In this document: positions 1 to 64,000 of the stretch, piece by piece
How the letters are laid out: every line of letters begins with the position of its first letter
How positions within the stretch are numbered: position 1 is the first letter of the stretch
Source of the DNA: Candidatus Hydrogenedentota bacterium
GTDB taxonomy: Bacteria; Hydrogenedentota; Hydrogenedentia; Hydrogenedentales; CAITNO01
Direction of reading: 5' to 3'
Length of the DNA stretch: 64,000 bases
Assembly: GCA_012730105.1 (NCBI GenBank)
Contig: JAAYBJ010000278.1
Span: 444 to 64,443 of the forward strand
Notes under the pieces: generated by a model
Seen by the model: the letters and a program-made list of their open reading frames with translations, nothing else
The model's database searches: none
What the model was told of the DNA's origin: nothing
Position numbers and translations under genes: made by a program

Positions 1-1821
1 TTCGGGGAGTTCGCAGCAGGAAGGCAGATGCCAGACGTCATACCGGTATACCGGCAAGGTGATGGTGTTGTCGCCATTCCAGTAATCAATATAGTCGATC
101 ACTGCCCGTTGCGCTTCCGTGGTGATTTCACAGCCCTCCCAGGCGCTTTCCGTCCCGGTCGGCGAAATCTGGACCACGAACAAATTGGCGGCCCGTTCAC
201 ACGGGTTCCCTTCGCTGTTGACTTCCACGCCCCACCAGTGCAGGTCGCACACCTGTCCCTCAGCGGCAAAGGTGTCGAAGCGCCATGGGGCCAGTCCTTC
301 CTCCGCCAGGAATTCATCACTCAGAAAATAGACGGGCGTGTATTCCGTGGTGAGTTCCTGGCCGTAAAGCAGATTTGTTTCGGGGCAGTAAAAGGCCTCT
401 TCCAACGCGCATGCTCCCAGGGATAGCACATAATCCACCGCGCTTCCGGGGGTGAGTACCGTTCCCGGGGCCGGTTTCTGGTTTAGGATGTTTCCCTCGG
501 GAACGGTGTTGTCACAACGTGCGGATACGTGTCCCTGCGTAAGAAGAGCCGCGGAAAGGGCATCTTCCGCCTCCTCCTGGTTCAAACCGGTAAGATTTGG
601 CGCAATTACCGGCGGAGCGTACTGCAAATAGGGATAACTTACGCTCTCAACAATCCCCCAGGTAGCGGTGAAATCCCACCCGGCGTCTGTGAAAGTTGTT
701 TGCATCTTCATCTCGACGGTGGGTTTGCCTGTGCCGCCGGAAGAGGTCTCCTGCCCGCTGGTTTCGATATCCCAAAAGGAGCCATTGACCACGCCAGTCG
801 TCCCGTTGCCGACCAGACCTCCGGTGAAGGTGGTTCCCGAAACCGGTCCGGCGGCGTAACAGTATTCCGCTTCCCCCAGGTTCTTGCCGAGAAGGCCGCC
901 GACGTTTTCCGTTCCCAGCACACCGCCGCCGGTGGCGTAACAATTCCGGATGGAGCCTGTTTCCAGGTTGGCGCCCGCAAGGCCGCCGGCCGAAACGCCG
1001 CCGGACAGGGCTCCCGAGGCAAAAGAGGAAGTGATGCTGCCCGCATTGGCCCCGGCCAGTCCCCCGGTGTCCGCTCCCGAATTCGTGACCAGGCCGATAG
1101 CAAACGACTGCACAATCGCCTGGTTATTCAAACCAACCAGGCCGCCGACACGGTTGCCGATGGCGGTTACCGTGCTTGCGGACGAGCAATATTCGATAAT
1201 GCCGGCGGTGCTTTCATCCGCACTGATGCCGTTCCGTCCCAGCAATCCGCCCGTAAACTGAAAGCCGCCGTTTACGGTGCCCTCTGCCTGGCATCTGGTG
1301 ACCCTTCCATATTCAAATTCACCGGCAAGGCCGCCGACCAGTGATTCCCCGTAAACAGCGCCTTCCGTGAAGCAGTCTTCGATGGTGGAACCCATAATTG
1401 TGCCGATCAGGGTGCCGACTTGGTACTGCCCCGTCACGACGCTTCCGAGAATACCGACATTCCTGATAATGGCAAGGCGGCCGGCGCAGGAGAAAAGGCC
1501 GATACGGTCGGACCCCGGACGGTTAATCACCAGGTTATAAATAACATAGCCCTGGCCGTCCAGAACACCCATAAAAGAGGTGGACTGGGTCCAGTAATCA
1601 TAGACACCGAGGGGGGCGAATCCCGCTCCGCCGTTCCATCCTGCGGTAGCCGAGGCGTCGATGTCATTGGTCAGTTCATATTCACCGGTAAGCGGATAGG
1701 CGGGGTCATTGCCGATCAGTTGAAGTTGTTCTATGGTGCTGATGGGAATCGGGACGGCTTGTGCCACGAAACACAAAAAGAATACCATGCACGAAATGAC
1801 CATACTGTGAAGCGTGCGCAT
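1..1821 (-). CDS. Secreted GLUG-repeat surface protein with PASTA-like domain (partial; C-terminus runs off window start)
   Basis: Hand translation of the minus strand from ATG 1821-1819 gives MRTLHSMVISCMVFFLCFVAQAV (signal peptide), then many GGLVG/GGLAG/GGLLG (GLUG-type) repeats, then PNLTGLNQEEAEDALSAALLTQGHVSARCDNTVPEGNILNQKPAPGTVLTPGSAVDYVLSLG (PASTA-like). The frame was checked at 1380-1321, 540-421, 420-361 and 60-1 with no stops. It is absent from the ORF track, presumably because it runs off the window edge. Confidence 0.6.
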   Translation of the reverse strand, partial: MRTLHSMVISCMVFFLCFVAQAVPIPISTIEQLQLIGNDPAYPLTGEYELTNDIDASATAGWNGGAGFAPLGVYDYWTQSTSFMGVLDGQGYVIYNLVINRPGSDRIGLFSCAGRLAIIRNVGILGSVVTGQYQVGTLIGTIMGSTIEDCFTEGAVYGESLVGGLAGEFEYGRVTRCQAEGTVNGGFQFTGGLLGRNGISADESTAGIIEYCSSASTVTAIGNRVGGLVGLNNQAIVQSFAIGLVTNSGADTGGLAGANAGSITSSFASGALSGGVSAGGLAGANLETGSIRNCYATGGGVLGTENVGGLLGKNLGEAEYCYAAGPVSGTTFTGGLVGNGTTGVVNGSFWDIETSGQETSSGGTGKPTVEMKMQTTFTDAGWDFTATWGIVESVSYPYLQYAPPVIAPNLTGLNQEEAEDALSAALLTQGHVSARCDNTVPEGNILNQKPAPGTVLTPGSAVDYVLSLGACALEEAFYCPETNLLYGQELTTEYTPVYFLSDEFLAEEGLAPWRFDTFAAEGQVCDLHWWGVEVNSEGNPCERAANLFVVQISPTGTESAWEGCEITTEAQRAVIDYIDYWNGDNTITLPVYRYDVWHLPSCCELPE

Positions 1822-2189
1822 ATCCCTGCTCCTTATCGGTTGCGGTCGTTTGCCGGGCGAAGCCTGTAAAAACTTATCATCCTGTGGATTTCCATGGTCT
1901 GCATAGGCTCGTTTCCAAGTTTTACTTGGGAACGCAATTTTTCGCGAAGTTCCACTTCGCATCCGCGGATTTTCATGGCCAGTATATCACGTATTCCCCT
2001 GAATTTGTCCGAAAGCGCTTGCCGACAGGATTTTGCAACAGCCACTTCTATTGGCGTATAACTACTCCATCTTAAAAGTGGATGTTTGCCGGGACGGAGG
2101 AGTACCCGTTCCCCGAAATGTGTGTGTTGTTAACAAGGGCCGTGCCCGGGCTGAGTTTAGCCGCGGGACATAACCGGGAGGATGTACCC

Positions 2190-3626
2190 ATGACGAGCTA
2201 CCTGGGTGTGGATGCGCAGTTTACTCTGGCTGCAAGTGTCGCGTTTTCTGGCGTGTTTGCCTTGGGAGTCATTTTCTCCATTCTGGGCAGTGTGAAACTC
2301 AAGCTTGCCGAGGCGCTCAAAATAGATGATGCCAAGGTCGGCAAGCTTATTTCCGCGCTGATGTTCAGCTGCATGATTGCCCTGCTGTTCATAGGCCCGT
2401 TGACGGATGCGCTGGGCTACAAGGTGATTGCGCTGACGGGCTTTGCTTTGGGCGCGGTTTGCGTCTGGATGCTGGCTGGCGCCCGTTCCTTCGGCGCGGC
2501 CTTGTTCGCATGCCTGCTGATGGGCATCGCCGCAATGTGCGTGAACGTGGTGGGCAATGATCTGGGCGTAAAGGTGTTGTTCGGCGGGGGTAACGCCGCG
2601 CGGGCCAGTAATTTGCTGAATGTGTTTTTCGGATTGGGCGCGCTCATCACGCCCCTTATCCTGGCCTACCTGCTCGCATTTTTGGGCTATAAGAAGACGG
2701 TGGGACTAATCGGCGTAATTCTGTTTATCCCTATCGTTTATGCGTCTTTTACCGCGTTTCCGCAGCCTGCCTCCGGATTTGAGTTCAGCCAGGTTCTGGG
2801 CTTGCTTTCGAATACCGCAGCATTAATGAGCGGTCTCACCCTGTTCTTCTACATCGCCCTGGAATCCACCATGGCGGGGTTTGTTTCCACCTACCTGAAA
2901 GAACATAAATTCGCGGACAAGACGGCGAATACCCTGCTCAGTGCGTTTTGGATCAGCCTGATGGCCGCCCGGTTGACTACCGCCATTTTCTTCTCCGGAC
3001 AAGTGGACCCGGCCATGCTCGTGCCCATCCTTGGCATATTGGTGGTTATTGGCATCGGCATTATGGTCATGGCCTCTTCTCCCGCCATGGGCGTGGTTGG
3101 CACCCTGGTAACGGGTTTCGCGCTGGGCCCGATTTTCCCGACCCTGGTAGGCGTGGCCTATTTAAAGACAGATGCCATGAACGCAGGCACGGGGGCATCC
3201 ATGTTCAGTCTGATTTTTGCCATCGGCCTGCTTGGCGGTACCCTTGTTCCGCCGCTTATCGGTTCTTATGCGGCAAAGAGCACCCTGCAGAAAGGGTTGA
3301 ATATCGCATTGGTGGTTGCCGTGGCCCTGGTCGTGGCGAGCTGTGTGTTGTGGCTGGCTATCCCGCCGGTTCAGGCGGCACCTGCGCCGGTGTCCGCCGA
3401 AGTGGAAACGCAGGATGTGGTTATTGAACCACCGGTGGTTGAAATCGAAGAAGCGATGCCGGTAGGCGCTCCGCCGGCCGTGACGGAAACGGTCTCCGAA
3501 TCGGAAGCCGCGCTGGTGCCCGAAGCACCTGCCGTGCCCGAAGCACCCGCTGCGCCTGCCGCGCCCGAAGCGCCTGCCGCGCCCGAAGCGCCCGCTGCGC
3601 CCCCTGCCGAGGGAACACAACCATAA
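2190..3626 (+). CDS. MFS transporter (FucP/glucose-galactose-like), with Pro/Ala-rich C-terminal tail
   Basis: About 12 hydrophobic helices. LGSVKLKLAEALKIDDAKVGKLISALMF resembles the FucP family. GGGAGG RBS lies upstream of ATG 2190. The C-terminus carries APEAPAAP tandem repeats. Confidence 0.7.
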   Translation: MTSYLGVDAQFTLAASVAFSGVFALGVIFSILGSVKLKLAEALKIDDAKVGKLISALMFSCMIALLFIGPLTDALGYKVIALTGFALGAVCVWMLAGARSFGAALFACLLMGIAAMCVNVVGNDLGVKVLFGGGNAARASNLLNVFFGLGALITPLILAYLLAFLGYKKTVGLIGVILFIPIVYASFTAFPQPASGFEFSQVLGLLSNTAALMSGLTLFFYIALESTMAGFVSTYLKEHKFADKTANTLLSAFWISLMAARLTTAIFFSGQVDPAMLVPILGILVVIGIGIMVMASSPAMGVVGTLVTGFALGPIFPTLVGVAYLKTDAMNAGTGASMFSLIFAIGLLGGTLVPPLIGSYAAKSTLQKGLNIALVVAVALVVASCVLWLAIPPVQAAPAPVSAEVETQDVVIEPPVVEIEEAMPVGAPPAVTETVSESEAALVPEAPAVPEAPAAPAAPEAPAAPEAPAAPPAEGTQP

Positions 3627-3681
3627 GGGAGTCCGGCTGTAAGATAGTACGGATGAAAATGAATGATGCCGGCGTAAAGTT

Positions 3682-3720
3682 CGGCGCAGCGATGCGCGGT
3701 TTTGCGCCGGCTTCTTTTGT
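3682..3720 (+). terminator. Candidate intrinsic terminator after MFS gene
   Basis: Stem cggcgca(3682-3688)/tgcgccg(3703-3709) followed by gcttcttttgt (T-rich). Confidence 0.4.
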
Positions 3721-3759
3721 GGCAATCAAGTGGATGTATGCAGGAAAGATACCAGGAGT

Positions 3760-5112
3760 ATGACAGGTTCAGGAAATAAAGCGCGTATCGGCATTGTTGT
3801 GCTGGGTTGTGACAAAAATACGGCCGATGCGGAACATTTCGCCGGCAGGCTCGAAGAACGGCTTTCGAAACGGGTGACGGTCCTGGCTGCGGGGACTCCC
3901 GATGACAGCCCGCCGGATTTGGACGCTGTTATTATTTTTACCTGCGCCTTTATCCACGATGCCAAGACGGAATCCGTGGAAATGATACTGGCGTGGACCA
4001 CATTCAGGACGGAGTGGGGCGTGCCCGGCCGGGTCTATGTGGCCGGCTGTCTTTCTGAACGCTACAGGAAGGAACTGGAAGCGGAAATACCCGAGGTGGA
4101 CGCCTTTGTGGGCATTCATGAACTGGATGCGTTGCTGGCGCGTATTGGCGGGATGGTTTCCGAAGAAGCTGTTGCCTGTGATGAATTTACGCCCCGGAAG
4201 CGGCTTACCGACATGCCCTATGGGTTTCTGAAAATCGCCGATGGTTGTGACAGGAAATGTACCTTCTGTGTGATTCCAGATATTAAAGGGCCCTTTGCTT
4301 CCCTTCCGAAGGAGACATTACTGGCCGACGCCGCCGCCCTGGTGGCTTCTGGTGTCCGTGAAATTAACCTGGTAGCCCAGGACACGACCGCCTACGGAAA
4401 GGACCTGTATGCGCATTACGGGCTGGCCGAGCTGCTTGGCGATTTGTGTGCCCTTCCGGGGGACTTTTGGATCCGCTGCCTCTATTGCTATCCCAACGGC
4501 ATTACGGACGCCCTGATCGCACAGATGGTGGCCCAGTCGAAAATCGCGCCTTACTTGGACATACCGTTGCAGCATGTGTCCCCGCCTGTGCTGAAGGCCA
4601 TGGGCAGGCCGGAAAAAGCGCGAGACGTGGCGGCGCTCTTGGGCCGTCTGCGCAGGGAGATACCCGGTATGGTGTTACGAACGACCATGCTGGTGGGCTT
4701 CCCGGGGGAAACGGAAGAAGATCATCAGGCCATGCTGAAATTCATAGAGGAACAGCATTTCGAGTGGCTCGGCGCTTTTACTTACAGCGCAGAAGAGGGG
4801 AGTCCGGCGGCCCGGATGAAAGGCCACGTTCCTGGTCCGGTTGCGCGGCGGCGCCGGGAGGCCGTCATGGCACTCCAGGCGGAGATCACGGAAGCATTCA
4901 ACCAGCGCCGAGAAGGGCATGAAGATAGGGTGCTCATAGAGGAGTTCGACCGGGAGATGGGGCTGTGGAAAGGGCGAAGCCGTGCCGAAGCCCCTGAGGT
5001 GGACGGCGCGGTATACGTTGAGGCGGATCCAAGCCTGGCGTCCGGAATCTTTGTTCGGGTAAGGATGACCCGGGCCGATGGCTACGATATCCACGCGCGC
5101 GTAACGCCGTGA
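3760..5112 (+). CDS. rimO: Ribosomal protein S12 methylthiotransferase RimO (MiaB-family radical SAM + TRAM)
   Basis: MTTase N-domain (IGIVVLGCDKNTADAEHF). Radical SAM CDRKCTFC motif. C-terminal TRAM-like region. The ORF opens at GTG 3730; ATG 3760 was chosen as start. Confidence 0.8.
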   Translation: MTGSGNKARIGIVVLGCDKNTADAEHFAGRLEERLSKRVTVLAAGTPDDSPPDLDAVIIFTCAFIHDAKTESVEMILAWTTFRTEWGVPGRVYVAGCLSERYRKELEAEIPEVDAFVGIHELDALLARIGGMVSEEAVACDEFTPRKRLTDMPYGFLKIADGCDRKCTFCVIPDIKGPFASLPKETLLADAAALVASGVREINLVAQDTTAYGKDLYAHYGLAELLGDLCALPGDFWIRCLYCYPNGITDALIAQMVAQSKIAPYLDIPLQHVSPPVLKAMGRPEKARDVAALLGRLRREIPGMVLRTTMLVGFPGETEEDHQAMLKFIEEQHFEWLGAFTYSAEEGSPAARMKGHVPGPVARRRREAVMALQAEITEAFNQRREGHEDRVLIEEFDREMGLWKGRSRAEAPEVDGAVYVEADPSLASGIFVRVRMTRADGYDIHARVTP

Positions 5113-5201
5113 GCCCTGCGTCAATAAGACCACCTTTAAAAGCAGGGTTGTCATGAATCGCGCGTTTACGGGGGTCCGCGCTTATATGGTATGATTAGGT
5201 C

Positions 5202-7049
5202 ATGATGAAATGTGCAGACATGGAAGCGCTTTTTCGGCGTAATAAAGCCCTTTTCGCTTTGAAAAACATCTGCGCCCTCCTGGTGGCGCTTGCCTGCTTT
5301 TCGTGGGCGGTTTCGGTCCTGGCGGAACCCGACGGCATACCGCAGGTAAAACTCAACGGCGTGGAGACGCCCAATCTTCGGAACCTGCTGGAAGGCCTTT
5401 CGCCCGCCCTATGGCAGAATAAAAACGCGCCGGCGTCCGAGGCTGCGTTGCGGGGACCGGCGCGCCGCCACCAGGAACGGCTAAGGAAGGCCCTTCAATC
5501 CGAGGGCTATTACAGCGCGGCAGTCGATTTTACGGTTTCGTGGTCTGAATCCGCGCCGGAAGCGGTTTTTAATATTGTCCCGGGACCCTTATATCACCTT
5601 GAGGAAATCAATGTCCGGGTCTGGCGGGACGCGGCGGAACAGGGACAACCGGAAGAAATCCTTCCAGCCGCCCTCGAAACGGGTCTGCAATCGGGGTCGC
5701 CCGCGCGTTCCGTGCCGCTCCTCGACGCGGAACAGCGGATTGTTCGACAACTTACCGGCATGGGATATCCCTATGCGCGTGCTGTTGACCGGGAAGCCGA
5801 GGTCGATCATGACAAGGCCGCCATGTATATCACCTATCTGCTCGAATCCGGGGAACGCCTTTCTTTTGGTACGCCGCGGATTTCTGGTTTGGAAAAGGTG
5901 CGCCTGGAAACCGTACAGCGTGAAATCGTCTGGACCGAAGGCGGCTGGTTCGATCAGGAATTGCTGGAAAAGACCCGGGATAAACTGCAGGAAAGCGGCC
6001 TGTTCACCCTGGTGCGCGTGAATCCCGCGCCGCCCGACGCGGTTGAGGACGGCCGAATCCCCATAGACATGGAATTCAATGAACGGCGCCATCGGACGAT
6101 CAGCCTGGGGCTGCAATACCGCACGGACGAGGGGGTCGGTGTGGCGGCGGATTGGGAACATCGGAATTTTATGAAACTGGGCCGCAGCCTGCGCCTCCGC
6201 AGCCAGGTGACGGAGCTGGAACAGAATTTCAGCGTGAACTATGACATCCCCGAGTTTATGGGTTCCAGAGACACGCTGACCTTACAGGCGAAAACGGCGC
6301 AGATTGAAACGGATTTCTACCAGAGCCGTCGTATGGATATCGGCGCCTGGTTGGAACACCCTTTTTCACCGGAGCGTTCCCTGGGATTCGGGCCGGCCCT
6401 GCGGGCAAGCCGGGTCAAGGAAACCTCCCGCGCTCAGAACTATTACCTCTTTTCGTTTCCGTTTCAATTCAGCCTCGATCATCGCAATGACCGCATGGAC
6501 CCGACACGGGGATACCGCTTTACGGACCGGTTGACCCCCTTTATGGATGTCCATGACACGGGGGTATGGTTCGTGAAGAATGAACTTACCCTCGCGGCGT
6601 TTTTCCCGTTGGGCGAGGAGTCCGGGTATACCCTGGCCGCGCGCCTTCACCTGGGCATGGCGGGGGGTGCGTCCCTGTCTAAAATACCGGCCGATGAACG
6701 GTTCTACGCCGGTGGCGGCGGCAGCATCCGCGGGTACGCCTACCAGGATGTGGGGCCGCTGGATAAGAACGGCGATCCTATTGGCGGCCGTTCCGTAACG
6801 GACTGGTCCCTTGAATTGCGAAAACGGCTGAACGAGCAGTTCGGCCTGGTCGTCTTTGTTGACGGGGGCGCTACCCATGAAAGCCCCTACTTCGATTTCA
6901 AGGATACCGTGCAGTGGGGCGCCGGGATCGGTATACGATACTTCACGCCCATAGGCCCCATGCGTTTTGACGTGGCCGTGCCCCTGAACCGCCGCAAAGA
7001 AATCGACAATGCCGTCCAGTTTTACATCAGTATCGGACAGGCCTTTTAA
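5202..7049 (+). CDS. tamA: Omp85-family outer membrane protein, TamA-like (POTRA + Bac_surface_Ag barrel)
   Basis: Signal peptide. Barrel terminus ...AVQFYISIGQAF is a typical Omp85 end. Immediately followed by tamB with a 2-nt gap. Confidence 0.75.
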   Translation: MMKCADMEALFRRNKALFALKNICALLVALACFSWAVSVLAEPDGIPQVKLNGVETPNLRNLLEGLSPALWQNKNAPASEAALRGPARRHQERLRKALQSEGYYSAAVDFTVSWSESAPEAVFNIVPGPLYHLEEINVRVWRDAAEQGQPEEILPAALETGLQSGSPARSVPLLDAEQRIVRQLTGMGYPYARAVDREAEVDHDKAAMYITYLLESGERLSFGTPRISGLEKVRLETVQREIVWTEGGWFDQELLEKTRDKLQESGLFTLVRVNPAPPDAVEDGRIPIDMEFNERRHRTISLGLQYRTDEGVGVAADWEHRNFMKLGRSLRLRSQVTELEQNFSVNYDIPEFMGSRDTLTLQAKTAQIETDFYQSRRMDIGAWLEHPFSPERSLGFGPALRASRVKETSRAQNYYLFSFPFQFSLDHRNDRMDPTRGYRFTDRLTPFMDVHDTGVWFVKNELTLAAFFPLGEESGYTLAARLHLGMAGGASLSKIPADERFYAGGGGSIRGYAYQDVGPLDKNGDPIGGRSVTDWSLELRKRLNEQFGLVVFVDGGATHESPYFDFKDTVQWGAGIGIRYFTPIGPMRFDVAVPLNRRKEIDNAVQFYISIGQAF

Positions 7050-7051
7050 TC

Positions 7052-10000
7052 ATGCGTGATGCCACCAGAATACGTCGCTGGCTGCGCCGGGGGCTCTATT
7101 GTGCCGTGGGTATGCTTGTCCTGTTTTTCGCTGCGGCCGTGACGATACAGACCCCGCCGGGGAAAGCGATGCTGGTTCGCGGTATTACCTATTTCGTGAA
7201 CCAACACACGTCTTTCACCATCGAAATCGAAGGCCTTTCCGGATGGCTGCCCGGACAGGTGCGCCTGGCGTCCCTGTATCTCGCGGACACCCGCGGCCCC
7301 TTTGTGGACATAGAAGACCTTGATCTGCGCCTTGTGTCGGCACAGCTGCTGCGGGGGCGCATCCGGTTGACGAAGCTGGATATCGGCCACCTGAAACTGT
7401 GGAACCGGCCCATTCCCAAGCAGAAATGGCGCATCCCGCGCATACCGGAAATACCTGTTTGGCCCCATATAGACGCATTGAACATCAAGCGCATGGTGCT
7501 GGACGAAGCGGTGATGGGCAGGGAAGCGGAACTTGCGATTACCGGGAAAGTCACTCCTGTGGAAGGGGCGTCCTTTCCCGAAACCGCCCTGGAGATTACG
7601 GGGCCGGAGACGGCGGACACTACGCGGGCGTCCTTTTCCTTTCATTATGTGGACGGCCTGCCGCAAATCTGGCTGGAGGCTTACGATGAAAGCCTGTTGC
7701 CCGCGTTTCTCGATGTGCCCCCGCCGCTGGTTGCGCAGGTTGACGGCAGGGGCGGCAGGGCGGACTGGAAAGGGCGGGTCGCCGTGACTGCGGGGGATGA
7801 TGATACGCTCTTTGAAGGCGATGCCCGACTGATGGAGGGGGTAAGCTCCACGGTTGAGGCCGACCTGATGATTAACGTAACCCGCACGCCCTTTCTTTCG
7901 GACTACGCGGAGTATCTGGGTGGCAGACTGGACGCGCGTCTTGCTGCCGTTCTTGACGGAAACGGACTTCTGGCGGTCAAATCCTGTGACATCACGTCCG
8001 AGTTTCTTAAGGCGGTCCTTGGCGGGGAGATTCAACTGGAACAAAAGCAGGCTGGCCTCTCGTTGCGCGTCGCGCATGCGGATATTTCACGGATTCCGGG
8101 AATGGACGCCGATAAAGGGGTTCTGCCAGCGGAACTCGATCTGGAAATCAAAGGCCCCTTTTCTGAACTTGCGGTTGCAGGCAAAGCATCCGTTAGTACG
8201 ATGGTCGTATTGGAGGCCGATCTGCGCGGGGGATTGGCCGAAACAGCCTCCTTGGGCGGTGTCGTTACCGTGTATCCCGGCCGCCTTCCTCTCGTTAAGA
8301 TGCCCTATACGGGCGGAGAATCTCTGAGGCTTGATTTCGATGGTTCTTTTGACGAACAAGCCGGGGTCCTGCAGGTGAAGCATGCGGACGTTACCGCGGC
8401 CGGGGCGCACCTTACTTTTCAGGGCAACTACGTGCCGGAGCAGCCTGCATTGAACCTCAAGGCGCATTTGGACGCCCCTGACCTGGCGACGACTGGCGCA
8501 CTGTTTGGATTCGCCCTGACGGGCGGTATGGCGGGGGATGTGGAATCGAGTGGGGGCGAATCAGGGCTGGAGTTCACCCTGAAACTGGAGGGATCCGGGC
8601 TGGAGGCCTTCTCCGTCTCCGGGCAACAGGCGCTCGTGACAGTGCAGGGGCGGTGTGGAGAATGGCACCGGATGCCGCCCCGGGCAGTATCGGCGACGGT
8701 GAACGCACAAGGACAGGGACTGATTCTGGCCGACAGGCATGCTGGAGACTGGAATCTGGCGATAAATGTGGAAGCGGACGACTGGACGAAGCTGAAGGCG
8801 CGGGACATGCTGCTTACGGACGGCAACGCCCGGTTAACGGGTGAAGGCGTTTTCGCGCTGTCAGAGAAGCACCTTGATTTGGAGCTTCAGGCGGATGTTT
8901 CCTCTCTTGCCGCCTTGCCCGTCGATATCGAAGGCCTGCCGGACGGCTCGTTGAATGCGCGAGCCAACATTGGAGGCACGTTTCAGCCCCTTTCCCTTGA
9001 TTTGCGGCTCGATACGGATCTCGGGGCCCTGGGTGGATTGCCGGCGCCTGTGGCCGCGCTGACAGGCAATGAAGTTCATCTTGGGGCGGAGGGTGTTATT
9101 TCCACGGAAGCGATCCGCTTTCCCAGGTTTGTTGTTTCCGGCCGCGCCTGCCAGGTGGAAGGCAATGCTTCCTATGGCATGCAAAGCGGAGAGGTGCTTG
9201 CGGGGGTGCGCGTGACGGTGCCGGACCTCAAACCGGTCGGCGCCGCATTGACTAAGAAACTTTCTGGTGGGATGTCCTTGGAAGCGGAACTGCGGGGGCC
9301 GGTCCGGGATCTATCCGCCCACGCCGATATCCGGGGAACGGATATTGTCTTTGAAGCGAATCCCTCTGCGCAGATGAATGTTGCGCTGGAGGGGTCCGGC
9401 TTGTCCGGTGAGCATCCCGAAGTCTCCTTGGATGCGCGCATGGAAATCGGAGGGGAGGCGATGAGCGCCACGGGCCTTGCCACACTGGATGCCGGCCGGA
9501 TTGTTGTTGCGCCGATGAAACTCAAATCGGGCGCCAACGAGGTTTCCGGCCGTATCGCCTACAACCTGGACTCCCGCAAGCCGGAGGCGGAACTTACAGC
9601 CGCGTTAAATGACCTGCAGTCCCTGGGACGCATGGCGGGCGCAGCCTGCTCGGGCAGTGCGGATGGGAAGGTGACTCTTGATGACGGCGCCATTACGGCC
9701 GATATGAAGGCGCGGTCCGTGACCTACGGGAGTATGAAGGCCGCCGATATCCATCTGAGCACGCGTATGAAGCACGACGGGAAAGGCTATTCCGGAACCA
9801 CAGGCATGGATGCTTCAGGAATACAGGCCGGCATGGCAGGACTGTCCTCCCTCAAGATCAACGTGGACGGGGGCCTAAACGAAGCCGCCATGACCATCGC
9901 TGCCGAGGGGGCCCTGACCGGAGGTGCGACGGAATCGCAGCCCTTCACCCTGCGCGTGAAAAGTCGGGTATTTCCCGGCGAACGCAGTGTGATCGTGGAA

Positions 10001-11785
10001 GAGACCAAGGGTGTGCTGGGCGATTTTGAGTACGGACTGGAGGAACCCGCCAAAGTGATAGTCCCGGCATCCGGTATTACATTGAATCCAACGGTCTTGC
10101 GTTTCGGCACCGGCCGCCTGCATATCCAGGGGCGGCAGGAGGGCGACAACCTGTCGGCCGAGACGCGCGTGGAGGCGTTGCCCCTCGCCGCCGGAGCCAT
10201 GTTCGGCATACCTCTTCTGACGGGAACACTTGACGCGGATATGTCCTTGAACGGCAGCCTATCCGATCCTCTTGTAAAGATAGCTTTCAGCCTCAACGAG
10301 GTGCGGTTGCAGAACGAGTCGGCGGCGGGTCTTGCGCCCCTGGAAGCCCATGGTGAATTTTCCTTGACATCGGCAGGATTCGAGACCACCGTCAAAGCGG
10401 ACATGAAAGATACCCTGCGCTTGGAATGTCAGGCGGCTTTGGCGGCCCGGGTGCAGTTGATACCCTGGGTATTGGACGCGTCCGCGGATACAGGCCTGTC
10501 AGGCAAGGCAATGTTTGAGATTCAATTTGAGAAGCTCCTCGCCGCGCTGGGACTGGACGAACACTATCTCGAAGGGACGGCATCCGGCGAGTTTAGCCTC
10601 GCCGGGGGACTGTACCGGCCTGACATTCGGGGCGAGGCGGCGTTGCGCCAGGCCGTCTATGAAAACACCAAAACAGGAACCCGGCTGCAAAATCTTAACG
10701 CAACCCTCACAGCGGAAGACGGCATCCTGCGCCTTACGGAATGCACGGCGGATATGGGGGGGCAGAAAAACATGTCCGCTTCCGGAGAAATGCGCCTGCT
10801 CTACGCGGAACAGTTTCCTTTCAAGGGCACAGTCCACCTGTCCGACGCCCGTTTTGCGGATCTGGATTATATGAACGGCCGTGTGAATGGCGACCTGAAT
10901 GTGGAAGGCTCCCTAAAGGACATGCTGCTCAAAGGAGACATCAAGGTAACGCCCGTCGAGGTGTCCATGCCGGATGAGATGCCCGTAAAAGAACTGCCCG
11001 TGCTTGAAGTCACCGAGATCCGGGACGGCCAGGCGGTCAAGCAGGAGGAGGAGAAGGGGCCCGGTTTTGCGGATCGCGTAAGGCTTGACATCAAGTGCGA
11101 CATCCCCGGCAAGGTGTACGCGCGTGCCCCCATTCTGGATTCCGAATGGGGAGGGAAACTGCATGTCGGCGGAACCCTCGCCGAGATGCGGATTGACGGA
11201 AGAGTCGCGGTACTGCGGGGGCATCTTGATTTCTTGAACCGGCGCTTCCAGTTGCGCGACAGTGCGTTGTTGTTCCTGGACGGTTCCCCGGAAAAGCCAT
11301 ACCTGGACATGCAGGCCGTTGTGGAAACGTCCTCCCTTTCAGCAAGGCTGACGTTGAAGGGAGAACTGGACGATGTCAAGATTGAGTTGTCGTCAGACCC
11401 GGTGCTGCCGCAGGATGAAATTCTGGCGCAGATCCTTTTCGGGCGCAACCTGTCACGCTTGTCGCCCGTGCAGGCCATTCAACTGGCCCGCGTCGCGGCC
11501 ATGTTTAACCAGGGCTTTGCCGGGGTCCCCTTCTTTTCAGGAAACATAAAATTGCCGGGTATCGATCGCCTCGATTTGCGCACCGGGGAACGGGCTGATG
11601 AAACGGCGGTCGGCATGGGCAAATACTTCACCGATTCGGTCTATGTCGAGGTGGAACAGGGCACGACCACGGACAGCAGCCGCGTTTCCGTCGAGGTGGA
11701 GGTGACGCCGCAGATTTCCGTCAAGGGGGACGCCGATGCCAAGGAACGCAGCGGAGTCGGCCTTTTCTGGAAAAAGGATTATTAG
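7052..11785 (+). CDS. tamB: Translocation and assembly module protein TamB (DUF490 C-terminus)
   Basis: 1577 aa. N-terminal TM anchor (LYCAVGMLVLFFAAAV), long beta-rich body, C-terminal DUF490-like end ...GVGLFWKKDY. Translationally coupled to tamA. Confidence 0.75.
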   Translation: MRDATRIRRWLRRGLYCAVGMLVLFFAAAVTIQTPPGKAMLVRGITYFVNQHTSFTIEIEGLSGWLPGQVRLASLYLADTRGPFVDIEDLDLRLVSAQLLRGRIRLTKLDIGHLKLWNRPIPKQKWRIPRIPEIPVWPHIDALNIKRMVLDEAVMGREAELAITGKVTPVEGASFPETALEITGPETADTTRASFSFHYVDGLPQIWLEAYDESLLPAFLDVPPPLVAQVDGRGGRADWKGRVAVTAGDDDTLFEGDARLMEGVSSTVEADLMINVTRTPFLSDYAEYLGGRLDARLAAVLDGNGLLAVKSCDITSEFLKAVLGGEIQLEQKQAGLSLRVAHADISRIPGMDADKGVLPAELDLEIKGPFSELAVAGKASVSTMVVLEADLRGGLAETASLGGVVTVYPGRLPLVKMPYTGGESLRLDFDGSFDEQAGVLQVKHADVTAAGAHLTFQGNYVPEQPALNLKAHLDAPDLATTGALFGFALTGGMAGDVESSGGESGLEFTLKLEGSGLEAFSVSGQQALVTVQGRCGEWHRMPPRAVSATVNAQGQGLILADRHAGDWNLAINVEADDWTKLKARDMLLTDGNARLTGEGVFALSEKHLDLELQADVSSLAALPVDIEGLPDGSLNARANIGGTFQPLSLDLRLDTDLGALGGLPAPVAALTGNEVHLGAEGVISTEAIRFPRFVVSGRACQVEGNASYGMQSGEVLAGVRVTVPDLKPVGAALTKKLSGGMSLEAELRGPVRDLSAHADIRGTDIVFEANPSAQMNVALEGSGLSGEHPEVSLDARMEIGGEAMSATGLATLDAGRIVVAPMKLKSGANEVSGRIAYNLDSRKPEAELTAALNDLQSLGRMAGAACSGSADGKVTLDDGAITADMKARSVTYGSMKAADIHLSTRMKHDGKGYSGTTGMDASGIQAGMAGLSSLKINVDGGLNEAAMTIAAEGALTGGATESQPFTLRVKSRVFPGERSVIVEETKGVLGDFEYGLEEPAKVIVPASGITLNPTVLRFGTGRLHIQGRQEGDNLSAETRVEALPLAAGAMFGIPLLTGTLDADMSLNGSLSDPLVKIAFSLNEVRLQNESAAGLAPLEAHGEFSLTSAGFETTVKADMKDTLRLECQAALAARVQLIPWVLDASADTGLSGKAMFEIQFEKLLAALGLDEHYLEGTASGEFSLAGGLYRPDIRGEAALRQAVYENTKTGTRLQNLNATLTAEDGILRLTECTADMGGQKNMSASGEMRLLYAEQFPFKGTVHLSDARFADLDYMNGRVNGDLNVEGSLKDMLLKGDIKVTPVEVSMPDEMPVKELPVLEVTEIRDGQAVKQEEEKGPGFADRVRLDIKCDIPGKVYARAPILDSEWGGKLHVGGTLAEMRIDGRVAVLRGHLDFLNRRFQLRDSALLFLDGSPEKPYLDMQAVVETSSLSARLTLKGELDDVKIELSSDPVLPQDEILAQILFGRNLSRLSPVQAIQLARVAAMFNQGFAGVPFFSGNIKLPGIDRLDLRTGERADETAVGMGKYFTDSVYVEVEQGTTTDSSRVSVEVEVTPQISVKGDADAKERSGVGLFWKKDY

Positions 11786-11805
11786 ATAGTGTCCTTTCTT
11801 CCGGG

Positions 11806-13035
11806 TCAACGATTCAGGATTGCCTTGACCTGTTCCGTCACAAAAGGCGCCACGGTTTCCGCGTAGAGCGCATGCCCTTCCGGAGTCAGATGGCCGTCCA
11901 GTTCGAAAAACAAACCGCTGCGGTCCGCCTGTTCGCGAAAGGCGGCCGTGGCCGTAACGCAGGGGAGCCCGGCGCCCTGGCTTGCAAGTTCCGTTCCGCG
12001 GTCGGGAGCGTCCGTGGTCAGCATGTCTTCGATGACTTCAAAGCCCAGGCGCTGCACGTTTTCATAGGACGGACGGTTTACATAAGGTCCCAGAGGAATG
12101 CCGAGTACCGCGGTCTCTGCGCCGCAGTATTCCGCGACCGTGCGGATATAGGTGAGGCTGCCTGCAGTCTTGTCTATGGCTTGCTGCATGGTGGTCGTGT
12201 CCAGCGCCAGGCGCCATACATAGTAATTAGGCCCGTTGAGCGCGCTTAATACCATGAAGGGATTCAGGTTGCCGCTCAGGGCGCGTTCCCGGACCAGCGG
12301 GTCCAATTGCTCAAAGCGCGCGCGGGCTTCGGGCGTGGCCTGTTCCAACTGCACGCGCATGGCATTGGCGTCCAGTTCGCGGTTTAACTGGCTGGATTTC
12401 ACCTGCGGCGGCGTAACATCGTCCTGATTTTCTTTTTCCCGTTCCCAGGGTTGTTTCTGGCGCATTAACCGCATGATATTCGGGAAGGAAGCCCGGACCC
12501 ACGCCAGCGCGTCGTTCCATTCCGCTTCAAGCACCGGCGGGTCGCCCACCTCGATATCATCCTGCAGAATACCCACCAGCACCAGGTCTGGTTTCAAGAC
12601 GGGAATAATTTTTTTAGCGAAGTTGGCATAGTCCGCCGGACCTGCGCCGGGACTGCCGCAGTTGATGATTTCCACCTCTAAGCCGGAATCCTGCAAATGT
12701 GTTTCAAGCCTTTTGAGCCAGGTGTCTTCCAGGTTCACGCCAAAGCCGTATGTAAAAGAGTCCCCCAGCGCGATGACGCGGCAGGCGGCGCGCTTTTCGG
12801 GATCGATCTCGTGGTCGCGAAGCCCCAGCTGATTAATGCTGACGGTGTAAGAGAATTCCGCCGTTTCAAAGGATTCTTCCGAACCCGGAGGGAAAAGCAA
12901 TTGCATTTTCCCCGCCTGTTCTTTTTCCGGGTTCGCAAGCCCGGCCGTATATTCCAAAGCGACTATAAGTAACGCCACGGCGAGCAGAGACGCGCCCAGC
13001 AATGCCAAGTTCTTTAGTACTGTGAAAATTTTCAT
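11806..13035 (-). CDS. SGNH/GDSL-family hydrolase, secreted
   Basis: N-terminal signal/anchor. GDSL block VIALGDSFTYGFGV. Confidence 0.65.
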   Translation of the reverse strand: MKIFTVLKNLALLGASLLAVALLIVALEYTAGLANPEKEQAGKMQLLFPPGSEESFETAEFSYTVSINQLGLRDHEIDPEKRAACRVIALGDSFTYGFGVNLEDTWLKRLETHLQDSGLEVEIINCGSPGAGPADYANFAKKIIPVLKPDLVLVGILQDDIEVGDPPVLEAEWNDALAWVRASFPNIMRLMRQKQPWEREKENQDDVTPPQVKSSQLNRELDANAMRVQLEQATPEARARFEQLDPLVRERALSGNLNPFMVLSALNGPNYYVWRLALDTTTMQQAIDKTAGSLTYIRTVAEYCGAETAVLGIPLGPYVNRPSYENVQRLGFEVIEDMLTTDAPDRGTELASQGAGLPCVTATAAFREQADRSGLFFELDGHLTPEGHALYAETVAPFVTEQVKAILNR

Positions 13036-13331
13036 CCCGGTTCATACTCCTTGATCCCGGCAGTAACCGTGTTTGTCGCCGAGCGGTGGTTCATTATCCT
13101 ATCAGACGGAGATGAAAGGTGTCCATGCCGGCCGGTATTTCTTGTAGGCCGGGAGAAGCGGAACAGGGGAAACTGACTGCATGTTTTTCCTGACCTGAAT
13201 ATGTGGTACGCCACGGAGTGTTTAAAAGCGACAGAGCGTATCCCGCCTTTCTGTTTTGCCCTGGCAAAAGTTAACAAATAAGGTTATCAATGAAGGGTGG
13301 AGCCCCTTGTTTATGTGCATCACTTTGAAAC

Positions 13332-13565
13332 AACGTCATTCCGGTTTTTCGCGGTGAGAAGAGCGGGGTATCGAAGGTTTTAACTGGGCCGCGAAAAGAC
13401 CGGAACCCATCTTTAGAAGCCGTTGGCAGGAACAATATCTGTACAATCCGCTTGGGACAAAATTTTATCCTTGAGCGGCATTAATCTGGATTCCGGTCTT
13501 TTTCGCGTTATCCGGCGGCGCACTTTGATACACGGTATATCTTGCGAAAAAACCGGAATGACGTT
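13332..13565. repeat. Nested inverted repeats (four copies of CCGG-N-TTTTTCGCG / CGCGAAAA-N-CCGG) in divergent promoter region
   Basis: Copy A is ccggtttttcgcgg (13341-13354) and copy B is ccgcgaaaagaccgg (13389-13403); they form hairpin 1. Copy C is ccggtctttttcgcg (13493-13507) and copy D is gcgaaaaaaccgg (13544-13556); they form hairpin 2. The outer flank aacgtcattccgg (13332-13344) is the reverse complement of ccggaatgacgtt (13553-13565). Confidence 0.6.
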
Positions 13566-13837
13566 CGTTGATGTCGTTTATAAGCGAAAGCGGGATTCTT
13601 TGATACAGGTTTGTTCTCTCCCTTTTCTTGTTTTGCCCTGTCACTGTTGTCCGGTGGTTAGATTGATGTCATTTGCACCCCGCTCGCCTGTTTACAATGC
13701 TTATCCGGCTGTCCGGGTCCCATGTTTTTATCGACAATTTATTGACAAATCGAATCCTTGCGACGAATGCTTGTAAAATAACAGCCTTGTGAATTCTTCG
13801 GTTTAGGTGTTGCGAGAGTAACGCAAAGGATTTTCTT

Positions 13838-14863
13838 ATGAATTCGTCTGTAATACAGGAAACCGCTGCCGTACAAAAACCCGCACATGAGCTTAGGAAA
13901 TATATTTCATGGCTTTTCGCAGTCATCATTACTGTTTTAGTCGCGGGCGTGGTATTGGAGGTGGCCGGCAGGTATTATATCCGCCTTAGAACCGACCAAC
14001 TGCCCGTTGTCTTCGGCAATGCCAACTGGGGCGGCCTGCATGAATACGATCCCGACTTGCTTTGGAAGATGCTGCCCAATCAGAAGGATTACCTGTGCCC
14101 CTATCCCGTTTCCACCAACAGCCTCGGGCTGAGAAGCAAAGAATTGCGCCCCGTGGAGGGGCAATTCCGTATTCTCGCCCTTGGCGATTCCCGCACTTTC
14201 GGGGATGCGGCCGGCAACGAACACACCTGGCCGGCCTTGCTCGAACAACAACTGAACGCATGGGTTCCCGGTAATTTTGAAGTCATTAATGCCGGCGTGG
14301 GGGGATACAGTGCCTACCAGGGGATGCGATTCCTTGAAAAATACGTCTGTGACCTGAAACCCCAACTGGTTATTGCGTGTTTCGGCACCAACGAATGGGG
14401 CGAGGTGTCGCAGGGCGCCGGAGGCCTGGTGGATTGGGACGACCTCACCCGGCGCTGGGGCGTTGAAGTATTGCTGCGCGAGGCGGTCAAAGGCGCGGCG
14501 GCAATCGTAGAGCCTTCCCCATTTGGACCCCGCCGGATGCGCATGAGCCCGGGGGAGTTTACGGACGCCTATGTGCGGATGCGCAAACTGAGCCTGCAAG
14601 TGGGTGCTGGATTTGCCGTCATGTACCTGCCCTCGGATCAGGAAGTTGCCCAAACGCCCCGCATCGCCACGATTGTTGAATCACTCACGGCAGGTATCGC
14701 GGGCTACATCGGCGCGGACTTTCTGAATCCCAAATCTATGTTTCCGGACCATTGTGAGCACCTCTACGCCGATCCCATACATTTTACACCCGCCGGGAAC
14801 CAGCTCATTGCGGGCTATATTGCGGATACCTTGTTTCGCCAGTATCAGAAGCAGGCATCCTGA
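13838..14863 (+). CDS. SGNH/GDSL-family hydrolase, membrane-anchored (paralog of 11806..13035)
   Basis: N-terminal TM (ISWLFAVIITVLVAGVVL). GDSL block ILALGDSRTFGDAAG. Confidence 0.65.
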   Translation: MNSSVIQETAAVQKPAHELRKYISWLFAVIITVLVAGVVLEVAGRYYIRLRTDQLPVVFGNANWGGLHEYDPDLLWKMLPNQKDYLCPYPVSTNSLGLRSKELRPVEGQFRILALGDSRTFGDAAGNEHTWPALLEQQLNAWVPGNFEVINAGVGGYSAYQGMRFLEKYVCDLKPQLVIACFGTNEWGEVSQGAGGLVDWDDLTRRWGVEVLLREAVKGAAAIVEPSPFGPRRMRMSPGEFTDAYVRMRKLSLQVGAGFAVMYLPSDQEVAQTPRIATIVESLTAGIAGYIGADFLNPKSMFPDHCEHLYADPIHFTPAGNQLIAGYIADTLFRQYQKQAS

Positions 14864-14905
14864 TGGCCGGGCGGCTTGCCCGGAAGGAAACGTCGTGCCT
14901 GCCTG

Positions 14906-17900
14906 TCAGTTAGAGGGAGCGGGTGGGTTTGTACCGGGAGTTTCCAGCGCCCTTTTACGTGTCAGGGCTTCCTCATGTTCCGGATGGTTGACCAGAATGC
15001 GTTCGTACAAGGCCAGGGCTTCTTCCTGTCGGCCCGCTTTTTCATATTCCCGCGCGAGATACAGGGCCGGTATGACGGCCGCCGGATGAAGTTCGTGTAA
15101 CTTTTCCCAGACCTGAATACTTTCTTCCGGACTACCCATGGATGCAAGCAACTCACCGAGTTTTTGGGCGCTGTAGGGGGACTCGGGCATGGTTTTAAGT
15201 ACTAATTTGTATTGTTCGGCAGCCGCTTCCGGTTCATCGTTTCCGGCCAGCTGATCGGCATGTTGTACCAGCCGATGCGGGTCTGCGGGGGAAAGCGAAG
15301 CGGTTTCCCAGTAAATCGCCTTGGCGAAGGTGTCATTGCCGTCCCGGGTATAGTTTTCCGCGAGACGGCATAGTTCCTCAATAAAAACCGGACCCAGTTC
15401 CGGGTCCAGTTTCACCCCCTTGTCCATAAGCGCGCGGCCTTGGGCATACTCCGTTTTCAAGGCGACCAGGGCGCCGTAATGGATGAGGGTTTTCGGGTGG
15501 TCTTCGTGGTTCTTCAGGATATCCTCGTACAGGACCAATGCCTCATCCTGACGCTCGATTATCTCGTATCGTTGGGCAAGATGCAGGGCGGGCGTGATGG
15601 CCTGCGGAAAGTCCCGCCGCAGCGTTTCCCAAAATTGCACTTGATAGTCCGCCATCCCGTTCCGTGCACAGGCGGTGTCGAATTGTGTTGCGCTGTAAGG
15701 CGATTCGGGGGCGGCTTTTAGCACGCCGACATATAGTTCCGCGGCGGCATGGGTGTTGCCCTGGGCCAGGAGGGTGTCAGCCAAGTGGGTCTGGTGCCAC
15801 AGGTCGTCCGGGGCAAGCGCCACGGCCTGCCTGTAAAGTCGCTCCGCCTGCGCTAAGTCGCCGCTGGCGGCCAGTTCCGCGGCGATCGTGGCCAGTTCCA
15901 CCGCATACGCGCCCCCGGTATGGAGTTCATAGCCGCTCAGGCGGAACAAGGCGTCGGCACGCGCCACGGGATCCGGTAGACGGGGAATGAGCGTCTTGAT
16001 CCTGTCGGCATAAGGACGATGGCCGGGATAGCGCGACAGGAGTTGAAAATACGCCTCTACGGCCTTGGCCGCGCTGCCCGATTTCCAGTACCGGTATTCA
16101 ACGGGCAGCATCAAGGCCGACTTTTCCCACCCGAAACGCTTGCAGGCCTTGAAATCGTCTGGGTTTCGCGTCAGGCGCATGAAAAGCAGCCAGGGCAGGG
16201 CATCATGGTTTTCCACATAATACATTCCGTTGTAAAGGGGGGCCATGTCAGGGCGCAGACCGATGCCGGAGAATTTATTGGTGCCCGCCGAATGTACCAG
16301 CAGGTTGGCCAGTGGCGTGTTGCTGAAACGGTGTTTGGTCAGGAGGAACTCGGTGGGAGTGTAATCCGCCAATTCATAGACGGGTATGAAGTAAAGGAGG
16401 TCGCCCTCGACTCCGGGTGAGGCTGGCAGGATGATTTCACGGGTCAGGTAGGCGCCCCGCTGGGGTTCGTAAAGAATCTTTATCGGGAAGGCGTATTCGG
16501 CGGGTTTCAGGGAAAGAACAATATAGGACGTCGCCGCGTCTCCAAGCGGCAGGTTCCAGGATTCTTCCAGCCCGGGCAAGGTCCGGACCGGCTGGTATAC
16601 CTGGTAGCCGCCTTCCGTCTCTGTCGTGGTGTCCAGCGGAATCCGGGATGTGTGGCCATAGGATGCCGCCAGGTGTCGCACCTGGGCGGCCTGCACCTGC
16701 CGCAGGGCAATCAGGAGCGATGCGCATGCTGCAATCGTAAGCAGCAGGACGCCCGCCGTTTCCGCAAATGCCCGCGCCATGGAAACAGGCGTTACTCCTT
16801 CGGGGAGCGCTTGGTCTGCCTCGGTGTGGCTGACCCGGCGCGAAGTTGTCCGGAAAAGCGCATGCAACAGGAATAACAACGCCCAAGGCACCACAAAGGC
16901 AAGATGAAAGGCGTGCCGTACCTGGAACAGCAGGCTCGGGTACGCCATGAAATATCCCAGAATGATGAGGACCGCCAGCAGCATGCGGCGGCTGTGCAGG
17001 CCGACAAGGAATAATGCGGCCAGAACGAATAGCGGTCCCCAGGGTTCCATGAATTTCGCGTATGGCGTGTGCCAGGCGAACAGACGCCAGTCGCTTAACG
17101 CGGCGCCTGTCTGTGTGTACGCCGGGCTTTTCAAGGTCAGGCCCGTCAATTGCTGCACGGTTTCAATGGAGGCCAGGCCGCGCGCGAACAGGTCGGCCGG
17201 GAATGTACGCGCCCATTCTTTGAAGAGCAGGCGTCCCGCACGGGCGTAGGCCGGGCTCAGGTACAGCGACATGGGCTCCGTGTCCCCCCGCATACGGGCG
17301 TGGGCGTTGATTACGGCATGGGTTTCCGGATCGCTGGGAGTCAGCAACAGGTCATAGGAGGCGTCGCCGAAGGACATGGCCTGTTCCGCCTCGCGGCTCA
17401 GCCCCTGAAAAAGGGTGTGGGTGGTAACGCTTCCAGATTCATGGCGCATGCCGCGCAGCACGGGCAGTGCGCACAAGCCGAACAGGGCGAGCAGCAGCAG
17501 GGCGGCGCCCGCCCGGACAAAGGGACGATAGCCTCCCCGCAGGGGCGCCGTCGGCAACAGGACAAATGCGACGGGCAGACAGATCAGGATGTCCTGTCGA
17601 AACCCGTAGCCTGCGCCCAATACAAGTGCCAGACACAGTATCCGCATCAGGAAGCCTGCGGGAGATTGTCTGCGGTGCAAGATCCGAAACGCAACGGCAA
17701 TGAACAGAAGTATGAACGGGGCCTTGCTGAAATCGCGGAGGGAGGGCATCAACAGCAGAAACGGCGGCAGCAGCAGGGTGAACAGCGCGCCGGCGCAGGC
17801 AAAAAGACGGTTCATGCCCAGGCGGAAGAGGAGGTACAGGGAAAGCGCGGCAAAAGCGCCCAGCATCCCGGCAAGCACGTGGAGGGCCGCGTAGTCAATG

Positions 17901-18304
17901 CCCAGCAGGCGCCAAGTCCAGCCCACACTGTAGAACAACAGCCAGTGGGTCAGGGGAAAGGTGTCCGCATAGGAACCGAAAATAGGGGGGCCTGAAAAGT
18001 CGGCGGGAAGCAATGCGGGATCAAAGCGGGTCGTGCGGCCGTTCAAAAAGGCCTCCAGTTCCGGCGGCACGCCGTGCACCGGCAGTATCATTCCCCTGCC
18101 GGAGGCGAACAGGGCCGCTGGCCCGAAAGAGGGCAGCAGGTCGCCGAGGGGACTGCCCGATGTCCCGTGTACCGTTTTGCTGACCTGCCAAGAGAGTAGT
18201 CCCCCCACAAAAGCCGTCGTCAATACCAGGATCACGGTCAAAAGCCAATGCGCACGAGAATAGATGTTCCGTTTTTGCATGGTTTCTGGCCGCATGATGT
18301 TCAA
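14906..18304 (-). CDS. Large polytopic membrane protein with C-terminal TPR array (TMTC-like architecture; family not verified)
   Basis: 1132 aa. N-terminal ~480 aa have ~10 hydrophobic helices. The C-terminal ~600 aa are TPR-like repeats (e.g. AERLYRQAVALAPDDLWHQTHLADTLLAQGN). Confidence 0.55.
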   Translation of the reverse strand: MNIMRPETMQKRNIYSRAHWLLTVILVLTTAFVGGLLSWQVSKTVHGTSGSPLGDLLPSFGPAALFASGRGMILPVHGVPPELEAFLNGRTTRFDPALLPADFSGPPIFGSYADTFPLTHWLLFYSVGWTWRLLGIDYAALHVLAGMLGAFAALSLYLLFRLGMNRLFACAGALFTLLLPPFLLLMPSLRDFSKAPFILLFIAVAFRILHRRQSPAGFLMRILCLALVLGAGYGFRQDILICLPVAFVLLPTAPLRGGYRPFVRAGAALLLLALFGLCALPVLRGMRHESGSVTTHTLFQGLSREAEQAMSFGDASYDLLLTPSDPETHAVINAHARMRGDTEPMSLYLSPAYARAGRLLFKEWARTFPADLFARGLASIETVQQLTGLTLKSPAYTQTGAALSDWRLFAWHTPYAKFMEPWGPLFVLAALFLVGLHSRRMLLAVLIILGYFMAYPSLLFQVRHAFHLAFVVPWALLFLLHALFRTTSRRVSHTEADQALPEGVTPVSMARAFAETAGVLLLTIAACASLLIALRQVQAAQVRHLAASYGHTSRIPLDTTTETEGGYQVYQPVRTLPGLEESWNLPLGDAATSYIVLSLKPAEYAFPIKILYEPQRGAYLTREIILPASPGVEGDLLYFIPVYELADYTPTEFLLTKHRFSNTPLANLLVHSAGTNKFSGIGLRPDMAPLYNGMYYVENHDALPWLLFMRLTRNPDDFKACKRFGWEKSALMLPVEYRYWKSGSAAKAVEAYFQLLSRYPGHRPYADRIKTLIPRLPDPVARADALFRLSGYELHTGGAYAVELATIAAELAASGDLAQAERLYRQAVALAPDDLWHQTHLADTLLAQGNTHAAAELYVGVLKAAPESPYSATQFDTACARNGMADYQVQFWETLRRDFPQAITPALHLAQRYEIIERQDEALVLYEDILKNHEDHPKTLIHYGALVALKTEYAQGRALMDKGVKLDPELGPVFIEELCRLAENYTRDGNDTFAKAIYWETASLSPADPHRLVQHADQLAGNDEPEAAAEQYKLVLKTMPESPYSAQKLGELLASMGSPEESIQVWEKLHELHPAAVIPALYLAREYEKAGRQEEALALYERILVNHPEHEEALTRKRALETPGTNPPAPSN

Positions 18305-18422
18305 ACCTGTCCCGTGGCTCTTGTGTGAGGACCCGTTCTCTTTAAACCCGTCAAAATAACAAGCGGACTTATTTTACGGGTTGTTGTGCAGAAAACACCA
18401 ATAACATTTCTGCCGCGACAAA

Positions 18423-28900: not shown

Positions 28901-30222
28901 GCGTGGCCATTTACCGTGACAACGATAATCATCCCAACAACCGCAACGGACTTTTTGACCCGGATATCGATATCCCGATGAGCCTGGATACCCCGCCCCG
29001 GTTTACAGGGCGCAACGCCGAAGACATCAAAGTACGGTTTGCGTTTTCTCTGCCCGGAACGCGGGATTTCCCGCTGCCGATAGCCGATCAGCCCAGAAAC
29101 CGTCAATGGGTGCCCGACACCTTCGGTACCGCCGCCGGTGACCCGGCGAACGGTTCGGATTTCATCGTTGTGCTGCGCGCCGCGCAGGGCATGCAGGTGG
29201 GTGACAACCTCCGTGCGGGCATCGTCTCCTATGGGCCGAACACGCCCACCGAACCGGATCCGCATATCTGGGCAGGGTTCGAGACGGACGGGCAGTATGA
29301 TTATCTGAAGTTCCGTGAATTCCCCTGGGCGGACCGGGGTGTTGGGTTTGTGACCTTCTTCAAAGAGGCGCCGACCTGGTATTTCATGAACGGATACAAT
29401 GGCGTGCAGCGTCCCGATACCAGCGGGTACAATTGGATTCGCTCGAGCAGCACCGAAAAGCGGCGGTCCGGCTTGGTTACCGCCCGGAACCGGCCGATCG
29501 GACCGCAAACCATTGAGATTACCTCCGTGTCGCAAAGCGTGCTGCCCATACAGACGTTGCCCGGCCAGGGCTTCTCCTTCGTGATCTACGGCACCAATTT
29601 CGGCACAAATCCCACCGTGGTGTTGAGCGGTTATAACGTCACGGTGGACTCGGCCACCGACACGGCCATACGCATTACTATTGAGAGCCGTGATGACGTG
29701 GTGCCCCAGGAGCCGGTGACGCTTATCGTGCGTAATCCCGAAACCGGGGAAGAGGTGAGCAGGTCAGATCTCTTCTCGTTGACTGGCAATATGAGCATTA
29801 CCGGGCCGAAGCTGCTCCGGGTCGATCCGTCCAGCGGCCGGAAGGATGATTTCCCGGTTACCATACTGGGTGAAAACTTCTTTGATACGGCCAATCTGGC
29901 CGTGCATTTTGACGGCACCCTGATGCCGATATTGGATGTTTCGGCGGATGGCACCGCCATCACCGTCGGTTTCCCCATTGGCGGCCTGCCGCAGCCCGGG
30001 TTGCTGGACGTCTCCGTATCCAGCACCGGCGCAAACAGCGGTAAGGACATCCTGATTGACGGGTTTGAGTATATTAACCCCGAGTCGCGGGAAAAAGTCC
30101 GTTTCTTCGGCTGTTCCCCGGCGACGGGAGAGTCCGCGGGTATTTTTGGCGACCTGGTGTTGCTGGCCGCGCTTGTCGTGCTGTTGGCCGTTTCCGGACG
30201 CCGCCGCGGCGTACAATCTTGA
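22939..30222 (+). CDS. Giant secreted protein (reprolysin-like pseudo-zincin domain + Kelch propeller + IPT/TIG domains + C-terminal sorting-signal-like tail)
   Basis: Start set at ATG 22939 (MIFSRVSPTKGKRILLSVMMLPLFMAVILGVSAS signal) with GGAG 8 nt upstream; the ORF opens at 22885. Degenerate zincin block RQTGYNLGCNN at 23989-24021. Six Kelch-like blades (WLLGG/WLLGGY/YVMGG/FVMGGQ/WVIGGW). Two IPT/TIG-like domains near the C-terminus. The tail is FGCSPATGESAG + hydrophobic helix + RRRG. Confidence 0.8.
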   Translation: MIFSRVSPTKGKRILLSVMMLPLFMAVILGVSASRLPLEAAVPAEPAVSATALVYGVGESTVYSEIPEKKQTLRRREVIVDKSVLESDAFVTGESTVTFLLFDDLLLSGVLERESSPMPGVRNCSGRILEKEHGYFSFSFDDAGRSLTQIEVLEDRIAYIISEDTLSGNYYVVELPLDQVHTAASYAPLSAPVPESGDDLVAMEENDSSAGIDVLVAYTPEAEAWADANRSGIANVLAQSLERANQTFADSEVDLRLRLVLAAPVAYQESGDANTDLFRATFSADFDPDGLDTEGALDELQEWRESCGADLVVLMTAGANGAAWLMKDPAGDARYGFSVVPVQNADVALVRQTGYNLGCNNSRNQQENPAAEEGGLYDFSTGARWVGDDGQGYASIMTCPEGDLQVFLFSNPEINFAGVPTGAYDGPGAPADNARSLRAAMARVAAYREEKTPEEGEGGPEEGESAESDNQNEDDKDGESISEKTGASDAAMDKAVAEPRIYIFGGTYGYTGEDPLGFDKLLADNVYKMTTSPPAGHVWESKSYNSEFGYRAGHANIVNSQGLWLLGGFSNIAASPDRNEIWLLKANDETWERRVTYAAWEGRRGHTALFFDGKAWLLGGYRAKTSTSEEKFYNDVFYSGDVMTWTQKTAAANWAARTYHTSAVFDGKMYVMGGAAKDTEGSLARFDDIWYSEDGGNWTQETPGTHWSPRYGHTSVVFEITPGQPRIFVMGGQVGDDFTNKSSYANDVWSSEDGINWTEETGNAGWAGRREHASVVYDGKIWVIGGWYRDGGTSHDLRDVWYSTNGRDWVMADPQPSWFARRGLSAAVFPAEGGGEGEGETEGEGPTEGETEGETEEVPAADLSIESKVRDKEALLPLHDWVPLFRIAMSFEDDNPAPRYLKRLVYRLVNDDSFDDERGLNYQVIQDLDASDLLEFGIFNDFNVEGDQAGVARNGNLDSGDELLFSWDSHGYDRGRLLTANPVEGSNLLYDITFDYTNRLYNLSASCTCDGEGSTYIVAVRTSATWRSQLSLGVEVLEAEMVTPAGVRPVDEEGAPIDSYSPDFYGEDPETLEAGAFYSASFGAYDPSGPDFSSMPVVSEWGTVPTPNFWQRTPHLAIPLAEFSRPRWNKPLQLMTIATGQFMEFRNLLSMDDWTAVVGINLHASRSYSGGLNDQGKAVLREVNVILTDVGGDPYGEPGNGGFNPRNALKPVIDARADGGTDGHHVCHNGLWVWHDTNNNQLFDVPTPQLVGGVSFSGDEPLYSYENYYEWEYIPEPPGGGDPWWKMRLRFLGTDEYPQAYVEAPPDNASFNFDDDGVKVSSEFSYDYFVVARFDSGFRDCSLRPATNAGARPGAEFRAFIEPRRYDVIAGSWTGGIYVDSQIPTMDLPLPVGPWQNDPRWFDEPFWPERTLNADAAKPFRLGVEVHDLVLTYKPEVDLNDYRMLLEDPLQYLFMLTPNYLIAENLELSFQSLGYVPVENMLPSLLGLWTDPLGLAMSQFQNGHYPEIYTFFPVEISLTSSIFGNTFQLLTTRWPYPQDCFENAPFYSDYTDVAPQGPRSAAYPVPPEAPVTPSYLTWPGQPVRGQYPRFSDWDPADARARLLTQKISANSKHTPMLGINLTGSVDPVVNSEGNSASLAEVNVAFWGPDFSPDILKPLDPDNNKNQSLASGVLLWDNDPAAPTSIFMPRVFFNTEELDGYGDSPLPMFHRIVPVTGAKWGVAPELVDLSGDGLADDLDGNGYVDEADKAWVLTLAPGANWELPQNDVPGTETGGLDLYITVKTSDQIGRFQKFRAVVPATLPSRPSNQRDAGIQFYPALNTSSRAYLKAHGDEGPVQEYYGHDMMEANVPMKIVDMTQRWTDINIGGSAVPVLGLDIATNRADGTRAQGNFGTGSPGTFVVDTVNWVANAFAGDFLIDERFESYEILSNTSNALMLRSGTPRGGAWRIVQDPTFLEEVTVELYQEGTVATFNPLTDLLPLDIDQRISGVAIYRDNDNHPNNRNGLFDPDIDIPMSLDTPPRFTGRNAEDIKVRFAFSLPGTRDFPLPIADQPRNRQWVPDTFGTAAGDPANGSDFIVVLRAAQGMQVGDNLRAGIVSYGPNTPTEPDPHIWAGFETDGQYDYLKFREFPWADRGVGFVTFFKEAPTWYFMNGYNGVQRPDTSGYNWIRSSSTEKRRSGLVTARNRPIGPQTIEITSVSQSVLPIQTLPGQGFSFVIYGTNFGTNPTVVLSGYNVTVDSATDTAIRITIESRDDVVPQEPVTLIVRNPETGEEVSRSDLFSLTGNMSITGPKLLRVDPSSGRKDDFPVTILGENFFDTANLAVHFDGTLMPILDVSADGTAITVGFPIGGLPQPGLLDVSVSSTGANSGKDILIDGFEYINPESREKVRFFGCSPATGESAGIFGDLVLLAALVVLLAVSGRRRGVQS

Positions 30223-30256
30223 TTTGACATGACTGAGCCTAGGAAAGGATTGACGG

Positions 30257-32866
30257 ATGACTAAGGCTATGCGTCTTCTGGCAGCGGTTGCCTGTGTTGT
30301 GCTGGTGACGGCCGGACTTGCCGGATCCGCCTACGGGTTCTTCCCTAAGGGCGGGTTTAACCTGAACCAGCAAATACGATACGCCACCTGGCCCTTCAGA
30401 GATTTCGATACGAATGAAAATGGCACCATTGAAGAGGGTGAAGGCTTGGAATTTCGTATTGAAACCGGGCCTCGGGGCTTCAGCAGCGCTGAGGTCGATC
30501 TGGTCAAGGCGGGCTTCGCCGTCTGGCAGGATGTGCCCACAAGCTACGCCGCTTTTCGCTTCGTGGGAAATATTGAAGATCCTCTTCTTCCGGGTATGCT
30601 GAACATGGATTACCTGCCTATGGTGTTCATGCAGGTCGAAGAAGTGGCCGCGGATGACGGGTATTCACAGCCGGATGCGGATGAGTACCTGACCTCGGGC
30701 CTGTCTTGGGCCATTCCGGCCATTACCTACCTTACCTATACCATAGACACCGCCGTTATCGATGTGGCCGAAAGACAGGTCATTGTCCCCGCCGGAACCA
30801 TCCTCGATTGTGATATTGTGGTCAATGCTTCCGTTCATCGCGCCGGCATTGTTACCGGTACCAGCTTTGGCACCCTGGATCTTCAGGCCACCGTCGCGCA
30901 TCATGTCGGACAGTTGCTTGGACTGGCCTATACGCCGCTGAACAATCTGGACCCGTATAACGAAGTGACCATGGAAGGCGCCGATATCGGTTTGCCCGTG
31001 GAGCCCGCGGTGCTGCAGATTACCGGCACGGACGGTTTGCGCGGTATCCGCGGGGCGACGCCGACCATGTTCCCCGTCTATTTCCTTACCGAAATGCCGG
31101 AAGGCGATTTTGTAGGCGGCTGGCGCGATCTTGCGCCCGACGACATTTCCGGCATTTCCTGGCTTTATCCCCGGGAGGACGGGTTGCAGAATTTCTTCAC
31201 CGTCCAGCAGGAAGCGCGCACCCACACGCGCGATACGTCCGGGGTGCCGTCTGCGCCGGTGTCCGGGGCCCATATTGTGGCGTGGGCAAGCCTGGGAACG
31301 GGCGATACCGGAGAACGGGTGCCCCTGTTCAGCACGATGACGGGCCTGTATCAGAAATCTTCCAACACCCAGTTGCAGGGCAGGTTCAGCCTTATGGGGC
31401 TCTGGAAGCAAATGGAACTGCCCGGCGGGCTGGATGTGATGTACGAACCCTCCTATGTGTTCACAATGAATCAACTGAACGGGGCCGGTTATGAGCGTCA
31501 GGCGCCGCCGGAGGTGACCCCGGACTATTTCGACAGCCTGCAGGGGCCCATCCCGGTCAGTTATTCCCTTTATACGCGTGATCCCGGATCTTTCAGCACC
31601 AATTATCCCTCCGAGGTCTATAATGAATATGGAAACGTGTATGGGATCGACAATTATGTCACCGGCACGCCGCTCGCCTGGAGCTTCACGAAAAATACCG
31701 TGGTGAGCCGGGAATCCGACAAGATACTGTCTGAAATGCTCCCTACCACCCGGCCCATGTTTGGGGATCAGGACGTTGTCTGCCCCATGAATATCATCGA
31801 GAATATCGGAGAAGGAACCACCGATACCGAAACCGTGCTTGATGGCGCCGAAGGGATTCTTGAAGGTATTACCGGAGAAGGGGATCTCGGCGGGTTGACC
31901 GGGCTCCTGGGCACGTTAGGCAAAGATGACGGCAATTCCGGCGGATGGGGCGGCGGTTCCGGCGCGCGTGCAGTCTTCGCGCGTGTCAACTACCGACTGC
32001 GCGCGTTTCGTGATGATGTGCTGCTCAAGTCGGCAGCCGGTACCGCGCTTGTGGACCTGTATTATCGGATTGCACCTTACCTTGCGGGGCAATTGTTGAG
32101 ACACGGAACGGTGCTGCGCCTGGTGCGCGGAATTATCCTTGCTGGAACAAGCATCTGGGAGTCTGGAATCATGACCTTTGGTTTGTTGACCGTCGCCGGC
32201 CTGCTGATATGGAGATTGCGGCCGCGTACGCGCGGCCTTCAAGCGGCGGCGGCAGGTATGCTGGTTTTTATCGTGGTCGTTTCCGCTGCCTTTGCCGGGC
32301 AAATGCCCATACCTACCGAAGACCTCGTCGCGGAAGCCAGTTATATCTTTACCGGCGAAGTAATCAGCGCGGACGGGCGCGTGGCCGGAGACAACCGTAT
32401 TTACACGGATGTCGTTATCAAAGTCCGCAATGTGGTGAAAGGGCAACTGAACCAGAACTCCAATCTGACATTTTCGGTTGTCGGAGGCAAATATGGAAAC
32501 ATCGTGACCTCCGCTACTTCCATTCCGGGCTTTGCCAAAGGGGACCAGGCGTTGTTGTACCTGAAGGATACCGATAAATTCGGGCTGATTCCCTTTGGTG
32601 GCTATCGGAGCAAGGTGCCCATCGTGCTGGACCCGGAGACCAACGAAGAAATGCTTGTCAGTGACGGCGCCCTGGTTGAAGGAGAAGCGGAAGAGGGCGA
32701 GGGTGCGGATACCGAGGGTGAATCAACCAAAAGCCGCATGCCTTCCACGGACGAAGACAACGTGGCCAGTTCCAGTCCGGCGCCCCCGGCGGAGACGCCT
32801 TCCGGATTGGTGCCGCTGGATGAATATCTGTACTATCTGCGCGGGCTGGTTCGAAGCCTGCGCTGA
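30257..32866 (+). CDS. Secreted/membrane protein with matrixin-like domain bearing degenerate HExxH (pseudo-metalloprotease), partner of giant protein
   Basis: Signal peptide MTKAMRLLAAVACVVLVTAGLAGSAYG. Matrixin-like AEVDLVKAGFAVWQDV...AAFRFVG and TLDLQATVAHHVGQLLGLAYT (HExxHxxGxxH degraded to HHxxQxxGxxY). Two TM helices near residues 590-650. Acidic EGE tail. 34-bp gap after the giant gene. Confidence 0.75.
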   Translation: MTKAMRLLAAVACVVLVTAGLAGSAYGFFPKGGFNLNQQIRYATWPFRDFDTNENGTIEEGEGLEFRIETGPRGFSSAEVDLVKAGFAVWQDVPTSYAAFRFVGNIEDPLLPGMLNMDYLPMVFMQVEEVAADDGYSQPDADEYLTSGLSWAIPAITYLTYTIDTAVIDVAERQVIVPAGTILDCDIVVNASVHRAGIVTGTSFGTLDLQATVAHHVGQLLGLAYTPLNNLDPYNEVTMEGADIGLPVEPAVLQITGTDGLRGIRGATPTMFPVYFLTEMPEGDFVGGWRDLAPDDISGISWLYPREDGLQNFFTVQQEARTHTRDTSGVPSAPVSGAHIVAWASLGTGDTGERVPLFSTMTGLYQKSSNTQLQGRFSLMGLWKQMELPGGLDVMYEPSYVFTMNQLNGAGYERQAPPEVTPDYFDSLQGPIPVSYSLYTRDPGSFSTNYPSEVYNEYGNVYGIDNYVTGTPLAWSFTKNTVVSRESDKILSEMLPTTRPMFGDQDVVCPMNIIENIGEGTTDTETVLDGAEGILEGITGEGDLGGLTGLLGTLGKDDGNSGGWGGGSGARAVFARVNYRLRAFRDDVLLKSAAGTALVDLYYRIAPYLAGQLLRHGTVLRLVRGIILAGTSIWESGIMTFGLLTVAGLLIWRLRPRTRGLQAAAAGMLVFIVVVSAAFAGQMPIPTEDLVAEASYIFTGEVISADGRVAGDNRIYTDVVIKVRNVVKGQLNQNSNLTFSVVGGKYGNIVTSATSIPGFAKGDQALLYLKDTDKFGLIPFGGYRSKVPIVLDPETNEEMLVSDGALVEGEAEEGEGADTEGESTKSRMPSTDEDNVASSSPAPPAETPSGLVPLDEYLYYLRGLVRSLR

Positions 32867-32881
32867 GTCGGCGTAAATACA

Positions 32882-32930
32882 CACGCGGGCGGCGGAACCA
32901 TTTTCTGTTCCGCCGCCCGCGTGCTTTATT
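32882..32930. terminator. Strong bidirectional intrinsic terminator between convergent genes
   Basis: Perfect 17-bp stem cacgcgggcggcggaac / gttccgccgcccgcgtg with loop cattttct, followed by ctttatt. Confidence 0.8.
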
Positions 32931-32954
32931 CCACAAGGCGTCTTCCGCGGAGAC

Positions 32955-35021
32955 TTAGACGGGTGCGCTCACTTCGTTGGCGTCGGGGGTTACCGCTTCT
33001 TCCGGAGATTCTTCAAAGGGCACTTCCTGCTGCTCGGGCAGAGGCACTGTTATTGGGCGCTCGCATTTGTCCCCGTCACAATACAGATCCTGGGCTTCAT
33101 CGGTATTCATGGCGTGGAAATTGAGCGGCTGCAATCTGGCTATCGCGCTTTCGTAGGCCTCGGGCGTTATTTCCTGGTAAGGCGCCTGGGGATAGTTGTG
33201 GTCCAGTAGCGGCAGGAACGAAATCGATTTCAGGCGGGTTTCGTACAACTCCAGAATAAACGGAATTTCCTTGGCTTCCTCCGACCGGAATGTGATGGTG
33301 GCGCTTACCTGGTTATCGGCCCAGTAATACTGCATCTGCGCCACATTTTCCACCTGTTCCCAGACGCTGACGTCTTTCTTGCTGCGCAGGAAATACTTTT
33401 CCTTTACCGGAAAATAGGCAATCAGCGTATTGTCGCCATATACCGACTCTTCAAGGCGGTAGCCCGCCTGCCGGATGGGCTCTATCAACGCGCTGGTCTT
33501 GTCAAGCCGTATGGTGCGCCAGTAATGTTGGCTGTGCGGGTAGTGTATGCCGGGGGTAACGCCCGGGAGCAGTGAAACAGTGCCGCTGGGCTTGATGCTG
33601 GTGCGCTTGATGCTTTCCGGAACGCAAAGCCACTGGGAATAGATGCGGTCGAGTTTTCCCACGTATTTGTAGCCTTCATCGCACCACCGGAAATGTTCCC
33701 GGCGCCCGTGCCGGGCAAAGCTTTCCACAATACCAGACTGGGAGAGGCCGATGCGGCGGTTACGCAGCATGATGGCGTTGGTGCGTTCATTGTGCGTGGG
33801 AATAAGGGTAACCGTTTTCGCGTACAAATAAGCGAATTTCAAGGTACGCAGGTATTCTTCGAGGGATTCGTGACGGGCGGGGAAGGTTTCCACCAGGTTG
33901 CAGATTTCGTAGGATTCCAGGCTTTGTTCCGCGCAGGGGTTGGTGCCGGCCACCTTGGCGTCAATATAAGTGGGGCCGTCTTTGACGCGTCCATAGGCCC
34001 GTGCGTTTTCCAGCCAGAAATAGCCCGGTTCGCCGTTGGAGGCGGTTTGGGTGCCCGCGCGCATGTAATCCATGCCCTCGATGGCGATGACGCTGTTGTT
34101 GGACGCCCAGCGCCACTCCATCAGCTGTTCCTTGCAGCGTTTGGGATCCTTGAGCTGCAGGTAGTCCTCGTCATTTGGGTCGCCCAGGGCCAACTCGGCT
34201 GTGCGGCGCACGCCGCCGGAAACCACGCACTTCCCGATGACGTTCATCAGGTCGGTGATATCCGTGGAGGATAGGGGATGACCGTCCCGTGGGGACAGGA
34301 TCTTGTCGATATTGGCAACGCACTCCTTGAGCGGGCCGGGACCCGGCGCGATGCCGCCGAATGTTTTAATGGGCGAGCCCAGCGGCCGAATTTTGGAATA
34401 ATCAATATGCACCGGCCGTGTGCCGCGCCCCACGTAGGCGTTGAGCACGGTGCGCACCAGGTCCGTCCAGCCTTCCTTGGAGTCTTCCACCACATGGGTG
34501 TATTCCCCTTTCTGTGGCGCGCGGATGGTTACCCGGCCGGCGCCCTTGGTGTCAAAGGCGACGCCGGTGCCCAGCATGGACAGATCCATCAGGAAGCAAA
34601 AGGGCTCGGCGAAATCCGTGTCAATCTCTTCCGTGGACACGAAGGCGCAATTATTCAGCGCCGCGCTTCCGCGGATATAAATATAGTCGGTGCCCATCAT
34701 CCAAAGGCCGCGCCCGGGCGGCAGGAACTTGAAATGCCACATCAGGCGGAACATTTCCTGGGCGGACCGCTGCGCTTTCTCAGGCTTCCAGGGAAGTTTC
34801 AGGCTCAGGCAATGATTCCACTGAATGGTGTAGCACCCTTCCACGACGCGGCGCAGTGTTTCCCAGAATTCCTCGGTTCGGTTCGAGGCGTCGTCTTGAA
34901 TGGCGCGCGCATACGTGCGCTTGTAGGTGATATATCCCAGGGGGCCCCATTCAGGTTGCCGGTCTTTGAACTGCTCCAAAAACCGTCCATCCAATTTGAA
35001 TCGTTCTCGTACAGCAAACAT
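32955..35021 (-). CDS. nrdJ: Adenosylcobalamin-dependent (class II) ribonucleotide reductase
   Basis: GTNPCAEQSL active-site block; 688 aa (RTPR-like). Confidence 0.75.
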   Translation of the reverse strand: MFAVRERFKLDGRFLEQFKDRQPEWGPLGYITYKRTYARAIQDDASNRTEEFWETLRRVVEGCYTIQWNHCLSLKLPWKPEKAQRSAQEMFRLMWHFKFLPPGRGLWMMGTDYIYIRGSAALNNCAFVSTEEIDTDFAEPFCFLMDLSMLGTGVAFDTKGAGRVTIRAPQKGEYTHVVEDSKEGWTDLVRTVLNAYVGRGTRPVHIDYSKIRPLGSPIKTFGGIAPGPGPLKECVANIDKILSPRDGHPLSSTDITDLMNVIGKCVVSGGVRRTAELALGDPNDEDYLQLKDPKRCKEQLMEWRWASNNSVIAIEGMDYMRAGTQTASNGEPGYFWLENARAYGRVKDGPTYIDAKVAGTNPCAEQSLESYEICNLVETFPARHESLEEYLRTLKFAYLYAKTVTLIPTHNERTNAIMLRNRRIGLSQSGIVESFARHGRREHFRWCDEGYKYVGKLDRIYSQWLCVPESIKRTSIKPSGTVSLLPGVTPGIHYPHSQHYWRTIRLDKTSALIEPIRQAGYRLEESVYGDNTLIAYFPVKEKYFLRSKKDVSVWEQVENVAQMQYYWADNQVSATITFRSEEAKEIPFILELYETRLKSISFLPLLDHNYPQAPYQEITPEAYESAIARLQPLNFHAMNTDEAQDLYCDGDKCERPITVPLPEQQEVPFEESPEEAVTPDANEVSAPV

Positions 35022-35213
35022 GACAACCTCTCCCTTTGTACCGTAGTGACTTAAAAAACACTATAATCTGGCCGGCCTGTCCATTCGGACATGCCGACTC
35101 GCGCACGCGGTGTATTCCCGCGATATCAAACCCATGGCCTCAATAACCACTGCCAGGCAATGGCAAAAGGCCTGTTGTGCCCGAAACGCTCAGCCAGGCG
35201 TTCCGGGTTAAAA

Positions 35214-36149
35214 TTAAATTTTCGGATGGGCCGTCCTGATCCAGGGCAGACCGTCCACATCCGTTTCTTCATAATCCGCGAAAAGATTCGGGTAGCGGTT
35301 CTTGACAAGGTGATAGACCTTCCCGAAGAGAAAACGTATCTCTTCCTCGGCATGGGGATCCGTGCGCATTTCTATAACATGGCGCAGGGTCCGGAAGTTG
35401 CAGGACCAGCCGATGGTCGTGGCAACGCCTATCGGCGCCATCCGCCGGAACGCCGAGGTCAATTTCTTTTTTACGTCAAACTTTTTTTCATCGTCAATGG
35501 CGTAGAGCGCCGCCAATTCACGCTGGATGCGTTCCAGTTCCTCGAAGGTACGGACAAATACTTCCATGCCCGATTCGCTCTCGCGAATATGCAGCGGCAC
35601 ATAGGCGGACAGGGTGTCGAGGCGTACGAAACGAAGGGATTCCTGGGAAATCGCCGTGCCCGTCCGGTGCCGGACCAACTCGTGGGTGACAACCCGGCTC
35701 ACATCGGCAAATATAAAATTCAGCATTGCGTGTTCCAGCACGCTGCCGTGTCCGACTTCTACGATATTGGCAAGATAAGGGGCATTGCCCTCCCGGATGC
35801 GCGTGACATTCGGGTTTAGCCCCGGCTGAAAAGAACGGTAACACAGCCGTCCCATTACTTCGCAGAGCAACTCGCTGTCGCTTGGAGCATCGCTTGTCCA
35901 TTCGGGAGCGCCGGTATGCCGCAAAAACGCCTGAAGGCCTTCCTCGACCAGCCGTGTTTCGCCCACTAGAAAGACTTTCGGCTCAACAATGTTCACAAGT
36001 TGTTCCTTTTGAACGCACACCCCGCCTCCCGGCAGATCGGTCCATCCTGACGCTTCCGCGGACGGCATGACAAAATACCGTATTTGGGAGTCATCCTCGA
36101 AAACTACACAACAGATAGAATTATGCCTCGAAAAATGGTTCCAGGTCAA
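35214..36149 (-). CDS. thyX: Flavin-dependent thymidylate synthase ThyX
   Basis: ThyX signature ELVRHRTGTAISQESLRF (RHRx7S). The true start may be an internal Met, since 311 aa is long for ThyX. Confidence 0.8.
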   Translation of the reverse strand: MTWNHFSRHNSICCVVFEDDSQIRYFVMPSAEASGWTDLPGGGVCVQKEQLVNIVEPKVFLVGETRLVEEGLQAFLRHTGAPEWTSDAPSDSELLCEVMGRLCYRSFQPGLNPNVTRIREGNAPYLANIVEVGHGSVLEHAMLNFIFADVSRVVTHELVRHRTGTAISQESLRFVRLDTLSAYVPLHIRESESGMEVFVRTFEELERIQRELAALYAIDDEKKFDVKKKLTSAFRRMAPIGVATTIGWSCNFRTLRHVIEMRTDPHAEEEIRFLFGKVYHLVKNRYPNLFADYEETDVDGLPWIRTAHPKI

Positions 36150-36344
36150 AGCTTTTTTTTTGCTGAAATCTATCCCCCTGTATTATCGCGAGTTAGTATA
36201 CTTTTAAGATTAATTATTGACAGCATGAAGTCACACATGCCGTGCACATCCGGGGATCTGGGTGCTGTTGTGTCCCCGAATCTCCGACATGCTATTGTAT
36301 TGACTCATAATCAAGGCAACTTAAGGAGCATTGCAGTAAGTTGT

Positions 36345-36398
36345 TGTGGTGCAGGCATCTTGCCTGCTTCGGCGGGCAGGCTGGAAGCCCGCACCACA
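36345..36398 (+). other. Nested GC-rich stem-loop in leader of sugar-phosphate isomerase gene
   Basis: Outer stem tgtggtgcaggc (36345-36356) / gcccgcaccaca (36387-36398). Inner stem gcctgc ttcggcgg gcaggc (36362-36381). Confidence 0.4.
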
Positions 36399-36544
36399 AA
36401 AAGCAGTAGTAAATTGACTCAGCATAAGTTGTCATTAGCATGACTCACTACACTATAGTGTCTTTGGCCCCGGAGGCGATAGCTTTTTACCGTTTCCCGG
36501 GCAGCCCTCATAAGGGATAGCCCGATGAAAGGAAAAGTTCGTTC

Positions 36545-37432
36545 ATGATAACCGGTGTGAGTTCCTATAGTTTCAGCCGGCTTGTGCAATCCGGAGCCAT
36601 GACAGACCTTGACGTGATTGCAACCTCGGCGGAGATGGGGTTTAAGACGATTGAATTCGCGGGGCTGAACCCTGGAGAGGAATATGATCTCTTAAACCAT
36701 GCCGCCCGGTTGCGCGCGGCCTGTGCTGAAAAAGGAATGTCGATTGTAAATTACGCGGTTCCAGCGGATTTTCTGCGGGGCTGCGGCGGCGACCTCAACG
36801 CGGAAATCGAACGTGTGCGACGGGAGGTGCTTGTGGCCGTTGCACTGGGGGCCCCGGCGATGCGGCACGACGCCGCGTCGGGATTCGGGCTTGACCACGC
36901 CGGGCACGCGAGTTTTCATTCGGCCCTGGCGCGTCTTGCGGAGGGCTGTCGGGCGGTTACGGAATTCGCCGCCGACCGGGGGATCAAAACCATGGTGGAA
37001 AATCACGGATATTTCTGTCAGGACAGTGATCGCCTCGAGGCGCTGGTTTGCGCCGTGAATCATCCGAACTTCGGCCTGCTGGTCGATATCGGGAATTTCG
37101 CTTGTGTTGATGAAGACAACGCCTGCGCCGTGGGCAGACTGGCGCCGTACGCCTTTCACGCCCATGTCAAGGACTTTCACAAGAAATCCGGCATGATGCC
37201 CTTCCCCGGCGAGGGCTGGTTCCGGTCCCGGGCGGGCAATTTTCTGCGCGGTGCGATTCTTGGCCACGGCGAAATTCCTGTGTTTCAATGTCTGTTGTTG
37301 CTCGATGCCGCTGGCTATGACGGGGCGCTTTGCCTGGAATTTGAAGGTATGGAAGAACCCCTGCAGGGAATTTCATTGGGACACAAGTATTTAAAGACGC
37401 TGCTTGTTTGGCTCAGAAGCGTTAAAAGCTGA
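36545..37432 (+). CDS. Sugar phosphate isomerase/epimerase (xylose isomerase-like TIM barrel)
   Basis: VSSYSFSRLVQSGAMTDLDVIATSAEMGFKTIEFAG is typical of the AP_endonuc_2 / xylose-isomerase-like TIM family. Confidence 0.7.
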   Translation: MITGVSSYSFSRLVQSGAMTDLDVIATSAEMGFKTIEFAGLNPGEEYDLLNHAARLRAACAEKGMSIVNYAVPADFLRGCGGDLNAEIERVRREVLVAVALGAPAMRHDAASGFGLDHAGHASFHSALARLAEGCRAVTEFAADRGIKTMVENHGYFCQDSDRLEALVCAVNHPNFGLLVDIGNFACVDEDNACAVGRLAPYAFHAHVKDFHKKSGMMPFPGEGWFRSRAGNFLRGAILGHGEIPVFQCLLLLDAAGYDGALCLEFEGMEEPLQGISLGHKYLKTLLVWLRSVKS

Positions 37433-37451
37433 TCTGACGCCGTAATTTTTT

Positions 37452-37480
37452 TTGACTTTTTCACCGGTTTGATGTACTAT
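37452..37480 (+). promoter_or_regulatory. Candidate sigma70-like promoter upstream of speH
   Basis: TTGACT (37452-37457), 17-bp spacer, TACTAT (37475-37480). Confidence 0.35.
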
Positions 37481-37606
37481 ACCGCCCTTCCCATTTCATA
37501 CTGATGAGGAGGATGTGTATCTCGTCGCTACAGTTCCGGGATTGCGTTTGGGCCGCTTATGCGGGCGCATTCCGCGGCGCTTGATAGAGTCTCAATTGGT
37601 AGGAGG

Positions 37607-38020
37607 ATGTATGAGTTGCACAAGGGTAGACATCTTTTAATGGACTGTCGCAATGTGGCCCGAACGCTGTGTCTTGATGACAGGCGGGTGCTGAACGTGA
37701 TGGCGCGTTCGGCGGAGCGGGCCGGGGCAACTGTCGTATCGCAGGTGCGCTATAAATTCGGTCATGAATCGCCGCCCGGCTTTACGGCTGTCGTATTACT
37801 CGACGAGAGTCACTGCTCCGCGCATACCTACGCGGACCTGGGGCTCATCGCGATGGACGTGTTCACCTGTGGGAACACGAATCCGCGCGACGTCCTGCGC
37901 TACATTCAGGAGGAACTTGACCTCGGTGATGTAACCATTACCGAAGTCGGCCGTTTCAGTACGCAGGAACCTTCCTCAGTCGAGACCTACCTAGAACGTG
38001 AACCTGCGCTGGCCTGTTAG
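37607..38020 (+). CDS. speH: S-adenosylmethionine decarboxylase proenzyme (SpeH/SpeD small type)
   Basis: MYELHKGRHLLMDC N-terminus. LLDESHCSAHTY self-cleavage site (ES|S). YADLGLIAMDVFTCG. Confidence 0.8.
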   Translation: MYELHKGRHLLMDCRNVARTLCLDDRRVLNVMARSAERAGATVVSQVRYKFGHESPPGFTAVVLLDESHCSAHTYADLGLIAMDVFTCGNTNPRDVLRYIQEELDLGDVTITEVGRFSTQEPSSVETYLEREPALAC

Positions 38021-38049
38021 GAACAGCGAATAAAGGTTGACCCTTCCCC

Positions 38050-39135
38050 ATGATGGAACGAAAACTGCATGATGGACGTGAAGACGGCTTGACGCCGTTG
38101 AAAAGTCTTGATCTGAATTCCATTACGTCTTGCGCCGGGCTGGTGCGCGCCATGGCTTTAACGGCCTTCGGCGGGCGCCAGCTCGGTCAGGCGCTGGACG
38201 TATGCCTGGCCATGGTCCGGGACCCCGGGTGCAAGGTGGTGCTTACCCTCTCGGGCGCCATGACGGTCGCCAAGCAGGGCAGGATCATCTGCGAAATGAT
38301 CGACCGGGGTCTGGTGCACGCCGTGGTGGCCACGGGTGCGCTTATGGCCCACGGGCTTACGGAATCCATCGGCCTGACCCATTACGCGATCAACCCGGAC
38401 GCCGACGACAAGGACCTGTTCGAAAAGGGCTACAACCGTGTGTATGACACGCTGGAGATGGAGGCCAATCTCAACGAGGTCTGTGAGGTGGTCGCCGATG
38501 TACTGGCCAATTATACGCCCGGAGGCGGCGTGTGGTCGTCGGCGCGCTTCTGTCGTGCCGTGGGCGAGGAATTGGACCGCCTCGACCAGGGGCCGGGCAT
38601 CCTGCGCAGCGCGTACCGGCATGGTGTGCCCGTATTCATTCCGGCCTTCACCGACAGCGAAATGGGCCTTGATTTTTCCACTTGGGCCATGAAAGGCATG
38701 CTTCAGAAACGCGGCAAAGCCGACGGTATCACGCCGGAGGAATTGTTTACCACTGTGCCGCCCTACAATCCCTTCCTGGACCTGCAGGAATACGCCCGCT
38801 TCATAGGCCGGGCAGAATCTCTGGGCATTTTCACGGTGGGCGGCGGCGTGCCCCGGAATTGGGCGCAGCAGGTGGGCCCCTATTATGACATCACTGCCGA
38901 CCGGCTCGACATTGAACTGCCCTCCATACGCTTCAAGTATGGTGTGCGTCTCTGTCCCGAACCGGTGAACTGGGGCGGTCTCTCCGGCTGCACCTATTCC
39001 GAGGGTGTGAGCTGGGGCAAGTTTGTCCACCCGGATGACGGCGGCCGCTATGCCGAGGTGCTCACTGACGCGACCATCGTCTGGCCCATATTGATGAAAG
39101 CGGTGTTTGAGGAACTGGACGCCAAAGGCAAGTAA
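38050..39135 (+). CDS. Deoxyhypusine synthase family protein (DHS-like / homospermidine-synthase-like)
   Basis: KVVLTLSGAMTVAKQGRIICEMIDRGLVHAVVATGALMAHGL and FTVGGGVPRNW resemble the DHS family. Adjacent to speH. Confidence 0.65.
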   Translation: MMERKLHDGREDGLTPLKSLDLNSITSCAGLVRAMALTAFGGRQLGQALDVCLAMVRDPGCKVVLTLSGAMTVAKQGRIICEMIDRGLVHAVVATGALMAHGLTESIGLTHYAINPDADDKDLFEKGYNRVYDTLEMEANLNEVCEVVADVLANYTPGGGVWSSARFCRAVGEELDRLDQGPGILRSAYRHGVPVFIPAFTDSEMGLDFSTWAMKGMLQKRGKADGITPEELFTTVPPYNPFLDLQEYARFIGRAESLGIFTVGGGVPRNWAQQVGPYYDITADRLDIELPSIRFKYGVRLCPEPVNWGGLSGCTYSEGVSWGKFVHPDDGGRYAEVLTDATIVWPILMKAVFEELDAKGK

Positions 39136-39203
39136 ACCGGGTCAAGACAGGCCTGTTTGTGTTCTGAATACTTCGGTTCCCGCACGAGTGATTTGCCCGA
39201 GCC

Positions 39204-39251
39204 TGTTGGACTTTGTCGGACTCTGTCAGACAGTGTCAGACCCTGTCGGAC
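39204..39251 (+). repeat. Five exactly 10-bp-phased copies of TGT(C/T)(G/A)GAC upstream of DUF72 gene
   Basis: tgttggac 39204, tgtcggac 39214, tgtcagac 39224, tgtcagac 39234, tgtcggac 39244. The array ends 27 bp before the start codon at 39278. Confidence 0.7.
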
Positions 39252-39277
39252 GGCGCTGAACACCAACCCAGTATCGC

Positions 39278-40159
39278 ATGAATTCCACACACGAAAACGG
39301 CGGCACATCCGCCAATATCTTCATCGGCCCGGCGGGCTGGTCCTACGCGGACTGGAAGGGCATCGTCTATCCGGGAAACTGCCTTACTCCCCTTGCCATG
39401 CTTTGCCGCTGGGTGGACCTGGTCGAAATCAATGTTACCTTTTATCGTCCTTTGGGCGTGCGCTTTGCCGCTTCGTGGCTGGCGCAGTCCGAGTCGAATC
39501 CGCGTTTCCGCTTTACGGCCAAAGCACCCTCCGTATTGACCCACGAACGGGGCGAAAAGCCCGATGTCACCTGTGCTTCGGCGTTTATTGAAAGCCTCAA
39601 GCCCCTGAACGCCCGGGGTAAACTCGGCGCCGTGCTGCTGCAGTTTCCCTGGAGTTATAAGCGTACTCCCGCTGCCAGGTCCTATCTCGCCCGGCTTGCC
39701 GATACGCTCCAAGAAGTGCCCCTTTGTGTGGAAATGCGACATGATTCCTGGGCGGTGCCTGATTTTTTCGAGGGGCTGCGGGAACGAGGCATCGCTTTCT
39801 GCAACATCGACCAGCCCGGGTTGAACGCTTGTATCGGGCCCTTGGCGGAAGTGACCGCCCCCTTCGCCTATGTGCGACTGCACGGACGCAACGCGAACGC
39901 GTGGTTCAAACAGGACGCCGGGCGCGATGACCGTTACAATTACCTGTACAGCGGGGAGGAACTCGCCCCCTGGGTGAGCAGAATCATGGACATGAAGAAA
40001 CAGGTGAACGACTTGTATATCGTTACCAATAATCACTATCAGGGCAAGGCAGTGGTCAATGCGCTCGAACTGCAGGCCTCCTTCGGCACTCTGCGCCCGT
40101 CCCTGCCCGAAACCCTGCTCTACGCCTATCCCCGCCTGAAAGAAATCATGGCAAGATAA
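39278..40159 (+). CDS. DUF72 (YecE/UPF0759) family protein
   Basis: IGPAGWSYADWKGIVYP N-terminal DUF72 hallmark. Confidence 0.75.
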   Translation: MNSTHENGGTSANIFIGPAGWSYADWKGIVYPGNCLTPLAMLCRWVDLVEINVTFYRPLGVRFAASWLAQSESNPRFRFTAKAPSVLTHERGEKPDVTCASAFIESLKPLNARGKLGAVLLQFPWSYKRTPAARSYLARLADTLQEVPLCVEMRHDSWAVPDFFEGLRERGIAFCNIDQPGLNACIGPLAEVTAPFAYVRLHGRNANAWFKQDAGRDDRYNYLYSGEELAPWVSRIMDMKKQVNDLYIVTNNHYQGKAVVNALELQASFGTLRPSLPETLLYAYPRLKEIMAR

Positions 40160-40179
40160 TAATATCATTTGCCGATGCT

Positions 40180-40227
40180 GTCTGAAGGCGTCCGATTCTG
40201 TCCGACATCGTCCGACTTCATCCGACA
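40180..40227 (+). repeat. Five 10-bp-phased copies of GTC(C/T)GA(C/T)N (reverse complement of upstream array motif) downstream of DUF72 gene
   Basis: gtctgaag 40180, gtccgatt 40190, gtccgaca 40200, gtccgact 40210, atccgaca 40220. Starts 21 bp after the DUF72 stop and sits upstream of the YdiJ-like gene. Confidence 0.7.
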
Positions 40228-40251
40228 GGGCCACCACGCTTTGAATGCTTT

Positions 40252-43137
40252 GTGCCCGTCATGGCAAAATGGGGGTCTACCAAAGAGCAACCGTTCCCGG
40301 AAACCATTATGACCACCTTGAAAGAGATTCAAAAGAACTGCACATGCCCCGTTTTTCTGGATGATCTGACGCGGCAGTTGTATGCCACGGATGCCTCCAT
40401 TTACCAGGTCTCCCCCCTGGGAGCCGCTTTCCCCCGTTCCCTGGAGGAAACCAGCGAAATAATGGCCGCCTGCGCGGCCTCAGATATCCCCATGATCCCG
40501 CGCGGGGCGGGCAGCGGCCTGGCGGGCGGTGCCCTGGGCGAGGCGCTGATACTCGATTTTTCGCGATATAATCGTGTTATTACTGATTTTAATCGTGAAG
40601 CGCGCACGGTGCGGGTGGGGGCGGGGGTGGTCCTGGACCAACTGAACGAGTTCCTCAAGCCCCATGGACTGACCTTCGGCCCGGATGTAGCGACGAGTTC
40701 TCGCGCGACTGTGGGCGGGATGATCGCGAACAACAGCTCCGGCGCGCGGGCGCCTTTCTATGGGACAACCCTGGAACACGTGGCCGGCCTCGAGATCGTC
40801 ATGAGTGGCGGAGAGACGGCGTTGCTCAGCGCCGAATCCCGGGATATGCGTGACCGCCTCGCCGAGGCGCACGCCGGTGTGCTCGCCCAGCGCCAGGAAA
40901 TTGAAAAACGTTTCCACAACGGCATTCCCAAGCGTTGGCCGGGATACGGCCTGGACCGGTATCTGCGGAGCCTGGATGCGGGAGAGCCTGACCCGGCCAA
41001 ACTTGTCGGCGGTAGCGAGGGCACGCTTTGCACGGTGTACGCGGCAACGCTGCGGGTGGTGCCGTTGCCCCCGTCCAGCGGACTGGTGTTGCTTTTCTTC
41101 GATTCCGTGAAGGAGGCGACCCGGGCCTCGGCTGCGCTGCTTGATCTGGAACCTGTGGGTATTGAAATCATTGACGATATGCTCTTCAACCAGACGAAAG
41201 GCCAGCAGGCCTTCGCCGGGGCCAGAGCGCTGCTGGAACTGGATGACAAACCGTGCCGCGCCATCCTGCTCGTGGAATTTTACGAACATCAGGAAGAAAA
41301 AGTGGCGGCCCTGCTCGGGCGCGGCCTAGGCATGCGGCATCATGTCTGCGCCACGGCGCAGGAGAAGGCCATGGTGTGGAACCTGCGCAAATCGGGCCTG
41401 TCCCTGCTGACCGGCTGTCCTGGCCCCGCCAAACCGACCGCAGGCATAGAAGACGTGGCGGTGCCGCCGCACCATTTGCCCGAATATATCGATGCGCTCA
41501 CGGGCATTCTCGGACGCCTCGGCCTGCAGGCTTCTTTTTACGGGCATGCCGCTTCGGGCCTCCTCCATGTGCGGCCGGTGGTCGACCTGCACACTGCCCG
41601 GGATCTCCAGCGATACCGCCAATTATCTGATGAAGTGGCGGCGCTCGCGAAACAGTTCAGGGCTTCGCTGACCGCTGAACACGGGGTGGGCATCGAGCAT
41701 ACCGAGTACATGCTGGACCAGGTGGGGCCGGAACTGCTCAACACGATGCGCCTTGTGAAGAATGCCTTCGATCCCAAAGATCTTATGAATCCGGGGAAGA
41801 TATTTGACAACGGCCGCTGGCGTTTCGATACAGATCTGCGCCAAGGTGTGGGCGCCGCCATTCCCATACCCTTTGAGCCTGTGCTGCTTTTCGATGCCAA
41901 GGACCACTCCTTTGTCGGTAACCTGGAACAATGCAACGGCTGTGGGGGTTGTCGCAAAGACGCGCCCACCATGTGCCCCACCTTCCAGGCCACGGGTGAG
42001 GAATACATGTCCACGCGGGGGAGAGCGAACATTATCCGCGCTGTGCTGGAAGGGCGGCTGGATGGCGGGGAGGAGCCCTTACTGTCGGAATCGCTCGAAA
42101 TCGCCCTGAGCAACTGCCTGAGCTGCAAGGCCTGTGCCGCCGAATGCCCGTCGAACGTTAATCTGCCGCTGCTCAAAGCGGAACTCGTGCATGCGCGCCA
42201 CCGGAAATACGGGATTCCTCTGTACGCGCGTGTTCTTAGCCGGACGGACCTGCTGGGGGCGCTGGGAAGCGCTCTGCCGGGCATCACCAATGCACTCCTG
42301 CAAAATTCCGCGTTCAGGATGCTGCTGAAGCATCTGGTCCGCGTGGCGCCCGAGCGCCCGTTGCCCACCTATGTCGGCGAACGTTTTGACACATGGTTCA
42401 GGGGACGGGACAACGGCCGGCAGCCGAAGCGGGGCACCGTGCTGTTGTGGGACGATTGCTTTGTGCGGCACAACGAGCCGCAGATTGGCAAGGCGGCTGT
42501 TGCCGTGCTCGAGGCTGCCGGGTACGGCGTCCGGCTTCTCGAGGGGCATGCCTGCTGTGGCAGGCCTGCCTTCAGCATGGGGCGACTGGACCTCGCCCGG
42601 CGTTTCGGCAGACGAAACCTGGACCTTCTGAAACAAACGGAAGGCCCTGTCCTTTTCCTGGAACCCTCCTGTTATGCCATGTTCCGTGAGGACTACAGGG
42701 AACTCGGTCTGGACGGTGCTGCGGAGGCTGCGGAACGGGCGGTTCTTTTTGAGCACTTTATTGAATTTCTACTGCGGAAAGAGCCGGAGGCGTTGAAGTT
42801 GCGCACTTTGGAATCCGGCCTGGCCGTTCATGTCCACTGCCATGCCAAGGCGCTTACCGATACGGGGCTTGCACTGCAGCTGGGACGCCGCCTTGCCGGG
42901 AGCAAGGCGACTCTCCTCGACAGCGGCTGTTGCGGTATGGCCGGCGCGTTCGGCGCCCTGAAAGGCAAGTATGCGTTGAGCATGGAAGTGGGGGAAGCGC
43001 TGGTGAAATTGATCAACGCCCTTCCGGAAGATACCCGCCTGATTGCTTCGGGCACCAGCTGTCGCCAGCAGATCAATCATTGCACTGTACGACCAGTCAC
43101 CCATTTTGCCGAAATACTGGCCGAAGCGCTGGAGTGA
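40252..43137 (+). CDS. FAD-linked oxidase fused to 4Fe-4S dicluster and CCG domains (YdiJ-like D-2-hydroxyacid/glycolate oxidase family)
   Basis: FAD-binding PCMH N-terminus (PRGAGSGLAGGALG). CxxCxxCxxxCP (CNGCGGCRKDAPTMCP; LSCKACAAECP). Two C-terminal CCG-like Cys clusters. Alternative start is ATG 40309 (MTTLKEIQK). Confidence 0.8.
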   Translation: MPVMAKWGSTKEQPFPETIMTTLKEIQKNCTCPVFLDDLTRQLYATDASIYQVSPLGAAFPRSLEETSEIMAACAASDIPMIPRGAGSGLAGGALGEALILDFSRYNRVITDFNREARTVRVGAGVVLDQLNEFLKPHGLTFGPDVATSSRATVGGMIANNSSGARAPFYGTTLEHVAGLEIVMSGGETALLSAESRDMRDRLAEAHAGVLAQRQEIEKRFHNGIPKRWPGYGLDRYLRSLDAGEPDPAKLVGGSEGTLCTVYAATLRVVPLPPSSGLVLLFFDSVKEATRASAALLDLEPVGIEIIDDMLFNQTKGQQAFAGARALLELDDKPCRAILLVEFYEHQEEKVAALLGRGLGMRHHVCATAQEKAMVWNLRKSGLSLLTGCPGPAKPTAGIEDVAVPPHHLPEYIDALTGILGRLGLQASFYGHAASGLLHVRPVVDLHTARDLQRYRQLSDEVAALAKQFRASLTAEHGVGIEHTEYMLDQVGPELLNTMRLVKNAFDPKDLMNPGKIFDNGRWRFDTDLRQGVGAAIPIPFEPVLLFDAKDHSFVGNLEQCNGCGGCRKDAPTMCPTFQATGEEYMSTRGRANIIRAVLEGRLDGGEEPLLSESLEIALSNCLSCKACAAECPSNVNLPLLKAELVHARHRKYGIPLYARVLSRTDLLGALGSALPGITNALLQNSAFRMLLKHLVRVAPERPLPTYVGERFDTWFRGRDNGRQPKRGTVLLWDDCFVRHNEPQIGKAAVAVLEAAGYGVRLLEGHACCGRPAFSMGRLDLARRFGRRNLDLLKQTEGPVLFLEPSCYAMFREDYRELGLDGAAEAAERAVLFEHFIEFLLRKEPEALKLRTLESGLAVHVHCHAKALTDTGLALQLGRRLAGSKATLLDSGCCGMAGAFGALKGKYALSMEVGEALVKLINALPEDTRLIASGTSCRQQINHCTVRPVTHFAEILAEALE

Positions 43138-43311
43138 ATACGAATCCCCAAATAGTTCCATGTCCCTGCTCCTGTTGAACAATTAACAATCTGTGTCGCA
43201 GGTGTTGCATGATCCCGGAAGGCAGGTCCATCCCGTACCCGTTGGACGGGTAGAATGCTTATGGTTGCCGCTGTCATGTTATCATGAAAAAGAGAAGGAG
43301 TATTTTCTGTA

Positions 43312-44388
43312 ATGTTCCGTGTCTTATGTTTTGCATTGCTTCTTCTGGCCAATGTATATTGTTTTGCCGACAATGCCACCTCCCCGGAGGACTTGTGGCA
43401 GGCGGTGCTCGCCGCGTCCCCAACGGTGCCGCCGACACCGGCCCGGAAAGCAGCCCTTCAGGCCTTGGACGATTGGATCGCGATTCCAAATTCGGAGGAG
43501 ACGGACGCGTGTGTGGCCTATTATCGGTGCGCCGTAGACCGGGCCTTGGGTCTGCTGGAAACGGAACGCCCCGAGCGGGGCCTGCGTATTTTTCAACTCT
43601 ACTCAAGTTCCGTGCTGATCCAGACGCCGTCCGTCGTGATCGGAATTGACCTGGATCAGGGGCCGAACGAGGATATGCATCGAACACCCGGAGAGGAGGG
43701 GGTGGCCTTCTGTATGACGGAGGAACAGATTGCCCGGCTTGCCGCCTTGGTGGACTACGCCTTCCATACCCATGAACACGGCGATCATCTGGATTATCAG
43801 ATCACGAAGGCACTGGCGGAACGGGACAAAACCGTTATCGGAACGGAGGGCATCCGCGCCCTTTGGGCGGAGGAGCCCTGGGCCCAATCTATTTTGACAC
43901 CGCCGCAGACCCTGGGTCGCGGTGAGAAAATCGGCACACTGACCGTTAATGTGCTTCGAGACCACCAGTGGAGCGATGAGGCCCATACCAGAGGAACCGA
44001 AAACAACGCCTACCTGATCGCCGTGCCGGAAGGATTTTCGGTGTTTACAAAGGGGGACACCAACTGCGGGTTGCGGCTCTATGGCTGGCTGCAATTGCTT
44101 GCGGAAAAAGGCTGTGCCGTGGATGTGATGGTTGGCAGCGCGATTTACTGGCGGGGGCCTGGTATTGCCAGGCAGATTGATGTCTTATACGCGCCCTTGG
44201 TGTTGCCGGGGCACGCTTGGGAATTCGGCCACCGCCCCGATGGCGAAGCCCGCGGCAATGCCATGGGTTTCTGGCAGGCGGGCATGCTGGTGAAGGGCGC
44301 GGCGAAGCAAGGCGGTGTAACGCCCCTGTCCTGGGGGGAATTCATTGACATTCCAGAGCCCCGCAATTCCAAAAAGGCGGGATTATAA
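43312..44388 (+). CDS. Secreted MBL-fold metallohydrolase
   Basis: Signal peptide MFRVLCFALLLLANVYCFA. HTHEHGDH (HxHxDH) motif. Confidence 0.6.
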   Translation: MFRVLCFALLLLANVYCFADNATSPEDLWQAVLAASPTVPPTPARKAALQALDDWIAIPNSEETDACVAYYRCAVDRALGLLETERPERGLRIFQLYSSSVLIQTPSVVIGIDLDQGPNEDMHRTPGEEGVAFCMTEEQIARLAALVDYAFHTHEHGDHLDYQITKALAERDKTVIGTEGIRALWAEEPWAQSILTPPQTLGRGEKIGTLTVNVLRDHQWSDEAHTRGTENNAYLIAVPEGFSVFTKGDTNCGLRLYGWLQLLAEKGCAVDVMVGSAIYWRGPGIARQIDVLYAPLVLPGHAWEFGHRPDGEARGNAMGFWQAGMLVKGAAKQGGVTPLSWGEFIDIPEPRNSKKAGL

Positions 44389-44486
44389 CAGAAAGAATGG
44401 TTACTTTAGAGGAAAAGGCAAAGGATAAACATTCCAGCACATCGTGAAGAGATGCTTCGGAATTTTTTCCATATCATTTCTATTCG

Positions 44487-44604
44487 AACATTGATGAACA
44501 GGATGAAAGGGATAAGAGCCAGAAACTTCTTTTCTATTTAAGATGCTGCCGGGTCAGTTTGAATAGGGAGATTCTTCCTCGCATTTATCCCGTTCATCAA
44601 TGTT
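44487..44604. repeat. 118-bp element bounded by ~20-bp inverted repeats in AT-rich gap
   Basis: Left arm aacattgatgaac[aggatgaaa]gggataa (44487-44515). Right arm ttatcccgttcatcaatgtt (44585-44604). Arms match 20/20 apart from a 9-nt insertion. Confidence 0.55.
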
Positions 44605-44747
44605 AAATTCAATCCCTTTATTTAGTACCAAAATATCCGTATGCAGGATCCGGTCATTATCTTTGATTGACTGGAAACATACAAAGCACAAAAAAGCGGA
44701 GGAACGAGCCGCTCCTGTAAAGAGGTGTGCCCGGTGCAAGTCCGACC

Positions 44748-44779
44748 AAAAAAAACTGCGAGGTCTGTAAACCTCGCAG
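44748..44779 (-). terminator. Intrinsic terminator for purA (minus strand)
   Basis: Perfect 9-bp stem ctgcgaggt / acctcgcag with loop ctgtaa. On the minus strand it is followed by T8 (the plus-strand A-run at 44748-44755). Confidence 0.7.
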
Positions 44780-44853
44780 GTTTATCCAAGTCCGATGATA
44801 AGGAATGACAGTCGTGCTGTTGCGATCGGCCTTACAGATCGAAAGATTGGCGC

Positions 44854-46122
44854 TTACCGGACGATGAGCGCTTCCCTTTCGGGGCCGACGGAGACGAAGC
44901 GTACGGGGCACGCAATGGCTTTTTCAATTTCTAGGATGTACGCCTGGGCGGTTTCGGGCAGGGCGTTGAATTCGCGCACACCCGTAATGTCCTCATCCCA
45001 GCCGGGCATTTCTTTGTAAACGGGCGCGGCTTCTTCCAGCACGGCGTTCAGCGGGAATCGGTCGTATTGTTTTCCGTTCCACGTGTAATGGGTGCAGATT
45101 TTGAGGGTCTTTCTGCCGCTGAGGCTGTCCAACTTGGTGACGGCGACTTCCGTGGCGCCCTGCGCCCACACACCGTAGCGGGTGGCCACGGCGTCAAAGT
45201 GACCGATGGTTCGCGGACGTCCCGTGGCGGCGCCATATTCCTTGGCGAATTCGCGCAGTGCGTCCCCGTCGTCCTTTTCCATGGTGGTTACAAAGGGCCC
45301 CTCGCCCACGCAGGTGGAGAAGGCCTTGACGACGGCCACGACTTCATCGACAGGATGGCCGAAGAGGCCGCCGCCGATGGGGGCGTATGCCGCGAGGGTG
45401 CAGGAGGAGGTCGTAAAGGGGTAAATGCCGAAGTTCAAATCGCGTAGCGTGCCCAGCTGGGCCTCGAACAGGACGGTCTTGCCTTGCGCGGCGCCTTCTT
45501 CGAGCAGCATGGAGGTATCGGTGATATAGTCGCGCAGCCGTTCTCCACAGGCCCTGCCCCAGCGCACCACCTCGTCAATGGAAAACAGGTCCTTCTTGCC
45601 GTAAAAGGCTTCGAGTCGCTCCAGTTTCCAGGCGCTGATTTGTTTCAGGCGCGCTTCGAAGCGTTCCGGGTAAAGCAACTCGCCCACCTGGATCGCCTTC
45701 TTGACCGTGCGGTCGCCGTAGGCCGGCGCGATACCCCGGCGCGTGGAACCGTAGGCGTTCTTGCCGAGCCGGTCTTCTTCCAGCCCGTCTTCCAGCCGGT
45801 GAAAGGGGAAGCAGATGGTGGCCCGGTCGGAAATGCGGATATTGGGGCGTATCCCCTTGGAGGTGAGATCGTCCATCTCGGTGATCAGCCCTTCCAAGTC
45901 GATGACCATGCCCGGGCCCAGAATATTGATCACCTCGGGATAGAACACGCCCGAAGGCAGCAGGTGCAGTTTGAACTCCCCGAAGTCGTTGATGACCGTG
46001 TGGCCGGCGTTGTTGCCGCCCTGGTACCGCACCACAAAGGCGGCATCGCGGGCGAGATAATCCACCATGCGCCCCTTGCCTTCATCGCCCCAATTTGCTC
46101 CCACCACAACCTTGATACTCAT
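44854..46122 (-). CDS. purA: Adenylosuccinate synthetase
   Basis: N-terminus MSIKVVVGANWGDEGKGRMVDYL (P-loop GxxWGDEGKGK). Confidence 0.9.
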   Translation of the reverse strand: MSIKVVVGANWGDEGKGRMVDYLARDAAFVVRYQGGNNAGHTVINDFGEFKLHLLPSGVFYPEVINILGPGMVIDLEGLITEMDDLTSKGIRPNIRISDRATICFPFHRLEDGLEEDRLGKNAYGSTRRGIAPAYGDRTVKKAIQVGELLYPERFEARLKQISAWKLERLEAFYGKKDLFSIDEVVRWGRACGERLRDYITDTSMLLEEGAAQGKTVLFEAQLGTLRDLNFGIYPFTTSSCTLAAYAPIGGGLFGHPVDEVVAVVKAFSTCVGEGPFVTTMEKDDGDALREFAKEYGAATGRPRTIGHFDAVATRYGVWAQGATEVAVTKLDSLSGRKTLKICTHYTWNGKQYDRFPLNAVLEEAAPVYKEMPGWDEDITGVREFNALPETAQAYILEIEKAIACPVRFVSVGPEREALIVR

Positions 46123-46228
46123 GATTCAGCGGTTCCTCGTCTTTAACGTATGTCCGGCGGGCCGGATAGTCTGTGCCTGCCGTTTCTGTTGTTGTCGCGC
46201 CGGCTTGTGAAAGGGCCGCGCGCCTTGC

Positions 46229-46250
46229 CAAATAAAACGGCGAACCGTTT
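46229..46250 (-). terminator. Candidate terminator downstream of rpsD (minus strand)
   Basis: aaacgg ttcg ccgttt hairpin; on the minus strand it is followed by tatttt. Confidence 0.35.
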
Positions 46251-46290
46251 CAAGCGGTCCGCCGAAGATACACGCAATAACTGTTCCGTA

Positions 46291-46902
46291 TTAACGCGAG
46301 TAGAACCCAATGATGCTCGTGGTATCGAATTGTACCGGGATGTTGGCAATGTTCGGCGTGCCGATCATTTTCCCTTCAAAGGATTTGGCCGCGCGCTCCA
46401 GGTATTCCGGCAGTTCCATGGGCGGATTCTCGGCGCCGTCGACGATAATAGGAATCTTGCGGCTCCGCGGGCGTATTGCAATGACCATGCCGGGCTTGAC
46501 CAGGAAAGAAGGAATATTGACCTTCTCGCCGTCCACAAGAACGTGGCAATGGTTGACCATCTGGCGGGCGGAGAAGATGGTCGGCGCGAAACCGAGCCGC
46601 CATACCACCGTGTCCAGGCGGGACTCGAGCAGCATCAGCAGGTTGGTGCCCGTGTTGCCGCCCAGGCGCCGGGCCTGGTCGAAAATGCGGCGCATCTGGC
46701 GTTCCATGATGCCGCCGTAATACATGCGCAGTTTCTGCTTTTCAAGCAGTTGAATGCCGTACACCGAAAGCTTGCGGCGCAGGTTTTTACCATGCTGGCC
46801 GGGGGGATAGGGGCGTTTTTCCGCAGGGCTGCCCGAACGTCCCCAGATGCATTTGCCCACGCGACGGCTTAATTTGTGTTTGGGACCGCGATATTTTGCC
46901 AT
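46291..46902 (-). CDS. rpsD: 30S ribosomal protein S4
   Basis: MAKYRGPKHKLSRRVG N-terminus; 203 aa. Confidence 0.9.
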   Translation of the reverse strand: MAKYRGPKHKLSRRVGKCIWGRSGSPAEKRPYPPGQHGKNLRRKLSVYGIQLLEKQKLRMYYGGIMERQMRRIFDQARRLGGNTGTNLLMLLESRLDTVVWRLGFAPTIFSARQMVNHCHVLVDGEKVNIPSFLVKPGMVIAIRPRSRKIPIIVDGAENPPMELPEYLERAAKSFEGKMIGTPNIANIPVQFDTTSIIGFYSR

Positions 46903-47090
46903 AACCTTGATTCAATCCTTTTCTAAACACATTTACAGCCGCGTCTGTTCAGGGCGACAAGCCTTCCCTTGCAGACACAGCCCACCCCGTTCGAGAAGTA
47001 CGGGAAGCAAGATGATACTTCAGCGCCCGGGGCGAATTCAACCCGTAGTATACACACACGCGTACATTACCGCGCGGGATTAGACAAAAA

Positions 47091-47167
47091 TGGCGTACCC
47101 GGAGGGACTCGAACCCCCAACCTTCTGGTCCGTAGCCAGACGCTCTATCCAATTGAGCCACGGGTAC
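47091..47167 (-). tRNA. tRNA-Arg (anticodon ACG)
   Basis: Cloverleaf folded by hand. Acceptor GTACCCG/CGGGTAC. D-stem GCTC/GAGC. Anticodon stem TCTGG/CCAGA with loop CTACGGA. T-arm GGGGG TTCGAGT CCCTC. Discriminator G; CCA encoded. Confidence 0.8.
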
Positions 47168-47409
47168 ACAAGACAGCTTGCAGGAAAATACTCTATCAAA
47201 AAACGAGTCCTCGATTCAAGTTTTATTGATACGGGAATGCAGGGGCGCCGGACGGGGTGCATAAGAACTTGGCAATCGGTGTTTTCCAATTGTTATACTA
47301 CGCTTCCATTCCCCATGTAACACAAAGACGCAGGGGAACACTCTTCCCGGAAATAATCGACGATTGCACAGGCACTGATAGCGGCTTGTCGAGGCGTAAG
47401 GAGTTTTCA

Positions 47410-48585
47410 TTGACTGGTCGGGCGGTACATTTTGGCGCGGGCAGCATCGGCCGCGGTTTTCTCGGACAGATCTATTGTGAAAGCGGATACCAGACCACCT
47501 TCATAGACGTGGTCAAACCCGTGGTGGACGCCCTTAACCTTCGGGGCGCCTATCCGCTTCACGAGGTTTCGGACGAGGGCGGGCGCACCCTTGTCATTGA
47601 CCGGGTAAACGCCGTGGACGGAAGCGATATCGAGGCTGCCTCGACAGCCCTGGCCGCGGCGGACATTGCCTCCACTGCGGTGGGGCTCCACGCGCTGCCC
47701 CATATCGCGCCGGTGATTGCCGCCGCGATTGTGCGCCGATTCAGCCGGAATGACGCGCCGCCCCTTGATATTATCGTTTGTGAGAATTTAAAGAACGGTG
47801 AAGCGCATATGCGTGCCCTGGTGGCCGCCCACTTGGAGAAGAATCATCTGCCCTTGCTGGAAACGCGGGTTGGATTCGTGGAGGCGAGTATCGGGCGGAT
47901 GGTGCCGGTGGTCACGCCCGAACAGCGTGCGGAGGATCCGCTTGCCGTATGGGTGGAACCCTACTGCGAATTGCCGGTGGATGTCCGGGGGTTCAGGGGG
48001 CCGGTGCCTGAACTCAGGTATCTCAAACCCGCCTCCAATTTCGCCGCCTATGTCGAGCGCAAATTGTTTGTTCATAACCTCACCCACGCGGCAACGGCCT
48101 ACCTGGGTTACCGGCGGGGATACCGGTTTATTTACGAGGCCATCCGCGATGCCTCGGTGCGCGCGTCCGTGGAAGCGGCCGGCCGGGAAAGCTGTGCCGC
48201 GCTGGTAAAAAAATACGGCACGGGCGCCGGTGATGTTGAGGCGCATCGGCAGGACTTGATTTTGCGTTATCACAACCGCGCGCTGGCCGACCGGGTGGAC
48301 CGGGTGGGGCGCGATCCCGAACGCAAGCTCGGCCCGGAAGACAGGCTTATCGGCGCCATGCGTCTGTGCCTCGGCCAGGGAGTCGTTCCCGAGGCCGTGG
48401 CAAAGGCCGTAGCGGCCGCCATTCTTTACGACAACCCAGAAGACCCGGCCGTACCGAAGATTCAGTCGTTAATACGAGACGGCGGCGTTGACGCCGTACT
48501 CCAGGATATCTGCGGCCTGTCCGCCGATTCTTCGGAGGCGGCCATGATTCGCGCCGCTGTTCAATCCATGATGAGCGATATATAA
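47410..48585 (+). CDS. Mannitol dehydrogenase family protein (mannitol-1-phosphate 5-dehydrogenase-like)
   Basis: VHFGAGSIGRGFLGQIY Rossmann N-terminus, as in MtlD. The start is probably TTG 47410 with GGAG upstream. The ORF-track start at 47257 looks like an upstream extension. Confidence 0.65.
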   Translation: MTGRAVHFGAGSIGRGFLGQIYCESGYQTTFIDVVKPVVDALNLRGAYPLHEVSDEGGRTLVIDRVNAVDGSDIEAASTALAAADIASTAVGLHALPHIAPVIAAAIVRRFSRNDAPPLDIIVCENLKNGEAHMRALVAAHLEKNHLPLLETRVGFVEASIGRMVPVVTPEQRAEDPLAVWVEPYCELPVDVRGFRGPVPELRYLKPASNFAAYVERKLFVHNLTHAATAYLGYRRGYRFIYEAIRDASVRASVEAAGRESCAALVKKYGTGAGDVEAHRQDLILRYHNRALADRVDRVGRDPERKLGPEDRLIGAMRLCLGQGVVPEAVAKAVAAAILYDNPEDPAVPKIQSLIRDGGVDAVLQDICGLSADSSEAAMIRAAVQSMMSDI

Positions 48586-48591
48586 GGAAAG

Positions 48592-49935
48592 ATGACCATG
48601 CAGGAAATTCTACTGCCCAAAATGGGCAACTCGGTGGAAGAAGCGGAAATAGTAAAGTGGTTCAAGCAGGAAGGCGATGCCGTGGAACTGGGGGACCCCC
48701 TGTTTTCCATTCAAACGGACAAGGCCGAGGTGGAGTGTGAGAGCACGGCCTCGGGCATCCTGCGCAAGATACTCGTACCGGAAGGTGTGGAAGTGCCCGT
48801 GCTTACCGTGGTGGCCCTGGTGGGCGGCGCGGATGAGGCGCTTCCGGATCTTGCCTGCTATGGCAAAGGCGGAGCGGTCTCGGCGGCCCCGCTCTCCGAG
48901 CCGGCGGCGGTTGCACCGGCGGCGCCAGCGCCTGCAGCAACAACGAGTGTCTCCCCGACCGCGCCCGCAGGTGGTGCGTCCGTATCGCCGCGTGCGAGAA
49001 AGGCCGCCGCGGAGCGTGGCATCGATCCCGCGACCCTCGCCGGTTCGGGTGTTGGTGGCCGTGTCATGGAAACGGATGTTTTGGCTGCGGGCGGCGCCCC
49101 GGCGGGGTCGGCAAAGATGACGCCTACCGCGCGCCGCATGATTGAAAATGCGGGCATTCCGTCATCGGTCATCCAGGGTACCGGCATTGGCGGCAAAGTC
49201 ACTAAGGACGATGTGAGCCGGGCGTTGGCAGCGCCCCCAGCGGCTGCGTCCGCCGCGCCCGCCCCCGATGGCGTCGGGCCGCGCCGAGTGCCGCTTACGC
49301 CGATGCGGCGCATAATCGCCGAGCGCATGAGCGCCAGCAAGTACAGCGCCCCGCATTATTATGTGACCGTCGAGGTGGACATGCAGGCGGCCAAGGAATT
49401 CCGTGGACGCCTCAAGGCCTTCAAGGCGTCTTACAATGATCTGGTTCTGTTCGCCACCGCGCGGGCGTTGCGCGAATTCCCCAATGTGAACGCCCGATGG
49501 GCGGGCGATGCCATAGAAGAGGGCGGTGACGTGAATCTGGGCATGGCCGTGGCCCTGCCCGCCGGCCTGATGGTGCCGGTCATCCGGCAGGCGCAATTGT
49601 TGTCCCTGGAAGGCTTGTGCGCCGCGTCCAAAGCCCTCGCGGAAAAAGCCCAGTCCGGGAAACTGCTGCCCGACGATTACCAAGGCAACACTTTTACCGT
49701 TTCCAACCTGGGCGCTTTTGGCGTGGATCATTTTACGGCTATTATCAACCAGCCCGACAGCGCCATTCTGGCCATCGGACAGATGAAGGACCGGGTGGTG
49801 GTCATTGACGGCGGCATGCATATCCGCCCCATTATGAAATTGACCTTGTCCAGCGATCATCGGGTGATCGACGGCGCCATGGCCGCGAAATTTATGGGAC
49901 GCCTCAGGGAAATTCTGGAAGAAGCCGCGTTCTGA
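48592..49935 (+). CDS. Dihydrolipoamide acyltransferase (E2 component of 2-oxoacid dehydrogenase complex)
   Basis: Lipoyl domain (SIQTDKAEVECES), Ala/Pro linker, E3-binding segment, catalytic DHRVIDGA. Confidence 0.85.
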   Translation: MTMQEILLPKMGNSVEEAEIVKWFKQEGDAVELGDPLFSIQTDKAEVECESTASGILRKILVPEGVEVPVLTVVALVGGADEALPDLACYGKGGAVSAAPLSEPAAVAPAAPAPAATTSVSPTAPAGGASVSPRARKAAAERGIDPATLAGSGVGGRVMETDVLAAGGAPAGSAKMTPTARRMIENAGIPSSVIQGTGIGGKVTKDDVSRALAAPPAAASAAPAPDGVGPRRVPLTPMRRIIAERMSASKYSAPHYYVTVEVDMQAAKEFRGRLKAFKASYNDLVLFATARALREFPNVNARWAGDAIEEGGDVNLGMAVALPAGLMVPVIRQAQLLSLEGLCAASKALAEKAQSGKLLPDDYQGNTFTVSNLGAFGVDHFTAIINQPDSAILAIGQMKDRVVVIDGGMHIRPIMKLTLSSDHRVIDGAMAAKFMGRLREILEEAAF

Positions 49936-49965
49936 GACGGCGGCAACCATAGGAGAAATACCGAC

Positions 49966-51363
49966 ATGATCGAGTATGACGTTGTTGTAATCGGCGCCGG
50001 GCCCGGCGGCTATGTCGCCGCGATTCGCGCGGCCCAGCGCGGCGCGAAAACCGCTGTGGTCGAACGCGGTCCTTTGGGTGGCGTCTGTCTGAATATCGGG
50101 TGTATTCCCACGAAGACGCTCATTCATACGGCGGGCTTGTTTCACAAACTGCAGCATGCCGAGGAATTCGGCCTGGTCATTAAAGACCTCAAACTCGACA
50201 TGAAACGCCTCCTCGCGCGCAAGGACAAGGTGGTGGGCATCAATACCGGCGGCATACAGGGCCTGTTCAAGGCCAACGGCATCGCCTTGTACCAGGGCGA
50301 GGCAGCCCTTCCCGCGCCGGGTATCGTCCGCGTGGGCAAGGAAGAACTGCGTGCGGCGAAAATCATCATTGCCACGGGCGGACGGCCCGCCCAGCTCCCC
50401 GGCTTTGAGTTCGACGGCAAGGTGGTCATCGGCAGCACCGACGCGTTGCGTATGGACCGTGTGCCCAAAAGCGTGGCCATTATCGGGGCCGGGGCCATCG
50501 GCGCCGAGTTCGCCTCCATCTGGAACGCTTTCGGAGCGAAAGTAACTCTGATCGAAATGATGCCGACTGTGTTGCCCCGTGCTGATGAGGAACCGGCGAA
50601 GGTGTTGGAGCGGGTGTTTAAAAAGAACGGCATGGACGTGCGGACCGGGACCACGGTCGCTAAAATTGACCGCTTGAAATCGGGGGCGAAACTGCATCTC
50701 GAGGGAAAACATCCGGGGGTGGTGGAAGCCGAAATCGTCCTGGTGGCTATCGGCGTCCGCTGTAACTCCGAACTGGTCGCGGACAATCCCGCTCTCGGAA
50801 TCAAACTGGGCAAGCGGGGCGGCATTATCGTTAATGACCGCCTCGAAACGGACGCGCCCGGCGTGTATGCCGTGGGGGATGTTATCGATCGGACCTGGCT
50901 TGCCCATGGCGCCTCGGCGGAGGGTATTGTGGCCGCCACCAACTGCACTGGCGGTTCCAGGCGAATTAACTATCGCGTGCTGCCCGCCTGCAACTTCACC
51001 GAGCCTGAGCTGGCGAGCGTGGGACTTACCGAGAGCCAGGCGAAAGAGCAGGGATATGAAGTGAAGACAGGGCGCTTTATGTTTGCCGCCAACGGGCGCG
51101 CCCACTCCATCGGCAGCACAGACGGCATGGTCAAGATTATCGGTGACGCCGCCACGGACGAAATCCTGGGCGTTCACATACTCGGCCCCGAGGCGGGCGA
51201 AATGATTGCCGCGGCGGCGCTGGCCATGGGCATGGAGGCCACCGTCGAGGAAATTGTCAATACCATACATACCCACCCGACCTTGTCCGAGGCGTTGCTG
51301 GAAGCCGCCGAAGACTATTACGGCATGGGTATTCATTCAAAACCGGTCGCACGAAAAAAATAA
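49966..51363 (+). CDS. lpdA: Dihydrolipoyl dehydrogenase (E3)
   Basis: GAGPGGYVAAIRAAQRG FAD site. Redox disulfide GGVCLNIGCIPTK. Confidence 0.9.
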   Translation: MIEYDVVVIGAGPGGYVAAIRAAQRGAKTAVVERGPLGGVCLNIGCIPTKTLIHTAGLFHKLQHAEEFGLVIKDLKLDMKRLLARKDKVVGINTGGIQGLFKANGIALYQGEAALPAPGIVRVGKEELRAAKIIIATGGRPAQLPGFEFDGKVVIGSTDALRMDRVPKSVAIIGAGAIGAEFASIWNAFGAKVTLIEMMPTVLPRADEEPAKVLERVFKKNGMDVRTGTTVAKIDRLKSGAKLHLEGKHPGVVEAEIVLVAIGVRCNSELVADNPALGIKLGKRGGIIVNDRLETDAPGVYAVGDVIDRTWLAHGASAEGIVAATNCTGGSRRINYRVLPACNFTEPELASVGLTESQAKEQGYEVKTGRFMFAANGRAHSIGSTDGMVKIIGDAATDEILGVHILGPEAGEMIAAAALAMGMEATVEEIVNTIHTHPTLSEALLEAAEDYYGMGIHSKPVARKK

Positions 51364-51504
51364 GGACAAGGGCGGGCTTTGGACGGCCTTTTCTGACACC
51401 CGTTCCACAAGCCGGAGAATCTCTTGCACATTCTAGCGAGAACGTTTATAATTTATTTATATAGTATGTAGTGCCGTGTCCTTATTTCTATTCAAGGAAG
51501 GGGT

Positions 51505-53241
51505 ATGGATATGAACGTATCCGAAACGTTGGAGAAACTGACCCGGTTAATGGATGACATGGACGCCCTGTATGCGCGGTCCATCGGCGACATCGAGGAA
51601 AAACTGGAAGCGGCGCGGGGTGCGGTGTCGGTAGCAATGCTGCCGCGTGAATCAGCCCCGGAAAAGCAGGGTCAATCCCTGGAGGAGAATGCGTCGCTAC
51701 AGGTGGAAATTGGTCAGTTAAAAGCGACAATCGCGGAACTCGAAGGGGGAGTGGAAGACGGGGAGCGTGGGCGGGGTGTGCTGGAGGAAAGTATCCGGGG
51801 GTTGCAAAGCCAGCTCGGAGAACGGGATACGCTTTTGCAGTCGGTACAAAACGAATTGTTGCTGGCCCGGGAAAAAGTCGCCAAAATGGATGAACTCGAA
51901 AGGGCAGCTGCGGAATGCGAACTTCTTCGCGGGGATCTTCAGGCAAAAAATGAGGAGTTGGAGCGGCTGAGCGCGGCGCTGGAGGAACTCCAGGTAAGAG
52001 CCGGACAGGCCACTGAACTGGAACAGAGCCTTCAGGAACGCGATGGGAGCCTTCGTGAACTGGAGGAAAAACTGGCGGCGCTTGAACAGGGGGCCCGGGA
52101 AAAAGAAACCGCCCTGGAGACCTCCTGCGCCGAGCTGAAAACTTCTTTGGAAGGGGTCACCGGTGAGCTTGAGGTGTTGCGGACGGAGTACCAGGCGCAG
52201 GGGGAGGCGTTGAACGCGCACAAGACCGAACGCGAGTCCTTTACCAATGAACTGGACATCCTGCGCATGGACCACCAGGCTATGCTCACTGAACTCGAAG
52301 AGCATAAGGCGTTGGCGGAAAAGGCGCGCGAGCAGTTGGCGGCTCTGGAATCTGAAAAAGCGCAGGTCGCGAAACAACTTGAAGAAATACAGAATGCAAA
52401 AGGGGACAGGGAGAAATTGGAACAACTGCTTCAGCAGCGCGAGGAAAAAGTAGGCGAGCTGGAACAGGCGTTGACCAAAACCAATGAAGAGCGCGAAAAA
52501 GCGGAGTTGCAAGCCAAAATGCTGATGGGGCAGATGGACAGCCTGCAATATCAACAACGGGAAATGGAAACGCTCAAGGAACATGTGGCGCGCTTGGAAG
52601 GGGAATTGGAGCGGGAGCGTGCCACGGTGCTGCGCCTCAAAGCGCAAGGCCCCGCGCCTGCTGCCCCCATTGTGAAAAAAGGCGAGGGCAGAGATTCGGA
52701 TTACATGGTTTCCCCGCCGGCACTCAACGAGGAACCGGCCCCGGCCCCGGCCAAAAAACTTACCGTCAATTTTGAGCGGAGCCGACGGGGCCAGCGCAAG
52801 CGCATCGGGGAAATCCTGATGGAGGCTGAAGTCATAACCCAGGAACAACTGGATACGGCGCTGAAATTAAAAACAAAGGATCCCAGACGTCGTGTAGGCA
52901 GTATTCTTGTTGAACTCGGCCATGTCACCGAGGCGATTGTCGCCGCCGCACTGGCTGCCCAGTTGCGCATGCGTTATATTGAAGACCTGAACCAGGAATT
53001 GGATCCCGGGGTCATCCAGTTTGTGCCTCCCCATATCGCGCGAAATCACCGGTGCGTGCCGCTGATGCTTAACGCGGGCACGCTGGTGGTGGCCATGGCC
53101 AATCCACTGGATCTGATCGCCATCGAGGATATAGAAATCGCTTCAAACATGCGGGTGGAGCCCGTCGTGTCTTCGTCGTCGGATATTGATACGGCGATTA
53201 CCCGGTACTACCTGCGTAATGGCGCGATGGCGAATCACTGA
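51505..53241 (+). CDS. Coiled-coil protein with C-terminal T2SS-E N-terminal (MshEN-like, putative c-di-GMP-binding) domain
   Basis: About 400 aa of heptad-rich E/L/Q/R sequence. The C-terminus has two MshEN-like motifs, RIGEILMEAEVITQEQLDTALKLK and RVGSILVELGHVTEAIVAAALAAQ. Confidence 0.55.
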   Translation: MDMNVSETLEKLTRLMDDMDALYARSIGDIEEKLEAARGAVSVAMLPRESAPEKQGQSLEENASLQVEIGQLKATIAELEGGVEDGERGRGVLEESIRGLQSQLGERDTLLQSVQNELLLAREKVAKMDELERAAAECELLRGDLQAKNEELERLSAALEELQVRAGQATELEQSLQERDGSLRELEEKLAALEQGAREKETALETSCAELKTSLEGVTGELEVLRTEYQAQGEALNAHKTERESFTNELDILRMDHQAMLTELEEHKALAEKAREQLAALESEKAQVAKQLEEIQNAKGDREKLEQLLQQREEKVGELEQALTKTNEEREKAELQAKMLMGQMDSLQYQQREMETLKEHVARLEGELERERATVLRLKAQGPAPAAPIVKKGEGRDSDYMVSPPALNEEPAPAPAKKLTVNFERSRRGQRKRIGEILMEAEVITQEQLDTALKLKTKDPRRRVGSILVELGHVTEAIVAAALAAQLRMRYIEDLNQELDPGVIQFVPPHIARNHRCVPLMLNAGTLVVAMANPLDLIAIEDIEIASNMRVEPVVSSSSDIDTAITRYYLRNGAMANH

Positions 53242-53308
53242 CCGTCTCCGAATGGTGCGGCATGACGGTGCAAGTGCCAGAATCCGCCTGTCTTAAAACA
53301 GGCCCTGT

Positions 53309-53330
53309 CGCCGTTAGTGCGGCGTTTTAT
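53309..53330 (+). terminator. Candidate terminator after coiled-coil gene
   Basis: cgccg ttagtg cggcg followed by ttttat. Confidence 0.35.
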
Positions 53331-53409
53331 CGGGGGCGGTATCCGCGGGATGAACAACACTCTTTGGGGCGGATGAATCTCGCGACGTTGTATTCAGAAA
53401 GGAAACAGC

Positions 53410-54444
53410 ATGTCTTGGGAACCTGTTGTGATTTGCGGCGCTTTAAGCCTGATGGGATTGCCTTCAAACTGGCAGGGCGCCGTGCCGGAAGTTTCCAATA
53501 TCTACGGCGCCGCAAATCGATTGTTTGACCGCTACGATGTAATCCTGGCGCCGGACACCATCGCACCGGGTTGGTGGGCGGGCGCCCCTTCCGTGCTGCG
53601 CGACAAGGAAGGCGTTTTCTGGCTGGCCTGCAGGATGCGCACCGCCGAGGGACCCCGCGGGTTGCGAGGTTACGAACTTAGAATCCTGCGCAGCGAGGAT
53701 GGAATTGATTTTGAAACCGTGCACCGAATACGCCGCGAAGAGGTGCCGATACCCGGGTTTGAACGTCCCGCGTTGTTGACCGACCCCGAAACGGGCCGGT
53801 TTAAACTCTATGCCTGTGGTCCCTGGCAGGGCGGCCCCTGGTCCATTATCAAGTTTGACGATGCCGACAACCCGGACTTGTTTCGCCCTGAAACCGCCCG
53901 GGTCGTCATAGGTCCCATGGCCAAGACCCACGAGTTTGACGTGCCCCCGGACGAGTATAAGGATCCGGTGATCATCCACGCGAACGGCGCTTATCACTGT
54001 TATGTCATTGGCGTGGTGCGCCGGACGGAACGGGTGTTCCACTTTACCAGCGCCGACGGGGCAGTCTGGCAGCCCGTGGGCAATCCTTACGAACCAATTC
54101 TAAACCTGCAGGACTGGCATAACTTTTATGTGCGTCCGGCCAGTGTTTTGCCCGTGGGCGTGGGGTACCTCTTTATTTACGAAGGCTCCAAGGTCAGTTG
54201 GTACGAGCCCGTGTATAACATTATGACGGGAATAGGCTTTACGTTTGACCTGCATACTATCATTGATCTGACGCCGGCATCACCGCTTGTCAAGAGCGCC
54301 ACGCCCAGCGCGACCCATCATACCTGGCGTTACTCGCATTGGATGTATGTGGAAGATGAAATCTGGATCTATGCCGAAGTGGCCACGCCCGAAGGCACCC
54401 ATGAAATACGGCGTTTCACGATTCCTGTTAAGAAATGGCTGTGA
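53410..54444 (+). CDS. Hypothetical protein (possible beta-propeller glycosidase-like fold)
   Basis: 344-aa ORF with good coding character. No recognisable motif by eye. Confidence 0.4.
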   Translation: MSWEPVVICGALSLMGLPSNWQGAVPEVSNIYGAANRLFDRYDVILAPDTIAPGWWAGAPSVLRDKEGVFWLACRMRTAEGPRGLRGYELRILRSEDGIDFETVHRIRREEVPIPGFERPALLTDPETGRFKLYACGPWQGGPWSIIKFDDADNPDLFRPETARVVIGPMAKTHEFDVPPDEYKDPVIIHANGAYHCYVIGVVRRTERVFHFTSADGAVWQPVGNPYEPILNLQDWHNFYVRPASVLPVGVGYLFIYEGSKVSWYEPVYNIMTGIGFTFDLHTIIDLTPASPLVKSATPSATHHTWRYSHWMYVEDEIWIYAEVATPEGTHEIRRFTIPVKKWL

Positions 54445-54530
54445 GGAGGGTTGCTTGGAAATTTGTGAAGTTCCGGGGACTGCTCTGAAAATTTAACTGA
54501 CGGGCTGCAAATAAACCTGATGTAATTACT

Positions 54531-54620
54531 GAATGTAGAAGCGGCGTTCCCGCCGCTTTCAATGCGCCAAGAATGCGGCGTCGATATTTTCATTGTTTAT
54601 GGGGGAGGCATAGCCTCATG
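54531..54620 (+). repeat. Structured ~90-bp intergenic repeat element, copy 1 (copy 2 at 63115..63204)
   Basis: gaatgtagaaGCGGCGttccCGCCGCtttcaa ... ggggaggcatagcctcatg. About 85% identical to copy 2. Both copies lie just after stop codons of plus-strand genes. Confidence 0.7.
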
Positions 54621-54730
54621 AATGGCTGTCTCTTTTTTCCGGGCTTGTGCGCACGAGGATAATGACTCGAGGTTCGTACTCTTGCCCCTGTTGCACTTTT
54701 TCGATTATGAGTGCGAGATGTGAGCACGCG

Positions 54731-54790
54731 TTATGAGCACGAATACTATGGGGCGTTGGATTGCGGGCAAGGCCCGCGTTGGTCTAGTAA
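54731..54790 (+). promoter_or_regulatory. Conserved leader motif with GCGGGCAAGGCCCGC palindrome, copy 1 (other copies 61611..61667 and 61795..61836)
   Basis: ttatgagcacgaatactatggggcgttggattgcgggcaaggcccgcgttggtctagtaa. Lies 24 bp upstream of ATG 54814. Confidence 0.55.
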
Positions 54791-54813
54791 AACTTGTTAA
54801 GAAAGGGATATGC

Positions 54814-64000: not shown

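Follow-up and report, generated by a model that had tools for sequence, protein, structure and literature searches.

Tripartite C-terminal sorting signals that carry an invariant cysteine have, as their published cognate enzyme, an intramembrane protease of the CPBP/Rce1 type (bioRxiv 10.1101/2023.06.07.544157; PMC11980579). Each of the four published signals whose Cys is invariant is linked to CPBP proteases (Haft 2023, bioRxiv 10.1101/2023.06.07.544157), and the link was shown experimentally for MrtX (Guo, Haft and Wall, mBio 2025, PMC11980579). Delivery of MYXO-CTERM and GlyGly-CTERM proteins onto the surface of the cell requires a type II secretion system (T2SS), and an internal MYXO-CTERM made by gene fusion is present in MXAN_5598 (PMC11980579).

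A giant-protein open reading frame of 2445 codons lies at positions 22885..30222 of the window (the whole 64-kb stretch of DNA analysed) on the forward strand, like all features of the giant and its downstream partner given below, and ends in EKVRFFGCSPATGESAGIFGDLVLLAALVVLLAVSGRRRGVQS. The public gene call starts at Met19 (22939..30222; 2427 aa), and this start, read by eye, opens a typical Sec-type signal peptide (MIFSRVSPTKGKRILLSVMMLPLFMAVILGVSASRLPLEAA; 22939..23061), which is also kept in the orthologues P0024 and P0029. A Mep72-like metzincin domain is followed by a Kelch propeller and a long middle part without annotation, after which two IPT/TIG ('choice-of-anchor Z') repeats lead to the sorting tail. 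The IPT/TIG domain at aa 2216-2294 (29530..29766; PF01833, 35.1 bits) belongs to the last folded region ahead of the tail; its match to the NCBIfam 'choice-of-anchor Z' model (CoaZ, NF058597) was at threshold (30.5 bits, cutoff 30), and choice_anch_D matches of 36-41 bits were under the cutoff of 45. The tail thus occupies the spot where sorting signals come after NCBI 'choice-of-anchor' domains.

The tail (30085..30222) was present as the original prediction had described it, a C-terminal segment of the tripartite sorting-signal type. Its signature Phe-Phe-Gly-Cys-Ser-Pro (FFGCSP, 30103..30120; Cys at 30112..30114) is followed by a small-residue spacer (ATGESAGIFG, 30121..30150), an Asp at the helix mouth (30151..30153), a hydrophobic segment predicted to span the membrane (LVLLAALVVLLAVSG, 30154..30198) and a predicted cytoplasmic end (30199..30222) made up of an Arg cluster (RRR, 30199..30207), GVQS and the stop codon (30220..30222). 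No second such tail was found in any other open reading frame of the window.

When 54 non-redundant tails were compared, the consensus was hydrophobic-Phe-Gly-Cys-[Ala/Gly/Ser]-Pro, then a spacer of small residues, an acidic residue, a hydrophobic helix and 3-5 Arg/Lys. The Cys was present in 54/54 tails and was the sole Cys of the tail in 53/54. Position -2 to the Cys was F/L/I in all 54, position -1 was G/A/S in 48/54, position +1 was A/G/S in 49/54 and position +2 was Pro in 36/54. All tails had the acidic residue (Asp in 50, Glu in 4), with Gly just before it in 38/54, and the Cys-to-acid distance was 13 in 34/54. The spacer was conserved in length and not in sequence (G 29%, A 17%, S 10%, P 10%); the helix was 12-18 residues long (mode 14-15), with 3-5 Arg/Lys within the following 8 residues in 50/54 tails. 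Cys and Asp were unchanged among giant orthologues just 40-63% identical, in which spacer and helix sequences drift. Read from the tail alignment, the signature is under strong purifying selection.

A 46-position profile was built from the tails alone and run, with position unconstrained, against 1.84 billion proteins. It gave 23 matches at E<=1e-3, and 23/23 were at the extreme C-terminus, showing, like the constancy of Cys and Asp, that the tail is not a chance feature; since just 23 database matches reach this level, the client repertoire is poorly sampled. The profile found the tail on proteins otherwise dissimilar to the giant, and it ends secreted proteins of at least five unrelated kinds, with bodies made of VesB/HYDIN-type Ig domains, RHS+PKD+PASTA, InlB-repeat+cohesin/dockerin, HYR, or Lcl_C+CarboxypepD_reg. 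The tail is retained throughout a second family, P0028 and its relatives at 32-39% identity. These unrelated carriers come from related Hydrogenedentota rather than from the window's own genome; the giant orthologues, L011 and L070 were placed in Hydrogenedentota; contigs L010 and L012 received no taxonomic assignment. Most full-length carriers have a signal peptide, read by eye in the giant and in 10 further carriers. The tail therefore shows what marks a Cys-type sorting class: a motif-helix-Arg order at the extreme C-terminus, an invariant Cys, exported carriers as judged by eye from the N-terminal signal peptide, and sharing among non-homologous proteins with several per genome, the last point resting on one assembly (JADHEF01). 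In that related Hydrogenedentota bin, two unrelated carriers were found, L026 (contig JADHEF010000008.1) and P0028 (contig JADHEF010000005.1). The original prediction had proposed a search for other proteins with this tail and would have fallen back on a plain membrane anchor had the genome encoded neither such proteins nor a sorting enzyme; unrelated proteins with the tail were found, and the prediction was not refuted.

No NCBIfam or Pfam sorting-signal model reached threshold on the tail, including the TIGRFAM C-terminal sorting-domain models that had been proposed as a check. The curated models matching most often, JDVT-CTERM, MYXO-CTERM and PID-CTERM, each weakly hit 3/29 tails; IPTL, PVV and every other curated C-terminal model were absent or under cutoff. 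Like MYXO-CTERM/MrtX (Myxococcota; TIGR03901), the tail is an extreme C-terminal tripartite segment in which helix and Arg cluster accompany an invariant Cys, sits on unrelated surface proteins with N-terminal signal peptides, is linked to type II secretion and has an internal fusion copy (MXAN_5598 there, L020-L025 here). However, it differs in phylum, in its single Cys where GCGC is frequent in MYXO-CTERM, in its defined Phe-Gly-Cys-x-Pro motif (MYXO-CTERM is reportedly without a lipobox) and in a longer 12-residue spacer with an invariant Asp ahead of the helix. Membership in MYXO-CTERM was rejected on the score (TIGR03901.2, 6.8 bits against a cutoff of 20), on the host, which belongs to Hydrogenedentota and not to Myxococcota/Bradymonadales, and on the single Cys. 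The earlier likening to a MYXO-CTERM-like, Cys-containing class nevertheless named the right class.

JDVT-CTERM/MrtJ (Pseudomonadota) resembles the tail in length, in having one invariant Cys and in the invariant Asp downstream of it; among all curated sorting-signal models, JDVT-CTERM (NF033191) produced the strongest match to a single sequence (E=2.8e-4). Its Asp-Pro lies at Cys+9 inside the helix, whereas the Asp here is at +13, at the helix mouth, without Pro; it has one client per genome and an adjacent protease, whereas several clients and no adjacent CPBP gene in ~60 loci were observed here, and membership was rejected on these grounds. GlyGly-CTERM/rhombosortase (Vibrio VesB) is likewise tripartite and T2SS-linked, and VesB-type Ig domains occur in several of the carriers, but GlyGly-CTERM is without an invariant Cys and Asp. 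Membership in it was not supported, with no TIGR03501 match at E<=10, no conserved Gly-Gly and no rhomboid in the window; PEP-CTERM, a class also raised in the original prediction, was discarded with no TIGR02595 match at E<=10 and no exosortase in the window. As in the lipoprotein lipobox (Lgt/LspA), hydrophobic-hydrophobic-small residues precede the Cys, but the topology is inverted, with the Cys ahead of the helix and at the C-terminus.

More distant giant orthologues have a full CFI-box-CTERM (NF041770, cutoff 40 bits) in the tail's slot. P0010 and P0014 scored 84 and 87 bits, ~17 loci likewise carry the full anchor, and the Cys-tail clade of the giant is nested within this CFI-box grade. 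The two anchors share the slot after the same TIG repeats, the Cys at their start, the helix and Arg cluster at their end and the T2SS linkage. By contrast, the short tail is without the CFIATAAYG motif and the ~50-residue helical core (LRxFRDxxLL..YY..SP), and the giant's own tail had no match to the CFI-box model, which rules out membership. In the giant family the short tail probably descended from, or replaced, a CFI-box-CTERM anchor that begins with a Cys at the same place. A literature search found no publication on CFI-box-CTERM. The genes gspC-D-E-F-G were directly downstream, on the same strand, of the giant and its neighbour in 18/27 distinct loci; the window's own clade has lost this linkage, which attaches to the giant-plus-neighbour pair, not to the tail as such. 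In L020-L025 (six independent assemblies) the downstream partner is fused in frame to the giant, so that the tail runs into the partner's signal peptide, an arrangement that fits removal of the helix and Arg segment during maturation.

The window contained no CPBP, rhomboid, exosortase or sortase in Pfam and NCBIfam searches, which agreed with the original prediction that no cognate sorting enzyme is visible there. No processing enzyme was found beside any of ~60 carrier loci or in four further carrier contexts, and the multi-pass membrane ORFs adjoining carriers were MFS, SSF, nucleoside and ABC transporters. An unannotated 7-TM ORF (18423..20210) was considered as the enzyme and rejected, having no match to a protease or sorting-enzyme model and no counterpart beside other giant loci. 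The sortase, exosortase or rhombosortase that had been suggested gives way to the CPBP/Rce1 type, the published enzyme of Cys-type signals (PMC11980579).

We consider it probable that the tail belongs to the Cys-containing tripartite signals as a new, modular and lineage-specific member, with MYXO-CTERM-like processing and delivery of its carriers by the T2SS. Judging from its signal peptide, the giant would be exported by Sec and then stay anchored in the inner membrane through its C-terminal helix, the Arg cluster facing the cytoplasm as the positive-inside rule predicts. By analogy with known systems, the invariant Cys, which lies in a lipobox-like Phe-Gly-Cys context ~13 residues outside the helix, would be covalently modified, most likely lipidated. 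Cleavage immediately behind the Cys by an intramembrane protease may then release the helix and Arg tail, and the Asp at the mouth of the helix would be a putative recognition element; cleavage beside a modified Cys would resemble that by LspA and Rce1 (CaaX). The T2SS would carry the folded protein across the outer membrane, as the conserved gene linkage suggests, and the modified Cys could keep it at the cell surface. The most likely protease would be a relative of the CPBP/Rce1-type 'myxosortase', encoded elsewhere and serving several clients in a housekeeping role.

A plain C-terminal membrane anchor, in which helix and Arg cluster tether an exported protein that is neither cleaved nor modified to the inner membrane, appears unlikely. 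The helix and basic cluster would be enough for anchoring, and no sorting enzyme was found in the window or the related loci. However, such an anchor needs neither an invariant Cys in Phe-Gly-Cys-x-Pro nor an Asp at a fixed 13-residue distance, and both residues recur on unrelated proteins and are kept even in orthologues with as little as ~35% identity. It also leaves the conserved T2SS adjacency unexplained, because the T2SS could not serve an adhesin-like protein of 2400 aa that stays tethered to the inner membrane, and it sits badly with L020-L025, where the tail is fused to the signal peptide of the next protein.

Processing by another class of enzyme, a rhombosortase or an exosortase/archaeosortase-type transpeptidase to which the Cys is secondary, is doubtful. 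GlyGly-CTERM substrates likewise depend on the T2SS (PMC11980579), the spacer is Gly-rich and several carriers have VesB-type Ig domains ahead of the tail; on the other hand, no Gly-Gly or PEP motif is kept, the GlyGly-CTERM and PEP-CTERM models were unmatched even at E<=10, Cys and Asp are the only invariant residues, and the four published signals in which a Cys is invariant are all CPBP-linked, as shown experimentally for MrtX. The tail might also be an evolutionary remnant, a CFI-box-CTERM minus its helical core whose Cys is kept by descent with no signal function of its own. The nesting of the Cys-tail clade in CFI-box orthologues and the Cys that begins both anchors at the same place would suit this, but the same Phe-Gly-Cys...Gly-Asp tail on unrelated proteins that show no CFI-box ancestry, and the strong purifying selection on the signature, make it very improbable. 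An LPXTG-like sortase substrate, as the original prediction had read SPATG from its superficial likeness to LPxTG, deserves practically no credence and is already refuted because the motif is not conserved: T and G of SPATG are kept in no orthologue (beyond the Cys solely [A/G/S]-P is), the weak Pfam Gram_pos_anchor match (PF00746) reached 12.6 bits against a cutoff of 20, the host is diderm since TamA/TamB/Omp85 are encoded, and no sortase gene is present in the window.

If the Cys-type reading holds, the tag would let the surface proteome of the uncultured Hydrogenedentota be listed from sequence alone, including giant adhesin-like proteins, RHS proteins and cohesin/dockerin proteins. It supplies annotators with a missing model, as no curated model recognises the tail yet, and its well-defined Phe-Gly-Cys motif makes it a cleaner substrate than MYXO-CTERM for asking which enzyme modifies the Cys. 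The anchor swap and the common T2SS operon linkage give CFI-box a first functional context, as a Cys-type, T2SS-linked anchor. There is also a slim chance that the tail and the ancestral, widespread and uncharacterised CFI-box-CTERM together represent an undescribed Cys-dependent surface-anchoring pathway with a dedicated T2SS. A C-terminal 'reverse lipobox' would then be lipidated, the helix clipped and the Cys now at the C-terminus maybe carboxyl-methylated by an ICMT-family enzyme, so that bacteria would have an equivalent of the entire eukaryotic CaaX pathway; the processing enzyme could come from a family as yet unlinked to sorting. As in CaaX processing (prenylation, Rce1, ICMT), an ICMT-family methyltransferase gene lies beside one carrier, directly upstream of P0034 (45.5 bits against an equivalog cutoff of 160). 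The adjacency remains a single case because no ICMT homologue was found in 60 giant loci and one genome-collection scan returned a single distant relative, without the tail nearby.

The conserved downstream partner (869 aa, 30257..32866) has a signal peptide and a metzincin-like domain, besides a CFI-box-like segment without the Cys, a membrane hairpin of two helices and a C-terminal domain of ~170 aa. The CFI-box-like helical segment (LRAFRDDVLLKSAAGTALVDLYYRIAPYLA..., 31997..32137) matched NF041770 above threshold (42.3 bits, cutoff 40, model positions 19-65) and is kept in both anchor clades. It was rejected as a second sorting signal or fused enzyme because it is internal and covers the helical core only, without the CFIATAAYG Cys motif. 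The metzincin-like catalytic motif of the partner is decayed in the window copy (AHHVGQLLGLAY).

The observation of a sorting-signal-like tail was confirmed, and its closest counterparts were Cys-type rather than sortase-type signals. The giant secreted protein carrying it is encoded by an ORF of 2445 codons (22885..30222, + strand) ending in ...EKVRFFGCSPATGESAGIFGDLVLLAALVVLLAVSGRRRGVQS*, and the C-terminal sequence quoted in the original prediction matched this end exactly. In public gene calls on identical contigs the protein started at Met19 (22939); as read from the sequence, this start gave a typical Sec signal peptide, which was kept in orthologues. The body combined a metzincin domain of the Mep72 type with a Kelch propeller and, towards the C-terminus, two IPT/TIG repeats that also matched the 'choice-of-anchor Z' repeat of NCBI. 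No other ORF of the window had a comparable tail. Names on the homologues P0003 and P0014 indicated that the source is a Candidatus Hydrogenedentes/Hydrogenedentota bacterium, and the TamA, TamB and Omp85 encoded in the window showed that this bacterium is diderm. The adjoining TamA (Omp85/POTRA) and TamB genes occupied 5202..11785 (+), confirming a diderm envelope with a translocation-and-assembly module.

Comparison of the final 343 residues with 15 homologues (40-63% identity) left only four invariant positions in the tail: the Cys of FFGC, one Leu, one Arg and an Asp just ahead of the helix. SPATG, originally read as an LPxTG-like motif, was not conserved, and the LPXTG model scored 12.6 bits against a cutoff of 20. 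The sorting-signal reading was supported for a signal of the Cys type, but not for an analogue of LPxTG/sortase substrates. A signature was derived from 54 non-redundant tails pooled over all searches. The Cys was present in 54/54 and was the sole Cys of the tail in 53. It was preceded mostly by F, L or I at position -3, by F (43), L (9) or I (2) at -2, and by G (40), A (6) or S (2) at -1; A, G or S followed at +1 in 49/54, and Pro (36) or Gly (10) at +2. After a spacer rich in Gly, Ala, Ser and Pro came an acidic residue (Asp 50, Glu 4), preceded by Gly in 38/54 tails and placed exactly 13 residues from the Cys in 34/54 (range 12-17), then a hydrophobic stretch of 12-18 residues and 3-5 Arg/Lys.

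No curated model matched the tail at its cutoff. PVV-CTERM reached 15-17 bits (cutoff 27) and IPTL-CTERM 12-13 bits (cutoff 20.5); of the two CTERM classes originally suggested, MYXO-CTERM stayed below cutoff (6.8 bits; cutoff 20) and PEP-CTERM gave no match, nor did GlyGly-CTERM. Across 29 tails, JDVT-CTERM, MYXO-CTERM and PID-CTERM matched most members (3 each, weakly), and two of these three models describe Cys-type signals. MYXO-, JDVT-, Synerg- and CGP-CTERM form a class of Cys-containing tripartite signals, each paired with a CPBP/Rce1-type intramembrane protease (Haft, bioRxiv 10.1101/2023.06.07.544157). The present tail satisfied the structural definition of this class but matched none of its four named members. 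It is best read as a new Hydrogenedentota-associated variant of these signals.

With a tail-only profile of 46 positions, a search of 1.84 billion representative proteins gave 23 matches at E<=1e-3, all of them at the extreme C-terminus. Only six were homologues of the giant when the bodies were compared with it by BLASTP. The remainder had other extracellular architectures: VesB/HYDIN/ASH-type Ig domains; RHS repeats with PKD and PASTA domains (2809 aa); InlB B-repeats with cohesin and dockerin; HYR; and Lcl_C with CarboxypepD_reg. Most full-length carriers had N-terminal signal peptides. The tail was also retained throughout a second family, made up of P0028 and eight further members at 32-39% identity, with Glu in place of Asp in one clade. 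The absence of other carriers, which would have counted against the original prediction, was not borne out in related Hydrogenedentota: one genome bin had at least two unrelated carriers, since the contig encoding a tailed giant orthologue (L026, JADHEF010000008.1) and that of P0028 (JADHEF010000005.1) belong to the same assembly. The P0028-type locus L070 and a further locus, L011, were assigned to Hydrogenedentota through S18, DnaX and sulfatase clusters at >=90% identity; the contigs L010 and L012 received no assignment.

A plain membrane anchor was judged less likely, because the invariant Cys and Asp occur on unrelated proteins. By analogy with the named class members, the Cys would be modified, a CPBP-type protease would cleave the tail, and the carrier would be anchored at the surface. 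For MYXO-CTERM, Cys-dependent cleavage by MrtX has been shown experimentally (Guo, Haft and Wall, PMC11980579), and the same authors propose that Sec export is followed by lipidation of the Cys by an as yet unidentified enzyme, cleavage and delivery to the surface through the T2SS (PMC11980579).

Gene order tied the tail to type II secretion. A gspC-gspD-gspE-gspF-gspG operon was located directly downstream of the giant and its conserved partner gene, on the same strand (flank-gene clustering, Pfam-confirmed). Among distinct loci whose downstream sequence reached at least 5 kb, it was present in 10/12 with a CFI-box-CTERM (NF041770) end and 8/15 with a Cys tail (18/27 in total). The operon occupied 6019..12801 in L009 and lay ~3-10 kb downstream of the match in L034, L037-L039, L042-L044, L048, L051, L053-L055, L059, L060 and L068; the linkage was lost in the window's own subclade. 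A long coiled-coil protein of the window (51505..53241, +) ended in an MshEN-type cyclic-di-GMP-binding domain; the secretion ATPase domain normally found after it was missing.

In the giant family, the tail probably derives from a CFI-box-CTERM ancestor. In the orthologues P0010 and P0014, the same CoaZ repeats were followed by a full CFI-box-CTERM end, scoring 84 and 87 bits against a cutoff of 40. A metagenome scan recovered 56 orthologous loci. CFI-box-CTERM was found in ~17 of them and the short Cys tail in ~30, in some cases as a divergent version (for example, FLFGCGSGK...GD- or YMFGCGERQ...FD-...KKKQ). Both ends start with a Cys a few residues past the last TIG domain, and a rough, midpoint-rooted neighbour-joining tree built on the ~300 residues ahead of them placed the Cys-tail orthologues in a single clade inside the CFI-box orthologues. 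No paper mentioning CFI-box was found in a literature search. The Ig domain before the tail in the P0028/P0032 group resembled 'choice-of-anchor D' of NCBI (36-41 bits; cutoff 45).

The partner (30257..32866, +, 869 aa) adjoined the giant in all loci. Its domain order runs from a signal peptide and a metzincin-like domain through a helical segment that resembles the CFI-box but has no Cys, to a two-helix hairpin whose loop is basic and, last, a C-terminal domain of ~170 aa. Its HExxHxxGxxH zinc-binding motif was intact in many lineages (HEIGHLLGLGH); in the clade of the window it had degenerated to AHHVGQLLGLAY (near 30899..30931), suggesting that the partner is a pseudo-protease there. Six independent assemblies (L020-L025; e.g., L021 5405..13498) had the giant fused in frame to the partner as ...GD-LLLLAILGSVLFAM-RRRAVR-ITLPLLLLLLFAAAPGHA-FFPKG..., so that the tail helix and Arg cluster (RRR) ran straight into the partner signal peptide as a predicted membrane hairpin. 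A similar internal MYXO-CTERM arising from gene fusion was reported in MXAN_5598 (PMC11980579). Giant-partner read-through was also seen in L045, L046, L052 and L063.

As originally noted, no cognate enzyme was visible in the window: genes for sortase, exosortase, rhomboid and CPBP proteins were all absent. Multi-pass membrane ORFs adjoining tail carriers were transporters, and further carrier contexts gave no enzyme candidate; such a lack of adjacency is described for housekeeping sorting enzymes that serve many clients (Haft, bioRxiv 10.1101/2023.06.07.544157). A 595-aa ORF with ~7 predicted membrane helices (18423..20210, +), separated by 2.7 kb from the giant gene downstream of it, had no significant Pfam or NCBIfam match. 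The last (third) step of eukaryotic CaaX processing is carried out by isoprenylcysteine carboxyl methyltransferase (ICMT). In a single case reminiscent of that step, an ICMT-family gene (L012 9246..9893), whose product scored far below the equivalog cutoff, lay 107 bp upstream of the unrelated carrier P0034 on the same strand. P0028-family carriers lay in a small conserved neighbourhood (L070 10001..13856 and the P0039 contig), where the carrier was followed by a TPR protein of ~155 aa, an unknown protein of ~150 aa and then a sulfatase; a sulfatase gene also lay just upstream of the giant gene (20236..21612). Glu-Gly repeat runs (GEGEGETEGEG...) formed linkers in the giant at ~25480..25570 (aa ~866-895) and ~24320..24400 and recurred near the N-termini of the unrelated carriers P0028, P0038, P0041 and P0044; they possibly represent a low-complexity spacer common to Hydrogenedentota surface proteins.

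What the first reader, a model, noticed from the sequence alone, without database searches (positions are those of the whole stretch)
30500..30935. Partner protein carries a matrixin-like domain with HExxHxxGxxH degraded to HHxxQxxGxxY
AEVDLVKAGFAVWQDVPTSYAAFRFVG and TLDLQATVAHHVGQLLGLAYT match matrixin (M10) catalytic-domain landmarks. The catalytic Glu and two of three His ligands are replaced. Two adjacent genes both encoding degenerate zincins suggests duplication and neofunctionalisation into non-catalytic binding modules.
Basis: partly seen in the sequence, partly recalled or inferred. Interest (0 to 1): 0.6.

Follow-up and report, generated by a model that had tools for sequence, protein, structure and literature searches.

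The report
Dead matrixin-like protease in Hydrogenedentes
The flagged stretch is the active-site helix of a matrix-metalloprotease-like domain that has lost its zinc-binding and catalytic residues yet is strongly conserved, so a surface protein of an uncultured bacterial phylum keeps a "dead" protease for some non-cutting job next to a giant partner protein.

Summary
Window 30500-30935 lies in an 869-aa ORF (30257-32866, +). Its N-terminal domain (aa 28-310) has a matrixin (MMP) fold with the zinc motif HExxHxxGxxH changed to HHxxQxxGxxY.

- **Family:** the protein belongs to a family found only in Candidatus Hydrogenedentota. 59 of 120 homologues keep an intact HE[IL]GHxLGLxHTPLNNL. The rest, including the window's clade, have near-random residues at exactly those four positions.
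- **Repeated loss:** the motif was lost at least five separate times.
- **Selection:** the dead domain is under strong purifying selection (dN/dS 0.03-0.04). It is a pseudopeptidase, not a decaying gene.
- **Operon:** the gene always follows a giant surface-protein gene, is sometimes fused to it, and here shares its promoter and terminator.
- **Partner:** the giant's head domain (aa 230-502) is a reprolysin-like metzincin, also degraded (RQTGYNLGCNNS). It is intact in the sister clade.
- **No duplication:** the two dead domains show no pairwise similarity and have different histories.
- **Side finding:** the C-terminal domain is a TIMP/NTR-like beta-barrel. In other bacteria the same barrel sits next to, or is fused with, intact M10 peptidases.

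Verdict: a new variant of a known kind, of moderate interest.

The parts
30257..32866 (+). Gene for the 869-aa membrane-anchored pseudo-matrixin ('P1'). It is 100% identical to database protein P0001.
   Evidence: ORF; homologues; full-length AF2 model with pLDDT 80.8.
30257..30337 (+). Signal peptide (aa 1-27). The predicted mature N-terminus FFPKGG is near-invariant in the family (F28, P30, G32).
   Evidence: Hydropathy; conservation.
30401..30445 (+). EF-hand-like Ca-binding loop FDTNENGTIEEGEG (aa 49-63); D51 and G63 are invariant.
   Evidence: Weak EF-hand Pfam hits in homologues; PDB profile hits to NCS-1 EF loops; conservation.
30338..31186 (+). Matrixin-fold pseudo-catalytic domain (aa 28-310).
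   Evidence: Foldseek top hits are MMP catalytic domains; hhalign against MMP-12; dN/dS 0.028 and 0.042.
30899..30931 (+). Degraded zinc-binding motif H215-H216-V-G-Q219-L-L-G222-L-A-Y225. The ancestral form is HExGHxLGLxH.
   Evidence: Alignment. Column entropy at the four positions is 0 bits in intact members and 2.6-3.1 bits in degenerate members.
31061..31075 (+). Met-turn PTMFP (aa 269-273); M271 is invariant in the family.
31127..31174 (+). Helix C motif DLAPDDISGISWLYPR (aa 291-306). It aligns with MMP-12 LSADDIRGIQSLY.
   Evidence: hhalign; conservation.
31187..31801 (+). Conserved beta-rich middle domain (aa 311-515) of unknown fold family. It includes loop 345-352, whose constraint relaxes together with the zinc site.
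   Evidence: Model; dN/dS 0.013 and 0.065; entropy.
31997..32137 (+). CFI-box-CTERM-like helical segment (aa 581-627). It is internal rather than C-terminal, and the CFI box itself is not matched.
   Evidence: NCBIfam NF041770, 42.3 bits against a cutoff of 40, profile positions 19-65 of 69.
32153..32209 (+). Hydrophobic segment TM1 (aa 633-651).
   Evidence: Hydropathy.
32228..32296 (+). Internal signal-peptide-like segment (aa 658-680): basic stretch RLRPRTRG, a hydrophobic core, then the near-invariant A678-x-A680 (here AFA|GQ).
   Evidence: Alignment; conservation; hydropathy. Cleavage is inferred, not shown.
32297..32671 (+). C-terminal NTR/TIMP-like beta-barrel (aa 681-805).
   Evidence: Domain model pLDDT 88. 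Foldseek top hits are PCOLCE NTR, agrin NtA and TIMP-1/2/3, with E 0.014-0.2 and TM about 0.5. The barrel is linked to M10 peptidases elsewhere.
22885..30222 (+). Upstream partner gene for the giant surface protein (2445 aa from the first GTG; NCBI annotates 2427 aa, P0155, GXY07_17350).
   Evidence: It lies immediately upstream of the P1 homologue in every locus that has upstream sequence.
23572..24390 (+). Reprolysin-like pseudo-metzincin head domain of the giant protein (aa 230-502).
   Evidence: NCBIfam Mep72 E=1.2e-20; homologues carry PF13582/PF13688/PF13583; dN/dS 0.12 and 0.094.
23989..24024 (+). Degraded zinc motif RQTGYNLGCNNS (aa 369-380). The homologous motif is HE[IL]GHNLGCxHS.
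   Evidence: Alignments; position.
24430..25386 (+). Kelch beta-propeller of the giant protein.
   Evidence: Pfam PF24681, PF01344 and others.
25492..30219 (+). Conserved core of the giant protein (aa 870-2445; IPT/TIG near the C-terminus; C-terminal GCSPATG + TM + RRR anchor). All Hydrogenedentota partners share it.
22709..22737 (+). Promoter-like site (TTGACA-17-AATAAT, 11 of 12 matches, TG extension) upstream of the giant gene.
   Evidence: This is a consensus match only.
32882..32923 (+). Strong terminator-like hairpin (17-bp stem, 14 GC pairs) 16 nt after the P1 stop. No such site lies between the two genes (34-nt gap with AGGAAAGGA before the ATG).

Best explanation
The flagged sequence encodes the active-site helix of a matrixin-fold (metzincin) domain that is catalytically dead, that is, a pseudopeptidase. 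It forms the N-terminal extracytoplasmic domain of an 869-aa membrane-anchored protein.

**Architecture (shown or predicted):** signal peptide; EF-hand-like loop; MMP-like domain; beta-rich middle domain; CFI-box-CTERM-like helices plus TM1; a basic loop; an internal signal-peptide-like TM2 ending in AxA; a TIMP/NTR-like barrel; an acidic tail and a terminal helix.

**Shown:**
- The ancestral state of this Hydrogenedentota-wide family is an intact HExxHxxGxxH.
- In the window's lineage, and independently in several others, the three His ligands and the catalytic Glu lost all constraint.
- The rest of the domain, including the Met-turn, helix C and the fold core, stayed under strong purifying selection.
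- The gene forms a two-gene operon with a giant surface-protein gene. In some genomes the two are one continuous ORF.

**Inferred:**
- The dead domain now works by binding rather than cutting, as a subunit or anchor of a cell-surface complex with the giant protein.
- The most likely mode is that its former substrate cleft holds a peptide segment. That segment could come from the giant partner, or be the N-terminal segment of its own TIMP-like barrel.
- In lineages with the intact motif, the same protein is probably a latent, self-regulated membrane protease acting on or alongside the giant protein.
For: **Homology and fold**
- Intact motif in 59 of 120 homologues, in the same columns.
- PF00413 hits above threshold in intact homologues.
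- hhalign against MMP-12 gives E=1.5e-5 and covers the zinc motif, Met-turn and helix C. The reference sequence was verified as PDB MMP-12.
- Foldseek top hits are MMP catalytic domains, prob 1.0.

**Loss of the site only**
- Column entropy at positions 215/216/219/225 is 0 bits among intact members and 2.6-3.1 bits among degenerate members.
- An 83%-identical orthologue reads NCxxQ..S, and a 67%-identical one reads QSxxT..N.

**Retention**
- dN/dS of the dead domain is 0.028 and 0.042 against two orthologues. Only the middle domain, in one of the two comparisons, is lower.
- Domain-wide conservation is no worse in degenerate members than in intact ones.

**Recurrence**
- Degenerate members fall in at least five separate places in an NJ tree built without the motif columns.
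- Of 57 species-representative loci with a readable motif, 32 are intact and 25 degenerate.

**Coupling to the giant protein**
- The giant homologue lies immediately upstream in all loci with upstream sequence.
- There is no stop codon between the two ORFs in L002, L004, L033 and L034.
- Promoter, RBS and terminator layout fits one operon.

**Topology**
- A signal peptide plus two hydrophobic segments with a basic loop between them places both the MMP-like domain and the barrel outside the cytoplasm.

**Barrel linked to matrixins elsewhere**
- Eight of nine longer non-family proteins with this barrel also have PF00413.
- Stand-alone barrel genes sit immediately upstream of PF00413 genes.
Against: - No experiment has been done. 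The binding role and the binding partner are inferences from conservation, synteny and fusion.
- The window protein itself has no significant Pfam M10 hit. Profile-to-PDB sequence matches are weak (E 0.2-1).
- The AF2 model was built from an alignment that includes intact homologues, so it describes the family fold rather than this sequence specifically.
- The NJ tree has no support values, so the count of independent losses is approximate.
- H215, H216 and Q219 could in principle bind a metal in this particular lineage.
Confidence: 0.8

Rival explanations
1. Tandem duplication: the two adjacent degenerate zincin domains are paralogues from a local duplication that then neofunctionalised.
For: Both neighbouring genes carry a degraded HExxHxxGxxH-type motif. 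Both are metzincin-clan domains.
Against: - BLASTP between the two domains finds nothing (best E=3.1).
- One is matrixin-like (PF00413; MMP fold). The other is reprolysin/Mep72-like (PF13582/PF13688/PF13583).
- The matrixin-like domain occurs in all family members. The reprolysin-like head occurs only in giants P0155-P0167, and it is still intact in P0161-P0167 and L003, whose P1 partners are already degenerate.
Confidence: 0.03
2. The domain is still an active metallopeptidase that uses a non-canonical metal site (H215, H216, Q219, Y225) or a relocated general base.
For: Two His remain on the active-site helix. The Met-turn and cleft-forming elements are conserved. Very low dN/dS would also fit an enzyme.
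Against: - The four site positions are the most variable in the domain among degenerate members. They already differ in close orthologues: NCQS at 83% identity, QSTN and HSHY at 65-70%.
- There is no Glu at the general-base position and no HExxH anywhere in the protein. The domain holds only three His.
Confidence: 0.05
3. The gene is decaying: a pseudogene, or a domain drifting under relaxed selection after loss of function.
For: Catalytic residues are lost and vary freely.
Against: - The ORF is intact in dozens of independent MAGs.
- dN/dS is 0.03-0.04 at dS 0.25-1.4.
- Mean column entropy of the domain is no higher in degenerate members than in intact ones (1.44 against 1.57 bits).
- Operon signals are intact.
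Confidence: 0.02
4. The dead protease domain and the TIMP/NTR-like barrel are a former protease-inhibitor pair. Signal peptidase cuts at the internal AxA and frees the barrel's N-terminus, which docks in the (pseudo)active-site cleft. In dead lineages this tight pair is kept as a non-covalent lock or assembly module.
For: - Fold hits of the barrel are NTR/TIMP modules.
- The segment before the barrel is a conserved basic + hydrophobic + AxA stretch.
- The barrel recurs with intact M10 domains in three arrangements: an adjacent upstream gene, an N-terminal fusion directly after a signal peptide, and the C-terminal position seen in P1.
- Precedents exist for bacterial metzincin/TIMP-like and peptidase/inhibitor gene pairs (PMC8235301, PMC9890683).
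Against: - Fold similarity is weak (E 0.014-0.2, TM about 0.5).
- The barrel has no Cys, so the TIMP Cys1 zinc-chelation mechanism cannot apply.
- Cleavage and docking are untested.
- The barrel could equally be a prodomain, a chaperone or a substrate-recognition module.
Confidence: 0.3

Closest known systems
Matrixins / MMP catalytic domain (MEROPS M10A, Pfam PF00413), including bacterial karilysin
   Same: Same fold by Foldseek. The landmarks are collinear: the active-site helix xxxGxxLGLxx, the Met-turn (TPTMFP against AVMFPTY) and helix C (DLAPDDISGISWLY against LSADDIRGIQSLY). Intact family members pass the PF00413 threshold.
   Different: - The window protein lacks the catalytic Glu and two of the three His ligands.
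- About 35 residues (a beta-hairpin) are inserted between the third-His position and the Met-turn.
- There is no cysteine-switch propeptide.
- Pfam matches cover only profile positions about 81-128 and are marginal (25-30 bits).
- The protein is membrane-anchored through an internal CFI-box-like/TM hairpin and carries additional domains.
Metzincin pseudopeptidases of animals (ADAM2/7/11/18/22/23/29, unc-71; review PMC11266112)
   Same: Zinc-ligand and general-base positions are substituted while the Met-turn and fold are kept. The proteins are membrane-anchored and extracellular, and act in protein-protein interaction rather than catalysis (PMC11266112, read).
   Different: Different metzincin family (M10-like, not M12B). 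The protein is bacterial. Loss recurred several times within one orthologous family. It is tied to a conserved operon with a giant surface protein. No function has been demonstrated.
Bacterial metzincin + TIMP-like or cognate-inhibitor gene pairs (Listeria Mtz-Tim, PMC8235301; Tannerella potempin-KLIKK peptidase operons, PMC9890683; Pseudomonas AprA-AprI, from general knowledge)
   Same: A small secreted or anchored beta-barrel is encoded next to, or fused with, a metzincin. The barrel here has a TIMP/NTR-like predicted fold. Relatives sit directly upstream of PF00413 genes.
   Different: Here the barrel and the metzincin-like domain are in one polypeptide, separated by a TM hairpin and an internal signal-peptide-like segment, and the protease partner is dead. 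No sequence similarity to Tim, potempins or AprI was tested or found. An inhibitory function is not shown.
Reprolysin-like / peptidyl-Asp metallopeptidase-like bacterial metzincins (Pfam PF13582/PF13688/PF13583; NCBIfam Mep72 NF052434). This applies to the partner's head domain.
   Same: Sequence homology at E=1.2e-20 to the Mep72 model and 1e-43 to 1e-5 to PF13582/13688/13583 proteins, with a conserved xxxGxNLGCxxS frame.
   Different: The motif is degraded to RQTGYNLGCNNS. The score is far below the Mep72 equivalog cutoff (74 against 645 bits). The domain is embedded as the head of a 2445-aa surface protein.

Membership tests
Matrixin (MEROPS M10A / Pfam PF00413) | Zinc-binding consensus HExxHxxGxxH (three His ligands plus the catalytic Glu) | tested here: not met
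   The window protein has H215-H216-x-x-Q219-x-x-G222-x-x-Y225 and no HExxH anywhere. The feature is met in 59 of 120 homologues.
Matrixin (MEROPS M10A / Pfam PF00413) | Met-turn downstream of the motif | tested here: met
   PTMFP at aa 269-273, with M271 invariant. It aligns to the MMP-12 VMFP.
Matrixin (MEROPS M10A / Pfam PF00413) | Profile match above the Pfam gathering threshold | tested here: not met
   No PF00413 hit for the window protein at E<=1. Five of the eight intact-motif homologues tested pass narrowly (25.2-29.7 bits against 24, covering only profile positions about 81-128); the other three score 18.6-21.0.
Matrixin (MEROPS M10A / Pfam PF00413) | MMP catalytic-domain fold (five-stranded sheet and three helices, with C-terminal helix C carrying DDxxGIxxLY) | tested here: met
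   All top Foldseek PDB hits are MMP or karilysin catalytic domains, prob 1.0, target TM 0.55-0.62. Helix C is aligned by hhalign. This rests on a predicted model, not an experimental one.
Matrixin (MEROPS M10A / Pfam PF00413) | Cysteine-switch propeptide (PRCGxPD) and the structural Zn/Ca sites of animal MMPs | tested here: not met
   No PRCG-like motif. The only Cys are at positions 13, 185 and 509. The structural metal sites were not examined. Some bacterial matrixins also lack this feature.
Pseudopeptidase (inactive peptidase homologue) | Demonstrable homology to active peptidases, with catalytic residues replaced | tested here: met
Pseudopeptidase (inactive peptidase homologue) | Retained under purifying selection (not a pseudogene) | tested here: met
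   dN/dS 0.028 (against L077) and 0.042 (against L078) for aa 28-310. The ORF is intact across MAGs.
Pseudopeptidase (inactive peptidase homologue) | Lack of catalytic activity shown biochemically | not testable with these tools
   Needs recombinant protein, metal analysis and an activity assay.
TIMP / NTR module (C-terminal barrel, aa 681-805) | OB-type beta-barrel with NTR topology | tested here: inconclusive
   Top Foldseek hits are PCOLCE NTR, agrin NtA, TIMP-1/2/3, meteorin NTR and the C3/C4 C345C domain, but E is 0.014-0.2 and TM about 0.45-0.5. A related stand-alone protein gives a weak Pfam NtA hit (E=0.03).
TIMP / NTR module (C-terminal barrel, aa 681-805) | N-terminal Cys1 and conserved disulfides used for zinc chelation | tested here: not met
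   There is no Cys in aa 681-805.
CFI-box-CTERM domain (NCBIfam NF041770) | Profile score above the curated cutoff | tested here: met
   42.3 bits against a cutoff of 40, aa 581-627. NCBI names orthologue P0005 'CFI-box-CTERM domain-containing protein'.
CFI-box-CTERM domain (NCBIfam NF041770) | Located at the C-terminus and including the CFI box | tested here: not met
   The match covers profile positions 19-65 of 69 only and lies 240 residues from the C-terminus. A full CFIATAAYGS box is present at the end of some giant partners, for example L071.
Reprolysin-like metzincin (PF13582/PF13688/PF13583; Mep72) for the partner's head domain | Sequence homology to the family | tested here: met
   NF052434 E=1.2e-20. 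There are 33 homologues carrying these Pfam domains.
Reprolysin-like metzincin (PF13582/PF13688/PF13583; Mep72) for the partner's head domain | HExxHxxGxxH/D zinc site | tested here: not met
   RQTGYNLGCNNS in the window and in L077 and L078. The site is intact (HEIGHNLGCHHS) in P0161-P0167 and L003.

The most novel reading that the evidence does not exclude
The 869-aa protein may be a protease and its cognate inhibitor written in one polypeptide. On this reading, an MMP-like ectodomain and a prokaryotic TIMP/NTR-like barrel are separated by a membrane hairpin whose second helix is an internal signal peptide cleaved at a conserved AxA. The barrel family (527 hits in 1.84 billion cluster representatives) would then be a widespread, undescribed class of bacterial matrixin regulators. 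It appears as a stand-alone gene directly upstream of M10 genes, as an N-terminal 'prodomain', or as the C-terminal domain seen here. In Hydrogenedentota lineages where the protease died (at least five times), the high-affinity pair would be kept as a non-catalytic lock that assembles or tethers the giant, variable-headed surface protein.
Probability: 0.3. Interest if true: 0.8.

Novelty: new variant of a known kind. Interest (0 to 1): 0.55.

Why it matters
Pseudopeptidases of the metzincin clan are well documented in animals (the ADAMs) but hardly at all in bacteria.

- **Natural experiment.** One orthologous family holds roughly half live and half dead members, with several independent losses. 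It asks directly what a protease fold is kept for once catalysis is gone.
- **Undescribed module.** The work defines a phylum-wide Hydrogenedentota surface module that has not been described: a giant protein with swappable head domains, plus an MMP-like/TIMP-like membrane protein.
- **Possible regulator family.** It points to a bacterial TIMP/NTR-like barrel family that travels with M10 peptidases. If this is confirmed as an inhibitor or prodomain, it would bear on the evolutionary origin of the MMP-TIMP system and on the regulation of bacterial matrixins.

Tried and rejected
- **Direct Pfam scan of the window protein:** no zincin hit. Only homologues, a profile comparison and the fold revealed the relationship.
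- **phmmer and profile search against PDB sequences:** only marginal MMP hits (E 0.2-1) plus EF-hand noise.
- **A 50-residue Met-turn/helix-C peptide against PDB:** irrelevant hits only.
- **First motif-extraction regex over the loci:** it had an off-by-one error and found nothing. It was fixed.
- **Literature searches for 'CFI-box' and for Hydrogenedentes metalloproteases:** nothing found.
- **Rejected explanations:** chance motif, pseudogene decay, residual catalysis and tandem duplication (see the rival explanations).
- **Not pursued:** the fold identity of the middle domain (aa 311-515) and of the 1575-aa core of the giant protein.


Full report
**1. What is at the coordinates**

Window 30500-30935 lies inside a + strand ORF, 30257..32866 (869 aa, called P1 here). 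The motif reads AHHVGQLLGLAYTPLNNL. Against HExxHxxGxxH, the first His is kept, Glu is replaced by His, the second His by Gln and the third His by Tyr.

P1 contains no HExxH at all, and only three His in aa 28-310. The window (GC about 57%) is from a Candidatus Hydrogenedentes MAG. The upstream protein is 100% identical to NCBI 'GXY07_17350 [Candidatus Hydrogenedentes bacterium]' (P0155), and P1 equals P0001.

**2. Is it really zincin-related?**

A direct Pfam scan of P1 finds nothing zincin-like. NCBIfam gives only a weak hit to a myxosortase-dependent metalloprotease family (E=0.003) and a CFI-box-CTERM hit. Homologues settle the question.

- **Family alignment.** A database search returned 120 listed relatives, all with Hydrogenedentes labels where named. 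In a MAFFT alignment, 59 of them read HE[ILV]GH.[LFI]G[LM].H[TS]P[LV]NNL in exactly the motif columns. The window's relatives keep the frame (G218, G222, L223, TPLNNL) but not the ligands.
- **Pfam on homologues.** Five of the eight intact-motif homologues tested pass the Pfam Peptidase_M10 gathering score, but only just: 25.2-29.7 bits against 24, covering profile positions about 81-128. The other three score 18.6-21.0.
- **Profile comparison.** hhalign of the family profile against the human MMP-12 catalytic domain gives E=1.5e-5. My typed reference sequence was verified against PDB. The alignment is collinear over the zinc motif, the Met-turn (TPTMFPVYF against AVMFPTYKY) and helix C (RDLAPDDISGISWLY against RLSADDIRGIQSLY). 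The family has an insertion of about 35 residues before the Met-turn.
- **Fold.** An AlphaFold2 model from a 110-sequence alignment has pLDDT >90 over aa 30-510. Its best Foldseek matches in the PDB are MMP-13, MMP-1, MMP-2, MMP-3, MMP-8 and karilysin catalytic domains (prob 1.0, target TM 0.55-0.62, E down to 4e-5).

Strict membership of M10 is marginal by sequence.

**3. Dead, recurrent, but conserved**

- **Only the site is lost.** Among intact members, positions 215/216/219/225 have zero entropy. Among the 60 degenerate members they are the most variable positions of the domain, at 2.6-3.1 bits. Examples are HHQY, HQQY, NCQS, QSTN, KVYD, TALL and VLLF. Even the 83%-identical orthologue differs (NCQS).
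- **Loss happened repeatedly.** In an NJ tree built from aa 28-510 with the four columns removed, degenerate members occupy several separate places:
  - a large clade containing the window;
  - a second clade of ten (P0076 to P0097);
  - a pair (P0064/P0075);
  - singletons nested next to intact sisters (P0049 HEGH, P0107 HEVA, P0118 QERY, P0055).

  That makes at least five losses. The tree has no support values.
- **Species representatives.** Of 57 loci with a readable motif frame, 55 from GTDB species representatives and two (L077, L078) from the Logan contigs of P0002/P0003, 32 are intact and 25 degenerate.
- **The domain is still under selection.** Nei-Gojobori dN/dS for aa 28-310 is 0.028 against the P0002 locus (dS 0.25) and 0.042 against the P0003 locus (dS 1.4). 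This is among the lowest values in the protein.
- **No general relaxation.** Domain-wide column entropy is no higher in degenerate members than in intact ones (1.44 against 1.57 bits).

This is the signature of a pseudopeptidase retained for a non-catalytic function. It is not the signature of decay or of a cryptic alternative active site.

**4. Architecture and topology of P1**

From the model, hydropathy and alignments, the parts in order are:

| Residues | Element |
|---|---|
| 1-27 | Signal peptide |
| from 28 | Near-invariant mature N-terminus FFPxGG |
| 49-63 | EF-hand-like loop |
| 28-310 | MMP-like domain |
| 311-515 | Beta-rich middle domain |
| 516-570 | Low-complexity linker |
| 581-627 | Helical segment matching NCBIfam CFI-box-CTERM (42.3 bits against cutoff 40; profile positions 19-65 only) |
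| 633-651 | TM1 |
| 652-659 | Basic loop RLRPRTRG |
| 658-680 | Second hydrophobic segment ending in the near-invariant A678-x-A680 |
| 681-805 | Beta-barrel |
| 806-850 | Acidic tail |
| 851-868 | Conserved terminal helix |

The segment before the barrel is basic, then hydrophobic, then AxA. It looks like an internal signal peptide in every family member. Whether it is cleaved is not known. In either case the even number of membrane passes puts both the MMP-like domain and the barrel outside the cytoplasm.

**5. The partner and the 'two degenerate zincins' claim**

- **Operon.** The upstream ORF (22885..30222, 2445 aa) ends 34 nt before P1, with AGGAAAGGA ahead of the P1 ATG. A promoter-like site lies at 22709-22737. 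No terminator-like site lies between the genes, and a 17-bp-stem hairpin follows P1 at 32882-32923.
- **Conserved synteny.** In all 76 related loci where upstream sequence exists, a homologue of the giant's C-terminal 1575 aa lies immediately upstream. In L002, L004, L033 and L034 no stop codon separates the two. There the giant's TM-RRR anchor runs straight into P1's signal peptide.
- **Modular heads.** The giant has a constant core and swappable N-terminal heads: Kelch, DUF1565 beta-helix, PKD, DUF11, BNR or trypsin-like.
- **The reprolysin-like head.** In the window, aa 230-502 are a reprolysin/Mep72-like metzincin domain (NF052434 E=1.2e-20; homologues carry PF13582/PF13688/PF13583). Its motif is degraded to RQTGYNLGCNNS and its dN/dS is about 0.1. 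This head occurs only in P0155-P0167.
  - It is degenerate in the Kelch-bearing subclade P0155-P0160.
  - It is intact (HEIGHNLGCHHS) in the beta-helix-bearing sister subclade P0161-P0167 and in L003. The P1 partners there are already dead, for example KAYD in L003.
- **No duplication.** The two dead domains share no detectable similarity (BLASTP best E=3.1).

Two adjacent degenerate zincins are therefore real, but they are independent events in unrelated metzincin families. They are not products of a duplication. One possible reading is that the reprolysin-like head was acquired after P1's matrixin had died, and later died itself. That rests on a single acquisition and is speculative.

**6. 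The TIMP/NTR-like barrel (side finding)**

- **Fold.** In the full-length fold search, agrin NtA and TIMP-1 appeared among the hits. A separate model of aa 680-805 (pLDDT 88) has as its best PDB matches PCOLCE NTR, agrin NtA, TIMP-1/2/3, meteorin NTR and complement C345C. These rank ahead of generic OB folds, but the scores are weak (E 0.014-0.2, TM about 0.5). The barrel has no Cys, so it is not a canonical TIMP.
- **Distribution.** An exhaustive phmmer search found 527 relatives at E<=1e-3. Besides P1-type proteins there are many proteins of 160-260 aa with the barrel directly after a signal peptide. These have no Pfam family, apart from one weak NtA hit.
- **Link to M10 domains.** Eight of nine longer non-family proteins with the barrel also have a PF00413 domain above threshold. 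Seven of the nine carry the barrel near the N-terminus, six of them starting within about 40 residues of it, and six of these seven have PF00413.
- **Link to M10 genes.** Of five stand-alone barrel genes whose contigs could be read, two are followed by a PF00413 gene within 13 nt or with a 4-nt overlap. One of these has an intact HEIGHFLGIAH...TPTMY. Two are followed by tightly coupled but truncated, unannotated genes. One has a different context.

The barrel is thus a recurrent companion of bacterial matrixin-like peptidases in three arrangements. This resembles known inhibitor-protease operons (potempins, PMC9890683) and the Listeria metzincin/TIMP-like pair (PMC8235301, whose authors noted no earlier bacterial TIMP-like records). 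An inhibitor or prodomain role is inferred, not shown.

**7. Most likely mechanism**

*Shown:* P1 is a secreted, membrane-anchored protein with a matrixin fold. It lacks the catalytic machinery, is under strong constraint, and is genetically locked to the giant surface protein.

*Inferred:*
- In intact-motif lineages it is a latent membrane protease, regulated by its own barrel, that acts on or with the giant protein.
- In the window's lineage the cleft binds instead of cutting, so P1 serves as an adaptor or anchor in the giant-protein complex.

Positions 345, 347 and 352 of the middle domain (D, D and T in intact members) lose constraint together with the zinc site. This suggests that loop lies at or near the active site. 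I could not inspect model coordinates to check.

**8. Comparison, novelty and verdict**

The closest known relatives are MMP/karilysin catalytic domains for fold and landmarks, ADAM-type pseudopeptidases for behaviour (PMC11266112), and bacterial metzincin-inhibitor pairs for the barrel.

P1 fails the defining zinc-site test for an active matrixin and the Pfam threshold. It should be filed as a matrixin-like pseudopeptidase, not as an M10 peptidase. No literature on this family, on CFI-box proteins or on Hydrogenedentes metalloproteases was found.

Verdict:
- Novelty is a new variant of a known kind.
- Interest is moderate (0.55). It would be higher if the protease/TIMP-like reading holds.

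Noticed in passing
window 32297-32671 (P1 aa 681-805); also P0305, P0315, P0339, P0355, L081: The C-terminal beta-barrel has a TIMP/NTR-like predicted fold. It belongs to a family with no Pfam model (527 hits) that recurs with intact M10 peptidases: as a stand-alone gene directly upstream of one, as an N-terminal fusion directly after a signal peptide, or as the C-terminal domain seen here.
   Followed up: partly
window 32228-32296 (P1 aa 658-680): An internal signal-peptide-like segment (basic stretch, hydrophobic core, near-invariant AxA) precedes the barrel in all family members. This suggests internal cleavage by signal peptidase or an ancient gene fusion. The same 'TM-RRR then signal peptide' junction joins the giant protein to P1 in the fused loci.
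   Followed up: partly
L002 4343-12433, L004 4109-12445, L033 2-12370, L034 5798-12319: In these genomes no stop codon separates the giant-protein ORF from the P1 ORF. The two genes appear fused in frame, which is Rosetta-stone-type support for a functional link.
   Followed up: partly
window 22885-25491 versus 25492-30219; proteins P0155-P0230: The giant partner has a constant core of about 1575 aa and lineage-specific head modules: pseudo-reprolysin + Kelch here; intact reprolysin-like + DUF1565 beta-helix, trypsin-like, PKD, DUF11 or BNR elsewhere. The core has no Pfam family except IPT/TIG near the C-terminus.
   Followed up: partly
window 31967-32296 (P1 aa 571-680): Between the window and its 93%-identical orthologue (L077), the CFI-box/TM segment is only 63% identical, with dS 1.46. 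The flanking domains have dS 0.08-0.25. The segment looks mosaic, perhaps through recombination.
   Followed up: no
window 31289-31312 (P1 aa 345-352) and aa 54, 135, 154, 214: Besides the four zinc-site positions, a few others are near-invariant in intact-motif members but free in degenerate ones. The clearest are D345, D347 and T352 in a middle-domain loop (AWADVDNxxxT), which may be a second metal site or a cleft-contacting loop.
   Followed up: no
window 30401-30445 (P1 aa 49-63): An EF-hand-like loop FDTNENGTIEEGEG sits just after the signal peptide and is conserved family-wide (D51 and G63 invariant). Homologues give weak Pfam EF-hand hits.
   Followed up: no
window 30106-30222 (giant C-terminus) and L071 junction: The giant protein ends in FFGCSPATGES + TM + RRR. 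This looks like a reduced CFI box. Some orthologous giants end in a full CFIATAAYGS...LRxFRDxVLLxSxxG CFI-box-CTERM domain that closely resembles the internal segment of P1. Both partners may therefore share one anchoring or sorting module.
   Followed up: partly
window 21939-22523 (+), 20236-21612 (-), 32955-35021 (-), 35214-36149 (-): The flanking genes are an M23 peptidase lipoprotein and a sulfatase upstream, and a class II (B12-dependent) ribonucleotide reductase and ThyX downstream on the opposite strand. This flanking is also seen in the close relatives L077 (all four genes) and L078 (only the sulfatase lies within the locus).
   Followed up: partly

Follow-up and report, generated by a model that had tools for sequence, protein, structure and literature searches.

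Two 10-bp-phased GTC-R-GAC arrays around a DUF72 gene of Candidatus Hydrogenedentes: candidate protein-docking members of a dispersed repeat family

REP/BIME elements consist of short palindromic units that are clustered, scattered between genes and often located just past stop codons, with some copies acting as terminators. REP units are imperfect palindromes of 20–40 nt that fold into hairpins on their own, and they are associated with RAYT transposases. In the intervening sequences of 23S rRNA that carry PF05635 ORFs, a small gene lies between repeats that pair with one another. The operator of MraZ is a precedent for phased cooperative binding, in which an oligomer contacts short GTG(G/T) boxes along one helix face at a 10-bp period, with variable 6-nt spacers between the boxes (PMC12957436); the operator, with three or four direct repeats, occurs once per genome, beside mraZ and ahead of the dcw cluster. 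In plasmid R1, ParR binds two separate sets of five 11-bp iterons in parC and loads the sets independently, with approximately one dimer per iteron (PMC2241845). These sets of direct repeats flank a promoter, with 39 bp between them, at a plasmid site next to parR/parM. The GntR-family regulators FadR and LldR use isolated 17-bp palindromic operators, aaCTGGTCnGACCAGtt, in which TGG/CCA flanks surround the inner core GTCnGAC (PMC9329746, PMC10272880).

The 64-kb stretch of DNA analyzed here in its entirety (the window) is from a Candidatus Hydrogenedentes bacterium from anaerobic digesters, and it contains two five-unit arrays that recall each of these systems without matching any of them. The arrays occupy both spacers of a gene run with conserved order, comprising a deoxyhypusine-synthase-like gene, a DUF72 gene, and a YdiJ-like FAD/FeS oxidase gene (Table 1). 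They share the short core, the period and the single helix face of the MraZ operator but have a GTC-R-GAC core, five units, many loci and no mraZ/dcw context. As in parC, there are two sets of five, but at DUF72 the units recur every 10 bp, and the inverted sets lie ~930 bp from each other on the two sides of a chromosomal gene whose neighbors are housekeeping genes, with no par genes. The inner core of the FadR/LldR operators is identical to the window units; these units, however, abut every 10 bp, have a T or G flank rather than GG, and have no GntR gene nearby. Unlike REP units, they combine a 7-bp core and a 3-nt spacer in strict 10-bp phase, and uniform arrays fold weakly. In contrast to the rRNA intervening sequences, the enclosed gene is DUF72, it lies outside rRNA, and the phased decamers have spacers that are not complementary. 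Searches of the literature for the motif, decamer arrays, DUF72 function and repeats beside four-helix-bundle genes yielded nothing beyond the FadR/LldR core and general background. Hydrogenedentota are uncultured, and we know of no information on their cis-regulatory or repeat elements. Because they combine a sharp core, exact helical phase, purifying selection on the core and dispersal in the phylum, the arrays provide a concrete, testable handle on a possible new DNA-binding (or RNA-processing) system.

Table 1. Coordinates of the genes, arrays and other features at the DUF72 locus (window numbering)
Feature	Position	Strand	Basis and remarks
Deoxyhypusine-synthase-like gene	38050..39135	+	Pfam PF01916
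Weak terminator-like hairpin with T-rich tail	39138..39165	+	Consensus scan only; no evidence of function
Upstream array	39204..39251	+	Five units TGT(C/T)-R-GAC, 10-bp period; read directly, TRF, phased PWM
DUF72 (YecE/TM1631-like) gene, 293 aa	39278..40159	+	Pfam PF01904, E = 3.6e-54
Divergent DUF72 interior	39316..39915	+	59–77% identity to sister species L011; flanks 90–98%
Downstream array	40180..40227	-	Five units, same core on minus strand; read directly, TRF, phased PWM
YdiJ-like FAD/FeS (GlcD plus GlpC/CCG) oxidase gene	40261..43137	+	Pfam; NCBIfam NF049975 below its cutoff

The units of the upstream array, between the deoxyhypusine-synthase-like gene and DUF72, begin at 39204 (TGTTGGAC), 39214 (TGTCGGAC), 39224 and 39234 (both TGTCAGAC) and 39244 (TGTCGGAC). 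Direct reading confirmed the five copies and exact 10-bp period described in the initial annotation. The downstream units read GTCTGAA (40180), GTCCGAT (40190), GTCCGAC (40200 and 40210) and ATCCGAC (40220) on the plus strand, and TGTCGGAT, AGTCGGAC, TGTCGGAC, AATCGGAC and CTTCAGAC on the minus strand. Their start positions and period were also as described, but the degenerate motif that had given five reverse-complement copies hides mismatches: the complement of the core is perfect in three of the five units, and each of the other two has one mismatch, as unit 1 ends in A and unit 5 starts with A. On recounting, no irregular spacing was found in either array, and Tandem Repeats Finder detected both at period 10 and also at period 20. 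The distances of 27 bp from the upstream array to the DUF72 start codon and 21 bp from the stop codon to the downstream array are correct, as the array ends, ATG and stop coordinates give these values by subtraction. The downstream array ends 33 nt before the ATG of the oxidase gene, a start backed by the conserved MAKW N-terminus in a comparison with relative L139. The inverted orientation of the arrays is visible in the central base of the core, a purine in all five upstream units and a pyrimidine in all five downstream units; GTC-N-GAC is itself palindromic, leaving orientation to this base and a weak 5′ T.

The DUF72 assignment was extended by a match to TM1631 in the PDB (1vpq; E = 3.5e-41), and the homologues are named Candidatus Hydrogenedentes. 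The terminator-like hairpin listed in Table 1 is just 3′ of the deoxyhypusine-synthase-like gene and ~40 nt before the upstream array. Pfam searches of ~30 window proteins identified no transcription factor, recombinase or transposase, and no GntR domain. An antisense ORF (39236–40237) that spans the interval from array to array was judged to be a shadow of the DUF72 frame, which has strong support.

The arrays are real, and their phased arrangement is enriched. The single 8-mer, with one mismatch allowed, is not enriched in the window (59 matches vs 52 ± 7 expected), but the phased arrangement is far above shuffled sequence. Three-unit phased PWM scores were 37.4 for the upstream and 34.4 for the downstream array, compared with 10.0 for the next-best site in the window and a maximum of 18.3 in 30 shuffles. 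The remainder of the 64-kb window has no further phased array, and none besides those at DUF72 turned up in ~120 kb of non-redundant sequence from Hydrogenedentes that had been chosen independently of the motif. Identical arrays are present in 10 independent assemblies of the species, which excludes an assembly artefact. The downstream copy number is polymorphic within the species, since L008 is without one 10-bp unit, and replication slippage therefore operates at the arrays; in L007 and L008, GAT is changed to GAC in the downstream array.

Linkage of the deoxyhypusine-synthase-like gene to DUF72 is found in six relatives (L011, L015, L135, L136, L139 and L141), and the comparison of relatives proposed in the initial annotation separated them by array content. 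Sister species L011 keeps both arrays. A third species, L136, whose deoxyhypusine-synthase-like protein is 94% identical to that of the window, has only the upstream five-unit array, in the same place, and the remainder of its spacer cannot be aligned. In L139, the whole three-gene linkage occurs without arrays and the DUF72–oxidase spacer, lacking the downstream array, is 55 nt; L015, L135 and L141 have the first two genes and no arrays. L136 was found through its DUF72 protein and not through the motif, so the comparison is unbiased by the array search. Between its upstream array and that of the window, core positions are identical at 27 of 30 sites and spacers at 3 of 14 (Fisher p = 1.3e-5). 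The retention of cores beside randomized spacers, in the same intergenic position in three species, argues for constraint at the site.

Similar solitary arrays occur, among the matches listed, in other Hydrogenedentota MAGs (L024, L033, L060, L100 and L110) and in contigs from the same digesters with window-like tetranucleotide composition (L203, L146, L173 and L253). The test for dispersed repeats draws on several listed copies in related MAGs and digester contigs, with the source genome sampled over 64 kb. Arrays of this family contain three to seven units of a near-palindromic GTC-R-GAC heptamer with 3-nt spacers, one helical turn apart. When 56 units from 13 listed Hydrogenedentota-type arrays were pooled, spacers carried ~0 bits and the core 1.65–2.0 bits per position, values partly built in by the pattern search and free of this bias only for the window and L136. 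After the arrays were oriented, the central base was a purine in 53 of the 56 units, and the −1 base was T in 27 and G in 16. Co-directional, convergent and divergent spacers are all represented. Twelve of the 13 listed arrays follow the 3′ end of at least one gene, three (L110, L253 and L178) are between convergent genes, and four (at DUF72, the oxidase gene, L060 and L100) end 27–33 nt before a start codon; orientation relative to the neighboring genes varies. The neighbors at the five Hydrogenedentota MAG loci include pectate-lyase-like, GH99-like, kinase-like, DUF1559 and sulfatase genes, with no function in common, and all-against-all BLAST of the ORFs beside 118 and then ~240 listed array loci revealed no protein family common to the window and the other loci.

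The reading tentatively favored here is that the arrays belong to a dispersed REP-like family of docking sites, arranged on one helix face, for a putative DNA-binding protein, with two local copies at DUF72. An older three-gene run would have gained one array in each of its two spacers, by insertion or by expansion. Since selection maintains the heptamer core and its phase, we infer that every unit serves as a contact site; the putative binder would be a dimer or oligomer that places one subunit on each unit and loads cooperatively along one face of the helix. Arrays coated in this way, at 27 and 33 nt before the start codons of DUF72 and the oxidase gene, could modulate or insulate transcription of these genes. 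Phased protein sites had been proposed in the initial annotation and are the best supported of its options, given the conservation contrast with L136, the exact phase and the lack of a consistent RNA structure in the arrays themselves. The dedicated DUF72/YdiJ regulator implied there is not upheld, because arrays beside unrelated genes and between convergent genes look like a dispersed family rather than dedicated operators. The gene after the second array encodes a lactate/glycolate/2-hydroxyglutarate-type FAD/FeS oxidase, and genes for such oxidases are often under FadR-subfamily regulators. Several points count against docking sites: the 64-kb window offers no candidate binder or transcription factor gene, and the arrays define no coherent regulon. 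Positions between convergent genes are unusual for operators and orientation is not fixed; added to these are the ascertainment of the pattern-derived arrays, cores that are not unique, and slippage.

It is rather unlikely, yet well within reason, that the arrays form a dispersed tandem repeat, REP-like or selfish, that has no role specific to this locus. They would then spread and change size by slippage or through a mobilizing enzyme that recognizes the palindromic core, and the flanking of DUF72 would reflect two accidental neighboring insertions. Any effects would be generic, such as that of a 3′-end or terminator element where both unit orientations combine. The unrelated neighbors, the mixture of spacer types and the prevalence of positions past 3′ ends described above fit such a repeat, as does the variation of unit number within a species. 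At L110, an array of mixed orientation forms a perfect hairpin (−35 kcal/mol, z = −6.95) that is followed by T8 and qualifies as a terminator made from the same units. Some genomes contain dozens of near-perfect copies, as in Verrucomicrobia WAS_Bin_30. Pattern scans gave more than 118 genome matches and more than 119 metagenome matches, but control scans of viral contigs recovered 14 loci for GTCNGAC, 45 for GACNGTC and 12 for CTGNCAG. The idea of GTCNGAC as a universal special motif was rejected on these counts, since decamer arrays of other palindromic heptamers are equally frequent in viral contigs; the abundance of decamer tandem repeats in general therefore accounts for most of the matches. 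Such arrays can arise by generic tandem-repeat dynamics, and an expectation based on independent bases is the wrong null for them. If the arrays were only slippage-prone repeats, the finding would be an ordinary one. Against this stand the five-unit array in the same spacer of three species with its contrasting core and spacer conservation, and the restriction of arrays to DUF72 in the ~120 kb of motif-independent sequence. Two arrays around one gene would be a coincidence of ~2–4%, as estimated from the ~55 spacers in the window, and arrays of uniform orientation make poor hairpins.

A structured RNA was another option in the initial annotation, and its local form found no support. Fold z-scores were −2.7 for the upstream and −0.19 for the downstream window array and +0.17 for L136, and a local hairpin or terminator was rejected because single arrays do not consistently beat shuffles. 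No T-run of the kind expected of an intrinsic terminator follows the window arrays, and Rfam searches of the region gave no match, either at the gathering threshold or at E ≤ 5. What is thermodynamically possible is a long-range duplex between the 5′ and 3′ arrays. Within a polycistronic mRNA that extends from the deoxyhypusine-synthase-like gene through DUF72 to the oxidase gene, the arrays could form an imperfect duplex of ~50 nt that loops out the DUF72 cistron, yielding either a stabilizing panhandle or a processing site, much as RNase III cuts intervening sequences out of 23S rRNA. The predicted duplex has an energy of −70.6 kcal/mol compared with −35.7 ± 4.9 for shuffles, and the minimum-free-energy fold of the 1.1-kb RNA includes 43 inter-array base pairs. 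The purine centers upstream and pyrimidine centers downstream make the cores exact complements, and the 55-nt DUF72–oxidase spacer of L139 suggests that these genes are co-transcribed. Among Bacteroidales, PF05635 (23S-IVS/Avd-like) genes occur between the same kind of arrays, with duplexes of −54 to −87 kcal/mol. Nevertheless, an RNA role of this type appears unlikely. With G-U pairs allowed, ~5 of 12 spacer positions pair, which is the chance level; the duplex would consequently be a series of 7-bp helices broken by 3 × 3 loops, a poor RNase III substrate. The substitutions in L011 are few and mixed, and none is compensatory: of three in the downstream array, two disrupt pairs and one makes a pair better, and the single upstream substitution is at a position mismatched in both species. 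In addition, the L136 upstream array has no partner, related arrays are mostly solitary, and some of the Bacteroidales gene-flanking pairs are in direct orientation.

Arrays of the same GTCNGAC kind were observed flanking Avd-like four-helix-bundle genes (PF05635) in Bacteroidales. These suffix-domain genes are very abundant in gut and rumen Bacteroidales and, to our knowledge, have no assigned function. A speculative and decidedly improbable proposal is that GTC-N-GAC arrays with a 9–10-bp period form a cross-phylum class of cis-elements or, alternatively, that DUF72 itself, an endonuclease-IV-like TIM barrel, acts on the arrays around its own gene. In the cross-phylum version, arrays would flank thousands of Bacteroidales "four-helix-bundle suffix-domain" (Avd / 23S-IVS-protein-like, TIGR04258/PF05635) genes and might serve as binding or mobilization sites of oligomeric four-helix-bundle proteins, by analogy to REP and RAYT; in that case, the arrays at DUF72 in Hydrogenedentes would represent solo or captured copies of the system. 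A search with an HMM made from the Bacteroidales genes detected no four-helix-bundle gene near the arrays, either at the Hydrogenedentota loci or in the window. If upheld, the bracketing by arrays could be a first clue to the role of the suffix-domain family.

The initial annotation had also proposed a small mobile cassette, MITE- or cassette-like, that carries DUF72 and has the arrays as its terminal repeats; an invertible segment was considered along with it. Although two inverted arrays close around one gene, the divergent DUF72 interior and the cassette-like appearance of the Bacteroidales four-helix-bundle genes between such arrays are in keeping with this, the proposal is refuted by the same gene order without arrays in relatives (L139, with the first two genes also in L015, L135 and L141) and faces the single array of L136. 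The outer flanks, ...cccgagcc|TGTTGGAC and ATCCGACA|gggccacc, contain no direct repeat indicative of a target-site duplication. No recombinase or transposase is encoded nearby, and one orientation was seen in 12 of 12 contigs from the two array-bearing species, with no recombinase domain in the window that would accompany an invertible segment. The divergence within DUF72 was mapped with a sliding identity window against L011 and a segment identity matrix of eight lineages. Its low-identity tract lies inside the gene and does not run from array to array; next to the high-identity flanks, it indicates allelic replacement with breakpoints inside DUF72.

Direct reading of window positions 38900-40500 placed five units in each array at a period of exactly 10 bp (table), as the initial annotation had claimed, and Tandem Repeats Finder picked up both. 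The downstream motif was less regular than described there: the spacing held, but units 1 and 5 each miss one core base. The core GTC-N-GAC is a palindrome in itself, so the inverted orientation is told from the central base alone: purine in 5/5 upstream units, pyrimidine in 5/5 downstream units. The 8-mer alone was not enriched in the window (59 matches versus 52 ± 7 expected). A three-unit phased PWM scored the arrays at 37.4 and 34.4, versus 10.0 for the next-best window site and a maximum of 18.3 in 30 shuffles. Enrichment in the window belongs to the phased arrangement, not to the single 8-mer. Arrays were identical in ten independent assemblies and are therefore not artefacts.

Relatives with and without arrays were then compared. 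The downstream array of one same-species assembly (L008) is short by exactly one 10-bp unit, and in this and another (L007) GTCCGAT has become GTCCGAC, towards the consensus; together these changes indicate that slippage operates at the locus. The sister species (L011), with flanking genes 91-98% identical to the window in DNA, retains both arrays, with one substitution upstream and three downstream. A third species (L136) was picked via the DUF72 protein rather than the motif; its deoxyhypusine-synthase-like protein is 94% identical, and it carries a five-unit array in the same upstream spacer, the remainder of which is unalignable. Unit by unit, 27/30 core positions match the window, versus 3/14 spacer positions (Fisher p = 1.3e-5), and the central base is a purine in every unit. 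Downstream, L136 lacks an array and carries a different gene. The more distant relatives L135, L139, L141, L013, and L015 lack arrays; L139 nevertheless shows the complete gene order, its DUF72-oxidase spacer measuring 55 nt. Gene order therefore predates the arrays, which were added to the intergenic spacers of a probable operon. Array-free relatives (L013, L135, L139, and L141) instead share a conserved inverted repeat, about 90 nt long (gggactgactgcgaaatagcc ... ggctatttcgtagtctgtccc), upstream of DUF72, in some trailed by a T-run; this element, likely a terminator or leader structure, takes up the same spacer.

A search for three phased GTCNGAC units, covering one genome per species, gave at least 118 loci, five of them from three other Hydrogenedentota MAGs (L024, L033, L060, L100, and L110), and a T-anchored pattern run against metagenomes gave at least 119. 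The latter include four contigs of the same digester series (L203, L146, L173, and L253) whose tetranucleotide composition matches the window (r = 0.93-0.95). Hydrogenedentota-type arrays have 3-7 units and heterogeneous spacers, with a uniform central-base class in 10/13; they adjoin unrelated genes, and the spacers that contain them are co-directional, convergent, or, in one case, divergent. Four end 27-33 nt ahead of a start codon: those of L060 and L100, the upstream window array (27 nt before DUF72), and the downstream one (33 nt before the oxidase, given the start at ATG 40261, which is backed by an N-terminal MAKW common to a distant relative). A dispersed repeat family accounts for this pattern better than a regulon under a single dedicated regulator would. 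Controls in viral contigs led to rejection of GTCNGAC as a universal signal: the same architecture occurred at 14 GTCNGAC, 45 GACNGTC, and 12 CTGNCAG loci. Whatever the palindromic heptamer, decamer arrays far outnumber the expectation under independent bases. Because arrays of other heptamers are just as frequent, cross-phylum matches alone are not evidence of shared function, and many are perfect microsatellite-like runs, as in Verrucomicrobia WAS_Bin_30. There and in Lentisphaeria UBA1407, a second tandem repeat, of heptamers (CATTCAG / CATTCAT / AATTCAG), directly follows long near-perfect GTCNGAC arrays, a hint that both belong to some larger composite repeat there. Heterogeneous-spacer TGTCNGACA arrays are also conserved at orthologous positions in related species pairs outside Hydrogenedentota, cultured or uncultured; in Alicyclobacillus they lie directly 3' of homologous genes that encode about 123 aa.

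Three properties survived all tests: a conserved core with drifting spacers, a phase of exactly one helical turn, and no intrinsic RNA structure. Together, they match what would be expected of a protein that touches each major groove in turn along one DNA face. Our tentative preference, at somewhat less than even confidence, is that the arrays serve for docking and belong to a family dispersed across Hydrogenedentota: a putative protein would dock along one face of the helix, and the arrays at this locus would be placed to modulate DUF72 and the oxidase or to insulate them. The phased protein sites originally proposed are thus kept on the strength of core, spacers, and phase, but a single dedicated regulator is not favored, as arrays adjoin unrelated genes. 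A serious rival, a REP-like element without a locus-specific role, is the less likely of the two. Precedents for docking include the GTG(G/T) boxes bound by MraZ, set 6 nt apart (PMC12957436), ParR, with two sets of five 11-bp iterons and about one dimer per iteron (PMC2241845), and the FadR and LldR operators, whose inner core is GTCnGAC. The window arrays belong to none of these families, judged by the flanks, period, orientation, and neighboring genes that define them, and so were taken as a candidate docking family of their own. As a real and conserved feature, they represent an unusual variant among phased-repeat elements already known.

The case for structured RNA, in which the two window arrays would pair as a selected duplex, is weak, and this is a minority rival. 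The predicted inter-array duplex reaches -70.6 kcal/mol, versus -35.7 ± 4.9 for shuffles, and the fold of a 1.1-kb RNA contains 43 inter-array pairs; however, the spacers are not complementary and pair at chance level, so any duplex would consist of 7-bp helices with 3x3 loops between them. Among the L011 downstream substitutions, one strengthens pairing and two disrupt it; the upstream one falls at a position mismatched in window and L011 alike, and the L136 array has no partner. Rfam gave no match for the array region, and single arrays, scored as z against dinucleotide shuffles, had no consistent local fold. Values near zero for the downstream window and L136 arrays, versus -6.95 in L110, indicate that predicted local structure is not the conserved property of uniform arrays; the L110 fold is obviously that of a perfect intrinsic terminator between convergent genes. 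A mobile DUF72 cassette with terminal arrays is refuted: relatives keep the gene order without arrays, a target-site duplication was sought at the window locus and not found, 12/12 contigs share one orientation, and the sole sign of exchange falls inside the gene, away from the arrays.

Within DUF72, one segment is 59-77% identical between window and L011, versus 90-98% on both sides, arrays included. Any two of eight clade lineages share about 70-78% identity over the middle 600 bp, so the alleles seem old and exchanged by homologous recombination; the comparison suggests either this or unusually fast gene evolution. The divergence is independent of the arrays.

ORFs adjoining all array loci were clustered, and one family of about 190-250 aa recurred, belonging to the Avd / 23S-rRNA-IVS family (PF05635) and, in NCBIfam, to the four-helix-bundle suffix domain TIGR04258 (82 bits versus a cutoff of 40). 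PF05635 proteins are 23S rRNA intervening-sequence ORFs and kin of the DGR protein Avd. At eight loci such a gene lies between two GTCNGAC arrays; at the tabulated loci, in Bacteroidales and other bacteria, the period is 9-10 bp. A Muribaculaceae locus chosen on protein similarity alone (L339) has 9-bp-period GTCNGAC arrays on both sides. Arrays of other cores accompany the Porphyromonas gulae and Prevotella nigrescens genes, and one family member in a tight operon has none. A literature search found no description of arrays flanking four-helix-bundle suffix-domain genes. No TIGR04258/PF05635 gene was found near Hydrogenedentota arrays, and the link to the window is therefore architectural only.

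Coordinates of arrays and associated features
Feature	Locus	Coordinates	Details
Upstream array (+)	window	39204-39251	TGTTGGAC 39204, TGTCGGAC 39214, TGTCAGAC 39224, TGTCAGAC 39234, TGTCGGAC 39244; folding z = -2.7
Downstream array (-)	window	40180-40227	GTCTGAA 40180, GTCCGAT 40190, GTCCGAC 40200, GTCCGAC 40210, ATCCGAC 40220; folding z = -0.19
Downstream array	L008	3755-3795	lacks one 10-bp unit (GTCCGACATC); equivalent to window 40180-40227
Downstream array	L007	3756-3806 (window 40180-40227)	
Array	L136		folding z = +0.17
Array	L110	1241-1292	two units per orientation, complementary spacers, T8 tail; z = -6.95, -35 kcal/mol
Inverted-repeat element	L013; L135; L139; L141	70-157; 3895-4000; 1400-1495; 3700-3822	
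Divergent DUF72 segment	window; L011	39316-39915; 10039-10638	
TIGR04258/PF05635 gene and arrays	L073; L249; L156; L163	1961-2884; 11784-12553; 708-1462; 1149-1956	
TIGR04258/PF05635 gene and arrays	L246; L035; L339	74-1165; 397-1131; 2348-3140	
Arrays, other cores	L334 (P. gulae); L342 (P. nigrescens)	2440-2485; 2140-2215	AGTAYTC; CCTAGG type
Array and heptamer repeat	L020; L038; L051	268-300; 5227-5260; 331-365	
Array and heptamer repeat	L056; L070; L099	7102-7140; 3655-3690; 2653-2690	
Orthologous arrays	L123; L126	1350-1423; 920-980	two Alicyclobacillus species
Orthologous arrays	L019; L025	1751-1790; 4330-4368	two Acidobacteria
Oxidase start, indel	L011	10984-11035	window 40261-40312
Antisense ORF (-)	window	39236-40237	333 aa
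Tandem repeat	window	3518-3607	GCCCGCAGC-like; period 9/18/27 bp
MFS transporter ORF	window	2082-3626	

The gene between the arrays is a clear DUF72 member (PF01904, E = 3.6e-54), a relative of PDB 1vpq TM1631. Upstream of DUF72 are genes for an AP_endonuc_2 TIM-barrel protein, an AdoMet decarboxylase, and the deoxyhypusine-synthase-like protein; downstream is the YdiJ/GlcD-GlpC type FAD/FeS oxidase (958 aa). Homologues carry the name Candidatus Hydrogenedentes, and the contigs derive from anaerobic-digester metagenomes. Transcription factor, recombinase, and transposase domains were absent among about 30 window proteins. In L011, a 1-nt indel creates a stop codon after the conserved MAKWG oxidase start, so the gene caller begins the oxidase at the second ATG; either the sequence is in error or the start codon has truly shifted. 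An antisense ORF opposite DUF72 spans almost exactly from array to array and is probably a GC-rich shadow frame. Elsewhere in the window, a tandem repeat encoding Pro/Ala/Glu-rich repeats sits at the 3' end of an MFS transporter ORF.

Follow-up and report, generated by a model that had tools for sequence, protein, structure and literature searches.

Two copies of a 91 nt direct repeat are present in the window (the whole 64 kb stretch of DNA analysed here), and both are very probably relics of a non-autonomous REP-doublet (REPIN-like) element of the GTAG-tagged REP superfamily. This REP-type reading is supported by the anatomy of the element, by a hairpin family with a covarying stem, by the association of the element with RAYT loci, by an empty orthologous site and by the unrelated contexts in which the copies are found. 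By analogy with known systems, the 91-base repeats are probably selfish DNA that a dedicated transposase (RAYT) copies around genomes.

The two copies align without gaps at 86% identity. An earlier note on this DNA, made from the sequence alone, had described a two-copy repeat of about 85% identity, and our alignment agrees with this apart from a start that lies one base further upstream, giving 91 nt.

54530–54620, plus strand: copy 1, 91 nt common core (86% identity to copy 2; nhmmer E 9e-31)
63114–63204, plus strand: copy 2, 91 nt common core (86% identity to copy 1; nhmmer E about 1e-30)

Searches of the 64 kb with nhmmer using the whole element and each of its halves, in which the known copies each score E about 1e-30, yield no third copy. 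The exact blocks TGAATGTAGAAGCGGCGT and GGGGAGGCATAGCCTCATG each occur twice in the window, while shuffled sequences give a chance expectation of about 0.02–0.04 matches with up to three mismatches tolerated. The 91 nt represent only the common core, since the homology of copy 2 to its relatives continues to about 63275–63285.

The first ∼55 nt of each copy consist of a GTAG tag, an 8 bp stem closed by a 4 nt loop, a 4 nt spacer (TCAA) and a second, inverted REP unit. In both copies GTAG lies directly 5' of a short G+C-rich palindrome, the arrangement by which the GTAG-tagged REP superfamily is recognized (PMC3733652). The stem AAGCGGCG/CGCCGCTT is perfect in both, as the earlier note had recognized, and the loops indeed differ (TTCC in copy 1 and TCCT in copy 2). 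The parts of the two copies are as follows.

54535–54558, plus strand: copy 1 REP unit 1 (GTAG at 54535–54538, AAGCGGCG at 54539–54546, loop TTCC at 54547–54550, CGCCGCTT at 54551–54558)
63119–63142, plus strand: copy 2 REP unit 1 (GTAG at 63119–63122, stem at 63123–63130, loop TCCT at 63131–63134, stem at 63135–63142)
54563–54585, minus strand: copy 1 inverted REP unit 2, TGCGCCAAGAATGCGGCGTCGAT, decayed (tag CTAC changed to CGAT and five of eight stem pairs kept, from the alignment)
63147–63169, minus strand: copy 2 inverted REP unit 2, reading CCCTGCAAAGATGCCGCGTCTAC on the plus strand (two mismatches in 12 positions to the inverted consensus)
54586–54620, plus strand: copy 1 conserved 3' flank, ATTTTCATTGTTTATGGGGGAGGCATAGCCTCATG (small hairpin GAGGC at 54605–54609 and GCCTC at 54613–54617)
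63170–63204, plus strand: copy 2 conserved 3' flank (small hairpin GAGGC at 63189–63193 and GCCTC at 63197–63201)
63205–63285, plus strand: copy 2 extended tail, homologous only to the metagenome loci L079 and L045 and ending in a degenerate right terminal inverted repeat (TGCCATTCCGAGCATCACAC...)

On the minus strand, unit 2 of copy 2 reads GTAG-ACGCGGCA-TCTT-TGCAGGGT, with six of eight stem pairs formed and a stem of a second type, and it terminates in CTAC 27 nt past unit 1. It corresponds to the partial inverted repeat AATGTAGAAGCGGCG / CGCCGCGTCTACATT that had previously been seen in copy 2 and that reappears here as a minus-strand self-match in nhmmer. As unit 2 is near-intact in copy 2 but has decayed in copy 1, the former is a compact REP heterodimer and the latter an intact unit 1 followed by the relic of a unit 2. 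As copy 1 has lost its unit 2 and the copies are just 86% alike, those in the window may be immobile fossils.

The REP units are followed by a ∼35 nt flank, ATTTTCATYGTTTATRGGGGAGGCATAGCCTCATG, that is common to all copies, including the one adjacent to a RAYT gene. It contains the stem GAGGC-ATA-GCCTC followed by ATG, found at 54605–54617 and 63189–63201 just as first described. In the loci L153 and L154 this small hairpin reads GAGCC/GGCTC, a change of one compensatory pair. The covariation comes from five distinct sequences only and is equalled by 16 of 500 shuffles, and a strain SNP, G54613A (L005 and L017), disrupts the closing pair of the small hairpin of copy 1. The GAGGC/GCCTC hairpin may possibly have a structural role. 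In L079 and L045, which are fuller relatives, the GGGAGGC box of the flank belongs to an inner palindrome, of which it is the right arm; GGGGAGGC pairs there with GCCTCCCY beyond the REP doublet. The left arm of this palindrome, GCCTCCCT...GTAAT...GAAT, precedes unit 1 in L079 and L045; copy 1 keeps part of it (GATGTAATTACTGAAT) and copy 2 is truncated there, 24 nt past a stop codon.

The hairpin of unit 1 belongs to a large family. A scan of JGI metagenomes with the pattern GTAGAAGCGGCG-N3-6-CGCCGCTT returned at least 148 sites at at least 120 loci from very diverse samples; the matches listed do not include the window organism's own JGI contigs. An inverted partner lies downstream in 71 of the 148 sites listed, where CTAC ends a median of 38 nt past the end of unit 1, and upstream in only 21. 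Among these matches, unit 1 is typically separated by a short spacer from an inverted second unit that has CTAC at its end. The search pattern left the 5' arm of the partner units free, and compensatory change is abundant there. The stem variants comprise AAGCGGCG/CGCCGCTT, ACGCGGCG/CGCCGCGT, AAGCGGCA/TGCCGCTT, AAGACGCA/TGCGTCTT, ACGCGCCG/CGGCGCGT and AAGAGCCG/CGGCTCTT. A covariation analysis, which the earlier note had proposed as a check on the element, was applied to this stem: in 45 aligned units all seven tested pairs show changes on both sides and 94% of cells pair, none of 500 shuffles attains the observed values, and pairing drops to 26–47% in all slid registers. Across these units neither the GT[AG]G tag nor the TC[CT] loop changes. 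The sequence 3' of the stem is unconserved across the family among the matches listed. One feature of the family counts against the doublet reading: at RAYT loci with exactly the AAGCGGCG stem type the flanking REPs are in direct and not in inverted orientation.

The protein that recurs most often among the loci listed is a ∼190-amino-acid Y1/HUH transposase, encoded directly between GTAG hairpins and found by ORF clustering at eight or nine loci. It matches Pfam Y1_Tnp with 32 bits (cut-off 23). Its best NCBIfam match is the REP-associated tyrosine transposase with 66.5 bits, which lies below the cut-off of 80, and IS200 scores 20.9. There are 4234 homologues at E ≤ 1e-20, among which the JGI name 'REP element-mobilizing transposase RayT' is widespread, and their NCBI hosts include Kiritimatiellae, Pirellulales, Verrucomicrobiota, Planctomycetes and Candidatus Hydrogenedentes (two). 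GTAG-tagged REPs, REP dimers and their association with RAYTs are established, the PVC superphylum included (PMC3733652, PMC6006769).

Within the Hydrogenedentes, locus L151 carries two RAYT genes, each between GTAGACGCGGCG... doublets, and at L153, L154 and L155 (RAYT P0209) ACGAGGCTGGAAGCCTCGTCTAC is found on either side of the gene. L154 and L155 also contain an intact REP, GTAGACGCGGCA-TCCC-TGCCGCGT, that shares its type with unit 2 of copy 2 (position 8049 in L154), and L153 contains a REP of the GTAGACGCGGCA/TGCCGCGT type with a mutated tag and one stem mismatch. All three loci contain a near full-length copy of the 91 nt element (HMM positions 6–90, E 9e-15) located 110–190 nt upstream of the RAYT start; the match takes in the flank GTTTTCATCGTTTATGGGGGAGCCATAAGGCTCATGAATAGCGG, and in L153 it lies on the strand opposite to the RAYT gene. 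It is therefore the element itself, and not merely the hairpin, that is tied to a RAYT locus in the same phylum. No RAYT gene was found in the 64 kb window.

On the model of the RAYT/REP systems (PMC3116915, PMC6006769), the RAYT, a single-copy HUH/Y1 transposase, would recognize the GTAG-tagged hairpin on single-stranded DNA, cleave and rejoin the hairpin DNA in trans and so copy REP units within the genome. The window copies would then be passive insertions in intergenic DNA, and any effect on neighbouring genes, such as shielding the 3' end of an upstream mRNA, would be secondary.

At several metagenome loci outside the window, REP–RAYT–REP cassettes lie in frame, without a stop codon, inside ORFs for DNA methyltransferases (826–1350 amino acids).

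L028, 6691–9171, minus strand: ORF with in-frame RAYT cassette
L046, 2368–4791, minus strand: ORF with in-frame RAYT cassette
L043, 290–4342, plus strand: ORF with in-frame RAYT cassette
L082, 349–4227, minus strand: ORF with in-frame RAYT cassette

Pfam N6_N4_Mtase and Y1_Tnp are both found within a single ORF. To either side of the RAYT domain the REP hairpin is read as the peptide VEAASRRF; a second REP type gives TQDASST. Two different methyltransferase backbones are involved. REP insertions in frame within ORFs are already known (PMC3733652); for in-frame RAYT cassettes no published description was found. These cassettes in methyltransferase genes are the most unusual thing that we met, and they lie outside the window.

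Both copies in the window are extragenic, between called genes. Copy 1 begins 86 nt past the stop codon of a gene for a 344-amino-acid protein without a Pfam match (53410–54444, plus strand) and is followed by a metallophosphoesterase gene (54814–56418, plus strand). Copy 2 begins 24 nt past the stop codon of a DUF1080 / 3-keto-disaccharide hydrolase gene (61858–63090, plus strand), the product of which has a signal-peptide-like N-terminus, and is followed by a convergent PIN-domain gene (63354–63758, minus strand). The description of each copy as lying downstream of a secreted-enzyme gene thus suits copy 2, while copy 1 follows the 344-residue protein that has no Pfam match.

The window sequence is also contained in the ENA contig ERZ773285 NODE_218 (117.6 kb), and the organism recurs in JGI, NCBI and Logan assemblies, one of which is an anaerobic-digester metagenome from pulp mills (PMC11556013). 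The 344-amino-acid protein is identical to an NCBI protein from a Candidatus Hydrogenedentes MAG. In three related species (79–82% protein identity) the gap between the orthologues of this gene and of the metallophosphoesterase gene measures 59, 76 and 97 nt, compared with 369 nt in the window. Copy 1, to which this empty-site comparison applies, therefore sits in ∼300 nt of lineage-specific DNA.

54499–54795 (approximate), plus strand: lineage-specific extra DNA around copy 1 (boundaries drawn by eye; includes the unrelated repeat at 54722–54783)

The 91 nt element was not found in about 90 kb of the loci of these three relatives. A lone REP variant, GTAGAAGCGGCA-TCC-TGCCGCTT, with a stem that differs by a compensated pair, follows a lipase gene in one of them.

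Homologues of copy 2 over 165 nt with 81–84% identity are present in L079 and L045, both from Ga0123335, a JGI metagenome whose number belongs to the series of another in which the window organism occurs. The genes on their flanks bear no relation to those in the window. The L079 copy adjoins a GT2 glycosyltransferase gene, which it follows. In L045 a divergent glycine-zipper gene lies on one side of the copy and the trailer end of a CRISPR array on the other, and the copy is oriented opposite to the nearest gene. The CRISPR locus itself (L045 3790–6200) comprises cas1, an ORF in the cas2 position and an array of at least 13 repeats of GTCGCGCCCCGCGCGGGGCGCGTGGATTGAAAC with spacers of 33–35 nt; the element abuts its trailer end. 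The earlier note had also raised a scenario in which only two copies exist and arose through a local segmental duplication with coding flanks. This does not agree with the homologues in other contexts, and a segmental duplication that includes coding sequence is rejected in view of the unrelated flanks of the two copies.

A strain variant from an NCBI digester metagenome (L005) is identical to the window until 47 nt past copy 2 and then wholly divergent (window ∼63251 onward versus 11395–11831 of L005). Its called genes include neither the PIN gene nor the antitoxin-like gene upstream of it, and the contig ends about 440 nt past the point of divergence. The position of the breakpoint inside the extended tail of the element suggests a rearrangement at the repeat. 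Logan short-read contigs from seven runs (L007–L013) stop at 63139–63146, inside the REP units of copy 2, and another (L021) stops at 54581, inside a REP unit of copy 1. Such ends fit k-mers that are repeated elsewhere in the samples, with low coverage of the hairpins as the alternative, and are suggestive only.

The conserved 3' flank and the 29 nt terminal inverted repeats that enclose a unit of ∼315 nt in L079 and L045 are atypical of textbook REPINs. The mobile unit may accordingly be larger, with outer 29 nt inverted repeats, an inner GCCTCCCY...RGGGAGGC palindrome, a central REP heterodimer and a second conserved hairpin with a compensatory change. That such a nested palindrome of up to ∼315 nt constitutes a distinct, larger RAYT-dependent class in the Hydrogenedentes, or that the flank was exapted as an RNA 3'-end module, we consider unlikely. 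What confidence the REP-doublet reading leaves over is shared mainly between a MITE with a REP doublet inside it and an exapted RNA role.

In the former case the element would be a MITE with terminal inverted repeats at the ends of its roughly 315 nt, mobilized by an ordinary DDE transposase, with the REP doublet in its centre by chance and the window copies truncated or decayed. The region 12480–12794 of L079 is indeed bounded by the 29 nt inverted repeats ATGAATTCCGGGGACATGTCCGAATGGCA and TGCCATTCGAACATGTCCCCCAAATTCAT, which pair in the predicted fold (z = −5.8 versus shuffles), L045 has the same ends in degenerate form and the right end of copy 2 is a degenerate right repeat. However, these ends are known from two copies only (L079 and L045), inspection of the ends in L079 shows no target-site duplication, and a search of about 640 kb of retrieved loci turned up neither a matching transposase nor further copies. 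Moreover, the part that is common to all copies, including the RAYT-adjacent one, is the REP doublet with its short flank and not the terminal repeats, which are absent or degenerate in the window copies. A MITE of this kind is decidedly unlikely. A candidate left terminal repeat of copy 1 (54468–54494) was rejected in view of similar native intergenic sequence in the orthologue L148.

Of the three options offered in the earlier note, the REP/MITE-like element is the one retained; a terminator or 3' UTR module is disfavoured by the missing U-run and a small RNA by the lack of an Rfam match. In the 3' UTR reading, a hairpin with an exapted function would end or stabilize the upstream transcripts. 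The location of both copies downstream of co-oriented genes, 24 and 86 nt past their stop codons, and the stable G+C-rich hairpin that is predicted agree with this, and REPs of E. coli can stabilize upstream mRNA. Yet the stem is followed by TTTCAA without a U-run, so that it is not a canonical terminator, and the terminator scan makes no call. The sequence 3' of the stem is not kept across the REP family, the L045 copy follows a CRISPR array and not a gene and is oriented opposite to the nearest gene, in L153 the element precedes the RAYT gene and is on the opposite strand, and the orthologous genes in related species lack the element. A conserved 3' UTR or terminator module is hence very unlikely, and the hairpin may, by analogy with the E. 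coli REPs, have a secondary effect on upstream mRNA.

That the element is a small RNA gene of its own, or a leader containing a translated micro-ORF, is barely credible: although about 165 nt are conserved among three genomes, copy 2 folds better than shuffles (z = −3.2 on the plus strand and −5.6 on the minus strand), the small hairpin has its one compensatory pair and GGGGAGG lies 9 nt before ATG, the fold of copy 1 is ordinary (z = −1.7, and −0.25 for a longer region), no promoter-like site is found at either copy and promoter and terminator scans show nothing consistent at both, the strain SNP breaks the small hairpin, the covariation of which 16 of 500 shuffles reach with five distinct sequences, and no Rfam 15 family matches the element at gathering or permissive thresholds. 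Only two tRNAs in the window pass, and the best Rfam score on the element, mir-5595 with 24 bits against a gathering score of 100, is due to chance. The micro-ORFs of 14 and 21 codons noted previously do exist, but their coding conservation is a separate matter: the peptides MNGCLFFPGLCARG and MVNCTAFASVHYDLRLANVLS differ (MNGCLFF... versus MVNCTAF...), the reading frame is displaced between copies by a 2 nt indel, as seen against L079 and L045, and GGGGAGGC, which had been taken as a Shine–Dalgarno-like box, pairs in the palindrome. With neither peptide nor frame conserved, we reject the micro-ORF reading.

The REP-doublet element can be compared with E. coli BIMEs, Pseudomonas REPINs and the GTAG families of Opitutus terrae and Rhodopirellula baltica (PMC3733652, PMC3116915, PMC6006769). 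Like GTAG REPs and REPINs, it is extragenic and has a 5' GTAG tag followed by a G+C-rich stem-loop of 6–9 bp, and like Y/Z heterodimers it has two inverted units of different stem type. Compensatory changes in the stem, RAYTs flanked by the same hairpins and empty orthologous sites are further features shared with GTAG REP/RAYT systems. In contrast to known REPINs, the spacer in the window is very short (4 nt), the doublet is accompanied by a ∼35 nt conserved flank with a small hairpin of its own, the fullest relatives are ∼315 nt long with 29 nt terminal inverted repeats, and the host phylum is the Hydrogenedentes. PATEs and the ends of IS200/IS605 elements resemble it in having hairpins that are recognized by a Y1/HUH transposase, and in several metagenome loci the RAYT gene lies, as in IS200/IS605, between two identical hairpins in direct orientation. 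The units in the window are inverted, however, and the transposase favours the REP-associated NCBIfam family (66.5 versus 20.9 bits for IS200). ERIC/IRU and Correia/NEMIS elements are likewise small, non-coding, intergenic and imperfectly palindromic, with terminal inverted repeats (here in L079) and possible sites in 3' UTRs, but they are unrelated in sequence and have neither a GTAG-tagged REP core nor a linkage to RAYTs. In this comparison, no target duplication is seen for the family of the window element.

As text, the stem AAGCGGCG/CGCCGCTT was not found in the survey of GTAG repeats and its supplements (PMC3733652) or in the wider literature search, Hydrogenedentes papers aside, and a literature search for the exact REP sequence gave unrelated primer matches only. 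Among GTDB species representatives the 3' block GGGGAGGCATAGCCTCATG has just three chance matches (Plantactinospora and an archaeon), and two scans of viral contigs gave zero matches. Even if the stem itself is undescribed, its kind (GTAG REPs, REP dimers and RAYTs) is well described and no new mechanism is implied. The RAYT/REP system is extended to the uncultured phylum Candidatus Hydrogenedentes, which is common in anaerobic digesters, and a concrete REP sequence and doublet architecture are supplied for this lineage. The repeats break short-read assemblies, mark sites of rearrangement at the strain level and, through their Shine–Dalgarno-like and ATG features, are open to being misread as regulatory RNAs or small genes.

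A second, unrelated repeat family is found in the window, in the intergenic DNA ahead of the metallophosphoesterase gene and of the DUF1080 gene.

54722–54783 and 61604–61665, also 61797–61832: 62 nt repeat with the hairpin motif TTGCGGGCAAKGCCCGCGTTRGT at its end, 77% identity
61473–61521 and 61683–61731: 49 nt direct repeat pair, 90% identity

An exact match to the TTGCGGGCAAKGCCCGCGTTRGT pattern lies 30–50 nt ahead of the start codon of each of these two genes, and the motif is found only in the window organism's own loci. The repeat may represent either an element of the 5' UTR or a further mobile repeat. A match to the Rfam family 'Plastid-psbl-rps4 3UTR' (55.5 bits, gathering score 68) at 57585–57638 on the minus strand is antisense to tRNA-Ser (57550–57641) and is a by-product of this tRNA. 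Finally, an array with a 9/18 nt periodicity (GCCCGAAGCRCCYGCYGCGCC) at 3500–3601 falls within an ORF of 514 amino acids (2082–3626) and presumably encodes a low-complexity protein segment rich in Pro, Ala and Glu.
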